Assembly: GCA_010092885.1 (NCBI GenBank) | Contig: JAADYX010000159.1 | Location: 27,554-91,553, forward strand | Source of the DNA: Chloroflexota bacterium | GTDB lineage: Bacteria > Chloroflexota > Anaerolineae > Aggregatilineales > UBA3940 | Length of the DNA stretch: 64,000 bases | Direction of reading: 5' to 3' | Shown: one piece after another, positions 1 through 64,000 of the stretch | Position numbering within the stretch: the first letter of the stretch is position 1 | Layout of the letters: each line of letters begins with the position of its first letter | Translations under genes and position numbers: made by a program | Notes under the pieces: model-generated | Database searches by the model: none | What the model was told of the DNA's origin: nothing | What the model saw: only the letters and a program-made list of their open reading frames with translations

Positions 1-199
1 TATAGCGACAAACCTCCAACCCATCTACACCTGCCATATTCAGGTCGAGGAGAATCAGCTGTGGACGGTCCGCGTTAAGAGCCTGAATCGCCTGTCGCGG
101 ACCGTGAACCGCCTGTACTTTGCGGTCAAACAGGGAGACCATGTCGGTCAGAGCTTTGGCCATGTACTTGTCGTCGTCAACAATCAACACGTAGGACAT
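1..199 (-). CDS. Response regulator receiver domain protein, 5' part only (gene runs off the left edge)
   Basis: Not in the ORF track because it is edge-truncated. Hand translation from ATG 199: MSYVLIVDDDKYMAKALTDMVSLFDRKVQAVHGPRQAIQALNADRPQLILLDLNMAGVDGLEVCRY. It has a CheY-like acidic pocket (DDD) and an LLDLNMxGxDG phospho-Asp segment. GAGG lies 5 nt upstream of the ATG. Confidence 0.75.
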   Translation of the reverse strand, partial: MSYVLIVDDDKYMAKALTDMVSLFDRKVQAVHGPRQAIQALNADRPQLILLDLNMAGVDGLEVCRY

Positions 200-251
200 A
201 AGCGCCTCATGAAATCAGTCTGCGGATGAGCAGCGGAAGAGTTCTGTTTTC

Positions 252-257
252 ATTATA
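252..257 (-). promoter_or_regulatory. Possible -10 element (TATAAT) for the response-regulator gene
   Basis: The minus strand reads ctatggtTATAATgaaaac in the 99-bp gap between the last hydrolase gene and the regulator. No convincing -35 was seen. Confidence 0.3.
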
Positions 258-298
258 ACCATAGACACGCCCCCGATCAGCATAATGATACCCCATTG

Positions 299-1474
299 TT
301 AATCGTGCCAATCCGGCAGATCGCGGAGTGCATCATAGGCCGGCCGCAGCGTTGGCTCCGGAGTTCCCGGGAAGGCCAGACCCCACCAATACTGCTCGTC
401 TTGTTCGGTCCAATAGGGATCAGGTAGAAAGATCGTCGTCATAAGGCTGATCCACGGGCGCCAGTGCTCGTATGCATATAGGTACGCTCGCCTGAGATAG
501 TCAGCCTGCTGTTCTGGGGTGACGGCAAACCAAGCATACTCCGGATTGATCGGATCGGTCGTCCACCCCATTTCCAGGATGGCCATCTGCTTGCCTGCAT
601 CATCGTACTCAACCATGATGCGCCGGATGTTTTCCACATGCCGGAATGAGGCCCAATGCTGCCCGCCATATTCGGGTGTGTTTGCCACAACTTCCGGGGC
701 GATTTCAGGCGGCGCGGCATATCCGGGCGCGTTCACACCGAGCATATCAAAGTGCCGGTCGGCACCTGCCTCATACATGCCACGCAGGAATTCCTCATCA
801 GGCATGGCTTCCGGCAGGCCTGTCCCAGTTGGGGCCAAACCGGCTGAGATAATGATCGCATCAGGGTCAGCATTGCGAATGCCTCTCGCGCAGTGCGCCA
901 GCAGCCGGACATATTCTTCCGGGTTAGGGGGTTGCTCACCCCACTCACGGGCAAGATTGGGCTCGTTCCACACCTGGTATGCCTGGATGCGCCCTGTGTA
1001 GCGATCAGCCACAGCAAAGCAGAAATCCTCAAAGTCACGGTAGTCAGCAGGTGGCGCGTTTTCAAGCGGTGGCCATCCGCCGTTGGCCTGTGACCAGAAA
1101 GGTTGTCGATCCAACCGGACAAGCAGATTCAACCCGCGGGCTTCTGCGTCCGCCACAATGCGATCAGAGCGCCACCAATCGTAGGCATTTTTCTCGAGTG
1201 TTTCAATATCACGCCAGGCGAACTTCTGCTTGACCCAATCGAACGCCGGCAAATCAGCGATCAGATCCATATCACGCTGCGCAATGCCCTCGTCCCACCA
1301 CAGCGATGCATGTATCGCTGGCGAGGGGGAAGGCAGCACCACCTCAACCTCATCTGGGGCAAACTCAGCTGGATCAAGGGTTGGGGACGATGCAGGTATT
1401 TGAGCACACGCCGCAGCCATCCAAGTGACGACTGCGACGAGTCCTGTTCGGAGGAAGCCTTTTGCGGCAATCAC
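299..1474 (-). CDS. Clan GH-A type glycoside hydrolase, probable lipoprotein (array member 5)
   Basis: Track ORF 299..1630 trimmed. GTG at 1474 overlaps the TGA of the upstream gene (GTGA) and gives IAAKGFLRTGLVAVVTWMAAAC, a signal peptide with a lipobox-like AAAC. Motifs: YQVWNEPNLAREW (acid/base NEP) and AILEMGW (candidate nucleophile Glu). The GH family cannot be assigned by eye. Confidence 0.65.
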   Translation of the reverse strand: MIAAKGFLRTGLVAVVTWMAAACAQIPASSPTLDPAEFAPDEVEVVLPSPSPAIHASLWWDEGIAQRDMDLIADLPAFDWVKQKFAWRDIETLEKNAYDWWRSDRIVADAEARGLNLLVRLDRQPFWSQANGGWPPLENAPPADYRDFEDFCFAVADRYTGRIQAYQVWNEPNLAREWGEQPPNPEEYVRLLAHCARGIRNADPDAIIISAGLAPTGTGLPEAMPDEEFLRGMYEAGADRHFDMLGVNAPGYAAPPEIAPEVVANTPEYGGQHWASFRHVENIRRIMVEYDDAGKQMAILEMGWTTDPINPEYAWFAVTPEQQADYLRRAYLYAYEHWRPWISLMTTIFLPDPYWTEQDEQYWWGLAFPGTPEPTLRPAYDALRDLPDWHD

Positions 1475-2790
1475 GGCGGTTTGGGCATATCCCGCACGGC
1501 ATCGTAGGCTGGGCGAGGTTCGCCCGCCGGGTTCAGGATGCTGTACAGGGTGGTATCGTCCTGTGTATTGCCTCCGGCTTTTGGCGAATAGTCCAGATTG
1601 AACAGGAACGCCAGCCAGACAAAGCCCCAATCGTACATCTGCTGGTAGGCAGCGACAATATGCTCGGCCTGCTCCTCAAGCGAGTTGTCGTAGGCAAACT
1701 CAAAGCTCTCGCGCGGTTCGCCTTCCATACCCTCAACAGACGGCCAGCCGAACTCCGTAACGCACAGAGGCGTATCATAGCCTGAAGCGACGATCACGTC
1801 GCGATAGCCGCGCAGCGTGGAATAAAACGACCAGCTGGGGTGCGGGTTGGCGAACGGCCCTTGGAACACAGCAGAGGCATCTGTGAAGCCCGCATCATAG
1901 GCAACATCCGGTGGAATGTTGTACCCGTTGTGATGGGCACCCACGCAGTCCACGTAATCCAGCAGGCCCGCATCGATGAGTTCCTGCAGATACTGCACAT
2001 CATTGATGGCGTTGTTGCCATCGTTGACGCCCGTCGGCGCGAGGGCTGCACTGATGATAATGATATTGGGGTCGGCTTCACGGATGGCTTCCACAGCCGG
2101 GATGAGCAGTTCCATATACTCCTGCGAGCTCAACGGCCGGTCCGTCACCCACTCGCGGCGTAGATTGGGCTCATTCCAGATCTCGATGGCGTGGATCTGC
2201 CCGCTGTGGCGGCTGGCCAGTTCACCGACGTAGGCGGCATATGTGGCGGGGTCAGCCGGAGGGCGATCCCCTTCCCCTGAGGCGGGGCTGCTGGCCCATT
2301 CCGGTGCAGCAACCACATTCACCATTACGCGCACACCGCGTTGGCTGGCAGCGCCGAAGATATCGGCCAGCACATCCCAGTTGGCCTCACCCTGTACAGG
2401 CTCCAGATCAGCCCAACGCAGCTGCTGTTTGACCCAGTTCATACCCAGCTCTTCCACACGGTTGAGGGTATCCTCGGTGACCAGTTCAAGGCGGGCCTGA
2501 ATGCCATAGCCGAAGCTGTCATCCTCGCGGGGTGGAATGGTTGGCTCGATTTCCGTTTCGACGGGTTCAGCCGGTTCCTCCTGGACCAATGGGGTCGCGG
2601 TTGGAACCTCGATATCCGCACCCTGTGCGGCGGCCGTTTCCGTTGGTTCGACGACGGCACGCTCAAAGCCGCGGTTGAGGGCAAACCACACCCCCAGGAA
2701 TACGCAGGCCCCAACGACCAGCATCATGCCGGCCCATCCGAAGATCAGCAGTTGTGTTGTGCGTTTAGAGAGCTTCTGACGATTTGCCAT
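1471..2790 (-). CDS. Membrane-anchored clan GH-A type glycoside hydrolase (array member 4)
   Basis: Track ORF 1471..2886 trimmed to ATG 2790, because the longer form overlaps the upstream gene. The N-terminus MANRQKLSKRTTQLLIFGWAGMMLVVGACVFLGVWF is a signal anchor, and AGGGAATAGGA lies upstream. Motifs: IEIWNEPNLRREW, GAHHNGY, LCVTEFGWPS. Confidence 0.7.
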   Translation of the reverse strand: MANRQKLSKRTTQLLIFGWAGMMLVVGACVFLGVWFALNRGFERAVVEPTETAAAQGADIEVPTATPLVQEEPAEPVETEIEPTIPPREDDSFGYGIQARLELVTEDTLNRVEELGMNWVKQQLRWADLEPVQGEANWDVLADIFGAASQRGVRVMVNVVAAPEWASSPASGEGDRPPADPATYAAYVGELASRHSGQIHAIEIWNEPNLRREWVTDRPLSSQEYMELLIPAVEAIREADPNIIIISAALAPTGVNDGNNAINDVQYLQELIDAGLLDYVDCVGAHHNGYNIPPDVAYDAGFTDASAVFQGPFANPHPSWSFYSTLRGYRDVIVASGYDTPLCVTEFGWPSVEGMEGEPRESFEFAYDNSLEEQAEHIVAAYQQMYDWGFVWLAFLFNLDYSPKAGGNTQDDTTLYSILNPAGEPRPAYDAVRDMPKPP

Positions 2791-2806
2791 AATCCTATTC
2801 CCTGAC

Positions 2807-5713
2807 TCAGCCGTCTGCCAATGCTGCGCAGGCCGGGCAGGTTCCATCGGGACGGACGATCGAGTAGCCTGCCTGTGGATCGTCACCGGTCCACGTGGTG
2901 AAGCCCACGTTGAACACGATCATCATCCGCACCCATCCCAAGTTGCGTGAAAGGGTTTTCGCCTCACCCAGCCACTGGGCGTGTTCAGCAACCGTATTGT
3001 CGGCAGCCCAGGCGAAATTGGCGGGCAGCGTCCCGTAGCCCTGCGGTGAGAGGTAGCCCAGTTCCGTGATGCACACAGGGAGTACACCACCCAGGCCAAA
3101 GTAGTAGATCTCCAACGTGGGTTCGAAGTACCAGCTGTAGTGATCGCCTTCCGGGCGGCCCGAACGCACATACGGCGACGTCGTACCGGAGTTGTGGTGC
3201 ACACCAATGCAGTTCGCGTAGTTGGCAGCCCCTGCGGCGGCCAACCCCTGCACATACCGCTGGTCGCTCCAGGCGTTCACATCGTTGTCAAAACCGGTGG
3301 GCGCCAACGCGCCGATGATGACCATGGTGTTCGGGCTGACAGACTTGATCGCGTTAAAGCCCGGTGCCAGCATATTGTTCACATAGTCCGTCGGGCTGAT
3401 CTGACCGGCAGGCCATTCACGGTCGATGTTCATCTCGTTCCAAACTTCGATAGCGTCCGGCTGATAGGCAGCCACAGCTCCCAGAAACTCTGTGTACGAC
3501 GCGTAGTCGATGCTGTCCGGGTAAAGAGGCCCAGGGATGCTCAACAGAACCTTGAAGCCTGCACTGCGGCCCGCATTGGTGTATATCGCGGCAATGCCCG
3601 GATCAAGGCCAGGTGACCACTTGATCTGGAACTTCATCCAGTTCATGCCGGCCTGCTGCATCCTGTCGATATGGACCAGGGCATTGGGCACCTGACCACC
3701 CAACTCAAAGCCGCCGCCATCGCCGCCGCCCCCTCCGGCAGGTGGTGGGGCAGCGCTTTCCGGTGGCGGTGTGGCTGTCGGTGTCTCCTGGGCCGGCTGT
3801 TGATTGTCGGTGACAACCGGTGCTTCTTCCTCGTCTTCTGTTTCCTCTTCATCGGCGGCAATGCTCACCGTCACCGATCCGCGGTCAATGGTGCGGCCAC
3901 CGATCAGCTCACCGATGATGGTGTAGTTACCGGGGTCATCAGCCTGCCAGAAGAACGGCGAGCCCACCCCCGTCGTCTCGCTGACGACTGCTGAACCATC
4001 CTCACTCGTCACAGTCCACTGGAAAAGCAGTTGGCTTGGCAGGCTGGATACACTGCTTGACTTGAACTCGTTGATAGCTGTGACAAGCCCTTCATCGCGG
4101 CCTTCTGCCAGGAGATCATCCACCATCACACCGCCAATATGATAGCTCAATGCCATATCGAGACGTGCACGCACGGTGTTGGCGGTAACGATCCAGGTTT
4201 CCGCGTCGCCGGAGGAATACGTGTAGGCACCCGTCGTCTGATCGGGAGCCAGGTCTTCAGCTTCACCAGCCAGATAAAAGGCGAGCTCCGTGCCAGGCAG
4301 CACTGTCTCCGGCAGGCTGCCGCTGACCTCAACCTCGCCAAGCGGCTCAACCGCTGTATCAAAGGACATGGGTTCAACGGTGCTGCCGTCAACCACAGCA
4401 CTGGAGGCATTGGTCACAAAGAAGACTTTCTGGCGGGGCACATGGTCCACCGCGTAAGCCAGAGCCTGATAGGCTGGGCCGTCAATGCTGTACAGGCTGG
4501 GATCGAGGCCTATATCGACGGCAACAGCGCCTGCCGACCGGCCCACGGTTGCCCAATCATACCCGTCGCCTTCCGAGGTGGGAGGCAGCATCATAACAAG
4601 CAGACGGTTCTCGGCTTCAAAGGCTGTGCCCAGCTGCTCAACGAATGCACTAAACGCTTCACGGTCGGCTGCGGTCACGCCCTGGTAATTCAGAGCGATG
4701 CCGTTGTAGCCTCCATCGCGCATGATACCGATCAGATCACCGATGTGCAGCCGGGCCGCATCGGGATCGTTGATGATAGCGCCTGTCGCCGCACCATCGG
4801 CTTCAACTACCGGCAGTACGGCGTAGCCCGCGTCTAACTCCCATCCGGCGGTTAGCTCACCCTCGATGGCACCATCGGCGCGCAGGGTTAACCCCGGAAG
4901 AAGCAGCATATTCAACGCCGCTGCTGTGTCTTCATCGAGCGACTCACCCGCCTCAAGGGAGGTGGCGATCAGCGGGGTGAAGCGGCGTGTCTCGAAGACG
5001 ACGACATTGCCAATGACCGCATCAGCTGTGATGATGCCCTGCCCCGGATCCTTCTGCGACGGGACAAATACCCATTCATTTATGTTGGAGTCCCACGCAT
5101 AGAGATCGACAAGGCGGGGATTGGCACCGGCTGGCAGTGGCAACTCCACACCGACTGGTGTGTCCGTGTCCACGATATAGGCCGGTCCTTTCATCTCCAG
5201 CAGACTTGGGATCGAGGACCGGGCACCCTCAAAGCCGCGGCGGATCTCACCTTGCAAGAAGGTCTCGCGATCCACCACATCCGTGCAGACACGTGCTTGT
5301 GTCCCCGTGCTAAAGATCCTCAAACCGGACTCCGTACTGACAGCCTCACTGCCCGGCACTACGCTCCGGCAGGCCAGGCCGCCGCCCAACAGGTTGGGCA
5401 CCAGGAAGACGCCGCCCAATACAAGCCCAACCAGCACAACAAAGCCAATCGCAGCAGCCCCACCAATAAGCAAAGGTGTGGGCAAACCCGTATCGCTGTC
5501 TTGCGATGGTGTGTCTTCAACAGCGGGTACCGGCTCCGGATCCTCGGGTACGGCCTCTGAATGCTGTACAGTTGGTTCAGCCGGACCAACTTGGCTCAGC
5601 AGATCGTCCTCGTCATCAGGCACCTTTGCACTGGGCACCGTTGGTTCGCCGTATGCAGCGGAAAGATCTGCTGCATCGGTCTCTTCCCATCCATCATCGA
5701 AGAAGTCACTCAT
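2807..5713 (-). CDS. Large membrane-anchored multidomain protein (array member 3): acidic N-tail, TM, N-domain, GH18-like module with degenerate motif, PKD/Ig-like module, E/P-rich linker, C-terminal clan GH-A domain
   Basis: ATG 5713 (MSDFFDD...) is preceded by GGAGAGG and overlaps the upstream gene end by 8 nt. TM: LLIGGAAAIGFVVLVGLVLGGVFLV. GH18-like: GGYNGIALNYQGV ... ALSYHIGGVMVDDLLAEG. GH-A: FELGGQV, AIEVWNEMN (3428..3442), GVHHNSG, CITELGY (Glu codon 3062..3064). C-terminus: RPDGTCPAC. Confidence 0.75.
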   Translation of the reverse strand: MSDFFDDGWEETDAADLSAAYGEPTVPSAKVPDDEDDLLSQVGPAEPTVQHSEAVPEDPEPVPAVEDTPSQDSDTGLPTPLLIGGAAAIGFVVLVGLVLGGVFLVPNLLGGGLACRSVVPGSEAVSTESGLRIFSTGTQARVCTDVVDRETFLQGEIRRGFEGARSSIPSLLEMKGPAYIVDTDTPVGVELPLPAGANPRLVDLYAWDSNINEWVFVPSQKDPGQGIITADAVIGNVVVFETRRFTPLIATSLEAGESLDEDTAAALNMLLLPGLTLRADGAIEGELTAGWELDAGYAVLPVVEADGAATGAIINDPDAARLHIGDLIGIMRDGGYNGIALNYQGVTAADREAFSAFVEQLGTAFEAENRLLVMMLPPTSEGDGYDWATVGRSAGAVAVDIGLDPSLYSIDGPAYQALAYAVDHVPRQKVFFVTNASSAVVDGSTVEPMSFDTAVEPLGEVEVSGSLPETVLPGTELAFYLAGEAEDLAPDQTTGAYTYSSGDAETWIVTANTVRARLDMALSYHIGGVMVDDLLAEGRDEGLVTAINEFKSSSVSSLPSQLLFQWTVTSEDGSAVVSETTGVGSPFFWQADDPGNYTIIGELIGGRTIDRGSVTVSIAADEEETEDEEEAPVVTDNQQPAQETPTATPPPESAAPPPAGGGGGDGGGFELGGQVPNALVHIDRMQQAGMNWMKFQIKWSPGLDPGIAAIYTNAGRSAGFKVLLSIPGPLYPDSIDYASYTEFLGAVAAYQPDAIEVWNEMNIDREWPAGQISPTDYVNNMLAPGFNAIKSVSPNTMVIIGALAPTGFDNDVNAWSDQRYVQGLAAAGAANYANCIGVHHNSGTTSPYVRSGRPEGDHYSWYFEPTLEIYYFGLGGVLPVCITELGYLSPQGYGTLPANFAWAADNTVAEHAQWLGEAKTLSRNLGWVRMMIVFNVGFTTWTGDDPQAGYSIVRPDGTCPACAALADG

Positions 5714-8309
5714 ACGCCTCTCCACTCATCACACGGCCCAACGTCGAACACGCCGGGCACGAACCGTCCGGACGAACAATAGCGTACCCTGCCATAGGGT
5801 CATCGCCCCAATAAACGAAGTCCACGTTCCATACAATCAGCATGCGTACAGTACCAAGCTCCCGTGAATAGCGCGCGGCCTCGGCCAACCACTGGGCCTG
5901 ATCGCTAACGCGCGTGTTCCCTGCCCAATTGAAGCGTGCTGGCACCGCACCGTAGCCGTCCCCGCTGAGGTAACCCAACTCCGTAAAGCAGACAGGGCGG
6001 CCAAATGTACCACCATACAGCTCCACCATGCTACCGAAATACCAGCTGTAGTGCTGATAGCCCGGATCCGCGGGATGGCCTTCAGTTGCATAGGGCGATG
6101 TTGCACCCGCATTGAAGTGCACGCCAACACAGTCCATGTAGTTGGCAGCACCGGCCTGGGCCATCTGCTGCAGGTAGATCCAGTCGTCGCAGCCGCTGCC
6201 ATCCTTGGCACAGCCGCCCTCTGCAAAAAATGCACCTGTCGGGGCCAGCGCCCCCGAGATCACCATAATGTTGGGATTCACCCTTTTGATGCGATTGTAG
6301 GCTGGGGCAAGCATCTCTTCTACATAAGTCACACCATTGATCTGGCCGCGGGGCCACTCAAAAGCCAGATTGCCCTCGTTCCACACCTCAATGGCATCCG
6401 GACTGTAGTAGGCAACCCCTTCCACAAAGTCGAGGTAGCTGTCGAAGTTGATGCTATCCGGGTATTTGACCTGCCCGGCAATGCTGAGCAGCACCTTCAT
6501 GTTCTGCTCTTCACCTTGGGCCAGCAGCGGGAGCACCACATCCGGGGACATGCCGTCTTCCCAGGCAACCTGGAACTTGACCCAACGCATCCCGGCCTGC
6601 TTCATCTGTGCGGGATGGTAGATAACATGGTTGACCTGGCCGCCCAGTTCGAAGCGACCGGGGGCACTTGGCGGCACGACCGGGGGGGGCAGATTCGGGT
6701 TGACGGCTGCGGGTGTCGGTTGGTCGCCTCCCTCCAGATCGGGTGCACCAGCCACCACACCTTCGAAATCAGGGACTTGCACAACCACGTTACCACCGAC
6801 TTCCACCATCTGCTGCCCCTTGTCCAACACCAGTGAACCGGCAATGAGTTCAGCGGAAACAGCATAGGCACCATCGGCCTCCGGCTGCCAGATCAGCGGC
6901 TCGCCGACGGCAGCGGTTGTTTCAACCACAGTTGAGCCGCCGCTGCTGACTGACCAGCTCACCTGATAGTCAGGCGGAGCGCTGATCGGCTGTCCGGCTT
7001 TGAACGCGGTAACAGCCTCAGCGGCTTGGGGAGCAGCATCCTCCCCGAAAGCACCCGCCACAACGATCCCGGCGGTAGGCCATTCGGACATCGTGCCGAG
7101 GCGCTCCACAAGTGCCCCGGCGGTCATTACATGGACCTGCTGCTCGCCGTTTTCCGCATAGATAGTGAAAGACAGCTCGCCCGTGCTTGTATCATGGATA
7201 AGGTCAACAGCGCTACCTCCCAGGGTAAATCCGACCGGTTCACCTGGCTCCGGATTACGCAGCACCGGCTGAGTTTCTGGGAGCAAGGTCACATCACCCA
7301 GCAGCGACAGGGCCTCCTCATAACCGAGCGCGTAGCTGCTTCGATGCCAGGTCAGCGAGCTCATCGCGCTGACCACCGGGATTACCTTAGTGCGTTCCAC
7401 TTGCCCGGTCATCTGCTGAAGCATCAGCAGCGCGCCGGTCTCAGAAGCAGGCAGATCGACGAAAACATAATCAACGGCCCGTGCAAGGCTGTCATCGACG
7501 TGCTCACTGTGGATGCGAATGCCGGTCGGTATATCCAACGCAGCCACTACATCGTGGAGCCCTTCAGCATCGCCGTGGACATCGAATACGACTGCGGGAA
7601 GATCGGCTTCCTCTATTGCACTGACGGCCGCCTGAGTACGCTGCTCTAAGAGGCCGGCGGTTGTCTGGCTGGAAAGGACTGGCATTATTCGGGTGCTTGA
7701 CTGTACAGAGGGTAGTGCACTCGCACCGAGCTCGAAATCTTCGATCAGCAGGAGGTTAAGAGCCACAAGCGTACCGGCACCGGGCAGTTCGTCCGATATG
7801 GTGGATGCGCCCAACATCTGCGGAAACTCCCCAACCTCAAAGAGGGCAATTGGATCGTTGTGCGCACGGGCACGCACCTGCGCGATTTGGGGCTGTGAGG
7901 TCGACGGTACAAACACCCAGGTCGCACGGCGCTGATCCCAGCGGTAGACATCATAGATGCCATTTGGATCGGGCATGGGGAAAACGACCTCCACCGTGCC
8001 AGCGGTACGCACCGATACGCCTATACTGGCTGGGGTCAGATGTGCCGGGAGAGCGCGAGTGGCTTCCGGTGTTAGCAAATCCGTATGGGTTTCAGCTCGG
8101 ACGCGCGCCGGTGCGTCACCAACCAGCAGCACGCTCAGACCGTCCTCCAAACGCAGAAGCGGTGTCTGTGGGGTCAGGCGCGGGGGGCGGGTCCCCAGCG
8201 CAGCAGCAATGCCAAAGCCAACCATATAGACCACAATGACCATCACAATCAGGTGGCCCAGCGTTAGCCGGGGGGAGGCGAATCCCCCCGGCAGTACGGA
8301 TCGAAGCAT
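5706..8309 (-). CDS. Large membrane-anchored multidomain protein (array member 2), paralog of members 1 and 3
   Basis: ATG 8309 lies 2 nt after the upstream stop. Signal anchor: LGHLIVMVIVVYMVGFGIAAALG. It shares the blocks YRWD..WVFVPS, the PKD-like SWSVSSGGSTVVETT..YAVSAELI, FELGGQV, AIEVWNEGN, MDCVGVHFN, CFTELGYLSG and RPDGSCPAC with its neighbours. Confidence 0.75.
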   Translation of the reverse strand: MLRSVLPGGFASPRLTLGHLIVMVIVVYMVGFGIAAALGTRPPRLTPQTPLLRLEDGLSVLLVGDAPARVRAETHTDLLTPEATRALPAHLTPASIGVSVRTAGTVEVVFPMPDPNGIYDVYRWDQRRATWVFVPSTSQPQIAQVRARAHNDPIALFEVGEFPQMLGASTISDELPGAGTLVALNLLLIEDFELGASALPSVQSSTRIMPVLSSQTTAGLLEQRTQAAVSAIEEADLPAVVFDVHGDAEGLHDVVAALDIPTGIRIHSEHVDDSLARAVDYVFVDLPASETGALLMLQQMTGQVERTKVIPVVSAMSSLTWHRSSYALGYEEALSLLGDVTLLPETQPVLRNPEPGEPVGFTLGGSAVDLIHDTSTGELSFTIYAENGEQQVHVMTAGALVERLGTMSEWPTAGIVVAGAFGEDAAPQAAEAVTAFKAGQPISAPPDYQVSWSVSSGGSTVVETTAAVGEPLIWQPEADGAYAVSAELIAGSLVLDKGQQMVEVGGNVVVQVPDFEGVVAGAPDLEGGDQPTPAAVNPNLPPPVVPPSAPGRFELGGQVNHVIYHPAQMKQAGMRWVKFQVAWEDGMSPDVVLPLLAQGEEQNMKVLLSIAGQVKYPDSINFDSYLDFVEGVAYYSPDAIEVWNEGNLAFEWPRGQINGVTYVEEMLAPAYNRIKRVNPNIMVISGALAPTGAFFAEGGCAKDGSGCDDWIYLQQMAQAGAANYMDCVGVHFNAGATSPYATEGHPADPGYQHYSWYFGSMVELYGGTFGRPVCFTELGYLSGDGYGAVPARFNWAGNTRVSDQAQWLAEAARYSRELGTVRMLIVWNVDFVYWGDDPMAGYAIVRPDGSCPACSTLGRVMSGEAYE

Positions 8310-8311
8310 AG

Positions 8312-11107
8312 TCAGGGGGCTACAGCAGCCAGGGCATCACAGGCCGGGCAGGAGCCATCCGGGCGGATCATGGCGTAACCGGCCTGCGGATCCGCGCCAT
8401 AGACCTGAAAATCTACATTGAAAATGATCATCATCCGGACACGCCCACTTTGTGACGACAGGACGGCTGCTTCAGCAAGCCAGGCGGCCTGCTGCTGAAC
8501 CGTCGTGTTTGAGGCCCATCCGAAGGCAGAGGGCAGAGAGTCAAACCCTTCGCCGCTCAGATAGCCCAGTTCGGTGAAGCACAGCGGCTTACCGAACTTA
8601 TCGTAGCGGCTGATCATGCCATAGAAATAGCGCGTCGGGTACTCGTCACGCGGGTCTCCCGTGCGCTGGCTCGGCGGAATGATGCCCTCGTTGTAGTGCA
8701 CCCCCATGCAGTCCATGTAGTTGGCAGCACCGGCAGCAGCCATCTGATCGACGTACACATCATCATTGCAGCCTGTGATGGTACTGTCCCCCACAGTAAT
8801 GGTCGAACATCCGCCCGGGAAAGCACCGGTCGGGGTGGGCGCACCCGCAATCACCAGGACGTTGGGGTTCGCTGCTTTGATCGCTTCATAAGCTGGCGCG
8901 AGCATGTTGGTCACATAGCTTTCACCACTGATCTGATCGGCTGGCCACTCGCGGTCGAAGTTCATCTCATTCCACACTTCGATGGCATCGGGGCCGAGGG
9001 CGGCCACCCCCGCCAGGAACTGCGTGTAAGCGGCATAGTCGATGCTGTCCGGATACAGTGGACCGGGGATGCTCAACAGCACCTTGAAGCCGCGCGCACG
9101 CGCGTCGTTGATCCGACCGGCAACTGCACTTGGCGGGTCAGCCGGAGACCACTTGTGCTGGAACTTGACCCAGGTCATCCCGGTGGCGGCCATGAGATCC
9201 GGGTTAGCGAAGCTGTGTGTTTGGCCACCCAGCTCAAATTCGCCTGCCGCGATGGTGCCCGTCGGCGGTGCCGGAGTGGGCTGTTCGGTGGGCTCTTCTA
9301 CTTCCTCGGGTGGGAGTTCAGCCTGCTCATCACCGGCTTCGTCCTCCTCTTCCGGCTCAGCCGGTTCAGGCACCGAACCGGCTACATCCAGGGTAAGTGA
9401 CCCGATGGCGGTTTGCTGATCGCCGGTTTGCACCCGCGCCGCGATCTCGTATGTACCCGTATCGCTGAACACTTGCCAGAGCACCTGCATCAGCGTGAGA
9501 TCCCCGCTTTGTTCCGCCACAACGGTACCATCACCCGTTGAGACATTCCATACCAAGCTGATCGGGGTGGGGCCTTCAACTTCACCCCCGGTGAGGAACG
9601 CGTTGAGCCCGTTGATCACAGTTGGCGCAGCATATGGTTCACCCGCGCCCTCTACCGCGACCGCACCCAGACCGTAGGCCCGGGCCCACTCCAGCCGCTG
9701 CTGAAGCGCCTGCGCGGAGCTGAAGTAGACGATGTGGCTGCCTTCATTGTCCGAATAAGTGAGGTAGTTCATGCCGAGTGCAGGATCAAATCCCATCGAC
9801 TCAACCTCGCCCTGCAGACGCACAGCGAAATCCGCGTTGACCGGCACCGGCGCTCCAGGCGTGAGGTAGCCTTCAATGGCGGTCACCTCACCGAATAAAG
9901 CAGAAGCTTCCTCAAAGGTTAGCGGCTGGGCTCCTGTGTCGGACAGATCAACAGTGTACGCACTGACCAACAACCCGGTGCGGCTGCGCTCTACATGGGC
10001 CACCAACGTATCGAGTGCCTCACCACTGGCATACACTGCTGGATCGGCCCCGGGCGCCAGCCACACCCGATCCGTGGTGCGCCCCAGTGCAGCCAGATCA
10101 TAGGAGTTCATCGAGTCCGCGTAGACGATCACGCCCAGCGTCTTGGACTCAGCGGCCAAATCCTCCGCCAGCGCCGCGACAAACGCCGCATAGCCGGATC
10201 CTGGTGAGAAATCCAGGACAAGACCGTTGTAGCCGGCAGCCAATGCAACCAGTGCGTCATGGAGATTGTCTACGCCCTCGTAGCTGACAAGGGCACGGTT
10301 GGTTACGACAGGCGTGATGCGTGTACCAGATGCTTCGACAGGTGTGCCGTTCAGCTGGCCACTGCCATCGACTGTCACGCCGCGCGGCATGGCCAATCCA
10401 TAATCCGCATCGGTCTGACCACCATTTGCGGGGATGACCTCTGCGGCCTCAGCCGCCTCTGGCTGCGTGCGCACGGCCATCACCGCGAGGTTCTGACTGG
10501 CATCAAACACGATGCTGCCCGTCGCTGCATCAACAGTGCTGGGCACGAACTGCCACTCACCGTCCTGCCAGGCATACAGATCAACAAGGGCCAGCGGCTC
10601 AGCGCCATTTGGGATCGCCATCAGCCCGGTGAGGGAGCCGTCGCCGCGCGTGGTCACCTCATAGATGGGGCTCAATGGTTCGAGCCGGGCAGGCAGCACG
10701 CTGTATGCGGCTGTCCACTGACGGCCAGCCTGCTCACTCACGAACAGTTCACGGGGAACCGTCTCCACGCGGACTCGGGCACTGCCCTCCTCAATGCGCA
10801 GCAGCAGACCATCCGGATGGGTTATCTCCGGCGAGGCTGCATTGAGTGCCGTCGCGCGTCCACCACCGAGCAGAGCGACAGCAGCCACCACTACACCGAC
10901 CACAACAGCCAATCCGCCCACACCAGCAACTGGCAGAAGCCATTTGGGCATACCACGCGCGTCGTCATTGGCGGGCATTTCAGAGGCGGGTACTTCAGAC
11001 TGCTCCAGCTCAGGCACATCTGCTGGTTCAATGATGGGGGTTTCCTGCTGTTCGGGGACTGAGTCCAAGATGTCCTCAGCGATGTCGTTGTCACGATCGT
11101 CGCTCAT
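8312..11107 (-). CDS. Large membrane-anchored multidomain protein (array member 1, first gene of the array)
   Basis: ATG 11107 is preceded by GAGGAG. Acidic N-tail, then TM WLLPVAGVGGLAVVVGVVVAAVALL. GH18-like: AAGYNGLVLDFSPGS ... RLEWARAYGLGAVAVEG. PKD-like: LVWNVSTGDGTVV..GTYEIAARV. An E/P-rich linker follows. GH-A: FELGGQT, AIEVWNEMN, MGVHYNEG, CFTELGYLSG, RPDGSCPAC. Confidence 0.75.
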   Translation of the reverse strand: MSDDRDNDIAEDILDSVPEQQETPIIEPADVPELEQSEVPASEMPANDDARGMPKWLLPVAGVGGLAVVVGVVVAAVALLGGGRATALNAASPEITHPDGLLLRIEEGSARVRVETVPRELFVSEQAGRQWTAAYSVLPARLEPLSPIYEVTTRGDGSLTGLMAIPNGAEPLALVDLYAWQDGEWQFVPSTVDAATGSIVFDASQNLAVMAVRTQPEAAEAAEVIPANGGQTDADYGLAMPRGVTVDGSGQLNGTPVEASGTRITPVVTNRALVSYEGVDNLHDALVALAAGYNGLVLDFSPGSGYAAFVAALAEDLAAESKTLGVIVYADSMNSYDLAALGRTTDRVWLAPGADPAVYASGEALDTLVAHVERSRTGLLVSAYTVDLSDTGAQPLTFEEASALFGEVTAIEGYLTPGAPVPVNADFAVRLQGEVESMGFDPALGMNYLTYSDNEGSHIVYFSSAQALQQRLEWARAYGLGAVAVEGAGEPYAAPTVINGLNAFLTGGEVEGPTPISLVWNVSTGDGTVVAEQSGDLTLMQVLWQVFSDTGTYEIAARVQTGDQQTAIGSLTLDVAGSVPEPAEPEEEDEAGDEQAELPPEEVEEPTEQPTPAPPTGTIAAGEFELGGQTHSFANPDLMAATGMTWVKFQHKWSPADPPSAVAGRINDARARGFKVLLSIPGPLYPDSIDYAAYTQFLAGVAALGPDAIEVWNEMNFDREWPADQISGESYVTNMLAPAYEAIKAANPNVLVIAGAPTPTGAFPGGCSTITVGDSTITGCNDDVYVDQMAAAGAANYMDCMGVHYNEGIIPPSQRTGDPRDEYPTRYFYGMISRYDKFGKPLCFTELGYLSGEGFDSLPSAFGWASNTTVQQQAAWLAEAAVLSSQSGRVRMMIIFNVDFQVYGADPQAGYAMIRPDGSCPACDALAAVAP

Positions 11108-11122
11108 GGCGTCTCCTCACTA

Positions 11123-11159
11123 CATCAAAACGGCGGCTGTGTGTATGCACTTGCCGCCG
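11123..11159 (-). terminator. Terminator-like hairpin plus U tract in the leader of the hydrolase array
   Basis: Minus strand: CGGCGGC (11159..11153), a 15-nt loop, GCCGCCG (11137..11131), then UUUUGAUG. It lies between the predicted promoter and the GAGGAG SD of the first array gene. Confidence 0.45.
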
Positions 11160-11174
11160 AAATAACCGCAGTGC

Positions 11175-11203
11175 ATTCTATCGTGTACGTGGGGGCACTG
11201 CAA
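11175..11203 (-). promoter_or_regulatory. Putative sigma-70 type promoter for the hydrolase array
   Basis: Minus strand: TTGCAG (11203..11198), 17 bp spacer, TAGAAT (11180..11175), in the 106-bp gap after the phosphatase gene. Confidence 0.45.
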
Positions 11204-11213
11204 TATACTGAAC

Positions 11214-11666
11214 CTACGCCTGCCCTTCGATCCGCCACTGCATGATATCCAACATCGAGTGGGGCAGCCCGGTGTAGTCCAGCAACGACTGCCACAGGGT
11301 CGTGTGCGGTTCGGTGAGCGGATGCTGTTGGCGCAGGTGCTCGTAGGCTTCACGCAGCCCCATGCCCTGAGAGACCAGATAGGCAAGGACCACAGTTGCT
11401 GAGCGGCTCATACCAGCCCAACACATGACCAATACCCGGCCCTCATTGTCGATTTCACCCTGCATAATGGCCAAAAAATCATCGAAGGTCTCAGCGGATA
11501 TGGGCCTTCCATCCGGGATGGGGCGGTCCACCACAGGGATGTCCTGTACACCGCTGAGGGGTTCCTCATGCAGATAGAGGATCCGTGTGATGCCAAACTC
11601 AGACAGGCGCGCTTTTGCGGCATTCACATCACCGATGTAGACCTGATTGGTGACTTTGCTGATCAT
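11214..11666 (-). CDS. Dual-specificity (Cys-based) phosphatase family protein
   Basis: 150 aa. The active-site signature VLVMCWAGMSRSATVVLAYL matches CX5R(S/T). Its ATG overlaps the TGA of the upstream GT2 gene (ATGA). Confidence 0.8.
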   Translation of the reverse strand: MISKVTNQVYIGDVNAAKARLSEFGITRILYLHEEPLSGVQDIPVVDRPIPDGRPISAETFDDFLAIMQGEIDNEGRVLVMCWAGMSRSATVVLAYLVSQGMGLREAYEHLRQQHPLTEPHTTLWQSLLDYTGLPHSMLDIMQWRIEGQA

Positions 11667-12409
11667 CGCGACCGAGCCCGATGCTTGACTGCGAGACGCA
11701 GTGTATCGGCAATGGTACGGGTGACACGCATCTTGGTCTCCGTCGGTTTCAGATCATAGCGAAGAACCAGCGGAACTTCGCCAAAGCGCGTTTCGGGTAG
11801 GCGGCTCACCTGAAGAAGGATCTCGACCATGCAGGCGAACCCCTCTTCTGTGATGAAGTCATCGCCAAAGCTGTCATATGCCTCTTGTAGTGTTTCCATC
11901 CGGTAGGCGCGATAACCACACGAATAATCGCGAATCCCTTGAATGGGCAGAATGGTCTGGAAGAGGACGCTCATCACTCGGCTGTACAAACGGCGCATGA
12001 ACGGCACACCGTGGACTTCCGCCCCGGGTTGGAATCGTGATGCCACAACCACATCATGACCCTGTGCTTCAATGAGATGGCGCATGGCGAGCATATGTTG
12101 GGGGGGTTGGGTATTGTCTGCATCCATCGTAACGATGATATCACCCGATTGCGCGTGGTCGAGTGCTCGCCGCAATCCCGTCTGAATGGCCTGGCTGAGC
12201 CCTCTGTTCTGCGGATGATTGGCCAGCTCAACCCACGGATGCATGCTGCTGAAGTCCGATACGACATCGGCAGTAGCATCGGCACTGCCATCGTTGACGA
12301 TGATCACATGCATATCAGGGATGTCCGCAGCACGGACATGCGCTAACTTCTCAAGCAGCGGGGGAAGGGCTTCTTCCTCATTATAAGCCGGCAGAACAAC
12401 GTAAATCAT
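11663..12409 (-). CDS. Family 2 glycosyltransferase, polyprenyl-phosphate sugar synthase-like (Dpm1/GtrB type)
   Basis: MIYVVLPAYNEEEALPPLLEKL, IVNDGSADAT, VTMDADNTQPP (DxD). The track start at 12412 is a TTG; the ATG at 12409 is preferred. Confidence 0.75.
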   Translation of the reverse strand: MIYVVLPAYNEEEALPPLLEKLAHVRAADIPDMHVIIVNDGSADATADVVSDFSSMHPWVELANHPQNRGLSQAIQTGLRRALDHAQSGDIIVTMDADNTQPPQHMLAMRHLIEAQGHDVVVASRFQPGAEVHGVPFMRRLYSRVMSVLFQTILPIQGIRDYSCGYRAYRMETLQEAYDSFGDDFITEEGFACMVEILLQVSRLPETRFGEVPLVLRYDLKPTETKMRVTRTIADTLRLAVKHRARSR

Positions 12410-12433
12410 CAAGGTGGTTCCTGGACACGGATT

Positions 12434-13099
12434 ATGAGGCCCAAAGATAACACAGACACAGCTAGTCCGTCACTAACGCTGGCTTCTGCCTCGCCAAGAC
12501 GGCATGAGCTGCTGGCTCTATTCGGCCTGCCGTTCCGAATACAGGCGGCCCATATCGACGAGGCGCGTCGAGCGGGTGAAACACCAGAAGCCTATGCGAC
12601 AAGGATGAGCCGGGAGAAGGCCGCAGCCGTAGACCGAGCAGGCATCATCATCGCGGCGGATACGGTTGTTGCCATCAACAACGATGTGCTCGACAAGCCC
12701 AAAACCGCCGAGGAGGCACGCCGCTCGCTTGAAAGGCTGCGCACCCGCGAACATCGTGTGATCACGGCTGTGACGGTGATATATGGCAATACAATGCTAA
12801 CCGATCTGGCAATCAGCCCTGTAACGATGCGCCCCTACACGGATGGTGAGATAGACGCTTACATCGCCAGCGGGGATCCGTTCGATAAAGCGGGCGCATA
12901 TGCGATTCAAAACGCTGACTTCCATCCAGTGAAAGGCTTCAACCACTGCTATGCCAACGTGATGGGGCTGCCGCTGTGCCATCTGCTGCGCATGCTGCGT
13001 CGCATTGGCATCCAGCCCCCAGCGGATGTGCCTTCAGCCTGCCAGCATCATCTGGCGTATGCCTGCCCGGTTTACGAAGCGATCCTCAGCCAGACGTAA
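12434..13099 (+). CDS. maf: Maf-like nucleoside triphosphate pyrophosphatase
   Basis: LTLASASPRRHELLALFGLPF ... DKAGAYAIQ are classic Maf family blocks. Confidence 0.85.
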   Translation: MRPKDNTDTASPSLTLASASPRRHELLALFGLPFRIQAAHIDEARRAGETPEAYATRMSREKAAAVDRAGIIIAADTVVAINNDVLDKPKTAEEARRSLERLRTREHRVITAVTVIYGNTMLTDLAISPVTMRPYTDGEIDAYIASGDPFDKAGAYAIQNADFHPVKGFNHCYANVMGLPLCHLLRMLRRIGIQPPADVPSACQHHLAYACPVYEAILSQT

Positions 13100-13679
13100 G
13101 CGGTGAGTCGCCCGTAACGTCCGGTGCGTAGTAGGGATTCTCGCCCTCAGCGTGATTCGTCACATCAATGATTTCGCCCACATTGGGAACGGCATCGCGG
13201 ATCATGCGTTCAATGCCGTACTTCAGAGTCACTTGAGAGGCACCGCAGCCCATACAGCCCCCACCAAACTCAATGTAGACATCGCTGCCTTTGACGTCAA
13301 CCAAAGTGACGTAGCCGCCGTGCGCTGCGATGCCCGGATTAATCTGTTTGACGATGATCGCATGCACGCTGCGTGCCAGCGGATCATCCCAGGCCGCGTT
13401 TGGATTGTCCACGCGGAAGCTGCCACGGCTGCCCAGACCGTAATAGTCCAGCGTGGCCCCGCGCAGCTTTTCGACTTGAGTATGGTCGAGGAACAGGGTG
13501 AACCCCTCATGCTCAAGTTCAATGTCGCTGCTGTCTACATCACCACGGTCAAGCACACGGAAGACATAGTTGAATCCGTCCTGACCACGGCCATCCACGG
13601 ATAGATGCACGACCTTGTCAGGCCGATCTCCAAGGGCTTGCGTTAACTTTTGACGGGCGGTATCGGTGATCTCGATCAC
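13086..13679 (-). CDS. NfuA-like Fe-S cluster assembly/carrier protein (A-type-like N-domain plus Nfu C-domain)
   Basis: The C-terminal IEFGGGCMGCGASQVTLKYGIERMI carries the Nfu CxxC motif. The 3' end overlaps maf by 14 bp (convergent). Confidence 0.7.
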   Translation of the reverse strand: MIEITDTARQKLTQALGDRPDKVVHLSVDGRGQDGFNYVFRVLDRGDVDSSDIELEHEGFTLFLDHTQVEKLRGATLDYYGLGSRGSFRVDNPNAAWDDPLARSVHAIIVKQINPGIAAHGGYVTLVDVKGSDVYIEFGGGCMGCGASQVTLKYGIERMIRDAVPNVGEIIDVTNHAEGENPYYAPDVTGDSPLTSG

Positions 13680-13738
13680 GATGTTTCTCCTCGCTTCTTT
13701 CCCATCGAGATCTTAACATCTGGTACAATGAGGCGGCA

Positions 13739-15925
13739 ATGCCTGATAGGAGTTTTATTTTGTCTTCTGCGCTATTGGATGGATTGAACGACGCGCAACG
13801 TGTGGCTGTGACAGCCCCAGACGGACCGGTGCTCATCCTCGCGGGGCCGGGCAGCGGCAAAACACGGGTTCTAACCCGTCGTTTGGCCTACCTCATAGAA
13901 GAGCAGGGTGTACCCCCTTGGCAGATCGTTGCGGTGACATTTACCAATAAAGCCGCCCGTGAGATCCGCCATCGGGTTGACACTGCAACCGGAGAGAGCC
14001 TTGGTGAGGCAATGATCGGCACCTTCCACGCGATTTGTGCCCGGCTGCTGCGTATCGAAGCTGACCAACACCTGCCGCTGTCGTCAGACTATGTGATCTT
14101 CGATGCCTCGGATCAGATCGCGCTGATGAAGACCGTGTTGACGGAGGATATGAACCTCGACCCCAAGAAGTATCCACCACGTCGCATGCTCAATTCTGTC
14201 TCGCGGGCCAAGAACAACCTGATCACGCCTGCGGAGTATCGGGCCGAGAGCTACCTTGAGGAACTGGCTGGGCGTGCCTACGAGCGCTATCAGGAGCACC
14301 TGACACGCAACAACGCGGTCGATTTCGATGATCTGCTAATGCATATGGCTCTTCTGCTGCGGGACAATGATGCCGTTCGCCATAAGTACCAACGACGCTT
14401 CACCCACATTCTGGTAGACGAGTTCCAAGATACCAACATGACACAGTACGAGCTGGTGAAGCTGCTGGCTGCACCGCAGAATAACCTGTTCTGTGTGGGG
14501 GACGAAGATCAGTCGATTTACCGGTGGCGCGGCGCGGATTATCGCAATGTGCGGCGACTGCGTGAGGATTACCCGACCATCCAGACCATTCTATTGGAGC
14601 AGAACTACCGCTCCACGCAAACGATACTTGACGCCTCTGTGGCCGTGATCGATGGGAACCCGCATCGCACTCAAAAGGGCTTGTTCACCGAGGCAGGCCA
14701 AGGCGAGCAGATCCTGATCTATGAAGCACAGGAGGAGAGCGACGAAGCGCAGTTCATTGTTGATACGATTGCCCAACTCGTTAAGGCTAGCGAAGTCGAA
14801 CCCGGCGAGTGTGCGATCATGTACCGTACCAATGCTCAGTCCCGCGTGCTGGAAGAAACATTTGTCCGCGCAGGGCTGCCTTACCGCTTGGTGGGCGGCA
14901 CGCGATTCTACAGCCGCCGGGAGATTAAAGATCTGCTCGCCTATCTGCGTATCATCCACAATCCGGACGATCAGGTCAGCCTGCTGCGCGCGATCAACAC
15001 GCCCACCCGCGGCATCGGGGCGAAGACGCTCGAAGGCCTCGAACAGTGGGCCGAACGATCCAACCTGACGCTTTACGGTGCGCTGCGCCGCATCGCCGAT
15101 GATCCCGATCACACGCCGTTTGGGGGGCGTGCGCTGAACGCACTCGGCGGATTTATGGAACTGCTAGATGGCTGGCGGAGCGTTGCCGAAGAGACACCAC
15201 TGCATCAACTTCTACGGCTGATCATCGATGAAGTGGGCTACTATGACTACATCGTTGACGGCACTGAGCAGGGCGACGACCGCTGGGATAACGTGGAAGA
15301 GCTGTTGGAGCTGGTCACTGAATTCCAGACTGTACCCTTACAGGACTTCCTTACGGAAGTGGCATTGGTCGCAGATGTGGACGATCTACCAACCAGCCCA
15401 AACGCGCCCACCTTGATGACCCTGCACGCCGCCAAAGGTCTGGAGTTCGACGTGGTGTTTATCACCGGGCTGGAGGAGGGTGTACTGCCACACAAACGGT
15501 CTGAGGATGAGCCGGAAGCTCTGCAAGAGGAGCGTCGTCTGCTTTATGTTGGTATGACACGGGCGCGCAAACGCCTGTATCTACTGTACACGTTCAAACG
15601 CATGGTCTTCGGTGAGAGATTGTTGAACACGCCTTCTCGCTTCCTGGAAGCAATCCCCGATGACTTGCTGGTCACGCCGCGCAGCGGATATCGGCGTTCT
15701 GGCTACCGGCGAGCCACCACATGGAGCAGCGCGCCACCGCGCACGGATGAGGTCACACTACAGTTTCGTGCCGGTCAGCGTGTCAGCCATCCCCAATTTG
15801 GCGAGGGCATTGTGATGCAGACTATCGACCGTGGGACGGACACAGAGTTAACCATCGTGTTCGAGGATGTGGGCCCTAAACGGTTGATGGTGCGCTACGC
15901 CAACCTGACCCTGCTCGAGGGCTAA
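13739..15925 (+). CDS. pcrA: ATP-dependent DNA helicase PcrA/UvrD family
   Basis: LLDGLNDAQRVAV, AGPGSGKTRVLT (Walker A), VDEFQDTN, MTLHAAKGLEFDVVF, YVGMTRARKRL. A TTG start about 8 codons downstream (after AGGAG) is an alternative. Confidence 0.9.
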   Translation: MPDRSFILSSALLDGLNDAQRVAVTAPDGPVLILAGPGSGKTRVLTRRLAYLIEEQGVPPWQIVAVTFTNKAAREIRHRVDTATGESLGEAMIGTFHAICARLLRIEADQHLPLSSDYVIFDASDQIALMKTVLTEDMNLDPKKYPPRRMLNSVSRAKNNLITPAEYRAESYLEELAGRAYERYQEHLTRNNAVDFDDLLMHMALLLRDNDAVRHKYQRRFTHILVDEFQDTNMTQYELVKLLAAPQNNLFCVGDEDQSIYRWRGADYRNVRRLREDYPTIQTILLEQNYRSTQTILDASVAVIDGNPHRTQKGLFTEAGQGEQILIYEAQEESDEAQFIVDTIAQLVKASEVEPGECAIMYRTNAQSRVLEETFVRAGLPYRLVGGTRFYSRREIKDLLAYLRIIHNPDDQVSLLRAINTPTRGIGAKTLEGLEQWAERSNLTLYGALRRIADDPDHTPFGGRALNALGGFMELLDGWRSVAEETPLHQLLRLIIDEVGYYDYIVDGTEQGDDRWDNVEELLELVTEFQTVPLQDFLTEVALVADVDDLPTSPNAPTLMTLHAAKGLEFDVVFITGLEEGVLPHKRSEDEPEALQEERRLLYVGMTRARKRLYLLYTFKRMVFGERLLNTPSRFLEAIPDDLLVTPRSGYRRSGYRRATTWSSAPPRTDEVTLQFRAGQRVSHPQFGEGIVMQTIDRGTDTELTIVFEDVGPKRLMVRYANLTLLEG

Positions 15926-16029
15926 CGATTTTCTAGCCATTCATCTTGCGACCATGATGGATTCGCAAGTATAGTTAGACTACCAACTGGGGGGCACAGC
16001 TGTTCCCACAGGTATAACTTATCATCTCC

Positions 16030-16053
16030 GCGGGCTTGCCAGCCCGCTCTTTT
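16030..16053 (+). terminator. Intrinsic terminator after pcrA
   Basis: GCGGGC (16030..16035), loop ttgcca, GCCCGC (16042..16047), then TCTTTT. Confidence 0.6.
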
Positions 16054-16069
16054 AGCCACTGAGGATTAC

Positions 16070-18175
16070 GTGAGTCCAACCGACGAGATTAAGGCCCGTA
16101 TCGACATCGTCGACTATATTGGGGGCCTTGTTAAGCTCCAAAAGACCGGGAAAAACTACAAGGGTCTGTGCCCCTTCCACGGGGAGAAAACGCCGTCCTT
16201 TGTGGTCTTTCCGCATACCGGTACCTGGCGCTGTTTTGGATGCGGCCGTGGGGGAGACGTGTTCAACTTTGCCATGGAGTATGAGGGGTGGGACTTCCGT
16301 GCGGCGTTGAGCGCACTGGCCGATTATGCGGGTGTTGAACTGGCACCGCTTACACCCCAGCAGGAAGAACAGCAGCAGATCGACGAACATTTGCTCGCTC
16401 TGCTGCGCGAGGCCGCCGAATACTACAACCGGCTCATGCTCTATGAAGACCACACCGCCCACATCCGCGATTATCTCTTGCAGCAGCGGGGCCTGTCTTA
16501 CGATGCTGTGATGGACTTCCAGATCGGTTATGCGCCGGATGGGTGGCAGATCACCTCTGACTATCTGCTTGGCCTAGGCTATAACCGCGACGACCTAATC
16601 GAGGCGGGGCTGTTGGTCGTCAACGACCGGGGGCACAGCTATGATCGCTTCCGCAACCGGGTGATGATTCCCATCCGAAACCCCAAAGGCGAGGTCGTGG
16701 GGTTCGGAGCACGAGCACTCGAAAAGGACGCCAAACCCAAGTACCTCAACTCGCCGCAGAACCGCCTGTTTGACAAGAGCAGCCTGCTCTACGGCTTTTC
16801 GCTGGCCCGGCGTGCGATCCGCGAGACGGAGACTGCCGTTATCGTTGAGGGTTACATGGACGTGATACAGGCACACCAGGCGGGCTTCCGCAATGTGGTC
16901 GCACAGATGGGTACTGCACTCACAAGCGATCAGTTCCGGCTGCTGTCGCGCTATGCCACCCGCCTGATCCTGGCCCTTGATGCAGACGCCGCCGGTCAGA
17001 TGGCAACCGATCGCGGCCTTGAGACCATTGAAAAAGCATCACAGCAGGCCGCCGAAGAAGTAGCAGAACGCGGCGGCTGGGGCTTCGACAGCGCCGAACA
17101 CGAGCAGCATATCAGGCGCAGCCTGGAATTCGATCCCTCCGGCATGGTGCGCTATGAGAACGATCTCGGGTTTGATATCCGGGTGGTGGTCATGCCGGAA
17201 GGCAAGGACCCGGATGACATTATCCGTTCGGACCCCGACTGGTGGGACCAGCTGATCAACGGCGCGCTGCCCATCGTGACCTACGTCATGAACAAGGCTG
17301 TGGAAGGCCAGGATCTTAAGGATCCAAAGGTCAAGAGTGCCATTGTCGCCCGCCTGATGCCCTTGATCAACAACGTGGGCAATACGGTTGAGCGTGCGCA
17401 CTACCGGCAGCAGTTAGCGCGGCTGCTCAAAGTACCCGAGTCGGCACTGCTTAGCAAACCGTCGGAACAATCGCAGCAAAAGAAAAAACGGTCCCGCCAA
17501 CAGCAGAAGCAAGGCGAACCTTCAGACGTACTCCCCATAGAGGCGAACGACACAGCGGTTGAGGCCCTTCTTACCCCGACCGCATCGCGTGAGGCCTTTC
17601 TTATCGCTGCACTGATCAAAGAGCCCGCTGCCATCTACCGCGTGAACCGCATTATGGCGGAAACGATGAACTTCGACGATGTACTCTTCGGCGAGGACTA
17701 TCAAGCTGCCGTGCAGACTTTGGGCGACAGTCTGGCTGAGTATCTGGTGCCTGCTGACTTCAACCACCTCGACCATCAGGCTGTCTTCCTCGCCTGGGAA
17801 ATCGCGTTGGGCCAGGACGAGATCGACCACATCGAAGCCCTCAAAGAGCAGCTGGATCACACGCTGCGCCAGCAGGTGGATGCATGGCTGGCGCAGCCGC
17901 TGTATGCTCTGCGTGAGGGTATTCGCCCCTTGGATACAAGACTCAACCCCGAGCGGGTTTTTGAGGAAGTGGTGCAAGGCGCGCTTGAACTGCGGGATAG
18001 ACGGTTGAACACCTATTATCAGGAACTTGTAGCGATCTTGGAGGATATGGATAATGGAGGAAACAGTGCGGCACTCCTCGACCATCTGGTTACCATTAAA
18101 GCGATACGTACGGCACGCCAGAGGCTGCTGGAGGCGAATCACCTGTACAGACCTGCCGCGCGTTTGAGCGAGTGA
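16070..18175 (+). CDS. dnaG: DNA primase
   Basis: GTG start after GAGGA. Zinc finger [30 protein letters not shown]; Toprim block [11 protein letters not shown] and LALDADAAG. Confidence 0.92.
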
Positions 18176-18179
18176 TGGT

Positions 18180-19826
18180 ATGGCTGAATCAACACCACCC
18201 CTTTCCAAAGAAGCACAAGCCTTATTGGACCAGGCTCAATCCGAAGGGCGCATTGCCGAATCGGAGATCCTGGAGATGTTCGACGATCTGGAGAGCGAGG
18301 CCGCTCAGTTCTTTCTGAGCCGGTTGAGCGATCTTCAGGTTGAGGTCGACTTCGAGGATGAGGAAGACACCACCTCAGTTGACGACGATGACACTGACAA
18401 TGACGATAGCAACGGCTCTGAGGACACGTGGTCCTCGCGGCAGATCGGGGTATCGGACACCGATCTTTCCAACGACCCGGTCCGCATGTACCTTAAAGAG
18501 ATCGGTCAGGTTCGGCTGCTCAGTGCTGACCATGAGATCTGGTTGGCTGCACAGCTTTCCGCCGTGGACCGTCTTAAGCAGCTGCGCCAAAGCGACGAGG
18601 TGGAAACAGCTGACCTGAGCACCCTATTCGCTGAACTGTATGCTCAATCATTGGGCGCATGGGATGAGTGCCTGTCGCTGCTGGCCAGCTTTGAAGTCGA
18701 TTCGCCCGATCTCACAGCGCTGTGTGATGAAGTACGTGGACTGCGCGTAGCGTGGTGGGAACAGGATCCATCATACACACGGCAGTATCTCAACCAGGAG
18801 AACTGGGGGCGCAACGAAACCTGGGAGCAGGTTGCGCAGCAGATCTTCACTGTATTCGAGATCCTCTATATTATGCCGCGTCCGCTGCAACAGACCCTGG
18901 AAAGCTATTTGCACGAATATCACACTCTGCCCACCCTTGATACGTTTACGGAGTGGATCAACACAACCGACCAACGCACTCTGGAAGATGAGCTGGCCGA
19001 TACGTTCTATCGGGCGGAAGAAGCGGCCAATGCTCTCACACGCGCCAATCTGCGCCTGGTGGTCAGTGTGGCAAAGAAATACATGGGCCGCGGCATCTCC
19101 TTCCTGGACCTGATCCAGGAAGGTAACATCGGGCTGCTGCGTGCAGTGGAGAAGTTCGACCACACCAAGGGTTATAAGTTCAGCACATATGCTACCTGGT
19201 GGATCCGGCAGGCGATCAGCCGGGCCATTGCCGACCAGTCCCGGACGATCCGCATACCGGTGCACATGGTTGAGACGATCAACCGCATGATGCGGATCCA
19301 GCGGCGGCTGACCCAGGAACTCGGGCGAGACCCCTCTATTGAGGAAATCGCGCTCGAGATGGACATGATCGATGAGAAAGATTCCGACACGATCCGGGAA
19401 GCGGTTGAAGCAGGCACCCGGCTCGATCCCAATCTACAGCGCAAGCTGCGCAGGGCTGTGGCCAAGGTGCGCCGGATCAAGCGGGTATCACAAGACCCCA
19501 TGTCACTCGATACGCCTATCGGCGAGGAGGACTCCAGCCTGTTGGGGGACTTCATCGAAGACGACAAGATGCCCGGTCCGGTCGAAAAGGCGGACAAACA
19601 GCTGCTGCGCGAGCAGGTTCGCCTGGTGCTGAGTGTCCTTAGCGATCGCGAGCGTGAGGTGCTCGAACTGCGCTTCGGGCTAAAAGACGGCAAAGACCAC
19701 ACGTTGGAGGAGGTTGGCAAGCACTTCGGTGTGACACGCGAGCGCATCCGGCAGATTGAGGCCAAGGCGCTTCGTAAACTGCGCCATCCAACCCGCAGCC
19801 GGCAGCTTCGCGACTATCTCTCCTGA
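18180..19826 (+). CDS. rpoD: Primary-type RNA polymerase sigma factor (long acidic N-terminal region)
   Basis: The dnaG-rpoD linkage is classical. [71 protein letters not shown]. Confidence 0.9.
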
Positions 19827-19830
19827 GCGC

Positions 19831-20811
19831 CTAACGAATGTAAGGCATCTGCAAGAGCATGACCTCCAACGCTAACCGCTTGTTGGCGTTGGTGTGATTC
19901 AACAGGTGGATGGTTGCCCGTACGGCACGCAGTGCTTTGCGCACCTCTTCCACACCGAGCATGGCCCCCAACCGGTCAATGTCGTCTGTGCGATCCGCAT
20001 TGACGGGGGCCACATCCGCACCCTCAACGCGCAGCATGATATCACGCCACCACGCCTGCCAGATGTCGAGCATTTCCCCCAGCCCTTCGCTGCGATAGAT
20101 GCTTTCCGCATAAGAGAAACGATAAACGCGGTTAGCCCGCAGGACATCAATAATCTGCTGCTGCACAGCGATGCGGTTTTCGAGGACTGTGGGGTCGGTA
20201 GCGGCGCTAATGGCCCAGCCGGGACGCCCAGCAGCCAGATGCGCCAAGAGAGGGGCCTCCTGGGGGGAGGCATAGTCTCGCTCTACCAACGCCTCTTCGA
20301 TCACTCGGGCAGGCACCGGGCGCAGCGTGATCACCTGGCTGCGGGAGACAATCGTTGGACGCACGTTTCTGGCCGCATCGGCGGTAAGCAGCAGCCGTGC
20401 CCGGGAGGGTGGCTCTTCCAAAGTCTTGAGCAGCGCATCGGCGGCGTTGTCGGTCGCTTTTTGGAAGTCCTCAATGAGCACGATCTTGTATCGCCCCTCC
20501 AAAGGTTGGAGCGCGAGATCGTGCTGCATTTCGCGGATTGTCTCCGTTTTGATCGTACGTCCCTCCGCAGCGATTGTCGTTATATCGGGATGAATACCCC
20601 GCTCGATCATGACGCAGGCCCGGCAGGAGAAACACGGGTCCGGTGAAGTTGTATCCAGGCAGTTAAGCGCCTGTGCAGCGCGGATGGCCAGCGTAGCGCG
20701 CCCGATGCCCGGTGTGCCCGTGATCAGGTAAGCATGCCCGAAACGCCCGGTGGCAAGCCGCCCGCGCATCAGATAGACAGCCCATTCGTGACCTATCATG
20801 TCCCATTGCAT
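19831..20811 (-). CDS. holB: DNA polymerase III delta' subunit
   Basis: GHAYLITGTPGIGRATLA, zinc module CFSCRAC, KIVLIEDFQKAT, TLEEPP. Confidence 0.85.
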   Translation of the reverse strand: MQWDMIGHEWAVYLMRGRLATGRFGHAYLITGTPGIGRATLAIRAAQALNCLDTTSPDPCFSCRACVMIERGIHPDITTIAAEGRTIKTETIREMQHDLALQPLEGRYKIVLIEDFQKATDNAADALLKTLEEPPSRARLLLTADAARNVRPTIVSRSQVITLRPVPARVIEEALVERDYASPQEAPLLAHLAAGRPGWAISAATDPTVLENRIAVQQQIIDVLRANRVYRFSYAESIYRSEGLGEMLDIWQAWWRDIMLRVEGADVAPVNADRTDDIDRLGAMLGVEEVRKALRAVRATIHLLNHTNANKRLALEVMLLQMPYIR

Positions 20812-20897
20812 AGGGACTATTGTACCCTCCTCCTTAATTTGCTGAAACCGGTGCAGCCGCGCTACCTTGCAAATGAACGCTGTAAAGGAGTTGAAAT

Positions 20898-21890
20898 ATG
20901 AGTCAAGAATCTGGTAAAAAGCGGCTTCGGCCTGTACAGGCGATCGCGTTGGGCGTGTTTGTGGTGGTGGATATTGTACTGATCGCCTACCTTGTCATGC
21001 TGTTTGTTGGTAATCCGCCAGGTGAGCAGATCGCTGATGCGCCAACCCCTGAAGGGTTTGTCGCACCGGAGGATGCAGATGCAAGCATCAACTACTGCCT
21101 TTCGGAAACAGAGGCGATCTGTGGGGACCAATGCTGCAATGTAAACATCGAAAACACCGATACCTGTGCGCAAGACTGCCCTTGCTTTCCGAATGGTATA
21201 TGTGAACCTGGCGAAGGCGCATCATGCGCGGACTGTGTCACCGCTGATGAGAGCCCGGCCTCAGCATGTGGTGTTGCCTGCCCAACGGGGGATTGTCCAC
21301 CCGGCCTGACGTGTACAGAAGCCGGTATCTGTGACAGTGAAGAGCTCTGTGTGGACAGCAGCGATCCGCAGGCACCTGGTGACGATGGCGCTCCGCTGCT
21401 GCCGCCGTCGGAAAACCCACCGCCGGGAGATGATGGCAGCGAGCAGGACGGCTCAACGGATGATGGCTCGACAGATGACGGCTCAACTGGGGATGATGAC
21501 GGCACCTCCGGCGGCGGTACTGACGACACCGGCTCTGGCGACGACGGAGACACAACAGACGGTTCGGACGATGGCTCATCGACCGATGACGATGGCAGCC
21601 CTACCACAGGTGGTGGCGGCATTGACGATGGCAGCGGACCAGACGACGATGGTACCGATCAGGGCGGAACCGACGATGACGGTGGCGATGATGGCTCAGA
21701 CAATGGCGAACCGCCGTACGGATATGGCTCCTCGCTTGCCTGGGATGATCCATTTGTAGAAGCTGAAGAAGCTCGCAGCGAGAGGCGTGCCGGTGCACTG
21801 ACGGTGGTTTCCACGCTGCTGACGGCCAGTGCGCTCAGCCTGGGCGCATTTGTGCTGCTGCGCGACAATAATCCCGACAACCTGACCTGA
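20898..21890 (+). CDS. Hypothetical doubly anchored protein: N-terminal TM, Cys-rich module, long D/G/S/T acidic low-complexity tract, C-terminal TM
   Basis: AAGGAG SD. N-TM: AIALGVFVVVDIVLIAYLVMLFV. There are 16 Cys in about 90 aa (YCLSETEAICGDQCCN...ELCVD). Low complexity: DGSTDDGSTDDGSTGDDDGTSGGGTDDTGSGDDGD... C-TM: LTVVSTLLTASALSLGAFVLL. No family recognised. Confidence 0.6.
   Translation: MSQESGKKRLRPVQAIALGVFVVVDIVLIAYLVMLFVGNPPGEQIADAPTPEGFVAPEDADASINYCLSETEAICGDQCCNVNIENTDTCAQDCPCFPNGICEPGEGASCADCVTADESPASACGVACPTGDCPPGLTCTEAGICDSEELCVDSSDPQAPGDDGAPLLPPSENPPPGDDGSEQDGSTDDGSTDDGSTGDDDGTSGGGTDDTGSGDDGDTTDGSDDGSSTDDDGSPTTGGGGIDDGSGPDDDGTDQGGTDDDGGDDGSDNGEPPYGYGSSLAWDDPFVEAEEARSERRAGALTVVSTLLTASALSLGAFVLLRDNNPDNLT
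21447..21491 (+). repeat. In-frame 15-bp tandem repeat (3 copies, encoding DGSTD) inside the acidic tract
   Basis: GACGGCTCAACGGAT / GATGGCTCGACAGAT / GACGGCTCAACTGGG. This is a coding low-complexity repeat. Confidence 0.8.
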
Positions 21891-21911
21891 GCCTTCTACG
21901 CAGCAGTTCAC

Positions 21912-21942
21912 GCGCCGTGCCCTTATCACAAAGGCACGGCGC
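21912..21942. terminator. Hairpin between convergent genes (possible bidirectional terminator)
   Basis: GCGCCGTGCC (21912..21921), 11-nt loop, GGCACGGCGC (21933..21942). The stem is a perfect 10 bp. No clear U tract. Confidence 0.5.
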
Positions 21943-21950
21943 CATGGTGC

Positions 21951-22283
21951 TTAGGTGCGTGTGCGCAGCCCGATGAAACGACGCCCTTGCAGTTCTTCCA
22001 GTTTGGAGGGTGGATAGTCGTAGAACACCTCCTGGGCCCGTTTGCGCCAGGCACCCATAACCCATGCGGCGAGCATCGCACCACCCTGGTCTAACAGTGA
22101 TTGAAACCGGCTGCGCTGTTCGTCAGGCAGGGTGATCGCCGGTTGGCGCAGAATTTCATCGGGGATCTGGCCTTCGATGAAGGATATATTGTCGCGTTGG
22201 ATGCCTGCATCAAAGAGGGCGTGCATGGCATGCTTGGCCGTAGTGGGGTCCTCATAGTACAGAATGTATGTCTTTGCCTTCAT
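21951..22283 (-). CDS. Small hypothetical protein, N-terminus reminiscent of the YflT/general-stress-protein fold
   Basis: GGAGGTGA SD. MKAKTYILYYEDPTTAKHAMHALFDAGIQRDNISFIEG resembles the YflT-type pattern (from memory; weak). Confidence 0.45.
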   Translation of the reverse strand: MKAKTYILYYEDPTTAKHAMHALFDAGIQRDNISFIEGQIPDEILRQPAITLPDEQRSRFQSLLDQGGAMLAAWVMGAWRKRAQEVFYDYPPSKLEELQGRRFIGLRTRT

Positions 22284-22367
22284 AAGCCTGTCTCACCTCC
22301 GGCCACGAGTATAGCGCAAATGTTGCCCTGTGCTGAGTCGTTTTGGTTCAATTCTTTTCGTTATCCA

Positions 22368-22440
22368 GCCACCCTAGCTCAATCGGCAGAGCAAGCGCTT
22401 CGTAAGCGCTAGGTTATGGGTTCAAATCCCATGGGTGGCT
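22368..22440 (+). tRNA. tRNA-Thr (anticodon CGT)
   Basis: 73 nt, folded by hand. Acceptor GCCACCC/GGGTGGC; D arm GCTC-AATCGGCA-GAGC; anticodon stem AGCGC/GCGCT with loop TTCGTAA; variable AGGTT; T arm ATGGG-TTCAAAT-CCCAT; discriminator T. CCA is not encoded. Confidence 0.9.
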
Positions 22441-22446
22441 CAGTGG

Positions 22447-22481
22447 TGCCCCGCGTGACCGAGCAGCGGGGCATTTGCATT
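22447..22481 (+). terminator. Intrinsic terminator after tRNA-Thr
   Basis: TGCCCCGC (22447..22454), 11-nt loop, GCGGGGCA (22466..22473), then TTTGCATT. Confidence 0.6.
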
Positions 22482-22497
22482 GGTAGGGAGGGTAACC

Positions 22498-23127
22498 GTG
22501 CATCAAACAAACCCGATCACAATCGGGGTGGCGGGAGGCAGTGGCTCCGGCAAGACAACCGTCGCGATGGTTCTGTTGGAGCGCCTCGGGCACGACAGCA
22601 TTGCCTACCTACCACATGACTCCTATTATCACGATTTAGGCAGCCTTCCCCGCGACCAACGGGCCCGTATCAACTTCGATCATCCTGACTCGCTCGATAC
22701 GGCTCTACTCACCAAACACATTCGCAGGCTGCAGGCCGGGCACCCAATAGAGATGCCCGTCTATGACTTTGCGACCCATACCCGTACTGACAGTGTACAG
22801 ATCGTGCAGTCAAAGCGTGTCATTCTGGTGGAAGGCATTCTCATCTTTGCCGAGGAGACACTGCGTCCTCTGTTTGATATCCGCATTTTTGTTGACACAC
22901 CTGATGATGTCCGCCTGATACGGCGGCTGCGGCGCGATGTCCGCGAGCGCGGGCGCAGCTACGAGTCGGTCATCAATCAGTGGCTGGAAACCGTGCGCCC
23001 CATGCATCAGGAATTTGTGGAGCCAAGCCGCCGGTATGCACATGTCATCATTCCAGAAGGGGGCCTGAATGAGGTTGCAATGGACATGGTCATCGCCCGC
23101 GTGGAGAGCATGCAGGCCACCGAGTGA
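22498..23127 (+). CDS. udk: Uridine kinase
   Basis: Track ORF trimmed to GTG 22498, which follows GGGAGGG and lies downstream of the tRNA terminator. ITIGVAGGSGSGKTTVA (P-loop), HDSYYHD, NFDHPDSLD, VILVEGIL. Confidence 0.85.
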   Translation: MHQTNPITIGVAGGSGSGKTTVAMVLLERLGHDSIAYLPHDSYYHDLGSLPRDQRARINFDHPDSLDTALLTKHIRRLQAGHPIEMPVYDFATHTRTDSVQIVQSKRVILVEGILIFAEETLRPLFDIRIFVDTPDDVRLIRRLRRDVRERGRSYESVINQWLETVRPMHQEFVEPSRRYAHVIIPEGGLNEVAMDMVIARVESMQATE

Positions 23128-23663
23128 GAGAACGTCCGGCGTTTAGCTGGCAGCATGGTGCTGCGATCCTGTTGGCTGTGGGCATCACGGTGGCGATTTA
23201 CTTGCTGCGCGACAGCCTAACCCGGTTCAGCGAGTTAGCTTATGCGGGTGCCTTCCTTGCCATGATAGTCGGCAATGCGACTATTCTGCTGCCCGTCCCC
23301 GGCCTGATTGTGATCTTCGCCTTGGGTGGGACGCTCCAGCCGGTGTGGGTAGGGCTGGCGGGGGGGGCAGGAGCAGCCCTCGGTGAGATGACCGGCTACG
23401 CAGCCGGATTCGGTGGCAGCCCCATGATAGACAAGGAGTCGCCCCTTTATGAGTGGATGGCTCGTTTTGGTCTCGCGCTGGTGATCGTGCTGGCCATCAT
23501 CCCGAACCCCTTTTTTGACGCAGCCGGCGTCATCGCCGGGGCAATGCGGATCACCTGGTGGCAGTTCCTGCTGACCGCCTGGCTCGGCAAAACAATCCAG
23601 GCGCTGTTGGTAGCGCTGGCCGGTGCCTATTCTCTGCAATGGGTGGAGTCACTGCTCAGCTGA
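23124..23663 (+). CDS. Integral membrane protein, YqaA/DedA (VTT-domain)-like
   Basis: Its ATG overlaps the udk stop (ATGA). Multi-TM; YAGAFLAMIVGNATILLPVPGLIVIFALGG resembles the COG1238-type core. Family call is tentative. Confidence 0.45.
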   Translation: MRERPAFSWQHGAAILLAVGITVAIYLLRDSLTRFSELAYAGAFLAMIVGNATILLPVPGLIVIFALGGTLQPVWVGLAGGAGAALGEMTGYAAGFGGSPMIDKESPLYEWMARFGLALVIVLAIIPNPFFDAAGVIAGAMRITWWQFLLTAWLGKTIQALLVALAGAYSLQWVESLLS

Positions 23664-25133
23664 GAGGAACACTTCCCGGATAATATATGCCATGTCCGCG
23701 ATACTGGGCTGACGATCACCCTCGTCCGCACAGCGCGCCTTGACCAGCGCTCGAACCTGTTCACCGAGTTCGACGTGATCCGACCCGGGCAGGGCAAAGC
23801 CCATCACCGCTTCCGAGTCGCCTTTATGCAGACTGCCATGCACTCCACGCAAACCGTCCGCACCGAAGTACACACCTTCTGCAGCCCGTGCACACAGAAT
23901 CATGTCTCCGGTCATGTGGGATGCAGCCCACATGAGCCTGTTCATGGCATCCACGTATGGGAGGTCGGGATGGTCAGCCAACCATTCGTCCAGCGACTGT
24001 GTCTCCCCATCACTCAGATAGACGCGGAAGGGCGCACGCCAGCCATCGCGCTCGCAGTCACGCACAAGGATAAGCTCAAGCGTATCTTTGAGCTCCTCCC
24101 GGTATTTGCCCGTTGTGTTCATCGCATGGAAGGCATCGGCCACACGCAGCACATCATCTTCGTAGCGAGGAGGGACCGGCCAGTCTTCCTCACGGTGACG
24201 CAGATAAGCTAGTGCCAGCCCGCCGTTAAGGCCCATGACCGCATCAACCGCTGGATCCTCGCCGGGCAGGTCATGCAGATCCAGCCCAAGCGCATGGAAC
24301 AGCGGACTCAGTTCCATATCGAAGGGAAAGCCAAGCCGGATCGAATGAGCATCATCGCCGGGCGTTGCAAGATGCCCGTGGTCGGAGACCATCACAAATA
24401 GGGTGCTCCCCAGCGAACCGTGCTGTTCGAGCATCTCAAGCAGACGGCCCACCTGCGGATCGATATAGTCGCGCAGATAGCCGGCCTGCGCATCGGGGCC
24501 GTGAGCATGTGAATGGTGGTCCACCCCCATAAAATAGGCTGTTGTAATATCCGGCAGACCACCGAACTCGTCGAAGGCACCCGCCAGCCGGTCGAGCATC
24601 TTATCATCATAGGCCCCGTCGCCCATGCCGAAGATGCCTTTGCCCTTGGTGAAACGCGCAATGTCAACCAGATTGGGCATCAAGGCTTTGGTGGCGCCGC
24701 GTGTGATCATGTGGTGGGCAGCAATGCTCGTCTTGCCTTGCGCGCTCGCAGTCTCATACAGAGTCTCGATATCGCTGCTCAACACGCGATCCACCAGCCC
24801 TCCGGCAAAGACCTGAACCGCATCATCATAGGCCTTGGTATCGCCCACAGTGAAGCCGTAGTGGCGGGGATGGCCGTCATCGATCAGTGGGTTCCCGATC
24901 CGGTCGAAGCAGTCGTTGCCTGGGATCAGCGTGGCGGAAGGATGCTCACCGGTGAACAGGGCAGCCTGTGCTGCAAAAGTGATGCTCGGTGCAGTGCTTA
25001 ACACAGGGAGGTGTACACCATTGGAAAAAAGGCGGGAGAGGTTGGGAAGCTTCCCCAGCATGTGCTCATAGACATCGCGGCGCAGCCCATCTATATCGAG
25101 GATGACAATGCGTTCGGGCCTATCCATATCCAT
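23649..25133 (-). CDS. Alkaline-phosphatase superfamily protein (nucleotide pyrophosphatase/phosphodiesterase-like)
   Basis: IVILDIDGLRRDVY (metal-binding Asp), APSITFAAQAALFTG (Thr nucleophile context), VSDHGH. The 3' end overlaps the upstream membrane gene by 15 bp (convergent). Confidence 0.7.
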   Translation of the reverse strand: MDMDRPERIVILDIDGLRRDVYEHMLGKLPNLSRLFSNGVHLPVLSTAPSITFAAQAALFTGEHPSATLIPGNDCFDRIGNPLIDDGHPRHYGFTVGDTKAYDDAVQVFAGGLVDRVLSSDIETLYETASAQGKTSIAAHHMITRGATKALMPNLVDIARFTKGKGIFGMGDGAYDDKMLDRLAGAFDEFGGLPDITTAYFMGVDHHSHAHGPDAQAGYLRDYIDPQVGRLLEMLEQHGSLGSTLFVMVSDHGHLATPGDDAHSIRLGFPFDMELSPLFHALGLDLHDLPGEDPAVDAVMGLNGGLALAYLRHREEDWPVPPRYEDDVLRVADAFHAMNTTGKYREELKDTLELILVRDCERDGWRAPFRVYLSDGETQSLDEWLADHPDLPYVDAMNRLMWAASHMTGDMILCARAAEGVYFGADGLRGVHGSLHKGDSEAVMGFALPGSDHVELGEQVRALVKARCADEGDRQPSIADMAYIIREVFLSAEQ

Positions 25134-25242
25134 CCTTTCAGGCAGGATCCTCCCAAAAGATAGCGATTGATAGCCGCTTGGGGCAAATTGGTATGCATTG
25201 GTTCTATGTATGGACCTATGGCCGCGGTATGATCAGGGTAAG

Positions 25243-26718
25243 ATGAAAGAGCTATCGATTCGTTTGGAACGCGGCGCGAAGACGCCGCTGTATGAACAGC
25301 TCAAGCAGCACCTGATCGAACAGATCCGCTCAGGTGTGCTGCCTCCGGGTGCACGGCTGCCTGCTACGCGCGATCTGGCTGACCAGTTGGATATCGGGCG
25401 CATCAGTGTGGTCAGCGCCTATGAGGATCTCAAGCAGGCCGGTTACCTGGAAGCTCACGTGGGGCGCGGCACATTTGTCGCCGACCACCCTCCGGAGGAA
25501 AACACTGCTGCGCTGACCGGCTCGGCGTTTTTCCAAGATGCATCCATCCGCGAGTTGGTCCGGATGGCAGCCCGTCCGGGGGTCATTAGTTTTGCTATGG
25601 GCACTCCGCCGGACGAATTCCTGCCGGTTGGGATCATCCAACAGGCCATCGATGCTGTATTGGCTCGGGATGGCGCGTCCGCCCTTGCCTATGAGGCTCC
25701 TGAAGGCTTTTCACCGCTGCGTGAGGCTATCGCGCAAATGGTTGGCGAATCCGGGATCGAGGTCCGTGCGGATGATGTGCTCATCACAGGAGGCTGCCAA
25801 CAGGCATTGGACCTCGCGGTGCAGGCTCTGCTCAATCCGGGCGATGTGGTGCTGACCAGCAGCCCCACCTATGCGGGCTTCTTGGATATCGCGCAGGCAC
25901 GCGGCATCACGCCGGTAGGGGTACCCGTTGATCGGTACGGAATGCGCACGGATATGCTAGAGGCGCTCATTGCGGAGAACCGTCCCCGGCTGCTGTATGT
26001 CGCACCGACATATCACAATCCGACGGGCACGGTGATGCCTGCCTACCGGCGCGAGGAACTGTTAGCGGTAGCAGCACAGTACCGTCTGCCTGTATTGGAG
26101 GATGGGGTATACCAGGATCTCACCTTCACGACGGCACCACCGCCACCCCTCAAAGCGATGGATGATACCGATCTGGTGATGCATGCTAGCAGCTTCAGCA
26201 AGATCATGATGCCCGGTATGCGCATCGGCTATCTGATTGTCGGTGAGCGGCTGCGCAGAAGGCTTGTGCGCGTCAAGCAGGCGGCGGATGTGTGCACGCC
26301 TGCGCTCAACCAACGCGCGATGCACCATGTGCTGACAGGCGGTCAGCTGAACACACATTTGGAGGCGGTACGGTCCGCCCTGCTGACGCGCCGGTCCGCC
26401 CTGCTGGATGCACTCGAACGACACCTGCCTGAGGCAGCCTGGCACGAACCGAAGGGCGGTCTGTACGTTTGGGTCCTGCTGCCGGAGGACGGGCCTTCTG
26501 CTGCTGAGCTGCTGGTGCATGCCATCGGGCAGGGCACCGCTTTCGCGCCCGGGCCGCTGTTCCATCTGGATGGAGCAGGCGTACACGCGCTGCGGCTCAA
26601 CCTGGCAGCGCATCCACCGGACGTGATCGAAGAGGGTGTGCGGCGGTTGGGTTTCGTTTGGGCGCAGCAGGCCGAGCACTACCAGCCTGCTTCCCGACCC
26701 ACTTCACCCCTTCTGTAG
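25243..26718 (+). CDS. MocR/GntR-family regulator with aminotransferase-like (PLP fold type I) domain; PdxR-like by context
   Basis: Track ORF trimmed to ATG 25243. wHTH: PLYEQLKQHLIEQIRSGVLPPGARLPATRDLADQLDIGRISVVSAYEDL. AAT-like domain with ASSFSKIMMPGMRIGY (PLP Lys). It sits directly upstream of the PNPOx-like gene and pdxS/pdxT. Confidence 0.8.
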   Translation: MKELSIRLERGAKTPLYEQLKQHLIEQIRSGVLPPGARLPATRDLADQLDIGRISVVSAYEDLKQAGYLEAHVGRGTFVADHPPEENTAALTGSAFFQDASIRELVRMAARPGVISFAMGTPPDEFLPVGIIQQAIDAVLARDGASALAYEAPEGFSPLREAIAQMVGESGIEVRADDVLITGGCQQALDLAVQALLNPGDVVLTSSPTYAGFLDIAQARGITPVGVPVDRYGMRTDMLEALIAENRPRLLYVAPTYHNPTGTVMPAYRREELLAVAAQYRLPVLEDGVYQDLTFTTAPPPPLKAMDDTDLVMHASSFSKIMMPGMRIGYLIVGERLRRRLVRVKQAADVCTPALNQRAMHHVLTGGQLNTHLEAVRSALLTRRSALLDALERHLPEAAWHEPKGGLYVWVLLPEDGPSAAELLVHAIGQGTAFAPGPLFHLDGAGVHALRLNLAAHPPDVIEEGVRRLGFVWAQQAEHYQPASRPTSPLL

Positions 26719-26729
26719 GAGGTATACAC

Positions 26730-27266
26730 ATGCGCCGCAAGGACCGCGAGGTCACTGAGGAGAGATGGATCGTGGAGTTCCTGCACCGGCAGCCGTTTGG
26801 TTTTCTGGCTACCGCCGCAAACGGTGAACCCCATCTAAACAGCAACCTCTATGTTTATGATGAGGACGCACACGCCATCTACCTACACACAGCGCGTGTC
26901 GGGCGGACACGGGCCGAGATTGGAGCGGGAACTGCGGTATGCTTCACCGTCGCTGAGATGGGCCGCTTACTCCCCGCTGCCGAAGCGTTGGAATTCAGCG
27001 TGGAGTATGCCAGTGTGATGATCTTCGGGCAGGCTCACCTAGTTGAGGACGTTGAGCGCAAACGGCAGACTTTGCAGCTAATGCTGGACAAGTATGCCCC
27101 GCACCTGCAACCAAGCACCGACTACCGGCCCATCACCACGGACGAATTGAAGCGCACATCTGTTTTTGAAGTTGTTATCGACCATTGGACCGCCAAGCAG
27201 AAAAAGGTTCCGGAGGACTTTCCGGGTGCGTTCCGCTACGGCGATCCTGATATTTTCAAGGAGTGA
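26730..27266 (+). CDS. Pyridoxamine 5'-phosphate oxidase-like FMN-binding family protein
   Basis: Trimmed to ATG 26730, which follows AGGAGG. MRRKDREVTEERWIVEFLHRQPFGFLATAANGEPHLNSNLYVY shows the split-barrel PNPOx/NimA-like pattern. Confidence 0.7.
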   Translation: MRRKDREVTEERWIVEFLHRQPFGFLATAANGEPHLNSNLYVYDEDAHAIYLHTARVGRTRAEIGAGTAVCFTVAEMGRLLPAAEALEFSVEYASVMIFGQAHLVEDVERKRQTLQLMLDKYAPHLQPSTDYRPITTDELKRTSVFEVVIDHWTAKQKKVPEDFPGAFRYGDPDIFKE

Positions 27267-27269
27267 AAC

Positions 27270-28169
27270 ATGAGTGAACAGACCAATGGCAGCAAGGGAA
27301 CCTGGACGGTAAAAGCCGGGCTGGCACAGATGCTCAAGGGCGGCGTCATTATGGATGTCGTCAACGCGGAGCAGGCTCGCATCGCTGAGGAAGCGGGCGC
27401 TGTCGCTGTGATGGCGCTAGAGCGCGTCCCGGCGGATATCCGCGATCAGGGCGGCGTGGCCCGCATGTCCGACCCGGAAAAGATAGTCGAGATCATGGAG
27501 TCCACCAGCATCCCCGTGATGGCCAAAGCGCGCATCGGGCACTTTGTGGAAGCCCAGATCCTCGAAGCGCTGGGTGTGGACTACATCGATGAGAGCGAGG
27601 TGCTCACCCCAGCCGACGAAGAGCACCACATCAACAAGCACGATTTCACAGTGCCTTTTGTGTGCGGTGCACGCAATCTAGGTGAGGCCCTGCGTCGCAT
27701 CGGCGAGGGCGCAGCCATGATCCGGACCAAGGGTGAAGCAGGCACCGGTGATGTGGTCGAGGCTGTACGCCACGCACGCGCCGTGCTCGGCGAGATCCGT
27801 CGGGTACAGCACATGCCCACCGAGGAACTTATGAGCTACGCCAAGAGCATTGGTGCACCCTATGACCTGGTCGTCAGGACTGCCGAACTGGGGCGCCTGC
27901 CCGTCGTGAACTTTGCCGCAGGCGGTGTCGCCACGCCAGCGGACGCGGCTCTGATGATGCAGTTGGGCCTGGACGGTGTTTTTGTAGGCAGCGGCATCTT
28001 CAAGAGCGGCAACCCGGAGAAGCGCGCCAAGGCCATTGTAGAGGCTGTGACTCACTACCAGGATGCCAAGATCCTCGCTCAGGTGAGCCGCAACCTCGGT
28101 GAGCCGATGGTAGGTATCGGCATCAGCACGCTGCCGGACAATGAAAAGCTCGCTGGACGCGGCTGGTAA
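27270..28169 (+). CDS. pdxS: Pyridoxal 5'-phosphate synthase, lyase subunit
   Basis: [35 protein letters not shown] and [14 protein letters not shown]; near-canonical PdxS. Confidence 0.95.
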
Positions 28170-28189
28170 TCTCACCCGGAACAACAACC

Positions 28190-28224
28190 GCCGCGAGGGA
28201 TCTGACCCTCGCGGCTTTCTCTTC
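28190..28224 (+). terminator. Terminator-like hairpin between pdxS and pdxT
   Basis: GCCGCGAGGG (28190..28199), loop atctga, CCCTCGCGGC (28206..28215): a 10-bp perfect stem. It is followed by TTTCTCTTC and sits just upstream of the pdxT GGAGG SD. Confidence 0.5.
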
Positions 28225-28236
28225 ACGGAGGCAAAC

Positions 28237-28836
28237 ATGAACATGACGATCGGCGTATTGGCCCTTCAAGGTGCGTTTATCGAACATATCAAAATGCTGG
28301 CAGAACTCGGTGTGGATGCGGTTGAAGTGCGCAAACCGGAGCATCTGGACGATCTCGACGCCCTGATCATTCCCGGCGGGGAGAGCACCACAATCGGCAA
28401 GCTGGCGCGGACATATGGCCTGCTCGATCCCCTGCGCAGCTTCACACAGCAGAAACCGACCTGGGGAACCTGCGCGGGACTGATCTTTCTCGCCAAGCGC
28501 ATCGGACGTGATCAGCCTCTTGTTGGGGCAATGGATATCACGGTTGAGCGCAATGCGTTTGGCCGTCAGGTCGACAGTTTTGAGGTTGACATCCTGATTG
28601 AAGGGATCGGCGATGAACCGTTCCGAGCGGTATTCATCCGTGCACCGGTGATCACCCACGCCGATGAGGATAAAGGGGTTGAGGTGCTCGCCGAGCTGCC
28701 GGAAAAAGGGATCGTTGCGGTGCGACAGGGGCACCTGTTGGGCACAGCTTTCCATCCCGAACTCACCGCTGACTGCAGGCTGCACGAACTGTTTGTGCGA
28801 ATGGTAGAGGCTGAAAAATCAACGGAGGGAGCATAG
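28237..28836 (+). CDS. pdxT: Pyridoxal 5'-phosphate synthase, glutaminase subunit
   Basis: Trimmed to ATG 28237 (after GGAGG). [39 protein letters not shown] (Cys nucleophile), FHPE. Confidence 0.92.
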
Positions 28837-28850
28837 ACGCTCCCTCTGGT

Positions 28851-30017
28851 TCACTGCGACAGATAATCGCGCAGTTGGCGCGAGCGTTTCGGGTGGCGCA
28901 GACGGCGCAGGGCCTTGCCCTCAATCTGGCGGATGCGCTCGCGCGTCAGGCCGAACTTCTCTCCAACCTCTTCCAGAGTATAGGTACGGCCATTCTGCAA
29001 ACCGAAGCGCAGCCGCAGGATGCGCGCCTCACGCGGGGTAAGAGTGGCCAGCATCTCTTCGACCTTTTCACGCAGCAGGCTGTCGGGCACAGAGTGGGTG
29101 GGGGTGGGGGTGGAGTCGTCTTCGATGAAGGAACCCAGTTCGCTGTCCTCTTCCTCACCAACAGGGTGCTCGAGTGAGAGGGGCTGCCAGCTCACACGCA
29201 GCATCCATTGGACTTTGCGCGGCTCCATATCAAGTTCTTCGGCGATCTCCTCAGGGGTAGGTTTGCGCCCTTTTTCCTGCTCCAGCTTCCGAGCTGCTTT
29301 GTACAGCCGCCGGATGCGGTCTGACATGTGCACAGGCACACGGATGGTCCGGCCTTGGTCGGCAATGGCGCGTGTAATCGTCTGGCGGATCCACCAGGTG
29401 GCATACGTACTGAAGCGGAATCCCCGCCGATAGTCGAATTTCTCGACAGCCTTCATCAGACCGAGATTGCCCTCCTGGATAAGATCGAGGAAGGGGACAC
29501 CGCGCCCAACGTACTTTTTGGCGATGCTGACCACAAGCCGGGTGTTCGCTTTGATCAGATGGTCGCGTGCGTCTTCCCCATCCTGTACCAGCCGGGCCAA
29601 CTCCATCCGCTGCTCAAACGACAGGTTGTCACTGGCATTGAGTTCCTCAGCGGCCTGCATGCCCAACTCAAACTGTTGAGCGAGCGACACCTCTTCTTGT
29701 GTGGTCAGCAGGGGAACGCGGGCCATCTCCTTGAGATACAGCCCGACGGTATCGTCTGATGAAATACCGGCCAGATCGAAATTGGCGGCATCAGCGAGTG
29801 AGCCAGCATCAGGTGACTTGTCGTCATCCACCGGCTCGCCTTCGACCTCAACTCCGGCCTCGGCCAGAGCTTCGACGAGATCCTCGATGCGTGCCAGCGT
29901 CAAATTGGCCTCCCGGGCAGCATCCACCACCTCCGCATAGGATAGATACCCCTGCAACTCTGCTTTTTCGGCAAGTTCGGCGATCAGGTCGCTGTCCCGG
30001 TCATCTTCATATGTCAT
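28851..30017 (-). CDS. Second primary-like (group 1/2) sigma-70 factor
   Basis: [71 protein letters not shown]. It has all four regions but a shorter N-terminus than the rpoD at 18180. Confidence 0.85.
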
Positions 30018-30065
30018 TGTCGCAGGTCTCCCGTTCTTTTGAGGCTAACACGAGAACTAAAGCAG

Positions 30066-30093
30066 CCGGCACCAGCCTGTGAGCTGGTGCCGG
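30066..30093 (-). terminator. Strong hairpin between the DUF177 gene and the sigma gene
   Basis: CCGGCACCAGC / GCTGGTGCCGG: 11-bp perfect stem, 6-nt loop. Only a weak U-rich tail follows on the minus strand (CUGCUUUAGUUCU). Confidence 0.45.
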
Positions 30094-30103
30094 TTGTTGT
30101 GTG

Positions 30104-30640
30104 TCATTTGTCTTCAAGCAGTGAACGCAGTACTTCAAGGCGCGGATCAATGCTCTCTTGTTCACAGTCACAAGTGCCTTCATTCAGGTTTTGGCCGCAT
30201 TGTGAACATAGACCGCTGCAGTCGGGTGAACAGAGTGTTTGAATGGGCAGAGCAAGGATGCCTTCCTCCCGCACGATAGGAGCCAGGTCGATCTCACTGC
30301 CTTCTGAAATGTGGAACATGCTGTTCACAGTATGTGCGTTTTCACTGTTGTGTGGGACGAACAACTCGTTGATCGTGATTTCGAACGGATACTCAAAACT
30401 CGTCAAACACCGGACACATTGCGTGTTGATGCCCGCTATCATTGTTCCCTGAACAAGCACACCCGGGGGCGTTCTCGACAGCCGGATAGTGCCGTCCAGG
30501 TTGGTAAAGAGCACATCCTCGATGTGGAAGGGCTGCGGGATATCGATGATGACTTCCCGACTGTAGCCATTGTCCTGTCGGAGGATATGGCCGACATTGA
30601 TCCGCAGTGCTCGTTTACCAGATCGAAGTGGGGGTGTCAT
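30104..30640 (-). CDS. YceD/DUF177 family protein
   Basis: The C-terminal metal-binding cluster CSPDCSGLCSQCGQNLNEGTCDC is typical of DUF177. Confidence 0.8.
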   Translation of the reverse strand: MTPPLRSGKRALRINVGHILRQDNGYSREVIIDIPQPFHIEDVLFTNLDGTIRLSRTPPGVLVQGTMIAGINTQCVRCLTSFEYPFEITINELFVPHNSENAHTVNSMFHISEGSEIDLAPIVREEGILALPIQTLCSPDCSGLCSQCGQNLNEGTCDCEQESIDPRLEVLRSLLEDK

Positions 30641-30679
30641 GACAATCCATCTCTTATATGCTAAAGAGCTTCTAAAGGT

Positions 30680-30705
30680 AAAAGACGACCAGAAGAGTCG
30701 TCGTC
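30680..30705 (-). terminator. Terminator-like hairpin in the 5' leader of the DUF177 gene
   Basis: Minus strand: GACGAC, loop UCUUCUG, GUCGUC, then UUUUACCUUU. It lies about 40 nt upstream of the start codon and downstream of the TTGACC/TATAAT promoter. Confidence 0.4.
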
Positions 30706-30745
30706 AGCCGGGATTGGGAAACGCTAATTGTTAACGCGCAGACGC

Positions 30746-30775
30746 ATTATAGCATGATCGCTTGGCAAGGGTCAA
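30746..30775 (-). promoter_or_regulatory. Putative sigma-70 promoter for the DUF177 gene
   Basis: Minus strand: TTGACC (30775..30770), 18 bp spacer, TATAAT (30751..30746). Confidence 0.6.
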
Positions 30776-30793
30776 CCGGCATGTAGAAAGTAA

Positions 30794-30836
30794 TCAAAAA
30801 GGGGGGCGGGAAGCAAGTTTCTGCTTGACTTCCCGC
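30794..30836 (-). terminator. Terminator after pheT
   Basis: Minus strand: GCGGGAAGuCAAG / CUUGCUUCCCGC (12 bp with one bulge), then CCCCCUUUUUGAUU. Confidence 0.6.
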
Positions 30837-30876
30837 GTTTAAACATTATCAGCACACAGGCTGCGGTATGCCACGC

Positions 30877-33477
30877 CTATTCGCGCAGAACGGCATCCAA
30901 TTCATCCTTCAGGGTGGACACGATCCGCTTGCGCAGTTTTGTTATATCTTTGTCACGCAGGGTCTTATCCGGAGCCTGATAGCTTAGCGCATAGGCCAGA
31001 CTCTTTTTACCTTCGGGTACCGGATCCCCTTCGTAAACGTCAAACAGTTGAACATCCTTCAGCAGGAAGCCCCCCGCCGACCGGATGACCATCTCAACGC
31101 GGGCCGCCGCCACCTCCTTGTCCACAATGACAGCGATGTCCTCATACACTGCGGGGAAAGCCGACAGTGGCTCCACCGGGAAGTCAGGGCGCATCGCGTA
31201 CATGAGCGCATCCATATCCAGATCGGCTACAAGCACCGGGATATCCGGGAGCTCGTGGGCCTGCACAACCATTGGATGAACCTGCCCGAAGACGCCGATC
31301 GCCTCTTCTGCAGCCATCACCCGTGCCACACGTCCGGGGAAGAATGTGGCATGCTCGGCTGGCTCATAATGCACCGCGTTGATGTGCAGTCCTCGCATCA
31401 GCGCCTCGACCACACCCTTCATGTCGTAGAAGTCCATCAGGCCATCCTCTGCACCCAACCACGATGAACTGCTGCGGCTGCCCATCAGACCGAGACACAG
31501 CCGCCATGGCTCCTGGGGTAGGGCTGAGTCCTTAGCAGGTAGGTACACTTTGCCCAGTTCAAAGAGGCGCTGCTGAACCCGCCAGCGATTGTTGAGGGCC
31601 AACGTCTCAAGCATAGGGCCGATCAGTGAGTGGCGCAGCACTGCCTTGTCTGCGCTCAGCGGATTGGCCAGCCGCACATAGTCCCCGTTTGGCAGATCGG
31701 AGGGGCTGCCAAGCGGAGTCAGCAGTGCCTCGCGCTCCGGTGTCGTGAACCGGTAGGTGATGATCTCGACCAGACCCGCTTCAACGAGCACATCGCGAAC
31801 CGTTTCATGCGCCTGAAGTGTCGGATTGTTGCGCTGCGGCGGCAGCTCATCAATAAGCATCGTATTGGGTATGGCGTCGTATCCATAGATGCGGGCGATC
31901 TCCTCAATCAGATCCGCCTGCGCCACCACATCACCGATGTCCTCGTTCCCCGGTACATGGATCTGCTGAATATCCATCCGGTGTTCGGGCACGGTTACCC
32001 GCAGAGTGCTGTCATCAAGCTTCTCAACGCCAAACTCAAGTGACTCAAGGATGCGTCTTACATCCTCAACAGGCACAGCGATTCCGAGGATGCGTTCGAC
32101 CTCGCTCATGGGTAAATCAACGACGATCGGCTCGGGCGGTGCCGGATAGTCATCCAGGATGCCCTGTGCGATGGTGCCGCCCGCGATCTGGCGCATTATC
32201 TCAATGGCACGCAGCAGGCCGATCTTCGCTTGAGCAGGGTGCACACCCCGGCTGAAGCGTGCGCCTGCCTCCGATGAGACAGGTTTGCCACGCTCGCGCT
32301 GCGCGCTCAACGTCTTGCGGATGTTGATGTAGTTCCAGCCCGCCGCTTCCAACAGTACGGTCTGCGTGCCCGCGTGGATCTCGGATTCATCGCCGCCCAT
32401 GATGCCTCCCAGACTGAGTACTCCGGCTTCATCAGCAACGAGAATGGTGAACTCATCTAAAGTGCGCTCAACATCGTCCAGTGTGACCAGGCTCTCGCCG
32501 GGCTCGGGCAGCCGGGTGATGATGGTCGGCGTCTGGCCATCTGCCCGTTCGACCAAAATATCGTAGTCGAAAGCATGCAGAGGTTGGCCTGTCTCCAGCA
32601 TGACATAGTTGGTGATGTCCACAATGTTGTTCACGGGGCGCATGCCGGCCAACAGCAAGCGCCGCTGCATCCACTTGGGGGAGGGTTCAACCGTCACGCC
32701 CTTGAGCAGGGCTAAGGTAAACCGTGGGTTGAGCTCAGGTTCACGGATGTCCAGACCAACCTGCCCCTCTATCGGTTCTCCCTCAGCCTTGACTTGCGTT
32801 GGCGGGTGCCGCAGTTCGGCACCGGTTACCGCAGCGACCTCCCGGGCAATACCCATCATGCTGAAGGCGCGGGCGAAGTTCGGTGTCAGCTCGAATTCAA
32901 TGACCGCATCGCCCAACACATCCTGAATGGGTGTGCCAGCCGGTAAGTCAGTATCAAGGATCAGGATGCCATCGTGGAACTCAGACAGACCAATCTCCTT
33001 TTCGGAGCAGACCATGGAGCGGTTCTCGATGCCGCGCAGTTCACGCGGTTTGAGCGTCATGGTCGCGTTGGGCCATTCATCGCTGTATGGGTCAAGCAGT
33101 TCGGCCCCTTCCAATGCGAAGACAACCGCCAACGGCTCATCAAGGGGTGCACCCACATATTGGAACAGGTTCGGTGCACCCGTGACCGCCTGCTCAAGTG
33201 CGTCACCGCCGTAGTCCACCATGGCGAGCACAAGACGGTCCGCATCCGGATGGGGCTTCACTTCATGAATGTAGCCCAGAACCAATGAGTCACGATCCCA
33301 GACGATTGTGTCAACAACCATGTCGACGGCTTTGTCCGGCTCGATGTCGCCGGGCGGGATGCCGATATAGCGAATGCGATCCACTTCCAGACCGGCAAGG
33401 GTCAGCCGGTAGGCGAGTTCTTCCACGGATACGGTGAGGTCAACATAGTCTTTCAACCAGGATACAGGCACTTTCAT
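30877..33477 (-). CDS. pheT: Phenylalanyl-tRNA synthetase beta subunit
   Basis: MKVPVSWLKDYVDL. 866 aa with tRNA-binding, B3/4, B5 and C-terminal anticodon-binding-like blocks. Confidence 0.92.
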   Translation of the reverse strand: MKVPVSWLKDYVDLTVSVEELAYRLTLAGLEVDRIRYIGIPPGDIEPDKAVDMVVDTIVWDRDSLVLGYIHEVKPHPDADRLVLAMVDYGGDALEQAVTGAPNLFQYVGAPLDEPLAVVFALEGAELLDPYSDEWPNATMTLKPRELRGIENRSMVCSEKEIGLSEFHDGILILDTDLPAGTPIQDVLGDAVIEFELTPNFARAFSMMGIAREVAAVTGAELRHPPTQVKAEGEPIEGQVGLDIREPELNPRFTLALLKGVTVEPSPKWMQRRLLLAGMRPVNNIVDITNYVMLETGQPLHAFDYDILVERADGQTPTIITRLPEPGESLVTLDDVERTLDEFTILVADEAGVLSLGGIMGGDESEIHAGTQTVLLEAAGWNYINIRKTLSAQRERGKPVSSEAGARFSRGVHPAQAKIGLLRAIEIMRQIAGGTIAQGILDDYPAPPEPIVVDLPMSEVERILGIAVPVEDVRRILESLEFGVEKLDDSTLRVTVPEHRMDIQQIHVPGNEDIGDVVAQADLIEEIARIYGYDAIPNTMLIDELPPQRNNPTLQAHETVRDVLVEAGLVEIITYRFTTPEREALLTPLGSPSDLPNGDYVRLANPLSADKAVLRHSLIGPMLETLALNNRWRVQQRLFELGKVYLPAKDSALPQEPWRLCLGLMGSRSSSSWLGAEDGLMDFYDMKGVVEALMRGLHINAVHYEPAEHATFFPGRVARVMAAEEAIGVFGQVHPMVVQAHELPDIPVLVADLDMDALMYAMRPDFPVEPLSAFPAVYEDIAVIVDKEVAAARVEMVIRSAGGFLLKDVQLFDVYEGDPVPEGKKSLAYALSYQAPDKTLRDKDITKLRKRIVSTLKDELDAVLRE

Positions 33478-33493
33478 AGTCGAGACTCCCTTC

Positions 33494-33901
33494 TCACTTG
33501 ATCAGCCGGTCGTCTTCCGGCTCGGGTATGTCAACATTGGGCAGAACGCGTTCAAGCATGCGAACGAAGACATCATCTTCAAACACAACATAGAGGATTG
33601 CCACGATAGCGAACCAGATGCTGGCTTCCAGCAGAGTGATCGTGACACTTTCAGCCGCGAATCCCAGCACCACCACACCCACGACCGTGATATTGAAACT
33701 GATCGACAGGGTGCGCCGGAGCCCTGCATACACCGCATCCAAAATGCGTGCTACGCGCAGCGCAGTAGCAGTCACCAACCCACTGATCACGACCAACACG
33801 TAGCTGATGGGCGGCTCCAGCAGCACCATGCCAAGCAGCAGGGCAGCAAGCACCAGGCCGATGATCAGCCCGATGATCAATCCCTGTGTTGAGTGTTCCA
33901 C
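33494..33901 (-). CDS. Hypothetical 4-TM membrane protein encoded between pheS and pheT
   Basis: GTG 33901 overlaps the pheS TAG by 1 nt (TAGTG), and the stop lies 16 nt before the pheT ATG. Hydrophobic segments: GLIIGLIIGLVLAALLLGMVLL, YVLVVISGLVTATAL, ITVVGVVVLGFAA, IWFAIVAILYVVF. No family recognised. Confidence 0.55.
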   Translation of the reverse strand: MEHSTQGLIIGLIIGLVLAALLLGMVLLEPPISYVLVVISGLVTATALRVARILDAVYAGLRRTLSISFNITVVGVVVLGFAAESVTITLLEASIWFAIVAILYVVFEDDVFVRMLERVLPNVDIPEPEDDRLIK

Positions 33902-34884
33902 TAGAACTGCTCCAGAAAGCGCAGGTCGTTCTGCCAGAAATACCGGATATCCTCGATGCTGTGCTTAAGTAGAGTGACTCGCTCCGGCCCCATACCGAAT
34001 GCAAAACCCGAGTACTCGCGCGGATCGTAGCCGCCATTCTTGAGTACAACGGGGTGCACCATGCCCGCCCCGGCAATCTCAAGCCAACCGTTGTCCCCCT
34101 CTATATCGATTTCCACGCTCGGCTCTGTGAACGGGAAGTGTGAACAGCGGAAGCGCACCCGGCGTTCAGGGCCGTACATCCGGTGGGCAAAAGCGATCAT
34201 CGTTCCCTTGAGATCGCTCATGCGGATATTGCGCCCCACAACCAGCCCTTCCACCTGGTTGAACTGCATTTCGTGGGTGGCGTCGACCTGCTCATAGCGA
34301 TAGACCATGCCGGGTAAGATCACGCGGATCGGTTCAGGCGCATACTCACGCATCGCATGGATCTGACCCGGGGAGGTATGCGTACGCAGGATGACACCAT
34401 CCCGCGTAGTATAGAACGTATCCCACATGTCACGGGCCGGATGGTGCTGCGGAATATTCAGCAGCGTAAAGTTGGTGTCATCATCCTCAACATCCCGGCT
34501 CAGGTAGACCTGAAAGCCCATCTCCCGCCAGATGTTAATCACTTCACGCAGCGTGCGAGTCGCCGGGTGAAGCCGTCCGGTCTGTACGGGGCGGCCGGGC
34601 AGCGTGACATCGATGGCACCCTCTTCCAGTTCGCGTGCCAGCTCCTCCGCCTTGATCTGTTCCTCACGCTCGGCGAAAGCTGCTTCCAAAGTCTGCCGGA
34701 CCTCATTGCCAAGTTGTCCCACCGCGGGGCGTTCCTCCGGCGGCAGTGAACCAATCGAGCGCAGGATCTCGGTGATCTCACCTTTGAGCACACGGCTGCG
34801 CAGTGTGCGCAGCTCGTCCATAGTGGTGAGCGCCTCAAGTTCAGCGAGTGTATCTGCTTGCAGGTCTTCCAATCGTTTCAACAT
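33901..34884 (-). CDS. pheS: Phenylalanyl-tRNA synthetase alpha subunit
   Basis: Trimmed to ATG 34884 (MLKRLEDLQADTL..., AAGGGGGA SD). HPARDMWDTFY, FRCSHFPFTEPSVEIDI, GAGMVHP. Confidence 0.92.
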   Translation of the reverse strand: MLKRLEDLQADTLAELEALTTMDELRTLRSRVLKGEITEILRSIGSLPPEERPAVGQLGNEVRQTLEAAFAEREEQIKAEELARELEEGAIDVTLPGRPVQTGRLHPATRTLREVINIWREMGFQVYLSRDVEDDDTNFTLLNIPQHHPARDMWDTFYTTRDGVILRTHTSPGQIHAMREYAPEPIRVILPGMVYRYEQVDATHEMQFNQVEGLVVGRNIRMSDLKGTMIAFAHRMYGPERRVRFRCSHFPFTEPSVEIDIEGDNGWLEIAGAGMVHPVVLKNGGYDPREYSGFAFGMGPERVTLLKHSIEDIRYFWQNDLRFLEQF

Positions 34885-34892
34885 GACATCCC

Positions 34893-35175
34893 CCTTCAAT
34901 TGACAAACAAAAAACTCGCATCCCTTGCAGGGACGCGAGCGCAGCTCACGCGGTACCACCCCGGTTAAAGGCCGGTCGACCAGCCTCTCACTCAGATGCC
35001 CCGATAACGGTGGGCAGGCCGGAACAGACTACTAGACCTCGACGTGGTCGTTCCCCTGTCAGCTCAGGAGTGAACGCCAACCACAGCACACAAACCAAGC
35101 TTTCAGTCGATGGCCCGGTCTCCCTGATGAGTGCTTGTGCGGCAGGCTCTCTCCGTCACAGCCGATGCATATCGC
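34893..35175 (-). promoter_or_regulatory. T-box riboswitch leader (Phe specifier) controlling pheS
   Basis: Read on the minus strand. The AGAGA-type box is GACGGAGAGAGCC. The candidate specifier is GGCG-UUC-A (UUC = 35074..35072). The F-box is CCGUUA. The T-box motif is AACCGGGGUGGUACCGCG (34966..34949). The terminator is CUCGCGUCCCU-GCA-AGGGAUGCGAG (34939..34915) followed by UUUUUUGUUUG. Confidence 0.85.
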
Positions 35176-35181
35176 ATAGAG

Positions 35182-35211
35182 ATTATGCCAGTTTCGGCGG
35201 CGTGCTGTCAA
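35182..35211 (-). promoter_or_regulatory. Putative promoter of the pheS T-box leader
   Basis: Minus strand: TTGACA (35211..35206), 18 bp spacer, CATAAT (35187..35182). Confidence 0.6.
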
Positions 35212-35268
35212 GGCCGGAATGGTGGTACAGTTAGGCTGCTCGATTAGATGTATCGCGCCGCCAGTAAG

Positions 35269-35297
35269 TTGACACAATTTCCCAAAGCGCCTATCAT
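35269..35297 (+). promoter_or_regulatory. Putative promoter of the FHA-domain gene
   Basis: TTGACA (35269..35274), 17 bp spacer, TATCAT (35292..35297). An AGGAGA SD precedes ATG 35336. Confidence 0.6.
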
Positions 35298-35335
35298 ATC
35301 GGCGTTGCCTTGATTCACGATTCAGGAGACCGGAT

Positions 35336-35971
35336 ATGCAGCCGGGCGCGACTTATCGCTTGATCGTCCGACGGGGCCCGCAGCCCAACCAGCAGTACGA
35401 CCTCACGCGTGACACAATTACAATCGGGCGCGACATCACAAATGACATTGTGATCAACGATCCAGAGGTGTCCCGCCATCACTCCCGTCTGGTGCGTACA
35501 GCCACCGGCTACGCAATTGAAGATCTGCGCAGCACAAACGGGACCTTCGTGAACCGGCAGCGGATTACCAGCCCCACACAGCTTTCACATGGCGATCTGA
35601 TCGGCTTGGGCGAGACGGTCACCCTCGTTTTCGAAAGTTCGATGGGTGCTAACGTCGGGGCTACGCTGCCCGGCAGCGGCTCGTCAGCGCCCCCCAGCGC
35701 TCCCCAGCCGCCCGCTGCGCCCGCCGGTGCAGCACCAGGAGGCGCAAGCTACCAACCCGCACCTCCGCCGGCTCCGGGGCCTGTAGCGCGTGAGGAGGAA
35801 AGCGAAGGTCCGGATGTTAACCGGCTCATCGTCATTGGGTGCGGCGCCCTGACACTGATCTTCTGCTGTCTGTTGGTGGGCGGGGCCATCGCAGTCGACC
35901 AGCTCAACCTCTACTGCGATCTGCCTTTTGCCAGCCAGCTTTTCGGCGCGAACTGCCCACCTATCCCCTGA
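35336..35971 (+). CDS. FHA-domain protein with P/A-rich linker and C-terminal TM segment
   Basis: ITIGRDITNDIVINDPEVSRHHSRLVRTATGYAIEDLRSTNGTFVNRQRI is the canonical FHA core. C-terminal TM: LIVIGCGALTLIFCCLLVGGAIAV. Confidence 0.85.
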   Translation: MQPGATYRLIVRRGPQPNQQYDLTRDTITIGRDITNDIVINDPEVSRHHSRLVRTATGYAIEDLRSTNGTFVNRQRITSPTQLSHGDLIGLGETVTLVFESSMGANVGATLPGSGSSAPPSAPQPPAAPAGAAPGGASYQPAPPPAPGPVAREEESEGPDVNRLIVIGCGALTLIFCCLLVGGAIAVDQLNLYCDLPFASQLFGANCPPIP

Positions 35972-35995
35972 GTTTGAGCAACCCAGCAATGAGTG

Positions 35996-36023
35996 AAGGC
36001 CTCCGCAGTGGAGGCCTTTTTGC
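35996..36023. terminator. Terminator hairpin shared by convergent genes
   Basis: AAGGCCTCC (35996..36004), loop gcagt, GGAGGCCTT (36010..36018), then TTTTTG on the plus strand. Confidence 0.65.
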
Positions 36024-36025
36024 TG

Positions 36026-36568
36026 TTACAGACCGCCGCTGATAAGAGCAAGGCCCAGCGCCACGCACGAGCACAAACAGCACAATAGGATGACACCGCC
36101 CCCACCAAACAGGATGATCCGCTGCGTCTGCGGATTGTCAACACCAAGGTTGGCCATGAAGTCAATGCTCTTTGGCCCGCCGCTTTCTGCACTCGCAGCA
36201 GATACGCTTGGTGGCACTTCGAACGAGTCAGAGGGTGTGGTCTTCTGGGCAGAGGATGTCTCTGCGGGTACTGCTTTGGGGTGTTCAGGGGTTGCCGGCG
36301 GGGGTGATACCCCCTCGACCTCAGCAGCCTGAACCGATGGTTTGCTGGCCGGAGCCTGCTTCATCGGAGCGGTGACCCATGCGTCTTGGTCATCCGGCTT
36401 GTTTTCACCAGCTTTCGGCATCACTTCAGTCGAAAACGCGCCTTCCCCTTCGTCCTTTTTCTCTTCTTCTTCCTTATCGGAGGCACCAGCGGGCGGCACG
36501 ATCTCCGTGGAAAAGGGCTCGTCAGGAGCTTCCTGCTCCCCCTCAGGGGTGTTCTCTTCGTCTGCCAT
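36026..36568 (-). CDS. Hypothetical acidic, low-complexity tail-anchored membrane protein
   Basis: Trimmed to ATG 36568 (AAGGAG SD). MADEENTPEGEQEAPDEPFSTEIVPP...GAFSTEVMPK (internal FSTE[IV] repeat). C-terminal TM: IILFGGGGVILLCCLCSCVALGLALI. No family recognised. Confidence 0.55.
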   Translation of the reverse strand: MADEENTPEGEQEAPDEPFSTEIVPPAGASDKEEEEKKDEGEGAFSTEVMPKAGENKPDDQDAWVTAPMKQAPASKPSVQAAEVEGVSPPPATPEHPKAVPAETSSAQKTTPSDSFEVPPSVSAASAESGGPKSIDFMANLGVDNPQTQRIILFGGGGVILLCCLCSCVALGLALISGGL

Positions 36569-36689
36569 TGTGTTCTCCTTTTGGGTAGTTACCCGCCCAT
36601 GATACGCGCCCACCTGCCTGACGGCAAGCCGTAAGATGTGGCGGGTGCTTTCCATCCAAAGAGTGAACGTCTATGGAATGAGGACAGAT

Positions 36690-37169
36690 ATGCTCAAGCG
36701 CATTTTTTGGACTGGTCTTCTGATGATAGTGAGCAGCGTGCTTGCGGCCTGCTCAACAGCAGCCGCCGGGCCCGAATTTCCGATGCTCGATGGTGACACA
36801 ACCACACTCGCTGACTATGAGGGGCAGGTGGTGGTCGTCAACTTTTGGGCCACCTGGTGCGGACCCTGCCGCGTAGAAATGCCTACGCTCCAGGCCTTTT
36901 ATGAAGAACACGGCAGCGGCGATTTCGAACTGTTGGCGGTCAACATTGGGGAGACACCCGAAACCGCCCAGGGTTTTGTAGATGAGGGTGGTTTTACATT
37001 CCCCATCGTGCTTGATCCCAACGGCACTCTATATGACTACTTTGGCGTGCGCGGACAGCCCTCCACGTTTGTGCTGGACCGTTCCGGCGAGATCGTCTTT
37101 TCCCACACCGGATTGATCACCCGAGAGCAGATCGATGAAGCGGTGCTCCCCCTACTTGAAGAGAGCTAA
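36690..37169 (+). CDS. TlpA/ResA-like thiol-disulfide oxidoreductase, lipoprotein
   Basis: Trimmed to ATG 36690. MLKRIFWTGLLMIVSSVLAAC (lipobox LAAC). The thioredoxin motif is NFWATWCGPC. Confidence 0.8.
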   Translation: MLKRIFWTGLLMIVSSVLAACSTAAAGPEFPMLDGDTTTLADYEGQVVVVNFWATWCGPCRVEMPTLQAFYEEHGSGDFELLAVNIGETPETAQGFVDEGGFTFPIVLDPNGTLYDYFGVRGQPSTFVLDRSGEIVFSHTGLITREQIDEAVLPLLEES

Positions 37170-37175
37170 GGTGTG

Positions 37176-37207
37176 AGGCCCGGCCAACAGCACCGGGCCT
37201 TCTTGAT
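37176..37207 (+). terminator. Terminator after the TlpA-like gene
   Basis: AGGCCCGG (37176..37183), 9-nt loop, CCGGGCCT (37193..37200), then TCTTGATT. Confidence 0.55.
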
Positions 37208-37588
37208 TCAGCAAACGTCGCCAGTCTCTCCAACGCCCACGGGTTCCAGTCCTTCCACATGGGGAACCATGCAGATGAATCGCAGCACGCCCTCGCCGCG
37301 ATTGTAGAAGCCATGTTCTTCATTGGCGCGGATGAAGACAGTCGAACCTGTTTCAATGTGATGCTCCTGGGCGTCCGCATCCTTGATGACGCCTTCACCT
37401 TGCAGGATGAAGACCTCGTGTTCGTAGTCATGGCTATGGAACGGTGTCTGGCAACCGGGCTCCACCTCAATGACGCGCATGGCAAAGTTAGGCGCATCGT
37501 CCCGCTTGCCGATCATCCACCGAATGGTGACACCTTCCACACCAGGGAAGGCCGTCGCTTCGCGGTCGGTAAATGCTTCGATCTTCAT
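37208..37588 (-). CDS. Cupin-domain protein
   Basis: PFHSHDYEHEVFILQGEG matches cupin motif 1 (HxH...E...G). 126 aa, immediately downstream of metG. Confidence 0.75.
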   Translation of the reverse strand: MKIEAFTDREATAFPGVEGVTIRWMIGKRDDAPNFAMRVIEVEPGCQTPFHSHDYEHEVFILQGEGVIKDADAQEHHIETGSTVFIRANEEHGFYNRGEGVLRFICMVPHVEGLEPVGVGETGDVC

Positions 37589-37599
37589 CGTTTAACCTC

Positions 37600-39357
37600 C
37601 TATACAAGCTCGCGTTCGAGTACAGATTCCCGATCTAACTTATCGTACAGTGCGGCTGGCGGCTGCATGCGCTGCCCCGGCGGCAGGTGGAGCGGCCCCC
37701 ACGCAACATTCGCTGCTGAACCGTCATAGATGAGCGCATCATGTGAGCGCGTTTCCTCATCATATGTCACAATCTGCTGTTCACCAAACAGCTGCGCATC
37801 GTCAAACCCGAGCATGGCCAGCAGCTTCTGTGAGCTGAATGGCAGATAAGGCGCCAGCATCACAGCGAGATGGGTGATCGCCTGCAGGGCTGTGTACACG
37901 GTGCGCGCAGCAGCCTGCTTGTCCTCCTTGACCACACCAAACCATGGCGCTTTGTCCAGATAGACATTCACCTCACGGACCAGAGCCATGGCTTCATCCA
38001 GGCCGCGGCGCAGCTTCACAGCATCCAAGTGCGCACCGACCGTCTCAAAACCCGCCTCTATCGTGGCCAGCAAGGCGCGATCTTCCTCACCGAGTTCGCC
38101 GGCATCCGGCACGTGACCATCCCAATACTTGTTGGCGAACTTCAACACACGGTTGGCCAGGTTACCCCACCAGCCGACAAGTTCGCTGTTGTTGCGTGTG
38201 ACGAAGTCCTCCCAGGTGAAGTTGCTATCGCGGACCTCGGGCATGTTGGCGGTGATATAGTACCGGATCGCGTCGGGATCGTACGCCTCCAACGCCTCAT
38301 GCAGCCAGACCGCATGCCGACGGCTCTTGGAGAATTGGTCATTGTCCAGCCGGAGGAACTCGTTGGCGGGCACATCATAAGGCAGGTTGAGCGCCGTATC
38401 ATCGTCAGTGTATATACCACTGACCCCGATCAGCTCAGCGGGCCAGATGATCGTGTGGAAAGGGATGTTGTCCTTACCCAGGAAGTTGTAGATACGCGCC
38501 TCCGGATTGTACCACCACTGCCGCCACGCTTCGGGGTTGCTTGTGCTCTGCGCCCATTCAAGCGAAGCAGAGAAGTAGCCAATGACCGCCTCAAACCAGA
38601 CATACAGCTTCTTCTCGCGCCAGCCGTCAAGCGGTACCGAGATACCCCAGTCAATGTCACGTGTGATAGGACGCCCTTTCAGATCAGCAGCGAGTTCACG
38701 CGAGAAGTTGAGCACGTTGGCCCGCCAATGATCTTTGTCATCGCCTAGATAGGCAAGCAGTTCCTCCTGCAACTTGGGGAGATCCAGGAAGTAATGGGTC
38801 GTTTCGCGGATGACGGGCGTGGCCCCTGTCAGCTTGCTGCGCGGATTGATGAGCCGCACAGTCTCCATCAGGTTGCCACAGTTGTCACACTGATCGCCGC
38901 GCGCGTCCTCAAACCCGCAGATGTAGCAGGTTCCTTCCACAAAGCGATCCGGCAGGAAGCGCTCAGCCACTTCATCGAAGAACAGCTCCTGAGTCTCCTG
39001 ATAGAGGTAACCGCGTTCGTGCAGCTGCAAAAAGAAATCCTGCGAGATGCGATGGTGATTCTCTGTATCGGTATGTGTGTACAGATCAAAGGTGATACCG
39101 ATCGCCCGCTGTGTCTCAAGGAAACGTCTGTGGTATTTTTCAAAGGTCTCGCGTGGCGTAGCGCCCTCTTCCTGCGCGGTCAGGATGACGGGCGTACCAT
39201 GCGAGTCCGACCCGGATACCATCAGCACATGGCTGCCCTTCAGCCGATGGTAGCGGGCAAATATATCACCGGGCAGCAAGTTGCCTGCCAGGTGCCCGAT
39301 GTGTAGATCACCATTGGCATAAGGCCACGCGACCGAAACATGAATATAGTCTGCCAT
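37600..39357 (-). CDS. metG: Methionyl-tRNA synthetase
   Basis: Trimmed to ATG 39357 (GGGAGGAG SD). WPYANGDLHIGHLAG (HIGH), zinc knuckle CYICGFEDARGDQCDNCG, FSKSRRH (KMSKS). Confidence 0.92.
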   Translation of the reverse strand: MADYIHVSVAWPYANGDLHIGHLAGNLLPGDIFARYHRLKGSHVLMVSGSDSHGTPVILTAQEEGATPRETFEKYHRRFLETQRAIGITFDLYTHTDTENHHRISQDFFLQLHERGYLYQETQELFFDEVAERFLPDRFVEGTCYICGFEDARGDQCDNCGNLMETVRLINPRSKLTGATPVIRETTHYFLDLPKLQEELLAYLGDDKDHWRANVLNFSRELAADLKGRPITRDIDWGISVPLDGWREKKLYVWFEAVIGYFSASLEWAQSTSNPEAWRQWWYNPEARIYNFLGKDNIPFHTIIWPAELIGVSGIYTDDDTALNLPYDVPANEFLRLDNDQFSKSRRHAVWLHEALEAYDPDAIRYYITANMPEVRDSNFTWEDFVTRNNSELVGWWGNLANRVLKFANKYWDGHVPDAGELGEEDRALLATIEAGFETVGAHLDAVKLRRGLDEAMALVREVNVYLDKAPWFGVVKEDKQAAARTVYTALQAITHLAVMLAPYLPFSSQKLLAMLGFDDAQLFGEQQIVTYDEETRSHDALIYDGSAANVAWGPLHLPPGQRMQPPAALYDKLDRESVLERELV

Positions 39358-39369
39358 TGCTCCTCCCAT

Positions 39370-39395
39370 AAAAAGAAAAACCGCCTTTGCGGCGG
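39370..39395 (-). terminator. Intrinsic-terminator-like element in the metG leader (attenuator terminator)
   Basis: Minus strand: CCGCC (39395..39391), loop GCAAA, GGCGG (39385..39381), then UUUUUCUUUUU (39380..39370). It ends 3 nt before the metG SD. The upstream gene is divergent, so this cannot be another gene's terminator. Confidence 0.55.
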
Positions 39396-39418
39396 AACCA
39401 AACAACCCGATCAACCAG

Positions 39419-39478
39419 CTATACGCTGGTTCCGCTGCGGACGTATCGATCGGGGCACATCATCATCGCTTTAATCAT
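39419..39478 (-). CDS. Candidate leaderless leader peptide MIKAMMMCPDRYVRSGTSV (three consecutive Met codons)
   Basis: Hand translation of ATG ATT AAA GCG ATG ATG ATG TGC CCC GAT CGA TAC GTC CGC AGC GGA ACC AGC GTA TAG. The ATG sits 6 nt after a TATACT -10 box and has no SD. It is too short for the ORF track. Confidence 0.45.
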   Translation of the reverse strand: MIKAMMMCPDRYVRSGTSV

Positions 39479-39484
39479 GAGGAT

Positions 39485-39514
39485 AGTATAGCATAGGTAT
39501 CCCACCAGTTTCAC
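39485..39514 (-). promoter_or_regulatory. Putative promoter of the metG leader
   Basis: Minus strand: GTGAAA (39514..39509), 18 bp spacer, TATACT (39490..39485). The -35 is weak and the -10 is good. Confidence 0.45.
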
Positions 39515-39530
39515 GGGAAAGGGCCGCTCA

Positions 39531-40928
39531 ATGCATGAGATGTTCCAATCGCCATTTACGTGGCGCTACGGTACGCCGCAGATGCGCCAACTGTGGTCCG
39601 AGGTTGAAAAGCGCCGCCGCCTGCGGCGGGTATGGGTTGCACTGGCTGAAGCGCAGGTGCGGGCGGGGCTGGTCACGCCAGAACAGGCTGCCGATCTGCG
39701 CACCCACATGGATGCGATCGATATTGAGCGCGCTCATGAGATCGAAGCCGAGATCCGCCATGATCTGATGGCTGAAGTCCGCACGTTTGCCGAGCAGGCC
39801 ACAGTCGGTGGCGGGATCATCCATCTCGGCGCAACCAGCATGGACATCAGCGACAATGCCGAAGTCACCCGGCAGCGCGATGCGCTCGATATCATTCTGG
39901 CCAAAGTGGACCGATTGCTGCTGGCGTTTGCAGATCAGATACAGCGGTGGGGCGACACACCGACCATCGGGTGGACGCACATTCAGCCCGCCGAACCAAC
40001 GACGATCGGTTACCGGCTGGCCACTTACGCCCAGGATCTATTGGCTGATGAGGCCAATCTCCAACGTCTGCGGCGGAACTTGAGAGGCAAGGGGATCAAG
40101 GGTGCGGTTGGGTCGGCCGCAAGCTACCAGCAGCTTCTTGAAGGCACCGGCGTGACTGCCGCCGATCTTGAAGCACAGATCATGGAAGCACTCGGTCTGA
40201 CTGCGTTTCCCATCGCGACACAGACTTACCCGCGCCGTCAAGATTGGGAGCTGATCACTGCGTTGGCTGGGCTCGCAGGCACTATCTATCGCTTTGCCTT
40301 TGATCTGCGCCTGCTGCAGAGCCCACCTTTCGGTGAATGGTCGGAACCGTTCGGCAGCAAACAGGTTGGATCGTCGGCGATGCCCTTCAAGCGCAACCCG
40401 ATTCGCGCCGAAAAGCTGAACAGTCTGGGGCGCTATGTGGCCACACTGCCGCGCGTTGCCTGGGACAATGCCGCGCACTCACTGCTCGAACGGACACTCG
40501 ATGACTCGGCCAACCGGCGGACAATCATACCGGAGGCCTTTCTGGCTGCCGATGAGATGCTGCGCGTTGCCATCGCTATTGTAGAGGATCTCACCATAGA
40601 TGAGCAGGCTGTTGCCCACAACATGGCCCGCTATGGGGTGTTTGCCGCCTCAGAACGCGTGTTGATGGCTGCGGTCAAAGCGGGGGCGGACCGGCAGCAC
40701 CTGCATGAAGTTATCCGCGAGCACAGTATGACAGCCTGGGATGCTGTCCGCCGCGGCCAGGACAACCCACTGCCGGATCTGCTGGCCACTGATGCATCCA
40801 TCACCGCGCATCTTTCTGCGCAGAACGTCCGCGCTCTGATGGATGCGTCCAACTATGTAGGGGATACACCCATCAGAGCATTGGCCATGGTAGGCGCTAT
40901 CCGCCAGTCGCGGAGCGCTGACGGATAA
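39531..40928 (+). CDS. purB: Adenylosuccinate lyase
   Basis: GATSMDISDN and the fumarate-lyase signature GSSAMPFKRNP. 465 aa. Confidence 0.9.
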   Translation: MHEMFQSPFTWRYGTPQMRQLWSEVEKRRRLRRVWVALAEAQVRAGLVTPEQAADLRTHMDAIDIERAHEIEAEIRHDLMAEVRTFAEQATVGGGIIHLGATSMDISDNAEVTRQRDALDIILAKVDRLLLAFADQIQRWGDTPTIGWTHIQPAEPTTIGYRLATYAQDLLADEANLQRLRRNLRGKGIKGAVGSAASYQQLLEGTGVTAADLEAQIMEALGLTAFPIATQTYPRRQDWELITALAGLAGTIYRFAFDLRLLQSPPFGEWSEPFGSKQVGSSAMPFKRNPIRAEKLNSLGRYVATLPRVAWDNAAHSLLERTLDDSANRRTIIPEAFLAADEMLRVAIAIVEDLTIDEQAVAHNMARYGVFAASERVLMAAVKAGADRQHLHEVIREHSMTAWDAVRRGQDNPLPDLLATDASITAHLSAQNVRALMDASNYVGDTPIRALAMVGAIRQSRSADG

Positions 40929-41685
40929 GGGGCAGAGGGCCGCGCGGCACCAAGGCGATCAAAGCAATGACACCGAGCACAGCCGCAGCGCTGTAGGCAG
41001 TCGTGACGATCAACGGCGAGCCTGAACGCGCGGCCGCAATGCCGATAAACGCCCAAACCGGAACCAGCACGTAGGCCGCGTCACCCCGGGTGAAGGCAAT
41101 CCCCAAGGCGATGAGAGTCGCGGCAACGATCAGCACTGCCGTCCAGATCTCGGCGGAAATGCCTAAACCATTCCAACCGGCATTGTAGAGAACTACGGCG
41201 GCATTGGTTACGGTTGCGACAGTGATCCAGCCGAGGTATACGCTAAACGGAATATGAACAGCCCACTTTTCGGCAGCGGGCACATCGCGAATACCAACTC
41301 CCAACCGGGCATAGATAGCAATCAATGTCACCAACAGCAGCGCCATAACAGGGAATGTCAGCGCGATCTGTAGATAATGCCACAGCAGCAGCCAGATGAT
41401 ATTCAACACCCCACTCGCCACATACAACCAGCCGACCGTGTCTAACAGGTCGCTGTCGCGTTGGGCAGGCAGTGCCTGATAGACCGTGTAGGCAATCAGA
41501 CCAATGTAGATGACGCTCCAGATCGAAAAGACATAGCCCGCTGGCGTGAACAACACGGGGAAGCGCGCGGATATCTCACCCGTGGTCAGCCCATTGAGGG
41601 GAAGGGAGTTTGCCAGTGCGTTCATGATGAGCACTGACACTGTTGTAACGACAACCGCGATTTGCCGGATGAGTCCTTTTAGCAT
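40897..41685 (-). CDS. Multi-TM protein, TspO/MBR-related (long form)
   Basis: Trimmed to ATG 41685 (GGAGG SD). NALANSLPLNGLTTGEISARFPVLFTPAGYVFSIWSVIY matches the long TspO-like family as I remember it. It overlaps the purB 3' end by 32 bp. Confidence 0.5.
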   Translation of the reverse strand: MLKGLIRQIAVVVTTVSVLIMNALANSLPLNGLTTGEISARFPVLFTPAGYVFSIWSVIYIGLIAYTVYQALPAQRDSDLLDTVGWLYVASGVLNIIWLLLWHYLQIALTFPVMALLLVTLIAIYARLGVGIRDVPAAEKWAVHIPFSVYLGWITVATVTNAAVVLYNAGWNGLGISAEIWTAVLIVAATLIALGIAFTRGDAAYVLVPVWAFIGIAAARSGSPLIVTTAYSAAAVLGVIALIALVPRGPLPLIRQRSATGG

Positions 41686-41728
41686 CTCTAACCTCCATAC
41701 GTATACTGATGCTCTGACTATAGCGACG

Positions 41729-41756
41729 TTGACACAGGACAACACGTGAGTATACT
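41729..41756 (+). promoter_or_regulatory. Near-consensus promoter placed 8 nt from the GT4 start codon (short or absent leader)
   Basis: TTGACA (41729..41734), 16 bp spacer, TATACT (41751..41756), then cacctcct and ATG 41765. There is no SD; CCUCC is anti-SD-like. Confidence 0.55.
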
Positions 41757-41764
41757 CACCTCCT

Positions 41765-42868
41765 ATGGAACGCATAGGTATTGATGCTCGTCTGACGTAC
41801 TATCGGCAGGGGGGCATTTCACAGATGATCTACCACCTGATCAAAGAGCTGCCGCATATCGATCCGGCACATGACTACGTGATTCTGCACAGCCGCAAGG
41901 ATACGCGTGATCTGACAACAGGCCCCAACCAGCGGCGGGCCATCTGCTGGACGCCGGCCCACCATCGCTTGGAACGCATCGCGTTGGCCGTCGAGACACT
42001 GCCCCTGCGGCTCGACCTGCTGCACAGCCCGGATTTCATCCCGCCTATTGATCTCGGTCCGAAGTCGGTGATCACCATTCACGACCTGACTTTCCTGCAT
42101 TATCCGGATTTTCTCACGAAAGAAAGCCGCCGCTACTACAACGGCCAGATCGACGCGGCCGTGGCCCGGGCCGATCACATCATTACGGACTCAGAGGCCA
42201 CCCGGCAGGATGTGCTGTCGCTGCTAGGGGCTGCACCGGATAAGGTCACAACCGTCTGGTTGGGCTTGGATCCACACTTCGCGCCTGCCACGGCAGATGC
42301 AATCAGCGCGCTGTGCGACCGGTACGCTCTGCACAAAGGGTACATTCTATTCGTGGGTACTTTTGAGCCACGCAAAAATCTACCGGGCTTGCTGAGAGCG
42401 TATGCTTCCCTGTCTGCGGATGCACCACAACTGGTCATTGCGGGGCGGCAGGGCTGGCTCACAGATGAGATCCACGCATTGGCTGCTGAGCTTCGGGTAG
42501 GGCAGCGCGTCGTCTGGCTGGAAGATGTGCCTTATGCGGACCTACCCGCCCTTTACAGTGGCGCATCCGTTTTGTGTCTGCCGTCTTTCTATGAAGGGTT
42601 TGGCTTCCCGCCATTGGAAGCCATGGCCTGTGGCACACCTGTTGTCGTGGCGAACCGTGCTTCCCTGCCGGAGATTGTTGGTGATGCTGCTGTATTGGTC
42701 GCTCCTGACTCTCCCGAGTCCATCGCGGAGGGGATCATGAGCGTCTTGTCCGATGAGACATTCTCCGCTGCCCTACGCGAGCGAGGGCGGAAACGCGCCC
42801 AACTGTTCGACTGGCGGGAGACCACCCGGCGGGTACATGCTATCTATGAACAGGTGCTCTCAACATAA
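41765..42868 (+). CDS. Family 4 (GT-B) glycosyltransferase
   Basis: GYILFVGTFEPRKN and PSFYEGFGFPPLEAMACGTPVVVAN (E-x7-E region). Confidence 0.8.
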   Translation: MERIGIDARLTYYRQGGISQMIYHLIKELPHIDPAHDYVILHSRKDTRDLTTGPNQRRAICWTPAHHRLERIALAVETLPLRLDLLHSPDFIPPIDLGPKSVITIHDLTFLHYPDFLTKESRRYYNGQIDAAVARADHIITDSEATRQDVLSLLGAAPDKVTTVWLGLDPHFAPATADAISALCDRYALHKGYILFVGTFEPRKNLPGLLRAYASLSADAPQLVIAGRQGWLTDEIHALAAELRVGQRVVWLEDVPYADLPALYSGASVLCLPSFYEGFGFPPLEAMACGTPVVVANRASLPEIVGDAAVLVAPDSPESIAEGIMSVLSDETFSAALRERGRKRAQLFDWRETTRRVHAIYEQVLST

Positions 42869-44055
42869 TGCGCATTCTGTTCTTGACACCGCAGCTGCCC
42901 TATCCACCCCATCAGGGCACTACCCTGCGTAACTTCGGCCTGATTGCAGGCCTCACACAGCGAGGGCACGCCATCACACTGCTTAGTTTTCGCGAAGAGG
43001 GACAGCCATCCCCTGCGGATACCCCGCTCGTCGATCTGTGCGAGCAGGTGCTCACCGTCCCGGCTCCACACCGGCGCTTCATCCAGCGAGTCGCGGCTCT
43101 GCTGCGGGGCAAAGCCGATCTGATTGACCGGCTTGCATCCGATGTGATGAACCGGACACTCAGCGATCTCCTCAACCGGGAAACCTTCGACTTCATCCAG
43201 ATCGAGGGGTTGGAGATAGCCGCTGTCATGAACGTGATCGGGACGGATGTCGTGATCTACGATGCGCATAATGCGGAACATGCCCTTCAACGGCGCATCG
43301 CAGCGGAAGGCGGACCGGTCCGGCGGATCTATTCCAGCATACAGGCAAGACGGTTGGTCCAGGCCGAACGTTCCATGATGCGGGCCGCCGCACTGACGTT
43401 CGCTTGTTCGACGGCGGATGCTGCCCTGCTGAAGGAGTTGGCTCCAAACCGATCCGTGGCTGTTGTGCCCAATGCCATCCACACTGCCGAATACACACCA
43501 GACGGCCCCACGGCCGATCTGCCCCAACCGGCGATTGTGTTCACCGGCAAGATGGATTTCCGCCCGAATATTGATGCAGCCCGGTGGTTTGCCGATGCGA
43601 TCCTGCCGCGCATCCATGAGCGAATGCCCGAGGTCCATTTCGTGATCGTTGGGCAGCGACCGGCCCCCAGCGTACAGCACCTGGCCGAGCATCCTCATAT
43701 CACGGTAACCGGCCGTGTCCCGACGATCCAACCGTACATCCGGGCGGCGGCAGTCTATGTGGCACCACTGCGTATGGGCAGTGGGACGCGGTTCAAGCTG
43801 CTGGAAACGATGGCAGTAGAACGACCGGTCGTCTCAACGACATTGGGTGCAGAGGGCCTCGCCGTTGCGGATGGCGTGCACATGCGACTGGCTGATGCAG
43901 AGGATGACTTTGCCAGCGCAGTGGTCGATCTGCTGCGCAGCCCACAGGAGCGGCAGCAGTTGACCGCAAATGCACGGGAATTGGTGCGCAGCCGCTATGA
44001 TTGGGAGGCGGTCATTCCCATTGTGGAGGATGCCTACAGCGCTTTGCGGGGCTGA
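42868..44055 (+). CDS. Family 4 (GT-B) glycosyltransferase
   Basis: Its ATG overlaps the upstream TAA (TAATG). MRILFLTPQLPYPPHQGTTLRNF and GSGTRFKLLETMAVERPVVST. Confidence 0.8.
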   Translation: MRILFLTPQLPYPPHQGTTLRNFGLIAGLTQRGHAITLLSFREEGQPSPADTPLVDLCEQVLTVPAPHRRFIQRVAALLRGKADLIDRLASDVMNRTLSDLLNRETFDFIQIEGLEIAAVMNVIGTDVVIYDAHNAEHALQRRIAAEGGPVRRIYSSIQARRLVQAERSMMRAAALTFACSTADAALLKELAPNRSVAVVPNAIHTAEYTPDGPTADLPQPAIVFTGKMDFRPNIDAARWFADAILPRIHERMPEVHFVIVGQRPAPSVQHLAEHPHITVTGRVPTIQPYIRAAAVYVAPLRMGSGTRFKLLETMAVERPVVSTTLGAEGLAVADGVHMRLADAEDDFASAVVDLLRSPQERQQLTANARELVRSRYDWEAVIPIVEDAYSALRG

Positions 44056-45728
44056 ACGGTCAGCGTGTGCTCGTTGCGATAGGTCACCAGTCCGGGCGGA
44101 GCTCCCTTGATCGGGCGCACATAGCGCCGCTCGGTGACATCCACCTCCACAGATGTATCCTGCCGGGCCGCTGAGTAATACGCCGCCAGTTCGGCTGCCT
44201 GCTGGATGACCTCGTCAGGGATGGGGCGGCCATCAAACTTGATCAGCACATGGCTGCCGGGCAGGCTGCGGGCATGCAGCCACAGATCATCACTATCGGC
44301 GCGCTCAGTGACGAGCTTATGATTCTGGCGCGCGTTGCGTCCGATGAAGATCACAAACCCGTCGGGCGTGGTCAGCCGCCGGATACCGGGTTTGCCGCCG
44401 CGCGGACCCCGCGTGCGCGACCCTTTCCAGTGGCCGCTTTCCTGAAGTGCTTCACGGACCGCCTCAATCTCCGGCCAGTTCTCAGCCATATCCAGATCGG
44501 TGCTGAGCTGTTCAAGGTAGGCCAAGTCGATCTTGGCATAGGCCTGACGGCGTGGGATCTCATCGGCAGCACGCTTTGCCTTCTCGTATTTGTCGAAGTA
44601 TTTCTGCGCATTCTCAGCGATAGAAAGCTCAGGATCGATGCTGACCTTCAGCGGCGGCCCGTCCGGATCGTACTGCGCTTCGAACTCGGTCGCGCCTGGG
44701 GAAAGCGTGGGCATATACGCATAGACCAGTTCGCCCTTTTTGCGCATCTCCTCCATCTTCTCCGGCGAGGCAGATTGGCGCTCGAGCGCGCGGTACTTGC
44801 GGCGGGCTCGATCAAGCGCATCGTCGATCTGTGCCCGGACGGTTGACTTCGCCGCCTCATAGGCTTCTGTGCCTACAGGCGCGCCAAAGTAACGCGCCAT
44901 CGCCTCACTGATGCTGGCCGCGGGCACCGTCTCACCCAGATGGGTCAGAGGGTAGGCGGCAAATGCCTTGAACCCTTCGCCGTCCGGCACCAGACAGGGG
45001 GTCCATTCTCCGGCTTTGGCCTGCTCAATCAAATCACTGAATGCACCATGTACCACCTCAGCGGCCATATCGAAAGCGCGGGCACGCGCATCTTCGGTAG
45101 CCCGATGGATCACTTCACGCGCGAACAGTGGACTGACCCCTGCGATATGACCGACCAACACCCGCCAGGCCTGTTCTTCGCCTTCCATCTCCAGCCAGGC
45201 GGCCAGCAGAGATGGGGTGACGGCTTCAGGGAGTGCCTTGTCCTGTGGGGGCGGCGGCACATAGGTGTGGCTGGGCAGAATAAGGCGTCTGCTGTTCTCA
45301 CGCGGGCCAACGCGCCGTATGGAGTCGAGGATCTCATCCCCGACCGTCATGATAACGTTGGCGCGCCGGTTGACCATCTCCGCGATCAGCGTGACATCGC
45401 CCTCGTTGTTGCTGAACTCGAAATGCAGGATACGTTCCCAAGGTGGTATAGTGATGGCATTCAGGCGGGCACCGTCAATGTACTTCCTCAGGAGAAGACC
45501 TATGGGCGAGGGTGTCTCCACACCACGGCGCACTTTATCCGGAACGATCAGGCAGCGCGGGTGGTCTGACTCGGCAGCCATCACCAGATACTGCCGTTCA
45601 CGGTTGGCGTAGATCTCCATCCCGATGGTTTCCTCGTCGATCTCAACGACAAGCTGTACACGTCCACCGCGCAGGCGGGCGTTGAACTCATCGGCCAGCG
45701 CCATACTGGTTATCGCATCAACATACAT
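44034..45728 (-). CDS. rqcH: NFACT-family ribosome quality control protein (RqcH/FbpA-like)
   Basis: NFACT-N start MYVDAITSMALADEFNARLRGGRVQ. C-terminal NFACT-R/DUF814 block DDLWLHARSLPGSHVLIK. It overlaps the GT4 3' end by 22 bp. Confidence 0.8.
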   Translation of the reverse strand: MYVDAITSMALADEFNARLRGGRVQLVVEIDEETIGMEIYANRERQYLVMAAESDHPRCLIVPDKVRRGVETPSPIGLLLRKYIDGARLNAITIPPWERILHFEFSNNEGDVTLIAEMVNRRANVIMTVGDEILDSIRRVGPRENSRRLILPSHTYVPPPPQDKALPEAVTPSLLAAWLEMEGEEQAWRVLVGHIAGVSPLFAREVIHRATEDARARAFDMAAEVVHGAFSDLIEQAKAGEWTPCLVPDGEGFKAFAAYPLTHLGETVPAASISEAMARYFGAPVGTEAYEAAKSTVRAQIDDALDRARRKYRALERQSASPEKMEEMRKKGELVYAYMPTLSPGATEFEAQYDPDGPPLKVSIDPELSIAENAQKYFDKYEKAKRAADEIPRRQAYAKIDLAYLEQLSTDLDMAENWPEIEAVREALQESGHWKGSRTRGPRGGKPGIRRLTTPDGFVIFIGRNARQNHKLVTERADSDDLWLHARSLPGSHVLIKFDGRPIPDEVIQQAAELAAYYSAARQDTSVEVDVTERRYVRPIKGAPPGLVTYRNEHTLTVQPRKAL

Positions 45729-45745
45729 AGAGGGTCACCTGAATC

Positions 45746-45770
45746 AAAATGCCGGGTGTGTTCACCCGGC
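45746..45770 (-). terminator. Intrinsic terminator after the small membrane-protein gene
   Basis: Minus strand: GCCGGGUG, loop AACA, CACCCGGC (8 bp), then AUUUUGAUU. Confidence 0.65.
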
Positions 45771-45793
45771 ACCTTACCCTATTGTATGACAGT

Positions 45794-46333
45794 CTACACA
45801 TTCTGCTGTTGTGAACCGCGCCACGCACCGAAGAGAATGCCCGCTCCGATGATGATGAGAACCACCGGCCAGAGATTTCCGACGACCTGCAGGAATTGTT
45901 CACCTGCCTCACCGGCAAGCAGTGCCCCGCCAATGAGTGCCATAATCCCACCGGGGATGAGGGGCCACCAATGCGTCTCCTCACCGAAAAACAGGGTAGC
46001 GACCGTAATGCTGCCCCAGCCCAGTGCAAATGCGAGCAGGAAGATACCTCCCTCATTCGCTTCTGCGAGGAGGGGGAGTGCAGCCTGGTTTTCCATCGCA
46101 ATGATGCCCAGCGCGACGCCGAGCAGAATGCCACCGGGAATCATCCAACCGGAGCTGCGACGAACAATGCCCAGGACCATCATCACGAGGCCGGGCAGCG
46201 CCACAAACAGCACACCCATCTCGATAAACTGACCGAGGAAGAACAAGAGCCCAAGGGCAATAAGTCCCACACCGATCCAAATCGCGTTGTTTTCCTCTGA
46301 GGGATTCTGTTGGTCTGCGGGTATGTTTTCCAT
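45794..46333 (-). CDS. Small multi-TM membrane protein (LiaI/LiaF-TM-like), downstream of a NarL-type two-component system
   Basis: AAGGAGAG SD. Repeated glycine-rich TM segments: IWIGVGLIALGLLFFLGQF, WMIPGGILLGVALGIIA, WPLIPGGIMALIGGALL, WPVVLIIIGAGILFG. Family assignment is tentative. Confidence 0.5.
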   Translation of the reverse strand: MENIPADQQNPSEENNAIWIGVGLIALGLLFFLGQFIEMGVLFVALPGLVMMVLGIVRRSSGWMIPGGILLGVALGIIAMENQAALPLLAEANEGGIFLLAFALGWGSITVATLFFGEETHWWPLIPGGIMALIGGALLAGEAGEQFLQVVGNLWPVVLIIIGAGILFGAWRGSQQQNV

Positions 46334-46437
46334 GAAATGCTCTCCTTCTTAAGGCGATGCTTCGTTGTTACATAAAGCATACGCTGCATCCAGCTGTTCA
46401 GTGAGTGCAGGAGGTCACATCTCACCTATCCCCACGG

Positions 46438-47082
46438 TCATAGTATGCGCAGTTCCTGCGCGCGCAGCACAGCCTGCGTGCGATCGCGGACCTCCAACTT
46501 GCCCAGCAGGTTAGAGACATGGTTCTTCACGGTGCCTTCCGTGATGAAAAGCCGCTCCGCGATCTCTTTGTTGGAAAGACCATCAGCGATGGCGCGCAGG
46601 ACGTCCAACTCGCGCTCGGTGAGGGGTTCGGGCAGAGTCTGGTTGGGATCGGTAGCACTGGCCAACCGGGAGAACTCTGCAACAACCTTGCGGGTAATGC
46701 TCGGCTGAATGAGCGCCCCCCCATCCGCGACTGTGCGCACGGCTTCCGCCATCTCCTCGCTGTTGATATCCTTGAGCAGGTAGCCGCGGGCACCAGCTTT
46801 GAGCCCCTCAAAGATGTATTCATCGTCATCGAAGGTCGTCAGGATAATAACGCCCACCTCCGGATGCCGTTCTGTGATAGCGCGCGTGGCAGCCACCCCA
46901 TCCATAACTGGCATGCGAATATCCATCAGAACGACATCTGGCTGGCTGCTATCGATCAGGTCGAGCGCATGCTGACCATCGCTCGCCTGGGCCACCACTT
47001 CGATGTCAGGCTCTGTCTCAAGCAGAATCTGTATGCCCTGGCGAACCAGAGTCTGGTCGTCGACAAGCATCACCCGGATCAT
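46438..47082 (-). CDS. NarL/FixJ-family response regulator
   Basis: [30 protein letters not shown], and the LuxR HTH LTERELDVLRAIADGLSNKEIAERLFITEGTVKNHVSNLLGKL. Confidence 0.9.
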   Translation of the reverse strand: MIRVMLVDDQTLVRQGIQILLETEPDIEVVAQASDGQHALDLIDSSQPDVVLMDIRMPVMDGVAATRAITERHPEVGVIILTTFDDDEYIFEGLKAGARGYLLKDINSEEMAEAVRTVADGGALIQPSITRKVVAEFSRLASATDPNQTLPEPLTERELDVLRAIADGLSNKEIAERLFITEGTVKNHVSNLLGKLEVRDRTQAVLRAQELRIL

Positions 47083-48281
47083 GAAACAGTCTCCTGGAGG
47101 GTAGGCAAAGACATTTCCAGTATAAATCCACCGCCTTCGCGTGGGCCAGCCGAAAGGGTCCCGCCCAGGTGAGTGGCCCGTTCACGTAGACCAGCCAGGC
47201 CGAACCCGCTGCCGTTGGACGATGGTCTGCCGCTCTCTTCGACCGGATCGCCGTCATTGGCAACCTGTAGGTGAACCCGACCAGGATGATAGAACAAGTC
47301 CACAGTCACTGACGCAGCCCCATGCCCGTATTTCTGAGCATTGGTCAGGCCCTCCTGCGCGGCACGATATAGGGTCAGAGCAGCCCGTGTATCGAGCGGC
47401 AGCACAGAGCCATGAACCCTCAACGTGCTTTCCAGCTGGGAATGTGCGTTGAAATCAGCAACAAGACGAGCCACAGCTTCATCGAGTGATCGGCCATCCA
47501 AGGGAGTACGCCGCATGACGGCAACGCTGCGCCGGACCTCCTGCATGGCGGCCTGGGCTTCCGCCAAACACACATCGATCACACTGCGGGCACGGGATGG
47601 ATCGCGCTCAATGAGTTTAGCTGCCGCCTGCAGTTGAATGTTCAAAGCGGTGAGGTGATGCCCCAACCCATCGTGGATCTCACGCGCCAGATGCACCCTT
47701 TCGGCGGCGGCAGCCAATTCCTTTTCACGCTCCTGGGCCTGCTGCAGCTCATTGAGAAGCTGTTCCACGCGATGCTGTTTCTTCTGGCTGGCACGCAGCG
47801 ATATCGTCAGAGTGATGACAAATACCAGACCAATCGCAAACGACCCCACCAATGAGAAGTAGTCCTCGGCGGAGAACCCCAGAATGGCCAGGCTCACGAG
47901 GAAAGCCATCACCAGAAGCGCGGTGAACACGCTCGCTTGAGGCGGGCTTTTGACGGAATATGCCTGTGATGTCAGCATGAAAACCAGGTAGATGACCAAG
48001 CCTGTTTGGCTGACCAGAAATGTGGCAACGATGAGCGCAGCCGACACTATCAGGAATGCCCAATCGTGCTGCGGTGTTTGCTCCAGATCCATCCATGCGA
48101 TGTTGATGATCACCATCAGGCTGAACAGGGTGATGGACGTATAGTAAACAGGATCGGTCGAACTGCTGCGCCCGTCAATGATGTATGTGAGCAGCACACC
48201 AAAGGTCACAGCATAGGCTGCCCACTGCAGAAATGAGTCACCACTTGGCAGCAGCCGGGCTATAAAAGGTGGCAGTTTCAT
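47079..48281 (-). CDS. Sensor histidine kinase (HisKA_3 type) with polytopic N-terminal membrane domain
   Basis: Trimmed to ATG 48281. Several TM segments, H-box [20 protein letters not shown], ATPase blocks [11 protein letters not shown] and [10 protein letters not shown]. 4-bp overlap with the regulator gene. Confidence 0.85.
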
Positions 48282-48345
48282 GAGGCGCTTCCGATCACAC
48301 CTTTGCGGTATAGTATGGTGTACGCTATTCAAATTAGGAGCAGGT

Positions 48346-50409
48346 ATGCAGCAGTTTGAATTGGTATCCGAGTTCCGGCCCACTGGCGACCAGCCCAAAG
48401 CGATTGTACAGCTTGTGGAAGGCATTCAGGCGGGCCACAAACATCAGACGCTGTTGGGAGCCACCGGCACCGGCAAGACCTTTGTGATGGCGAACATTGT
48501 CCAGCAGATTAACCGGCCCACGCTGGTACTGGCGCATAACAAGACCTTGGCCGCACAACTCTACTCTGAGTTTCGTTCGTTCTTTCCGCACAATGCAGTC
48601 GAGTACTTTGTATCGTATTATGACTATTATCAGCCAGAAGCGTATGTACCACGGCACGATCTGTATATCGCAAAGGAAACACAGATCAATGACCAGATCG
48701 ACCGGCTGCGCATCGCGGCAACGGCCGCACTCCTGACCCGGCGCGACGTACTGATTGTGGCATCCGTATCATGCATCTATGGTCTGGGCAGCCCGCTCAC
48801 GTGGAACAAAGCGAAGATCGTGATCGAGGCAGGTTCTACCGTACGCCGTGACAATTTGCTGCGCAAACTGGTGCGTATCCAATACAGCCGCAACGATCTT
48901 GACCTGAAGCACGGCGCGTTCAGGGTCCGTGGCGACACGTTGGAGATCATGCCCGCATATGGCTCGACTGCATTCCGGGTTGAGCTGTGGGGCGACGACA
49001 TCGAACGGATCACGGAGTTTGACCCGGTGACCGGCGAACTGATCGCAGACCACCACTCGGTGACCATCTTCCCCTCACGCCACTACATTGCGGAGAGAAA
49101 CACCCTTCAGGTCTCCATCCAGGACATCGAGGAGGAATTGGAGGAGCGGGTTAAGTTCCTCGAATCGCAGGAGCGTCTGTTGGAGGCACAGCGGATCAAG
49201 CAGCGCACCCGCTACGATCTGGATATGCTGCGCGAGGCGGGGTACTGCTCCGGCATTGAGAACTACTCCCGCCATATGGACCGCCGTCTGCCGGGTGAGC
49301 CCCCCTACACACTGTTGGACTACTTCCCCGACGACTGGCTGATGATCATCGACGAGTCCCATATGACGGTGCCGCAGGTCCGAGGCATGTATGCTGGTGA
49401 CCGCAGCCGTAAAGAGATCCTCATTGACCACGGCTTCCGGCTGCCGAGTGCCTTGGACAACCGACCCTTGAACTTTGACGAGTTCGAGCAACGGCTACCA
49501 GCTGTGATCTATACTTCAGCCACGCCCGGACCGTATGAATTGGAACACAGCGCACAGATCGTTGAGCAGATCATCCGCCCGACGGGCCTTGTAGACCCGA
49601 TCGTGGAGGTACGTCCGGTTGAGGGACAGATTGACGATCTGCTGGAAGAGGTGCGCCAACGCATCGAACGCGGGGAGCGCACACTCGTTACCACACTGAC
49701 GATCCGGATGGCCGAAAAGCTCGCCGACTATCTGCTGGAAAACGGCCTGAAGGTACACTATCTGCACAGCCAGATCGATACGTTAGAACGCATCGAGATC
49801 CTGCGCGATCTGCGTTTGGGTGTCTACGATGTGATGGTCGGCATCAACCTGCTGCGTGAGGGACTTGACCTGCCGGAAGTCTCGCTGGTGGCCATTCTGG
49901 ATGCCGATAAGCAGGGGTTCCTGCGGTCAGCCACATCCCTTATCCAGACGATTGGACGCGCGGCCCGCCATGTCAACGGGCGTGTGCTCATGTACGCGGA
50001 CAAAGTATCCGATGCAATGCAGGAAGCTATCGACGAGACTGAACGCCGCCGCGCCATTCAGATCGCCTACAATGAGGAACACGGCATCGAACCAAAAGGC
50101 ATCATGAAGCGCATCAGTGACCTGACGGAGCGTGTCCGCGTGGAAGCGGCGCAGGCCGCCGGCATTGATGAGGAAGACGCTCAAGGGATGCTCAAGCCGC
50201 GGAATATGCCTGAGCACGAGCTGGAACGTCTGATCGGCCAGTTGGAAGAGCAGATGCGCGAGTCCGCGGCGAATCTTGAGTTTGAGCAGGCTGCCCTGCT
50301 GCGCGACCAAGTCTACGAACTGCGTGATGTGCTGCTCGCCAAACAGACCGGGCGCAAGGATATTCCAATCTGGGAGCAGGACCGCATGATGCCCGTGGCC
50401 GAAGAATAA
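48346..50409 (+). CDS. uvrB: Excinuclease ABC subunit B
   Basis: Trimmed to ATG 48346 (AGGAG SD). [30 protein letters not shown]-terminal UVR motif [17 protein letters not shown]. Confidence 0.95.
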
Positions 50410-50424
50410 CAATGGAGCAGACCT

Positions 50425-51027
50425 ATGGAGCCAGTGAGCGTGCTGCTGGTCATGCAGCAGACGGCCGGTTTACAAGCAGAGCTTGAGCAGGCCGGCGATG
50501 TCGTGCTGGTCGGGGCGGTCAATGATCAGAGCGCAGCGATGACCCATACCGCGAGACTCCAGCCGGACTACGTGGTCATTGACTATGACATCCCCTATCT
50601 GGACGGGATCGCGACCCTGCGCGGTATTGCTCAGGAAAATGAGCGCGCGCAGACGGTCGTGATGTCTGAGTCGCAGGATGTCACTCAGATCCGCAGCGCG
50701 ATGCGGGCTGGTGCGCGAGACTATCTCTTCAAGCCGGTAAAGCAGGGCGAAGTGGTCGAGACGATCCGGTGGTTGGTGCGCGAACGACGCGACTATGCCA
50801 GGATGTCATCCTTCATGAACAGGCTGCGCCGCGCCTACGAAACCATGTTCTACGATGACAAGCCGGTCCCGGAGCGCGTGGTCCGCTTTCTGGAAGCCCA
50901 ATCAAGCGAACCCGGTGTCGATCTGCTGACGCTTGAAACGTTGGCTGTCGCCTATGCCCGCAATCGTCAGTGGGCCAAACTCAAGCCGCTCGCCGCACGA
51001 CTGGCTGAAACAGATCTGTACCGGTAA
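50425..51027 (+). CDS. Atypical receiver-domain protein with an uncharacterised C-terminal region
   Basis: It has a receiver topology. The first strand reads SVLLVMQQ, not the usual acidic pair. DYVVIDYDIPYLDG, VVMSES and DYLFKP are retained. The C-terminal ~80 aa have no recognisable DNA-binding or enzymatic motif. Confidence 0.6.
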   Translation: MEPVSVLLVMQQTAGLQAELEQAGDVVLVGAVNDQSAAMTHTARLQPDYVVIDYDIPYLDGIATLRGIAQENERAQTVVMSESQDVTQIRSAMRAGARDYLFKPVKQGEVVETIRWLVRERRDYARMSSFMNRLRRAYETMFYDDKPVPERVVRFLEAQSSEPGVDLLTLETLAVAYARNRQWAKLKPLAARLAETDLYR

Positions 51028-51033
51028 ACAGAC

Positions 51034-51061
51034 GGGAGCCGTTCTGGGCAGAGCGGCTCCC
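51034..51061. terminator. Hairpin between convergent genes
   Basis: GGGAGCCG (51034..51041), 12-nt loop, CGGCTCCC (51054..51061). No strong U tract. Confidence 0.4.
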
Positions 51062-51076
51062 ACTACCGGTTTCTGG

Positions 51077-52183
51077 TTAGATCTGGAACTCGCCATCCTT
51101 GTAGAACAGCTCGCCGTCAACGATGATCTCGCCACCGTCGCGCATATCACAGATCATATCCCAGTGCACCGCAGACTTGTTCACAGAGCCTGTATCCGGA
51201 TAGCCCGCACCGACTGCCATGTGCACAGTACCACCGATTTTCTCGTCAAAGAGTATGCTTCGTGTGAAGTCCTGGATCTGCCGGTTGGTGCCAATAGCGA
51301 ACTCACCGAGTGTTCGTGATCCCTCATCTGTATCCAGCACGGAAAGCAGGAAGTCCTCGCCTTTGTCGGCAGTTGCTTCAACAACACGGCCCTCTTCGAA
51401 CTTGATCTGCACGCCGTTGACCTCGCGGCCGCTGTATACTGCCGGATACGTGAACCGCACCCAGCCGTTGACTGAGTCCTCAACCGGTCCAGTGAAGATC
51501 TCGCCGTCCGGGAAGTTCTTTTTGCCGTCGGCATTGATAAACGTGCGCCCGTCAATGGAAAGGGTCAGGTCGATGTTGTCGCCCTTGACCTCAACCTGCT
51601 TTTTGCCTTCAAGCCAATCAACCAGACGCTGCTGGTCCACGGAGAACTGCCGCCACCATTCTGCCGGATCATCGAGGTGGAGCATACCGGCACTGTACAC
51701 GAAATCGATGTAGGCATCAAGGCTCATCTCTGCGTCTTGAGCAGCCGCCTGAGTGGGAACGCGTGTGCCAACCCAGCGCAGGTCGCCGCGCCCCTGACGG
51801 TCCATGAAGGTCTCGATGATCGGTTCGTTGGCTTTGCGGTTCGTTGCAAGGCGGGCCGGATCCGCGTTGGAAAGGGCTTTGGTATTGCCCGGTCCACCCA
51901 GTGAGATCCGTACATCAGCGTTCGTCGTCAGCCAATGAGTAACCGGATCCATAAAGTTCAGCTGGTCATCGTTTGCCAGCCGCATAAAGGCATCGCCAAA
52001 GCGACCGCTGCTGGAAGACATGGTCACTACCGGGTTGCCGCCTGCCTGCAGGATCTGCTCGTAGACAGCAAGACCAGCCTCCTCAGCAAGGCTTTCATAG
52101 CGCAGCCAGACCAGATCGCCCGGCTGAACGGCTACAGAATAGTTAACCAGCACGTCAGCCAGCTTACGCACACGGGGGTCCAT
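51077..52183 (-). CDS. Aminopeptidase, M29 (AmpS/PepS) family
   Basis: MDPRVRKLADVLVNYSVAVQPGD, the overall 368-aa length, and GTVHMAVGAGYP-type C-terminal block are typical of thermophilic metalloaminopeptidases. Confidence 0.75.
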   Translation of the reverse strand: MDPRVRKLADVLVNYSVAVQPGDLVWLRYESLAEEAGLAVYEQILQAGGNPVVTMSSSSGRFGDAFMRLANDDQLNFMDPVTHWLTTNADVRISLGGPGNTKALSNADPARLATNRKANEPIIETFMDRQGRGDLRWVGTRVPTQAAAQDAEMSLDAYIDFVYSAGMLHLDDPAEWWRQFSVDQQRLVDWLEGKKQVEVKGDNIDLTLSIDGRTFINADGKKNFPDGEIFTGPVEDSVNGWVRFTYPAVYSGREVNGVQIKFEEGRVVEATADKGEDFLLSVLDTDEGSRTLGEFAIGTNRQIQDFTRSILFDEKIGGTVHMAVGAGYPDTGSVNKSAVHWDMICDMRDGGEIIVDGELFYKDGEFQI

Positions 52184-52250
52184 AGGGTGATTCTCCTTCA
52201 GTCAATAAGGTGGAAGGTCGTGGGGTGAGTGGCTAAAGTAGATTTAGCGA

Positions 52251-52279
52251 ACTATAGCGCACCCTATTACTCTCAGCAA
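52251..52279 (-). promoter_or_regulatory. Putative promoter of the aminopeptidase gene
   Basis: Minus strand: TTGCTG (52279..52274), 17 bp spacer, TATAGT (52256..52251). Confidence 0.5.
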
Positions 52280-52286
52280 GGGTGGG

Positions 52287-52315
52287 TTGTCAACCAAGTT
52301 CGACAGGGATAGACT
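52287..52315 (+). promoter_or_regulatory. Putative promoter of the dgt-dprA-manC-topA gene string
   Basis: TTGTCA (52287..52292), 17 bp spacer, TAGACT (52310..52315). It lies back-to-back with the aminopeptidase promoter. Confidence 0.5.
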
Positions 52316-52334
52316 GGCACCCGGAGGGACACAC

Positions 52335-53495
52335 ATGATCAATACCCGAGATATTATCGAAGACCGGGAGCGGCAGGTCCTGGCACCCTACGCATTGAAA
52401 AGCGGCGACTCACAGGGACGCAAACACCAAGAAGAGGCACCACGCCACCGGACACACTTTCAGCGCGACCGGGATCGCATTTTGCATACAACCGCGTTCC
52501 GCCGCCTGGAATACAAGACCCAGGTTTTTGTCAATCACGAGGGGGACTATTTTCGCACCCGGCTGACCCACACACTGGAAGTGCAGCAAATCGGGCGAAC
52601 TATCGCTCGGGCGCTCGGTGCTAATGAGGATCTGGTGGAAGCGATCTGTCTGGTACACGATATCGGCCATCCACCCTTCGGGCACTCCGGTGAGGCGACA
52701 CTCAACCAGCTGATGGCCGACCACGGCGGCTTTGATCACAATGAGCAGGCCCTGCGCATTGTCACCTGGCTCGAACAACGATACCCTGAATTCAACGGAT
52801 TGAACCTTACCTACGAACTGCGCGACGGCATCGTGAAGCACGAAACCGAGTACGATGTGCGTGGCAACCACCCTGAGTACAATCCGGATCTGCGCGGCAG
52901 CCTGGAAGCACAGATCGCGAACGCATCCGATGAGTTGGCCTATACTGCTCACGATCTGGACGATGGTCTGTACTCCGGGCTAATTACACCCGCGCAGTGC
53001 CGTGACCTCGCCCTGTGGCAGCTGGTCGAAGAATCAACCGGCATGGATACAACCACCCTCACTGAGATGGACCGGCATGTGTTTGTGCGGCGGCTGATCG
53101 GCATCCTGGTACGGGATATGATCGAAGCAACCCACACACGTATTCGGGCCGCACAACCGGAATCCGCGCTGGCTATCCAGAAGCTCGACCACAACGTCAC
53201 GGCGCACTCCAGCGAGATGGCGAGCATGGTTGCACAGACAAAAACCTTCCTGTATGAGAATATGTACTATCACTACCGGGTGGTGCGTATGGCCCAAAAG
53301 GCCGACCGGTTCATCAAGCAGCTGTTTGATGCTTACCGGAGCGCACCCAAACAGCTCCCGACAAAAACGCAGGCGCGGCTGCGCACCGAGGAACTCCCCT
53401 TGGAACGCGTGATCTGCGACTACATCGCGGGCATGACAGATCGCTACGCGCAGGAGGAAATCCAGCGCCTGTTCGAGCCTTTTATCCGCCCGTGA
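52335..53495 (+). CDS. dgt: dGTP triphosphohydrolase-like HD-domain protein
   Basis: Trimmed to ATG 52335 (GGAGGG SD). FQRDRDRILHTTAFRRLEYKTQVF, RLTHTLEVQQI, VHDIGHPPFGH. Confidence 0.85.
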   Translation: MINTRDIIEDRERQVLAPYALKSGDSQGRKHQEEAPRHRTHFQRDRDRILHTTAFRRLEYKTQVFVNHEGDYFRTRLTHTLEVQQIGRTIARALGANEDLVEAICLVHDIGHPPFGHSGEATLNQLMADHGGFDHNEQALRIVTWLEQRYPEFNGLNLTYELRDGIVKHETEYDVRGNHPEYNPDLRGSLEAQIANASDELAYTAHDLDDGLYSGLITPAQCRDLALWQLVEESTGMDTTTLTEMDRHVFVRRLIGILVRDMIEATHTRIRAAQPESALAIQKLDHNVTAHSSEMASMVAQTKTFLYENMYYHYRVVRMAQKADRFIKQLFDAYRSAPKQLPTKTQARLRTEELPLERVICDYIAGMTDRYAQEEIQRLFEPFIRP

Positions 53496-53498
53496 CCG

Positions 53499-54590
53499 AT
53501 GGAACGCCAGTATTGGGTAGGCTTCAGCTATGTAAAGGGGATCGGTCCAACACGTGTCCGGCAGCTCCTGGCTTATTTCGGTTCGTTGGAAGAAGCCTGG
53601 CACGCTGGGCGGGACGCCCTGCAGGAAGCTGGGCTGGACAAACGCGCACTGAAAAGCCTGCTCGAAACACGCCCTCGACTGAACACCGCAGGTGAACTGG
53701 CCCGGCTGGACAAGCTTGGTATCGCTGTGCTGACATGGGAAGACGAAGATTATCCGCCGCTTCTGGCTGAACTGCGCGCCATCGATCACGCGCCGCCTGT
53801 CATATATATGCGGGGCACCCTCACGCAGCGCGATCAGTGGGCCCTGGCGGTGGTCGGCACACGCCGGATCTCGGCTTATGGGCGGCAGGTCACGCGGACT
53901 CTGGTCGGCGATATCGCCCGCGGCGGGGTCACCGTGATCAGTGGTATGGCAAAAGGCATTGATGCAGAGGCCCATCAGGCCGCATTGGAAGCCGGCGCAC
54001 GCACTATTGCAGTGCTGCCCTGCGGAATGGATACGATCTATCCGCCAGAACACCGCGGGTTGGCCACACAGATCGTGCAGCAGGGTGCCGTCCTGACGCA
54101 GTTTCCGCTGGGGACAAAACCGGAGGCGGGCAACTTTCCGCCGCGCAACCGGACCCTCAGCGGATTGGCGCGTGGCGTCCTGGTCATTGAAGCCGGACAT
54201 AAGAGCGGCGCGCTGATCACCGCGAACCATGCACTCGAACAGGGGCGCGAGGTTTTCGCCGTGCCTGGCAATATCACCATGCGCAACAGCGATGGCACCA
54301 ACCGGTTGATCCGTGATGGCGCGCACCCTGTTACAGAAGCGCACGACGTGCTGGAAGTGCTCGATATGGACCGGGTTGAGCAGCATATCAGTGCACAGCA
54401 GGCTCTTCCACCGATGAGCGATATTGAGCAGACCATCAACGATGTGCTATCGTTTGAACCAACACATGTTGATGAGATCGTCCAGGCGTCGGGCCTGCCG
54501 ACCAATCAGGTGACCAGCACGCTGACCATGCTCGTTCTGAAGGGGCTGGCCCAGGAAGTCGATACGATGGTTTACGTCAAAACACGATGA
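53499..54590 (+). CDS. dprA: DNA processing/protecting protein DprA
   Basis: VVGTRRISAYG, SGMAKGIDAEAHQAAL, SGALITANHALEQGREVFAVPG. Confidence 0.9.
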   Translation: MERQYWVGFSYVKGIGPTRVRQLLAYFGSLEEAWHAGRDALQEAGLDKRALKSLLETRPRLNTAGELARLDKLGIAVLTWEDEDYPPLLAELRAIDHAPPVIYMRGTLTQRDQWALAVVGTRRISAYGRQVTRTLVGDIARGGVTVISGMAKGIDAEAHQAALEAGARTIAVLPCGMDTIYPPEHRGLATQIVQQGAVLTQFPLGTKPEAGNFPPRNRTLSGLARGVLVIEAGHKSGALITANHALEQGREVFAVPGNITMRNSDGTNRLIRDGAHPVTEAHDVLEVLDMDRVEQHISAQQALPPMSDIEQTINDVLSFEPTHVDEIVQASGLPTNQVTSTLTMLVLKGLAQEVDTMVYVKTR

Positions 54591-54601
54591 GGAGGACTAC
54601 C

Positions 54602-55684
54602 GTGGAAAACGCATACGCTGTTATTATGGCCGGTGGCGCGGGGACTCGCCTGTGGCCGCTGAGCCGGAAGTCCCGGCCTAAACCGCTGCTGCAATTATTG
54701 GAAGATGATCGTTCGCTGTTCCAGATCGCTGTGGACCGGCTGCACCCTCTGTTTCCACCGGAGCGCGTCTTGGTGATCGCGAATGCGCATCTGTGCGAGC
54801 TGCTGAGCACGCAGACCCCGCACATTCCGGAGGAAAACTTCATTGTGGAGCCGGCCGGTCGCGACACGGGCCCAGCGGTCGGGTTGGCCGCGGTCCATGT
54901 GCACCATCGCGCCCCCAACGGTGTGATGGCCATTCTCACAGCGGATCATATCATAAGAAATGAACAAAAATTCCGCGATGTTTTGGCCGCTGCTTGCGAA
55001 GTCGCGGCTTCTGGTGATATCGTCACCCTCGGTATCAAGCCGGATTACCCGGCGACCGGTTTCGGCTATATCGATCGGGGAGAGCACTTCAAGACGGTCG
55101 ATGGCATTGATGTGTACGCACTCAAGCGCTTCATTGAGAAGCCGGATGAGGACACAGCGCAGTCCTTCCTTGATGCCGGAACGTACAGTTGGAACAGCGG
55201 CATGTTCGTGTGGCCTACCGAAAGGGTGCTCGTAGAGTTCGAGCGGCATGCTCCACAGCTCCACACACACCTAGCTGCAATTGCCGATGCGCTTGAGATG
55301 GACACGTATGACGATGTGTTGAGAGAGACGTGGTCAAAGGTTGAGAAGAAATCCGTTGACTATGCTCTAATGGAACACATTGACGAAGGCATCCGCGTCA
55401 TCCCCGTGGAGATGGGCTGGGCCGATATCGGTAATTTTAAGGCCCTACACACCATCCGGAGTGATGAAGAGACAGACAACGTCACACGAGGCCCGCGGTC
55501 GATTCTGCTCGACACACGGGGTTCGGTTGTTTTTAGTGAGAAGCTGGTGGCAACGATTGGACTTGACAACATCGTTATCATTGATACAGACGATGTTCTG
55601 CTGGTTTGCCATCGCGATCACGCGCAGGATGTCAAGGCCCTTGTAAAACGCCTGAGGGATCAGGAGCTGACAGACTACTTATGA
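54602..55684 (+). CDS. Mannose-1-phosphate guanylyltransferase (nucleotidyltransferase only, no isomerase domain)
   Basis: GTG 54602 follows GAGGAGGA; the track start ATG 54587 overlapping the dprA stop is the alternative. YAVIMAGGAGTRLWPLSR, GYIDRGE, EKPDEDTA. Confidence 0.8.
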   Translation: MENAYAVIMAGGAGTRLWPLSRKSRPKPLLQLLEDDRSLFQIAVDRLHPLFPPERVLVIANAHLCELLSTQTPHIPEENFIVEPAGRDTGPAVGLAAVHVHHRAPNGVMAILTADHIIRNEQKFRDVLAAACEVAASGDIVTLGIKPDYPATGFGYIDRGEHFKTVDGIDVYALKRFIEKPDEDTAQSFLDAGTYSWNSGMFVWPTERVLVEFERHAPQLHTHLAAIADALEMDTYDDVLRETWSKVEKKSVDYALMEHIDEGIRVIPVEMGWADIGNFKALHTIRSDEETDNVTRGPRSILLDTRGSVVFSEKLVATIGLDNIVIIDTDDVLLVCHRDHAQDVKALVKRLRDQELTDYL

Positions 55685-58062
55685 GCGAACAATTAGAGGC
55701 GTATTGCGTAAAGTGCAAGGCTAAACGCCCCATGGCGGAAACACAGCCCGTTTTTACCAAAACAGGCACGCCCGCTACACGCGGCGTGTGTTCCGTGTGT
55801 GGCACCAATCTCTACCGGATGGGCGAAACGGCCGCGCATGAAGGTATGGAGCGGCCTGAACCGGTCGCCCCAAAGAGAAAAAAGAAGAAAAAATCGAGCA
55901 ATGGGACCGGACGGCGTGGCAGATTGGTGATCGTCGAATCACCGGCTAAAGCCAAAACCATCGGCAAGTATTTGGGGCGGGGATACACCGTCAAGGCCTC
56001 AGTTGGGCACATACGAGACCTGCTGAAGACCAAGCTGTCCGTCGATGTGGACAACGACTTCGAGCCACAATACCGTGTCCCGAATGAGAAGCGCGATGTG
56101 GTCAAGGATCTCAAGAAAGCAGCCGCCAGAGCGAAAGATATCTATCTGGCTACAGACCCCGACCGTGAAGGCGAGGCGATTGCCTGGCACCTGCTTGAAG
56201 CTGCTGAGATCGAAGCGGAACGCGCCCACCGGGTTGTGTTTTATGAGATCACCCAGGACGCTGTGCAGGAGGCATTCGAGAACCCGCGTGAGATCGACCA
56301 ACATTTGGTGGATGCACAGCAGGCCCGCCGCATCTTAGATAGGCTGGTGGGGTATGAACTCAGCCCGCTGCTGTGGGAAAAGATCCGTCCGCGACTTTCT
56401 GCGGGCCGTGTGCAGTCGGTCGCCGTACGGCTGATTGTCGAACGCGAACGCGAGATCGACAACTTTGTGCCTGTTGAATACTGGTCAATCGAAGCCGACC
56501 TCGCCCGTGAAGATGAGGCTGGTTTTGATGACCGCATTGTGTTCCGGGCCAAGCTGCATAAGATTGCAGGTGAGGACGTCGACCTGCCCGATGAGGACAC
56601 TGTACGCCCCATCGTGGCTGACCTCGAGCAGTCTGAGTACATCGTCTCGGATGTTAAGCATGGCACGCGGCGGCGCAACCCTTCCGCACCTTTCACGACG
56701 AGCACCCTGCAGCAGGAAGCGTCGCGCCGGATCAACTTCAATGCGCGCAAGACGATGCGTATTGCCCAGCAGCTGTATGAGGGAATCGAGCTGGCGGACG
56801 GTGAAACAGTCGGTCTGATCACCTACATGCGCACCGACAGTACGAATATCTCCGCACAGGCCCAAGCGGAAGCCGCAGCACTCATCCGCGAGACGTACGG
56901 CGGTGAGTACCTGCCGAAAACGCCCAACACGTATTCGACAAAAGCGAAATCCGCACAGGAGGCCCACGAAGCCATCCGACCGACGAGTGTATGGCGCACC
57001 CCTGACGACGTAAAAGAGTATCTCTCGCGGGACCAGCGGCGGTTGTACACATTGATCTGGCAGCGGTTTGTCGCCAGCCAGATGGCACCCGCCGTATACA
57101 ACACCCTGCGGGTGGATATCGTGGCCGGGCTGCCCAGCACACCATTCGAACAACGACCGTACCTCTTCCGGGCGACGGGTTCCAGCATCCGGTTTATGGG
57201 TTTCCTGGCTGTATACGCAGACTATTCTGACGAGGACAATCCAGATGATGACGATCTGGACCGTGTCTTCCCAGAGCTGACGGTGGATGACGTGCTCGAC
57301 CTGATCGAGCTGTTCCCGCAGCAGCACTTCACACAGCCGCCACCACGCTACAGTGAGGCCACCCTGGTCAAAACGCTTGAGGAGATGGGCATTGGCAGGC
57401 CAAGTACATATGCGCCCATCATCAACACGATCCAGCATCGCGGATATGTGGAACGCGATGGTAAACGGTTGGTGCCAACTGAGACAGGCACCATCGTCAA
57501 TGACCTGCTTGTCGAGCACTTCGAGGAAGTGGTGGACTATAATTTCACCGCCCATATGGAAGAGGACCTCGACCGGATCGCGTCTGGCCAGCAGGATTGG
57601 GTACCCATCATCCGCGAGTTCTACGTGCCATTCAAGGAAGAGGTGGAGTGGGCACGCGAGAATGTACCCAATATCGACTTGGATGTGGAGGTCGGCCGCG
57701 AGTGCCCCGAATGCGGCAACGCCCTGATTATCCGGTGGGGACGGTATGGCAAGTTCATTGGCTGCTCGAACTTCCCTGAATGCCGGTACACAGAACCCTG
57801 GCTGGAATACATCGGTGTGTCCTGCCCCTGTGACAAAGGCGGTGAGATTGTCGAGAAGAAAACCCGGCGCGGGCGCACCTTCTACGGCTGTTCCAACTAT
57901 CCGGAGTGTGAGTGGACCAGCTGGAAACGCCCCCTACCCGATCCGTGCCCGGTTTGCGGTGGGTATCTCGTCAGAAAGAACAAAGACTGGGCCAAGTGCC
58001 TTGATTGTGAGTCTGAAACTGAACTCAGCCGGCTGCCATCCGTCGAGGCAGAAGGTGTGTAA
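55681..58062 (+). CDS. topA: DNA topoisomerase I with an extra N-terminal zinc ribbon and poly-Lys tract
   Basis: Trimmed to ATG 55681 (ATGA overlap with the upstream stop). N-terminus: CVKCKAKRPM...GVCSVCG, then KRKKKKKSS. Toprim: LVIVESPAKAKTIGKYLG. Active-site Tyr context: GLITYMRTDS. Three C-terminal C4 zinc ribbons. Confidence 0.92.
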   Translation: MSEQLEAYCVKCKAKRPMAETQPVFTKTGTPATRGVCSVCGTNLYRMGETAAHEGMERPEPVAPKRKKKKKSSNGTGRRGRLVIVESPAKAKTIGKYLGRGYTVKASVGHIRDLLKTKLSVDVDNDFEPQYRVPNEKRDVVKDLKKAAARAKDIYLATDPDREGEAIAWHLLEAAEIEAERAHRVVFYEITQDAVQEAFENPREIDQHLVDAQQARRILDRLVGYELSPLLWEKIRPRLSAGRVQSVAVRLIVEREREIDNFVPVEYWSIEADLAREDEAGFDDRIVFRAKLHKIAGEDVDLPDEDTVRPIVADLEQSEYIVSDVKHGTRRRNPSAPFTTSTLQQEASRRINFNARKTMRIAQQLYEGIELADGETVGLITYMRTDSTNISAQAQAEAAALIRETYGGEYLPKTPNTYSTKAKSAQEAHEAIRPTSVWRTPDDVKEYLSRDQRRLYTLIWQRFVASQMAPAVYNTLRVDIVAGLPSTPFEQRPYLFRATGSSIRFMGFLAVYADYSDEDNPDDDDLDRVFPELTVDDVLDLIELFPQQHFTQPPPRYSEATLVKTLEEMGIGRPSTYAPIINTIQHRGYVERDGKRLVPTETGTIVNDLLVEHFEEVVDYNFTAHMEEDLDRIASGQQDWVPIIREFYVPFKEEVEWARENVPNIDLDVEVGRECPECGNALIIRWGRYGKFIGCSNFPECRYTEPWLEYIGVSCPCDKGGEIVEKKTRRGRTFYGCSNYPECEWTSWKRPLPDPCPVCGGYLVRKNKDWAKCLDCESETELSRLPSVEAEGV

Positions 58063-58069
58063 CATAGAT

Positions 58070-58097
58070 GGGATGGGGTTTCCCCATCCCGATTTTT
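58070..58097 (+). terminator. Intrinsic terminator after topA
   Basis: GGGATGGGG (58070..58078), loop ttt, CCCCATCCC (58082..58090), then GATTTTT. Confidence 0.7.
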
Positions 58098-58198
58098 GCA
58101 AGAGAACTGTATCGAGTACAATAGTTGGCGATTAACCCTTCACCGTCCTGCGTATCCGAGCGCAAGATGTTCGTTCCCTCAAAGCAAGGAAGAGGCCA

Positions 58199-59371
58199 AT
58201 GTTTGACCTTGACCAACTTTCCCGTGTACGCCCCATACTAACCCACATCGGGATCTTTATTGTCGGCCTGATTCTCGGTGCGCTGGCCGGGCGTGGTGGG
58301 GTGCAGATCGTGGACACCGGGCTCTGGCAGCTCGGCACGAGCTACCAGGCGATCTATGTGCAGTCCGTGGCAGACGCCTACGCATTCGACAACAACGAGG
58401 CTGTGGCAATTGACCGGCTCTCCTATCTGTGCCAGGCAGAGGATGCCAACCAGCTGCAGGCTGCCTTTACGGAAGCCGAAAGCCGTGCACAGGGTGCGCC
58501 TGAGCGCCTTGAGAACCTGAATGAACTGCGTGCTCTCAGCGACCAGGTACAGCAGAATCCAGAGGTTGCTGTGTGCAGTTTGCGCCCGGCCAACAGCTCG
58601 GTGGTGGGCCGTGTCCTCCCCATTGCGCTGGCGCTGCTCATTATTGTCGGCCTGGCCGGGTACGGCATTTACCTTGTGATCGGTATGGGTGAGCAAGAAG
58701 CCGCCGCGGAAAAGAAACTGGACGATCAACCTGTTTCCAAGCGGGCAGCGGCCGCACAAGGCACCACCACTGGAGCACAGTCACGCGCTGCGCCCGGCAT
58801 CCCGATCCCAGGTGTAGGTGGGCGTGGTGCCGCAGCTGAAGCACCCTCTGGCAAAGAAAGTGCTGCTTCGATCGGTGCATCCATCTCACAGCAGGCAGAG
58901 AAGACGGACTTCGAGGCAAAAGGCCTCAAACCACCCGTAGTCCAATTTATGACGACCTACCTGCACGGCGACGATCTGTACGATGACTCATTCAGCATCG
59001 AAACGCCGTCAGGCGAGTTCCTCGGTGAGACGGGTGTGGGTATCTCTGAGACGATCAGCGGGGGCAACGGCAACAAGCAGGTCACAGCATTCGAGGTATG
59101 GCTGTTCGACAAGAACGACATCCGGACCGTGACCAAGGTCATCATGAGCGACCATGCATTCAATGATGCGACCATCCGTGATAAACTGAAGGCCAAGGGC
59201 GAACCTGTCAAGGCAGAACCGGGCAAGAACGTCATCTTGGAAACAGCGACACTGCGGATCCAGGCACGCATCGTGGATATGAGCTACGGCTCAGGGCCTG
59301 TACCGCCCAACAGCCGCTTCGACCGTATCACCCTTGAGCTGGCAGCCTGGAAGCGTGAGGATGTTTCCTAG
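58199..59371 (+). CDS. Hypothetical two-TM protein with an uncharacterised ~170-aa C-terminal domain
   Basis: GGAAGAGG SD. TM1: ILTHIGIFIVGLILGALAG. TM2: VLPIALALLIIVGLAGYGIYLVIG. An A/G-rich linker is followed by the C-terminal domain VQFMTTYLHGDDLYDDSFSIETPSGEFLGETG...TLRIQARIVDMSYG. No family recognised. Confidence 0.6.
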   Translation: MFDLDQLSRVRPILTHIGIFIVGLILGALAGRGGVQIVDTGLWQLGTSYQAIYVQSVADAYAFDNNEAVAIDRLSYLCQAEDANQLQAAFTEAESRAQGAPERLENLNELRALSDQVQQNPEVAVCSLRPANSSVVGRVLPIALALLIIVGLAGYGIYLVIGMGEQEAAAEKKLDDQPVSKRAAAAQGTTTGAQSRAAPGIPIPGVGGRGAAAEAPSGKESAASIGASISQQAEKTDFEAKGLKPPVVQFMTTYLHGDDLYDDSFSIETPSGEFLGETGVGISETISGGNGNKQVTAFEVWLFDKNDIRTVTKVIMSDHAFNDATIRDKLKAKGEPVKAEPGKNVILETATLRIQARIVDMSYGSGPVPPNSRFDRITLELAAWKREDVS

Positions 59372-59394
59372 CGGCCAATGCAATAGCAAACCAA

Positions 59395-59424
59395 CAGACC
59401 CCCGTCAGAACAGGCGGGGGTCTG
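59395..59424. terminator. Hairpin between convergent genes (greA-side U-rich tail)
   Basis: CAGACCCCCG (59395..59404), 10-nt loop, CGGGGGTCTG (59415..59424). On the minus strand it is followed by UUGGUUUGCUAUU. Confidence 0.55.
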
Positions 59425-59440
59425 TCAGTCACTCGGGCTC

Positions 59441-59884
59441 TCAGGAGACATCAAGCACGTTAAATGTGATGGAGCCTCCCGGCACATCCACGGTGACTTT
59501 GTCGCCCTTTTTGGCGCGGTTGAGAGCCTTGCCGATGGGTGAGTCCACCGATATTTTGCGCTCTGCGGGATCGGCTTCAGAAGAGCCAACAATCTGGTAG
59601 ACTTCTTCCTCATCGAAGCCTTCCTCGACGACGGTGACCGTCTTAATGTCTTCCATGATAATGGCACCGCTGATCAGGTCTTCGAGCTCCTTGATGCGCC
59701 CCTCAAGAAACCCCTGATCTTCCTTCGCGGAAATGTATTCCGCATTCTCTTTGAGATCCCCCATGGCGATAGCTGCCTTGAGCCGCCTAGCAAGGGCCGG
59801 GCGTTCGACGTTTTCCTTGTGTTCGAGCTCTGCTTTGAGCTCTTCGTGCTTCTCGCGTGACATTCTATAACGATTGTCCGACAT
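59441..59884 (-). CDS. greA: Transcription elongation factor GreA
   Basis: Trimmed to ATG 59884 (GGAGGT SD). The coiled-coil N-terminus is HEELKAELEHKENVERPALARRLKAAIAMGDLKENAEY. The C-terminal globular domain is DSPIGKALNRAKKGDKVTVDVPGG. Confidence 0.88.
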   Translation of the reverse strand: MSDNRYRMSREKHEELKAELEHKENVERPALARRLKAAIAMGDLKENAEYISAKEDQGFLEGRIKELEDLISGAIIMEDIKTVTVVEEGFDEEEVYQIVGSSEADPAERKISVDSPIGKALNRAKKGDKVTVDVPGGSITFNVLDVS

Positions 59885-59966
59885 ATTTACCTCCATGGGA
59901 ATAAAAGTTCGCCCAACCTGCCAGGTGGCAGGCTGTGTGTTCCTATCGGGCTGGTCTTGGGAGAGT

Positions 59967-60530
59967 TCAGTCAGTGAGGCCGGGCAGCAGGTGCACGATC
60001 ATGACCCGGTTGTGCAAGTCCACCTTTTTGATCACTTCCGGTATGGCGGGCAGCAGCAGTTCCTGCCCGTCATCGGTTGTGATCACGTATACATCGTTCG
60101 CTCCCGTTTCAATGTAGTCGGTCAGACGGCCAAGGCGCTGACCATCCTCTGTCATCACAGCGATGTTCTCGATCTGGTACAGATAGTACTCGCCATCTTC
60201 CAAAGGGACGGCGTCCTCAAGCCGGATGTAAACCTGCTCTCCGCGGAGATGATCGGCTTCTTCACGGCTTTCGACTTCGGCAAGTTGAACGATCATTTTC
60301 CCCTTGTGGGGTCGGATGCGGTCAATCGAGTAGGGTGCATAGTCCAACCCAAGGTATAACTGCTCAAGCTTGATTAACCGTTCCGGATGTTCAGTCACCA
60401 CCCGCATCGAAAGCTCACCGCGCACACCATGCGGCCTGAGGACTTCGCCCACAAGCAGATAGTCTGGTTCGCCTGTCTGCGGTGCACGCTGCTGCTTATT
60501 GTAACGAAAAGGGCGGTTGCGCCTTGGCAT
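59967..60530 (-). CDS. rimM: 16S rRNA processing protein RimM
   Basis: ATG 60530 lies 1 nt after the KH-protein stop; the longer track start 60554 is possible. LLVGEVLRPHGVRGEL, plus a PRC-barrel C-terminus. Confidence 0.85.
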   Translation of the reverse strand: MPRRNRPFRYNKQQRAPQTGEPDYLLVGEVLRPHGVRGELSMRVVTEHPERLIKLEQLYLGLDYAPYSIDRIRPHKGKMIVQLAEVESREEADHLRGEQVYIRLEDAVPLEDGEYYLYQIENIAVMTEDGQRLGRLTDYIETGANDVYVITTDDGQELLLPAIPEVIKKVDLHNRVMIVHLLPGLTD

Positions 60531-60531
60531 A

Positions 60532-60759
60532 TCAGACAATTTCCAGATTGACACGTTTACCTTGTTTAGCGGCCATCACTTTTAGCAGTGTGCGCATTGC
60601 GTTGGCTACGCGCCCATTGCGTCCGATGACACGTCCCATGTCATCCGGAGCAACGCTAAGCTCAAGGATAACAGAATTGGATCCTTCGATCTCACGGACG
60701 ACCACCTTCTCGGGGTCATCCACCAATGACTTTGCAATGTACTCCACGAGTTCTTTCAT
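60532..60759 (-). CDS. KH-domain RNA-binding protein (YlqC/UPF0109 type)
   Basis: MKELVEYIAKSLVDDPEKVVV and GRVIGRNGRVANAMRTLL. Conserved position between rpsP and rimM. Confidence 0.85.
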   Translation of the reverse strand: MKELVEYIAKSLVDDPEKVVVREIEGSNSVILELSVAPDDMGRVIGRNGRVANAMRTLLKVMAAKQGKRVNLEIV

Positions 60760-60801
60760 AGCTGTCGATATGCTCCGCTGCAGAGAGTGTGCTTTCGGAG
60801 A

Positions 60802-61224
60802 CTATGCCTCATCATCTTCAACAGGCTCTTCAACCGGTGCAGCAACGACAGCCGGCGCCTTCTTGGCGGGCTTGATGTCATCGCGGCGTGTGCGGGGATC
60901 AACAGGCGTGCGCGCAGCCAAAGCCGCTTCCGCTTCGGCCAACAGATCCTCAAGAGCCTCACCGGCGCGCAGACGCTCCAGCCGGTCAAGTGTGCCTTGG
61001 TTGCGCAGCATACGCTCCACGGCCTCGGATGGCTGTGCCCCGTTGCTCAGCCAGTAAAGCGCGCGTTCCTCGTCGATCTCTACCGTTGCCGGTTCGGTGC
61101 GCGGATTGTAGAAGCCGATGGCTTCGATAAACCGACCATCACGCGGGCTGCGTTTGTTCGCGACCACCACACGATAGCTTGGCTGGTTTCTTGCGCCGAC
61201 ACGGCGCAGGCGGATACGTACCAT
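60802..61224 (-). CDS. rpsP: 30S ribosomal protein S16 with an extended charged C-terminal tail
   Basis: [22 protein letters not shown]. At 140 aa it is about 50 aa longer than the minimal S16 core. Confidence 0.92.
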
Positions 61225-61237
61225 GATTTCTCCTCTT

Positions 61238-62578
61238 TTACTGCCGGAACAGCCCCCCCATATCAGCGGGAAGACGCCGGCTCTTTGAAAGCTTTTTGAT
61301 CATTTTCTGGGCTTCGCGGAAGCGCTTCATCAGGTCATTGACATCGCGTACCTGGGTACCACTGCCCGCTGCGATGCGCTTCCGGCGGCTTGCATTTAAG
61401 AGCTTCGGATTGCGGCGCTCATCCGGCGTCATGGAGTTGATAATTGCCTCAACGCGCTTGAGCTCGCGATCCATATCTTCCGATGAGATCCCCGATAGGG
61501 CCTGACCGGCTCCCGGGATCATCTCCATCACCTGGCTGAGCGGCCCCATCTTCTTGACCATGCGCAGCTGCTTCTGGAAATCCTCCAGGGTAAAGCTGGC
61601 CTCGCGCATTTTGCGCTGCATCTCCAGCGCTTCTTCCTCATCGATCTCCATCTGCTCAGCGGCTTCGATCAAGCCGAGCACATCGCCCATACCCAGGATG
61701 CGGTCGGAGAGACGCTTCGGGTGGAAGACTTCCAACCCGTCCATCTTCTCACTGGTACCAAGGAACTTTATCGGTACGCCGGTGACCTCGCGCATGGAAA
61801 TGGCGGCACCGCCGCGTGCATCGCCGTCCACCTTGGTGAGCACCAATCCCGTGATACCGACTGCATCACTGAAGCCCTGAGCGACATTGACCGCTTCCTG
61901 ACCGAGCATCGAGTCCGCCACAAGCAGGATCTCGCTGGGCGTGACCTGGGCCTCAATGGCAGCGATCTCATCCATCATAGTCTGGTCAATCTGCAGGCGG
62001 CCGGCTGTATCCACGATGGCAACACTGTGGTTCTCGCGCTTTGCGAGCCGCACACCGTTGGCCGCGATTTCAGGCGGTGAGACAGCTGTGCCTTCCTGAT
62101 GGACCTGAATGTTCAGCTGTTTGCCCAACGCCACCAACTGATCGACGGCTGCCGGGCGATAGGTGTCCGCTGCGATTAACAGCGGAGTATGGCCATCACG
62201 CCGTAGATGAAGCGCCAGCTTGGCCGCAGTAGTGGTTTTACCCGATCCCTGCAGACCGACCAGCATGATAACGTGAGGCTTGCTGCCAGTCAACCGGAGA
62301 CGACCCGGTTCGCCGAGTGTTTCCGTCAGTTCCTCGTTGACAATCTTCACGACCTGCTGGCCGGGTGTCAGGCTGCGCTGGACTTCCGCACCGACGGCAC
62401 GTTCCTTCACCCGTTTGATGAATGACTTGGCCACGCCATAATGGACATCGGCCTCAAGCAGTGCCAGCCTGATCTCACGCATGGCGGCATCTACATCGGC
62501 TTCGGAAAGCTTGCCGCGCTTACGCAGATCGGCGAAAATATCGGTCAGGCGTTCGCTCAGGTTTTCGAACATCGGCAT
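61238..62578 (-). CDS. ffh: Signal recognition particle protein Ffh
   Basis: [41 protein letters not shown], Met-rich M domain. Confidence 0.95.
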
Positions 62579-62592
62579 GAGGCACTCCTCCT

Positions 62593-62612
62593 CTCGTGAC
62601 TGTTGTCACGAG
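62593..62612 (-). promoter_or_regulatory. Perfect 8-bp inverted repeat abutting the ffh Shine-Dalgarno (5' hairpin or operator)
   Basis: Minus strand: CUCGUGAC, loop AACA, GUCACGAG, immediately followed by AGGAGGAG. Confidence 0.4.
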
Positions 62613-62618
62613 TACTGT

Positions 62619-62647
62619 ATTTTAGCCGTGCAACGTCGATAGATCAA
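62619..62647 (-). promoter_or_regulatory. Putative ffh promoter
   Basis: Minus strand: TTGATC (62647..62642), 17 bp spacer, TAAAAT (62624..62619). Confidence 0.5.
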
Positions 62648-62693
62648 TGTGCATAAATGCCCCAGGACACTGACGGAAAGCGCGCAGATCGGC

Positions 62694-63665
62694 ATGACAT
62701 TCAATCCCGATATAACGGTCCCCAGCGGCTCGCCAACGCCCATCGCGCAAGTTGTAGGCCCAGCCCCTCCACCACGCAAAAAACGGCGGCGCTGGCTGGG
62801 ATGTGCCCTACGTGCCGCATTTGGTACGGTACTGTTGGGCGCTTTAGTGATTGGCGGGGTTTTCATCCTCTATCGGTTGATTCCGCCGCCGCGCACAAAT
62901 ATCCTCGTCTTGGGGTTGGATGCCCGCCCCGGTGAACCTGATGTCACCCGGACGGATGCCATGATGCTTGTCACTGTGGACCCACGCCAACCTTACACCG
63001 GGATGCTCTCCATCCCCCGGGATCTCTATGTCAATGTACCGGGCTATGGTTATAACCGCATTAACACGGCACACGTGTTCGGAGAGAGCACTGGCGCGGG
63101 CAATGGCCCTGTGCTCGCTGCACAGACTGTCTCCAATGCGTTTGGGATTTCCGTGCACCGGACCGTTCGCCTTAACTTCGATGGGTTTGTGGCGATCATC
63201 GATGCGGCAGGGGGCATCAGAGTCGATGTCCCTACCTATATCATTGACTACGAATACCCAACCAACGACTACGGCACCACCGTGATCGAGTTCCAACCTG
63301 GGCCACAGACCATGAACGGCGAACGGGCACTGCAATACGCGCGTACCCGGCATGGTTCAAGTGATTTCGACCGGGCGGCCCGCCAGCAGCAAATTGTCGT
63401 GGCTTTTGTCCGCAAAATGGCGAATCCGCTGAACTGGCCGCGTATTCCGGCGGTCTACAGTGCTGTAGCGCAAAACGTCGACACTAACCTGACCGTGTTT
63501 GATGCGCTCGCACTCGGGCCAGCTGTGCTGATGAGCGGCAATATTGAACAAGAAGTGCTCGACCGGACATACGTACGTGGCACCATGACCAGCACAGGAG
63601 CCTCCGTGCAGGAACCCAACTGGGTGGCGATCAATCCGTTGATTGACCGGATGTTCCGCCGGTAG
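62694..63665 (+). CDS. LytR-CpsA-Psr (LCP) family cell-envelope polymer transferase
   Basis: Start uncertain: ATG 62694 preferred, GTG 62649 possible. Basic cytoplasmic tail RKKRRRW, one TM, then NILVLGLDARPGEPDVTRTDAMMLVTVDP and ERALQYARTRH. Confidence 0.85.
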   Translation: MTFNPDITVPSGSPTPIAQVVGPAPPPRKKRRRWLGCALRAAFGTVLLGALVIGGVFILYRLIPPPRTNILVLGLDARPGEPDVTRTDAMMLVTVDPRQPYTGMLSIPRDLYVNVPGYGYNRINTAHVFGESTGAGNGPVLAAQTVSNAFGISVHRTVRLNFDGFVAIIDAAGGIRVDVPTYIIDYEYPTNDYGTTVIEFQPGPQTMNGERALQYARTRHGSSDFDRAARQQQIVVAFVRKMANPLNWPRIPAVYSAVAQNVDTNLTVFDALALGPAVLMSGNIEQEVLDRTYVRGTMTSTGASVQEPNWVAINPLIDRMFRR

Positions 63666-64000
63666 CCACAATGCCGTTTTCGACGGACTCGCGGTGGCGC
63701 AGCAGATGCATATGCTCCTTAAGGAGCTGACGGCCTTGCTCATACTGATGCGCTTCGATAGCGTCAACGATGCGCGCGTGATAGTCCCATACTGTCCTTA
63801 GATAGTCCAGTGAGACATGCAAGTTCATACCGAACGCCTCATAAACATCCCAGTAGGCTTCCAACACACCAAGCACAAACGGATTGTCCAGCCGCGAGAA
63901 AATAGTCAGGTGCAGCGAGCGATGCTCCTGGGCTGGCACCTGGATCGGTTCGCGTGACAGAAGCGCATTCGCCCGGTTGACCAGAGCCTGGAGGTGGGCC
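63631..64000 (-). CDS. GntR/FadR-family regulator, C-terminal FCD domain only (gene runs off the right edge)
   Basis: The frame is open to the window edge (AHLQALVNRANALLSREPIQV...). YHARIVDAIEAHQYEQGRQLLKEHMHLL is typical of the FCD ligand domain. The 3' end overlaps the LCP gene by 35 bp. Confidence 0.65.
   Translation of the reverse strand, partial: AHLQALVNRANALLSREPIQVPAQEHRSLHLTIFSRLDNPFVLGVLEAYWDVYEAFGMNLHVSLDYLRTVWDYHARIVDAIEAHQYEQGRQLLKEHMHLLRHRESVENGIVATGGTSGQSTD

Follow-up and report, generated by a model that had tools for sequence, protein, structure and literature searches.

A degenerate GH18-type barrel, probably a non-catalytic accessory module, in membrane-anchored clan GH-A glycosidases of an Anaerolineae bacterium

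Three large paralogous proteins (members 1 to 3) encoded in the window, the whole 64,000-nucleotide stretch of DNA analysed here, carry a middle barrel of GH18 type that lacks the catalytic Glu, upstream of a clan GH-A domain. We conclude that this barrel probably serves, without catalysis, as an accessory module in a glycosidase that is anchored in the membrane and lies outside the cytoplasm. The GH18 mechanism would no longer operate in it. The folded domains on the N-terminal side (N-domain, barrel and Ig-like domain) are predicted to pack as one rigid unit, which we read, because of this packing, as most likely a stalk or wall-contact module that would keep the GH-A head extended within the cell envelope, with an acidic/Pro-rich, putatively flexible linker (about 40 residues) between the rigid unit and the catalytic domain. 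The large proteins are probably extracytoplasmic, and the GH-A domain would act on the organism’s own envelope or wall polysaccharide. The non-catalytic accessory role already proposed in the first-pass annotation still is the best reading.

Results

Architecture of the large proteins

Member 3 consists of an acidic N-terminal tail, a TM anchor, a β-sandwich N-domain, the pseudo-GH18 barrel, an Ig-like domain, an acidic/Pro-rich linker and the GH-A domain (Table 1). The public NCBI record starts four codons downstream of the GTG start of the 972-aa form, and the protein is 100% identical to P0004, recorded as ‘MAG: hypothetical protein ACFB51_20520 [Anaerolineae bacterium]’. The top hydrophobic 19-mer of the anchor, AAIGFVVLVGLVLGGVFLV, has a mean Kyte-Doolittle value of 2.76. 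The N-terminal β domain had no Pfam match at E<=10 and accompanies the barrel in nearly all of the top 150 relatives, while a weak PKD match to the Ig-like domain was obtained with Pfam in homolog P0002 and in 2 of 35 family members. The N-domain, barrel and Ig-like domain were modelled together by AF2 with a pTM of 0.93 over 504 residues; the linker that follows them could not be aligned among the three paralogs.

Table 1 Features of the large and small GH-A genes in the window
Feature	Coordinates	Strand	Details
Member 3 gene	2807..5725	-	972 aa from GTG (NCBI: 968 aa)
Member 3 predicted single TM anchor	5390..5464	-	about residues 88-112; topology inferred
Member 3 N-terminal all-β domain, family-specific	4985..5374	-	residues 118-247; DSSP strands, model residues 2-129
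Member 3 pseudo-GH18 (β/α)8 barrel with α+β insertion	4055..4984	-	residues 248-557; AF2, Foldseek, profile
Member 3 strand-4 motif NGIALNYQ	4682..4705	-	residues 341-348; N346-Y347-Q348 replace GH18 D-x-E
Member 3 Ig/PKD-like β domain	3848..4054	-	residues 558-626; DSSP all-β, model residues 450-503
Member 3 low-complexity acidic/Pro/Gly-rich linker	3737..3847	-	residues 627-663; AADEEETEDEEEAPVV...PPPAGGGGGDGGG
Member 3 clan GH-A domain	2810..3736	-	residues 664-972; AF2 pLDDT 95.7
Member 1 gene	8312..11107	-	931 aa
Member 1 pseudo-GH18 module	~9587-10468	-	coordinates approximate
Member 1 motif NGLVLDFS	10205-10228	-	residues 294-301; S301 at Glu position
Member 2 gene	5706..8309	-	867 aa
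Member 2 pseudo-GH18 module	~6993-7829	-	most eroded of the three copies
Member 2 motif PAVVFDVH	7575-7598	-	H245 at Glu position
Small GH-A paralog A	1471..2886	-	471 aa as listed, TM anchor + GH-A; PF00150 E=1.1e-8
Small GH-A paralog B	299..1630	-	443 aa; GH-A HMM E=7e-122

The middle module resembles SleL-type GH18 proteins

The middle module of member 3 belongs, as a TIM barrel of GH18 type, to the YaaH/SleL/YdhD clade. Its AF2 model (pLDDT 95.1), in which the barrel runs from strand 1, beginning near residue 252, to the end of helix 8 near residue 555, matched SleL (4s3k, E=8e-17), 5jh8 (1e-16), 4q6t (1e-14) and also YdhD in Foldseek, with a probability of 1.0 for SleL, 5jh8 and 4q6t (TMt <=0.70); Ym1 and YKL-40 were also among the structural matches. 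The family profile matched the structures of SleL/YaaH, YdhD and related bacterial GH18 proteins at E-values from 8.6e-36 to 3.8e-20. Given E=8.6e-36 for the profile against 5jh8 and E=8e-17 for Foldseek against SleL, the resemblance to GH18 is far beyond chance. The first-pass annotation had read the module as a GH18/YaaH-type TIM barrel, and phmmer, the family profile and AF2 with Foldseek bear this out. The interval that it had assigned to the module, 4091-4933, lies inside the barrel, which is somewhat larger (about 4055-4984), and the C-terminal barrel blocks that it had described are present, ALSYHIGGVMVDDLLAEG at 4100-4153 in member 3 and RLEWARAYGLGAVAVEG at 9647-9697 in member 1.

The GH18 profile PF00704, suggested earlier as a check, detected the module of member 3 at E=2e-5, with a score (24.8 bits) under the Pfam gathering cut-off of 29.6 bits. 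Member 1 reached 13.5 bits, also under this cut-off, and member 2 gave no match. Across the family, PF00704 matched 26 of 35 members at E<=0.001. An NCBIfam search returned nothing relevant.

Loss of the catalytic Glu is shared by a large family

In the phmmer search of the PDB, the GINLDFE of 4q6t lined up with GIALNYQ of member 3 (E=7.6e-9), and DSSP on the AF2 model places strand 4 at residues 342-347, with Q348 at its C-terminal end; the alignments of the family profile to four solved GH18 structures support the same correspondence. Where strand 4 ends, GH18 D-x-E is replaced by NYQ in member 3, DFS in member 1 and DVH in member 2. Alignments, DSSP and the family column thus agree with the earlier claim that the catalytic Glu is absent from all three paralogs. 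The positions given for NGIALNYQ and NGLVLDFS were exact, whereas PAVVFDVH sits at 7575-7598, one codon off the reported 7572-7595. The two other copies are further altered behind strand 4: member 1 has a lineage-specific 5-residue deletion right after NGLVLDFS, and the module of member 2 carries a deletion behind the strand, has lost many family-conserved residues and is only 28-43% identical to its orthologs.

A word-indexed homolog search recovered 3, then 14 relatives, and it took an exhaustive search with HMMER to bring out the family, which contains at least 319 cluster representatives at E<=1e-30. The five named records are all from Chloroflexota or Anaerolineae. In the 165 modules that are nearly complete, the residues at the Glu column are R85/Q28/A12/G9/S6/P6/D4, with Glu in only 3. 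The positional orthologs of the three proteins (g1, g2 and g3) in two other genomes, L009 and L010, also lack Glu and display DF(D/A/S), DYG and DY(Q/P) at the D-x-E position. From these alignments, the loss is ancestral to the family and older than the triplication in the window. Since it is family-wide and the positional orthologs of all three proteins are Glu-less, the three losses are not independent, and we rejected the earlier argument that three independent paralogs lacking the Glu point to selection.

The rest of the GH18 pocket is dismantled

The residues lining the GH18 -1 subsite are established for ChiB-type and chi-lectin structures. In the family, the β6 Tyr-Asp block (YDYHW) is gapped in 165 of 165 modules, in agreement with the profile-to-PDB alignments, the β8 Trp column now reads E31/R29/D24/Q16, the β7 Tyr is replaced by L or R, and the β1 Tyr by A, S or G. 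As these residues are deleted or replaced, the classical -1 subsite appears to be gone and classical GlcNAc binding by the barrel is unlikely. The first-pass annotation had likened the module to chi-lectins, in which case it would keep the GH18 sugar cleft, bind GlcNAc polymers such as peptidoglycan, chitin-like or sheath glycans, and target the GH-A domain to them. A GH18 fold with the Glu lost is indeed what Ym1 and YKL-40 display, D346 is retained across most of the family, and fragments of peptidoglycan are what the nearest clade, SleL/YaaH, acts on (PMC10653849). However, with the subsite residues gone and neither LysM nor any other recognised wall-binding domain found by Pfam in the window proteins, the analogy is not supported and this reading is unlikely. 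The barrel’s putative ligand is not deducible from GH18 precedent.

The middle Asp of D-x-E (D346 equivalent) is kept in 137 of 165 modules, acidic residues are frequent past strand 7 (E58/D55) and past strand 8 (D78), and two loop motifs at the top of the barrel, YDW and DP..Y, are conserved in the family; the retained Asp and these loops may leave room for a functional site. Together with a degree of conservation in the module that suffices for a model at pLDDT 95, the Asp and the other acids could fit a barrel that is still an enzyme, through non-canonical catalysis, for example by the retained Asp and another acid, or through non-hydrolytic chemistry. We nonetheless judge this highly improbable. 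Across orthologs, the Glu column accepts R, Q, A, G, S, P, H or a deletion, which is not the behaviour of a catalytic position, and member 3 has Asn in place of the Asp. Moreover, ortholog identities are 28-56% for the GH18-like module, 32-52% for the N-domain and 30-65% for the Ig domain, versus 54-80% for the GH-A domain, indicating that the barrel evolves at the rate of the flanking accessory domains and much faster than the adjacent enzyme domain.

A possible but less likely reading is that the site was neo-functionalised in the family, with R-N-W at the end of β3 and D-Y-R at the end of β4 recognising a different, probably anionic, envelope polymer, and with the window copies as relaxed derivatives. 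The full RNW...DR set occurs in 47 of 165 modules, a basic residue at the β3 end accompanies Arg at the Glu column in 58 of 85 modules (7 of 28 with Gln, 15 of 52 with other residues), and the top mutual-information partner is the adjacent W/Y column. No enrichment of an acidic partner for the Arg was found, which is in line with such a site; on this weak evidence, we rejected the notion that the substituted Arg merely forms a salt-bridge plug. On the other side, the co-variation is confounded by phylogeny and the clustering of these residues in space is putative. This reading applies weakly, if at all, to the window’s three proteins, because their clade lacks RNW, its loop being shortened by 4 residues, and for the most part has no Arg either.

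An intact GH-A domain and a conserved gene cassette

The dead barrel is fused to a GH-A domain with an intact catalytic Glu pair, as the first-pass annotation had stated. The domain of member 3 bears the motifs WNEMN (E764, codon 3434-3436) and ITELGY (E888, codon 3062-3064) and a C-terminal CPAC, and both Glu positions are nearly invariant among 73 sequences. In the GH-A model, N100-E101 comes after strand 4 (residues 95-98), and T224-E225 lies within strand 7 (residues 221-226). Foldseek retrieved GH39 (5jvk, 1e-10), then GH10, GH5, GH26 and GH113. Every Pfam GH match to the GH-A domains of the large proteins was under cut-off (best E=0.0036-0.019), their best PDB sequence match had E=0.016, and the PF00150 cut-off was passed only by the 471-aa paralog (35.4 bits versus 23.5).

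Small paralogs A and B have orthologs in L009, L010, L012 and L013, with 45-56% and 53-65% identity, respectively. The conserved cassette comprises one large GH-A gene and two small ones, the large gene being triplicated in the window’s clade; one to three large genes strictly co-occur with the two small ones, in an order kept across distant genomes. Degenerate LytM factors such as EnvC and NlpD activate amidases and, by analogy, the dead barrel might dock or regulate the co-encoded small enzymes or the large paralogs. The strict co-occurrence and conserved order would suit such a regulatory module. However, the N-domain/pseudo-GH18/Ig core also bears non-enzymatic payloads (NBR1-Ig, SH3), which speaks against a docking or regulatory function, and we judge it unlikely. 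The payloads C-terminal of the core vary, with GH-A in about half and also NBR1-Ig, SH3 and CARDB, as would suit a non-catalytic accessory module.

The genes upstream in the window (GT2, DSP phosphatase) are not conserved in L009 and L010. Elsewhere, the neighbours are an mraZ-rsmH-ftsI-murE cluster with an LCP gene at L012, a LysM-CAP gene at L013, M23/bactofilin genes at L014 and RodZ at L016; these envelope-gene neighbourhoods are anecdotal, six loci having different neighbours at each.

Discussion

Pseudo-GH18 proteins are well known from animals and plants. A full-text literature search yielded no published description of the present family, and no precedent for a large family of bacterial proteins whose entire GH18 pocket is dismantled and, in most members, replaced by an Arg-centred motif. 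The members of the present family carry only ‘hypothetical’ annotation, and automatic pipelines miss the module or, in one case (an IMG record), label it ‘spore germination protein YaaH’, a name that would falsely imply chitinase or cortex-lytic activity in metagenome surveys of Chloroflexota. The analysis also draws attention to a conserved cassette, encoding three as yet uncharacterised enzymes of clan GH-A, with a likely role in the poorly understood Anaerolineae envelope. A bolder proposal, which we regard as rather unlikely, is that the Chloroflexota-named core family represents a peptidoglycan-type GH18 hydrolase rebuilt as a recognition module, with Glu changed to Arg and an R-N-W loop for an anionic wall polymer, and the cassette a dedicated wall-polysaccharide remodelling machine. 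If true, the cassette, sometimes beside the dcw cluster, would serve wall remodelling in these filamentous monoderm bacteria.

By profile and by structure, SleL/YaaH, YdhD and related proteins (4s3k, 4s3j, 3cz8, 5jh8, 4q6t, 4wiw) are nearest to the barrel. Both share the motifs VxP..N, Y.G(I/V).(L/I)D(F/Y), YD(W/Y)..(L/I)G..(A/V)D, R.K(I/L) and Y.L.G, as well as the same α+β insertion behind strand 7. However, SleL-type GH18 domains carry D-F-E together with a strand-6 (M)xYD, a strand-7 YG and usually a strand-8 W, whereas the window barrels have N-Y-Q, D-F-S or D-V-H and lack the strand-6, -7 and -8 residues; the acid/base Glu of DxxDxDxE is Q348, S301 or H245. SleL/YaaH proteins combine N-terminal LysM domains with an active, DFE-bearing GH18 domain, while the window proteins, in which Pfam finds no LysM and DFE is absent, are TM-anchored and fused to GH-A.

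Chi-lectins (Ym1, YKL-40/CHI3L1, BRP39, SI-CLP/CHID1), which are among the structural and profile matches, likewise are non-catalytic GH18 folds with the Glu substituted. They are stand-alone secreted proteins that keep an aromatic sugar-binding cleft. By contrast, the barrel lies within a bacterial glycosidase of several domains that is anchored in the membrane, the barrel's cleft residues (the equivalents of β1 Y, β6 Y, β7 Y and β8 W) are deleted or replaced, and Arg is the commonest substitute for the Glu. Finally, the GH-A domain resembles GH39, GH10, GH5, GH26 and GH113 in its (β/α)8 fold, with the acid/base N-E past strand 4 and the nucleophile Glu where strand 7 ends, but it scores below every curated family threshold and bears a family-specific C-P-A-C at its C-terminus.

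Architecture and conservation of the gene array

Five co-directional genes form an array in the window, and all five encode a homologous C-terminal GH-A domain with the motifs WNE(M/G/P)N and (T/L)E(L/F/M)G. The three large proteins (members 1-3) all further carry a hydrophobic anchor, an all-beta N-domain, a pseudo-GH18 module, an Ig-like domain and a low-complexity linker. Member 3, whose gene is unannotated, is 100% identical to the NCBI entry 'MAG: hypothetical protein ACFB51_20520 [Anaerolineae bacterium]', in which the start lies four codons later (968 aa); the window thus derives from a Chloroflexota MAG. Because the listed 471-aa ORF overlaps the end of member 3, translation of that gene probably begins downstream of the listed start. 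Long and extremely acidic (Asp/Glu/Pro-rich) N-terminal tails precede the TM helix in members 3 and 1, whereas member 2 has almost none. Directly upstream of member 1, on the same strand, the gene for a glycosyltransferase of family GT2 (PF00535, E=7e-26) overlaps that for a dual-specificity phosphatase (DSPc, E=4e-15); this pair is not conserved beside the array at loci L009 or L010, where a methyltransferase is found instead.

Features of the array and of related loci
Feature	Position	Strand	Remark
Cassette, window	299-11107	-	
Member 1	8312-11107	-	931 aa
Member 2	5706-8309	-	867 aa
Member 3	2807-5725	-	972 aa as longest ORF
Shorter gene	1471-2886	-	471-aa ORF as listed
Shorter gene	299-1630	-	
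Member 1 stop / member 2 start	8309-8312		2 nt between
Member 2 stop / member 3 start	5706-5725		20-nt overlap
Member 3 end / 471-aa ORF start	2807-2886		80-nt overlap
GT2 and phosphatase genes	11214-12412	-	4-nt overlap
Acidic tail, member 3	5465-5725		
Acidic tail, member 1	10870-11107		
Barrel, member 3	4055-4984		residues ~248-557
Barrel, member 2	6993-7829		
RPDG(S/T)CPAC ends	2810-2900, 5730-5790, 8321-8400		large proteins
Cassette, L009	4172-15362		
Cassette, L010	4348-15510		
Cassette, L016	5579-15406		
Cassette, L012	8001-13613		
Cassette, L013	8001-14802		
dcw cluster, L012	13818-19072		mraZ-rsmH-(ORF)-ftsI-murE

The array recurs in identical order in two further genomes (L009 and L010/L011), and L016 holds a similar array with a shorter first gene. 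In the more distant genomes L012 and L013, orthologs of the two small genes (45-65% identity) come after a single large gene, so the ancestral unit is one large and two small GH-A genes, the large gene having been triplicated in the window's clade. The cassette genes keep a fixed order and are all annotated as hypothetical, and the two small GH-A genes are distinct from each other. Neighbours differ between loci; those related to the envelope are a dcw cluster and an LCP gene (L012), LysM-CAP (L013), M23/bactofilin (L014) and RodZ (L016). In L012 the dcw cluster directly follows the cassette and the LCP (LytR_cpsA_psr) gene lies upstream, a single locus that points tentatively to a connection with growth of the cell wall or with division.

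The GH-A partner retains both catalytic Glu residues

The first-pass annotation had described the module as fused to an intact hydrolase. This holds, though the C-terminal GH-A domain of the large proteins falls below every curated GH family threshold. That of member 3 is predicted to form a (beta/alpha)8 barrel (pLDDT 95.7), closest by Foldseek to GH39 (5jvk, 1e-10, TMq 0.69), then to GH10, GH5, GH26 and GH113. N100-E101 after strand 4 and T224-E225 at the end of strand 7 are nearly invariant (n = 73 sequences), the two Glu corresponding to E764 and E888 of member 3. At the GH-A C-terminus, the large proteins and their homologs share an invariant RPDG(S/T)CPAC, whose C-x-x-C could be a redox site, a metal site or a disulfide; both small paralogs lack it and end in RPAY(D/E)A(L/V)RD(M/L)P. 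Roughly half of the large proteins in the family have the GH-A domain, and others have NBR1-type Ig, SH3 or CARDB domains. A docking or regulatory role of the barrel toward the co-encoded enzymes strikes us as quite improbable.

The middle module adopts a GH18 fold

A GH18/YaaH-type barrel had been proposed for the module, and several lines of evidence bear this out. The Pfam signal taken alone is weak: PF00704 matched members 3 (24.8 bits, E=2e-5) and 1 (13.5 bits) and gave no match for member 2, all three lying under the 29.6-bit cut-off. The decisive evidence came from sequence and structure comparisons. With phmmer against the PDB, member 3 matched the GH18 protein 4q6t (E=7.6e-9, GINLDFE aligned to GIALNYQ), YdhD (3cz8) and YaaH/SleL (4s3k), and a family profile of 35 sequences retrieved 5jh8 (8.6e-36), YdhD (9e-33), 4q6t (8e-30) and SleL (6e-26). 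The AF2 model of member 3 residues 118-621 (124 aligned sequences) reached a mean pLDDT of 95.1 and a pTM of 0.93; Foldseek placed it with SleL, 5jh8, 4wiw, 4q6t and YdhD at probability 1.0, chi-lectins standing lower in the list. SleL and YaaH act on peptidoglycan fragments (PMC10653849 and references therein). The span first assigned to the module in member 3, 4091-4933, lies inside a slightly wider barrel. The strand-4 motifs first read are present in all three paralogs, that of member 2 being shifted by one codon to 7575-7598. Since strand 4 ends at residue 347 of the model (DSSP, 342-347), Q348 is predicted to occupy exactly the position of the GH18 acid/base Glu.

Loss of the catalytic Glu is shared by the family

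A word-indexed search returned few relatives. When 1.84 billion cluster representatives were searched exhaustively with HMMER, 3501 matched at E<=1e-3, at least 319 of them at E<=1e-30; almost all of the best 150 matches spanned both N-domain and barrel. The taxonomic range was read from five named records. We aligned 165 near-complete modules with the canonical GH18 reference P0003 (DIDYE): the Glu column holds R85, Q28, A12, G9, S6, P6, D4 and E3, and D-x-E occurs in a single module, from a lineage in which a deletion makes the column ambiguous. Best hits define clean positional orthologs of members 1, 2 and 3, and these too lack the Glu, reading LDF-(D/A/S), LDYG or FDVH, and (D/N)Y(Q/P), respectively. 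The paralogs therefore inherited a Glu-less module, a state that is family-wide and ancestral, and the earlier argument from three independent paralogs falls. One IMG record (P0175, in the cluster of P0015) bears the automatic label 'spore germination protein YaaH', implying an activity that its sequence cannot support. A subgroup (P0002, P0005, P0022, P0044, P0054, P0089, P0128, P0135, P0141) reads G-I-D-L-E-Y-(S/A), with Ser/Ala at the canonical Glu position and a D-x-E, which might be a displaced catalytic pair, two residues nearer the N-terminus of strand 4.

A basic residue stands at the strand-3 end in 58 of the 85 modules with Arg at the Glu column, versus 7/28 with Gln and 15/52 others, and the adjacent Trp/Tyr column is the strongest mutual-information partner of the Glu column. 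The complete R-N-W...D-Y-R set (47/165 modules) hints at a derived, possibly anion-binding site in the mainstream family, a co-variation confounded by phylogeny; no acidic partner of the Arg was enriched in this alignment. Such a new function is a tentative reading, doubtful for the mainstream family and weak for the window's three copies. In their clade (the window, L009, L010, P0155-P0159), the strand-3 loop is four residues shorter and lacks RNW, and Q, P, G, S or H mostly replaces the Arg; the derived site is best regarded as lost again there. In member 3 the Asp of D-x-E has likewise become Asn, and in member 2 many residues conserved in the family are missing, along with part of helix 4. 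The member 2 barrel is the most eroded copy: it has a ~15-residue deletion after strand 4 and no YDW or DP..Y motif, goes unrecognised by the Pfam GH18 model, and is the least similar to its orthologs (28-43% identity).

A dismantled pocket and a probable accessory role

GH18 enzymes use substrate-assisted catalysis: the Glu serves as acid/base, and the -1 subsite takes its shape from Tyr-Asp and Trp. In the family, the strand-6 YDYHW block of P0003 is gapped in 165/165 modules, the strand-8 Trp column reads E31/R29/D24/Q16, the strand-7 Tyr-Gly has become L/R plus S, and the strand-1 Tyr A/S/G; profile-to-PDB alignments are consistent with these losses. With acid/base Glu, Tyr-Asp and Trp missing, the canonical reaction is impossible and classical GlcNAc recognition unlikely. 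Chi-lectin-like GlcNAc binding, first suggested from the missing Glu, thus becomes improbable. The middle Asp of D-x-E persists in 137/165 modules, and residual or novel catalysis by the barrel seems very improbable.

Between positional orthologs, the module shows 28-56% identity, near the N-domain (32-52%) and Ig domain (30-65%) and well under GH-A (54-80%); it is kept as a folded domain but evolves like an accessory domain, unlike an enzyme. We consider a non-catalytic accessory module likely, and hold any specific ligand with much less confidence. The large protein would be a type-II-anchored envelope glycosidase whose GH-A head is held at a distance by a stalk of N-domain, dead GH18 barrel and Ig domain, the rigidity of this stalk being suggested by the pTM over the three domains; the stalk may touch the wall with low specificity, and a flexible acidic/Pro-rich linker would tether the head. 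Literature searches turned up no account of a bacterial pseudo-GH18 family of this sort; GH18 pseudo-enzymes are an already known kind. Compared with the chi-lectins, the change in these modules goes beyond chi-lectin-type substitution, strands 1, 6, 7 and 8 being altered as well.

Follow-up and report, generated by a model that had tools for sequence, protein, structure and literature searches.

A candidate leaderless Met-codon leader peptide attenuator upstream of metG in Chloroflexota

The methionyl-tRNA synthetase (MetRS) gene metG of a metagenome-assembled Chloroflexota genome of the Anaerolineae type appears to be preceded by a leader-peptide transcription attenuator through which metG would be autoregulated in response to how fully elongator tRNA-Met is charged, a reading to which we assign a probability of about 0.8. 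The element lies within a 64,000-nucleotide stretch of genomic DNA (the window), to which all positions refer, and combines a predicted leaderless short open reading frame (sORF) carrying three tandem Met codons with three interlocking RNA structures, A, B, and C. It is very probably a real ribosome-mediated attenuator that senses Met-tRNA, and comparable leaders recur upstream of metG in relatives.

RESULTS

Promoter and leader sORF upstream of metG

The features of the locus are collected in Table 1. An earlier note, made by reading the sequence, had placed a promoter with an 18-nt spacer, a 19-codon sORF starting 6 nt past the -10 box, and a run of three Met codons between the divergent genes metG and purB. 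Protein family models, a promoter scan, and a new reading of the minus strand recovered all of these, and the -10 box proved moreover to be extended by a TG dinucleotide. This sigma-70-like promoter was the single match of the scan across positions 38800 to 40100. The -35 hexamer of the window is a weak match to TTGACA.

The sequence ATCCTC (6 nt) separates the -10 box from the sORF start codon (ATG, 39478-39476), and no GGAGG-like Shine-Dalgarno sequence was found upstream of that codon when the minus strand was read. Based on this spacing and the absent Shine-Dalgarno sequence, the transcript is predicted to be leaderless, with its start at or adjoining A39478, and a usable sORF start would thus lie at its 5' end. 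The clustered AUG codons of the sORF are cognate to the synthetase encoded downstream. A protein identical to the MetRS of the window is present in an NCBI Chloroflexota metagenome-assembled genome (MAG).

Table 1. Coordinates of the putative attenuator and of the flanking genes in the window
Feature	Position	Strand	Details	Basis
-35-like hexamer GTGAAA	39509..39514	-	4/6 matches to TTGACA	Promoter scan
Extended -10 TGcTATACT	39485..39493	-	TATACT 39490-39485; TG 39493-39492	
Leader sORF MIKAMMMCPDRYVRSGTSV	39419..39478	-	19 codons plus stop TAG 39421-39419	
Three tandem Met (AUG) putative control codons ATGATGATG	39458..39466	-	sORF codons 5-7	
Structure A, putative anti-antiterminator, possibly also pause hairpin	39406..39454	-	Outer stem CCCGAUC 39454-39448 : GAUCGGG 39412-39406; inner hairpin AACCAGC 39431-39425 : GCUGGUU 39419-39413	Folding
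Putative antiterminator B, 5' strand GCGGAACCAG	39426..39435	-	Pairing GCGGAACCA 39435-39427 : UGGUUCCGC 39400-39392; extension G39426-U39401	Folding, duplex comparison
Putative antiterminator B, 3' strand UUGGUUCCGC	39392..39401	-		Folding
Predicted intrinsic terminator C	39370..39395	-	CCGCC-GCAAA-GGCGG 39395-39381 (arms CCGCC 39395-39391 : GGCGG 39385-39381) plus U-tract UUUUUCUUUUU 39380-39370	Terminator scan
metG Shine-Dalgarno GGGAGGAG	39360..39367	-		Read from sequence
metG, methionine--tRNA ligase, putatively regulated gene	37600..39357	-	585 aa; start ATG 39357	NCBIfam TIGR00398, E = 1.8e-144
purB, adenylosuccinate lyase, divergent, context	39531..40928	+		NCBIfam TIGR00928, E = 2.9e-112

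Three interlocking helices

Structures A, B, and C had likewise been proposed in the earlier note, and folding together with a terminator scan reproduced them: A as 7 + 7 bp, B as 9 bp with one further G-U pair, and C with its U-tract ahead of the metG Shine-Dalgarno sequence. Structure A, the predicted anti-antiterminator, has an energy of -23.1 kcal/mol (z = -3.97), which none of 200 shuffled sequences matched; the sORF stop codon sits within and beside its inner loop, and the U-rich stretch UUGUUUGGUU comes after it. At -10.1 kcal/mol, the inner hairpin of A arises earlier than B and could be its kinetic competitor.

The 5' strand of B is contained in the sORF, 5 to 14 nt ahead of the stop codon (counted from the first base of that codon), and its 3' strand overlaps four of the five bases of the terminator 5' arm. 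The two have CCGC in common, so that antiterminator and terminator are mutually exclusive. The fold containing B has an energy of -22.3 kcal/mol (z = -2.65). Structure C (stem, -9.0 kcal/mol; z = -2.70) is a predicted intrinsic terminator between the leader sORF and metG and, since purB is divergent, serves no upstream gene. Its stem has only 5 bp, compared with 8 to 11 bp in the relatives described below; therefore, attenuation at the window locus may be leaky.

The fold of the entire 124-nt leader was marginally better than that of shuffled sequences (z = -1.62; 13 of 200 as good), so that the argument for a more-than-chance arrangement draws on the sub-helices and, most of all, on the repeated occurrence of the element among relatives. 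Sites with a hairpin and U-tract were predicted elsewhere in the window too, and a scan of the whole window for further sORFs with an ATG 6 nt past a -10 box and a terminator revealed no other leader with an amino acid run.

Predicted dependence of the fold on ribosome position

The earlier note also held that a ribosome paused on the Met codons would cover the outer arm of A and shift the balance toward B. The transcript was folded by partition function under a ribosome-footprint constraint, a calculation that describes equilibrium alone and excludes cotranscriptional kinetics and RNA polymerase pausing, and within this model the proposal held. For the ribosome-free window transcript, the computed probabilities were 0.97 for A, 0.01 for B, and 0.95 for C. 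With the A site at any codon from Met6 to Tyr12, the probability of C fell to 0.00 to 0.18 and that of B rose to 0.7 to 0.9; from Val13 to the stop codon, C was predicted at 0.95 to 0.97 (0.96 at the stop codon). The pattern was unchanged for footprint 3' edges of +8, +10, +11, +12, and +14. When the 5' arm of A was removed, the B-containing fold (-29.9 kcal/mol) made up 73% of the ensemble. In these computed ensembles, then, the fold is selected by the position of the ribosome.

Across 50 loci, a ribosome on the Met codons gave a lower modeled terminator probability than one that had reached the stop codon (Wilcoxon test, p = 5e-4). A stable terminator was predicted whatever the ribosome position in about half of the relatives, so that structural support at the level of the family is statistical and not uniform; in several relatives the free transcript prefers the antiterminator. 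A readout of whether the terminator 5' arm was paired at all, computed on transcripts without the 3' arm, was noisy at individual loci and is useful solely as a paired statistic.

A family of Met-codon leaders upstream of metG

Relatives were collected by genome and metagenome scans, which reached MetRS proteins of at most 66% identity to that of the window; in a search of 5.8 billion proteins, the best non-self MetRS identity was 76%. The comparative check proposed in the earlier note had asked whether a short ORF with consecutive Met codons recurs in relatives, and it does: an sORF with at least three clustered internal Met codons, together with a terminator, was present in 55 of 95 Chloroflexi-like metG upstream regions and in none of the 55 metG loci from Actinobacteria and others recovered by the same search. 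In additional loci, the sORF has two internal Met codons, arranged as an MxM core.

The 130 nt preceding the leader terminators contained 377 ATG trinucleotides where 129 were expected, which made ATG the commonest trinucleotide there, and 250 of 304 successive ATGs (82%) were in frame. Control terminators from the same loci had 1.9 ATGs per site, as against 5.1, with 46% in frame, and the reverse-strand control showed no ATG enrichment. Methionine accounts for 14% of the internal sORF codons of the family.

The promoter layout is conserved as TTGACA-N17/18-TAnnnT-N6/7-ATG: 46 of 51 related leaders have a TAnnnT -10 box at a distance of 6 to 7 nt from the sORF ATG, and the relatives have TTGACA 17 to 18 nt upstream of the -10 box. 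This conserved arrangement supports the prediction that transcripts of the family are leaderless. There are variants in how the sORF starts, since the leader at locus L085 has a Shine-Dalgarno sequence and the starts at L097 and L153 are coupled to an upstream stop codon. Analogous sORFs include MITRAMMMSRIPAQFSAR (L128), MNENGMMMSRPHLQFNAR (L122), and those beginning MTSVAQHVMMMCMRS (L161) and MMVASQMMMQTC (L166). The in-frame Met codons are the sole feature common to all subgroups, the peptide being otherwise unconserved. In one relative, an uncharacterized gene of 52 amino acids has been called in the interval ahead of metG.

Matching of antiterminator and terminator strands

For most loci, the segment predicted to pair best with the terminator 5' arm was found around the sORF stop codon, at about -14 to +1 (mean duplex z = -1.58 over 50 loci), and a locus's own duplex was more stable than cross-group pairs by 5 kcal/mol (permutation p < 1e-4). 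The stop-proximal sORF segment of the window paired with its own terminator arm at -20.9 kcal/mol, whereas its mean against the arms of 50 other loci was -11.6 kcal/mol and none was as good. These alignment-free tests were used because paired columns fall out of register: in a MAFFT alignment of subgroup B, the insertion or loss of a base in one strand is accompanied by the same change in the other (UGGA/UCCA versus UGGGA/UCCCA).

The earlier note had also asked for conservation of the helices with compensatory changes, and here the outcome was divided. The core of helix B, GCGGAAC:GUUCCGC, is common to the nearest relatives, with the GCGGAA(C) motif in L161 to L165, L168, and L169, and L167 has UGGGA:UCCCA at the position of B, amounting to two compensatory pairs; helix A, on the other hand, is not universal in the family. 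Nine near relatives keep the Met cluster and the GCGGAA:UUCCGC pairing, with the terminator and flanking helices arranged differently. Since the best MetRS relative is 76% identical, the covariation comparison reaches B rather than A or C of the window locus.

These comparisons bear on the possibility that the leader is merely a promoter followed by a structured 5' untranslated region, in which an ATG-rich stretch, a GC hairpin, and an untranslated sORF coincide by chance. The marginal score of the whole leader, the short stem of hairpin C, and the occurrence of ATGATGATG five times in the window would all be compatible with such a coincidence, but it would have to be repeated at 55 or more divergent loci, complete with Met codons in frame, the conserved -10 spacing, and antiterminators that match, and yet be missing from control terminators and from the 55 metG loci outside the Chloroflexi; furthermore, A, B, and C each outperform their shuffles. 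A chance origin is strongly disfavored by the comparative sequence data, and we give it hardly any weight.

Search for T-box and riboswitch elements

In T-box regulation, uncharged tRNA promotes antitermination and an increased production of synthetase (PMC2494555; PMC1262725). Aminoacyl-tRNA synthetase genes of Firmicutes are typically regulated in this way, and T-boxes exist in Chloroflexi (PMC2494555); by eye, UUGGUUCCGCCG is loosely T-box-like, and AUGA could serve as specifier plus purine. An attenuator that works without translation, be it a T-box-like element with an AUG specifier, a SAM or other metabolite riboswitch, or a leader bound by MetRS, would have its B/C switch governed by the ligand and would leave the sORF incidental. 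Covariance models gave no match to a T-box, SAM, or other relevant Rfam family in positions 39250 to 39650 at E <= 10; the matches at that level were just DUF2800 and anti-hemB, at 12 bits each and far under their gathering scores. At the gathering threshold, Rfam 15 gave no such match in the window or in 20 related loci. Neither the Stem I and T-box sequence of RF00230 nor the aptamer of a SAM or other metabolite riboswitch was thus recognized, and the T-box or riboswitch reading of the leader was rejected. A leader of about 100 nt is also too short for a Stem I with distal loops, and the 82% of in-frame ATGs, the start 6 to 7 nt from the -10 box, and the stop codons beside the antiterminator strand are to be expected of translation and not of an aptamer. 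Translation-independent attenuation is therefore very improbable.

DISCUSSION

The central proposal of the earlier note, a leaderless Met-codon attenuator for metG with the logic of A, B, and C, found support wherever it could be tested in silico. In the model that we favor, transcription would begin at or beside the A of AUG 39478, and translation of the 19-codon leader would be leaderless. With an ample supply of Met-tRNA-Met, the ribosome would pass AUG-AUG-AUG and reach UAG, where its footprint would cover GCGGAACCAG; hairpin C and its U-tract would then form, and RNA polymerase would halt immediately ahead of the ribosome-binding site of metG. Under a limitation of MetRS activity or methionine, the ribosome would instead stall with the second or third AUG in the A site, masking CCCGAUC, the 5' arm of A, and leaving GCGGAACCAG free to pair with UUGGUUCCGC. 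This pairing would sequester the terminator 5' arm, the 3' arm of C being predicted to be sequestered too in the antitermination fold, and would allow read-through into metG. If the leader were not translated, A and C would both form, resulting in termination. We infer the transcription start, sORF translation, ribosome stalling on the Met run, termination at hairpin C, and the nature of the physiological signal from these arrangements, and methionine-dependent read-through of the metG leader is the behavior that the model predicts. If the model is true, disruption of GCGGAACC should lead to constitutive termination, and a compensatory change in GGUUCCGC should restore regulation.

There is a further consequence of the choice of methionine. 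Initiation needs fMet-tRNA, which is likewise charged by MetRS; therefore, a severe shortage of MetRS could abolish leader translation and favor termination through A and C.

The folding logic needs just a pause at codons 6 to 12, whatever its cause, and it can be envisioned that the signal is not tRNA charging at all but translation speed or an antibiotic, as in systems of the ermC and vmlR type, or arrest by the nascent peptide in response to methionine or SAM, in the manner of TnaC, whose arrest responds to tryptophan. Some residues past the Met run seem to be conserved in individual subgroups, R-A-W and D-R-R among them, which would speak for such a reading. However, these residues coincide with the antiterminator RNA strands GACAGACGG, UGGAAAGCACG, and GCGGAAC, Met codons in frame are the only feature common to all subgroups, and the regulated enzyme charges tRNA-Met, so that codon and enzyme are cognate just as they are in the leaders of pheST, trpS, and leuS. 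A ribosome-dependent attenuator with such a different signal is improbable, and tRNA-Met charging remains the signal that we prefer.

Classical leader attenuators are those of Escherichia coli pheST, with its PheM leader peptide, and of the trp, his, leu, and thr operons. The window element resembles these systems in its short ORF, whose tandem codons match the function under control, in its exclusive 1:2, 2:3, and 3:4 helices, in its intrinsic terminator, and in the predicted choice of the antiterminator by a stalled ribosome. As in pheST, the regulated gene would be that of the cognate synthetase. Unlike pheST, the sensor codon in the window is AUG, the gene is metG, and the host belongs to the Chloroflexota; the leader is predicted to be leaderless, without a Shine-Dalgarno sequence; similarity in sequence or to Rfam models is lacking; and the sensed amino acid is also required for initiation.

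Closer parallels are found among the leader peptides of other aminoacyl-tRNA synthetase genes (summarized in PMC1262725). In Streptomyces, leaderless leader peptides lie upstream of leuS, trpS, alaS, and thrS (PMC8079986; PMC1262725), and in Deinococcus deserti they lie upstream of cysS and other synthetase genes (PMC4007540). In the parts of these reports that our survey covers, the sORFs begin with a 5' AUG, are rich in the cognate amino acid, and are followed, upstream of the synthetase gene, by hairpins, sometimes with a U-tract; they are single-genome predictions, whereas the Chloroflexota element is found at more than 55 loci and has an explicit predicted antiterminator. Within that same coverage, metG was not found among the leaders described, although the D. 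deserti list of 14 (PMC4007540) may include it.

Streptomyces lividans metL, a leaderless sORF with Met codons (ending CMCRRMCAF) upstream of metNIQ, has been proposed as a methionine-dependent attenuator (PMC8079986). According to its authors it lacks a typical intrinsic terminator, and it has few Met codons and belongs to a different phylum (PMC8079986). It shares with the window leader the leaderless sORF and its Met codons but controls a methionine importer, not MetRS.

Leaderless sORFs are also known from mycobacteria, where polycysteine runs of a single codon control downstream genes by ribosome stalling, in that case with no canonical hairpin-plus-U-tract terminator known to be involved. 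The leaderless sORF and the run of codons for one amino acid are features that the window has in common with them; the mycobacterial codon, in contrast, is that for Cys, and the targets are Cys metabolism operons. Likewise, the T-boxes of Firmicutes have the same physiological logic and a switch between terminator and antiterminator, but they sense tRNA directly by RNA-RNA contacts, with no translation, and the window leader is without Stem I and the T-box sequence.

The earlier note knew of no Met-codon leader peptide that controls metG. No description of one was found in the full-text literature covered, which extends to the D. deserti report exclusive of its supplementary list of 14; since leaderless leader peptides of other synthetase genes were already described, the novelty is narrower than first implied, and the regulatory principle itself is not new. 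On balance, we favor the view that Anaerolineae possess an undescribed, widespread, and mostly leaderless family of Met-codon attenuators dedicated to metG, which would be the first leader-peptide control of MetRS.

If this view is correct, the family has an unusual property, in that the sensor ORF depends twice on what the regulated enzyme produces: at initiation, as fMet-tRNA at a leaderless 5' AUG, and during elongation through its control codons. A two-threshold response may result, in which moderate shortage leads to read-through and severe shortage leads to termination or to another outcome, depending on the presence of the 1:2 helix. The more than 55 natural variants, with MMM or MxMxM, with leaderless, Shine-Dalgarno-led, or stop-coupled starts, and with or without the 1:2 helix, provide a comparative series for attenuator design and leaderless translation. 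There is a gain for annotation as well, as the Met leaders match no Rfam family.

To our knowledge, the matching of MetRS level to demand is poorly understood outside the Firmicutes, which use T-boxes, and almost no gene regulation has been characterized in the Chloroflexota. The leaders described here would provide a concrete cis-element for the control of metG in one whole class of this phylum and would extend leader-peptide attenuation of aminoacyl-tRNA synthetase genes to methionine and to the Chloroflexota.

Results

Re-reading of the minus strand bore out every coordinate that the earlier note had assigned to the promoter, the 19-codon leader ORF (sORF), its MMM codons and helices A, B and C of a putative attenuator of metG, the methionyl-tRNA synthetase (MetRS) gene; helix B is one G-U pair longer than the note gave. 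A promoter and terminator scan of positions 38800 to 40100 yielded precisely this metG promoter and the hairpin with its T-run. Because purB is divergent, terminator C cannot serve an upstream gene. A layout scan of the whole window found an amino acid run at the metG leader and at no second locus.

Features of the metG leader region
Feature	Position	Strand	Details
purB start	ATG 39531	plus	NCBIfam TIGR00928, E = 2.9e-112
metG start	ATG 39357	minus	NCBIfam TIGR00398, E = 1.8e-144
-35 GTGAAA	39514-39509	minus	promoter scan; then 18-nt spacer with TG at its end
-10 TATACT	39490-39485	minus	promoter scan; ATCCTC next
sORF	ATG 39478	minus	ATG ATT AAA GCG ATG ATG ATG TGC CCC GAT CGA TAC GTC CGC AGC GGA ACC AGC GTA TAG
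Helix A, anti-antiterminator	39454-39406	minus	
Helix B, antiterminator	39435-39426 with 39401-39392	minus	
Helix C, intrinsic terminator	39395-39370	minus	
Leader 3' of sORF		minus	CTGGTTGATCGGGTTGTTTGGTTCCGCCGCAAAGGCGGTTTTTCTTTTTAT
metG-proximal leader end		minus	GGGAGGAG, CA, metG ATG

Just 16 nt separate the purB ATG from the -35 element of metG, and the sigma-70 scan gave no promoter match for purB (39479-39530, plus strand); therefore, either the divergent promoters overlap or the purB signals are not recognized by the scan. A small cupin-domain gene on the minus strand (37208-37588) and, on the plus strand, a thioredoxin/AhpC-TSA-like gene (36636-37169) adjoin metG and recur downstream of it in L161 and L163 to L169, loci from near relatives; thus, the downstream neighborhood is conserved, with a variable upstream neighbor. 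The sequence ATGATGATG occurs five times in the window (1.1 expected from shuffles), its other sites being 8758, 12643, 24821 (minus strand) and 45849 (plus strand).

Compared with dinucleotide shuffles, helix A (-23.1 kcal/mol, z = -3.97), its inner hairpin (-10.1 kcal/mol, z = -4.31), the B-containing fold (-22.3 kcal/mol, z = -2.65) and C (-9.0 kcal/mol, z = -2.70) all stood out, although the entire leader was merely marginal (z = -1.62), which leaves the window locus alone suggestive but short of conclusive. A marginal value is what would be expected of a switch with competing alternatives. We then modeled the ribosome as a 30-nt unpairable stretch on the transcript from 39478 to 39380, with the A site stepped codon by codon. 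The ribosome-free transcript had predicted probabilities of 0.97 for A, 0.01 for B and 0.95 for C. With the A site at the second or third AUG through Tyr12, the predicted P(C) dropped to 0.00 to 0.18 and P(B) rose to 0.7 to 0.9; from Val13 to the stop codon, where GCGGAACCAG lies under the footprint, P(C) returned to 0.95 to 0.97. The pattern was unchanged with footprint 3' edges at +8, +10, +11, +12 and +14 nt from the first A-site base. Removing the 5' arm of A gave a minimum-energy fold of -29.9 kcal/mol, accounting for 73% of the ensemble, that included the 10-bp B helix together with pairing of CGUC (39443-39440) to GGCG of the terminator 3' arm. The switching logic of A, B and C proposed in the earlier note is therefore matched by an equilibrium model, one in which neither the kinetics of folding nor polymerase pausing is considered; kinetically, B could face competition from the inner hairpin of A.

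At 39396-39412, the 3' strand of helix A runs directly into a U-rich stretch (GAUCGGG-UUGUUUGGUU), and a hairpin plus T-run finder called this site weakly terminator-like (-14.4 kcal/mol). By analogy with the trp 1:2 pause hairpin, polymerase could pause here and so keep transcription in step with leader translation.

The window MetRS is identical to a protein of a Chloroflexota MAG at NCBI. No close relative of it was found in species-representative genomes (best matches Anaerolineae/Anaerolineales MAGs, identity at most 66%), JGI metagenomes (at most 65%) or a 5.8-billion-protein collection (best non-self match 76%, then a cluster at 68 to 72%). The earlier note had proposed a comparison of metG upstream regions, and a Met-codon sORF with a terminator did recur there: the window's design was found repeatedly, as a TTGACA-N17/18-TAnnnT promoter, 6 to 7 nt, an ATG, the sORF and a strong hairpin with a T-run. 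The sORFs have a median of 28 codons (usually about 18 to 40) and a core rich in Met, which makes up 14% of internal codons. Examples are MNTFSRDMMTMRMPLPQRDRRQ (L005), MKFKLEDLMVPMTVAMQMEMSSRAWIAR (L024), MYTQPAFPMVTMTMAMSSMRMEMSSRAWIAR (L124) and MTTRAVVFSMLMRCHLWRFGSEAL (L015), and an MMM run as in the window is present in MITRAMMMSRIPAQFSAR (L128), MNENGMMMSRPHLQFNAR (L122), MTSVAQHVMMMCMRSASPLRRCGTLF... (L161, the 76% relative), MMVASQMMMQTCLRT... (L166) and ...FRMMMRRMTWMPGMRGSPV (L097 and L153). Under a strict definition, which asks for three or more internal Met codons in a span of 12 codons and for a terminator of -9 kcal/mol or better no more than 120 nt away, the element was present in 55 of 95 Chloroflexi-like metG loci and in none of 55 Actinobacteria, Dormibacterota or other metG loci from the same search; additional loci have two internal Met codons, arranged as an MxM core.

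For an unbiased test, 74 loci were chosen solely for a strong terminator upstream of metG, and trinucleotides were counted in the 130 nt 5' of the hairpin. ATG was the commonest (377 observed versus 129 expected by base composition; CAT, 203), and 250 of 304 successive ATGs were in frame. At 376 other strong terminators from the same loci, there were 1.9 ATGs per site, compared with 5.1, and 46% of successive ATGs were in frame. The reverse strand of the same metG upstream regions held no Met-rich ORFs.

The spacing from the -10 element to the ATG, 6 nt in 15 and 7 nt in 31 of 51 loci, argues for leaderless transcripts. L085 has a Shine-Dalgarno sequence, and L037 and L100 have longer 5' untranslated regions. 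In L097 and L153, the Met-rich sORF (MS.QG.FRMMMRRMTW.P.MRGSPV, about 170 to 110 nt upstream of metG) has a start ATG that shares bases with the TGA stop of the upstream gene (product ending ...RQLRDYLS); this leader is probably translated by coupling, not as a leaderless mRNA. Judged from these sequences, the conserved property is predicted sORF translation, with a variable mode of initiation.

The family terminators are of several unrelated sequence types (CCGTCTGTCC...GGACAGGCGG, GGGCTGTCC...GGACAGCC, CCGCCAGCCTCG..GCTGGCGG, GCCGCCAGTTCCGCACTGGCGGC and the window's own), and every type has a matching complement in or just 5' of the last sORF codons; such strands within sORFs include GGACAGACGG, TGGAAAGCACGT, CGAGGCT and GCGGAA(C). 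In most loci, the terminator 5' arm finds its best duplex partner about -14 to +1 from the stop codon. Because the complement adjoins the stop codon, the antiterminator strand would be masked by a ribosome there and free with a ribosome at the Met codons. Across 50 loci, the duplex had a mean z of -1.58 against shuffles (below -1.64 in 40% of loci). Own-locus duplexes averaged -17.0 kcal/mol, 5.0 kcal/mol better than with other groups' arms, a mean reached in 0 of 10,000 permutations; for the window, the values were -20.9 kcal/mol versus a mean of -11.6 kcal/mol, with 0 of 50 foreign arms as good. The earlier note had asked whether the three helices show compensatory changes; for the antiterminator pairing, paired strand variants were seen in subgroup B (UGGA/UCCA, UGGGA/UCCCA, CGGGA/UCCCG and CUGGG/CCCAG) and in L167, which has UGGGA/UCCCA instead of the GCGGAA/UUCCGC of the window's nearest clade. 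In the footprint model of the 50 loci, terminator probability was higher for a ribosome at the stop codon than for one on the Met codons (Wilcoxon p = 5e-4); in about half of these loci, however, a very stable terminator wins at equilibrium whatever the ribosome position.

In L161 to L165, L168 and L169, from the window's nearest relatives, GCGGAA(C) lies within the loop of a conserved sORF hairpin (for example, GGGGA-CGCGGAAA-UCCUC) and UUCCGC is the terminator loop (GCCGCCAG-UUCCGCA-CUGGCGGC), about 100 to 200 nt upstream of metG, and in L167 UGGGA/UCCCA occupies both loop positions. These sequences could make a loop-loop (kissing) contact, instead of or besides a plain antiterminator. In subgroup B (loci such as L024, L026, L029 and L124; alignment columns 1 to 6), a nearly invariant CGCGCC, encoding the peptide motif R-A-W, lies directly 5' of the antiterminator strand; in L025, it falls 3' of the stop codon, and its pairing partner is GCUUUCCCAGG, near the beginning of the sORF. 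From its placement, CGCGCC may be part of a 1:2 helix.

Discussion

The comparative and thermodynamic evidence backs the attenuator interpretation of the earlier note, and we consider it probable (about 0.8) that the window element functions as a ribosome-mediated attenuator controlling metG by sensing Met-tRNA. A T-box or riboswitch reading of the leader was rejected because Rfam 15 gave nothing relevant, either for the window leader at E <= 10 or, at the gathering threshold, upstream of metG when the whole window (one tRNA elsewhere) and 20 relatives (a tRNA and a divergent cobalamin riboswitch) were searched. The riboswitch (43.8 bits) is located at 2596-2758 (minus strand) of L040, a Caldilineales locus without the Met leader, upstream of metG and directed away from it. 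Peptide conservation beyond the Met codons coincides with the RNA strands, a pattern that speaks against both a functional small protein and a specific arrest peptide.

Classical leader-peptide attenuation of an aminoacyl-tRNA synthetase operon is that of Escherichia coli pheST. Attenuation of this kind has been predicted for trpS and leuS of Streptomyces (PMC1262725), and for Streptomyces lividans leaderless leader peptides are reported upstream of alaS, thrS, trpS and leuS, as well as a leader, "metL," upstream of the metNIQ importer (PMC8079986). For Deinococcus deserti, 14 putative leaderless leader peptides for synthetase and amino acid genes are reported (PMC4007540). The 14 D. deserti peptides aside, full-text literature searches found no leader peptide in Anaerolineae and no Met-codon leader controlling metG or metS. 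Since synthetase leader peptides are already described and none was found for metG, we place this leader within a known mechanism; its novelty lies in the sensed amino acid, the target gene, the phylum and the class-wide conservation.

Met doubles here as the sensed and the initiating amino acid, and leaderless sORF translation depends on fMet-tRNA. If the leader is not translated, the predicted outcome is termination via A plus C in the window and read-through in several relatives (ribosome-free values near 0); therefore, family members may differ in their response to severe MetRS shortage.
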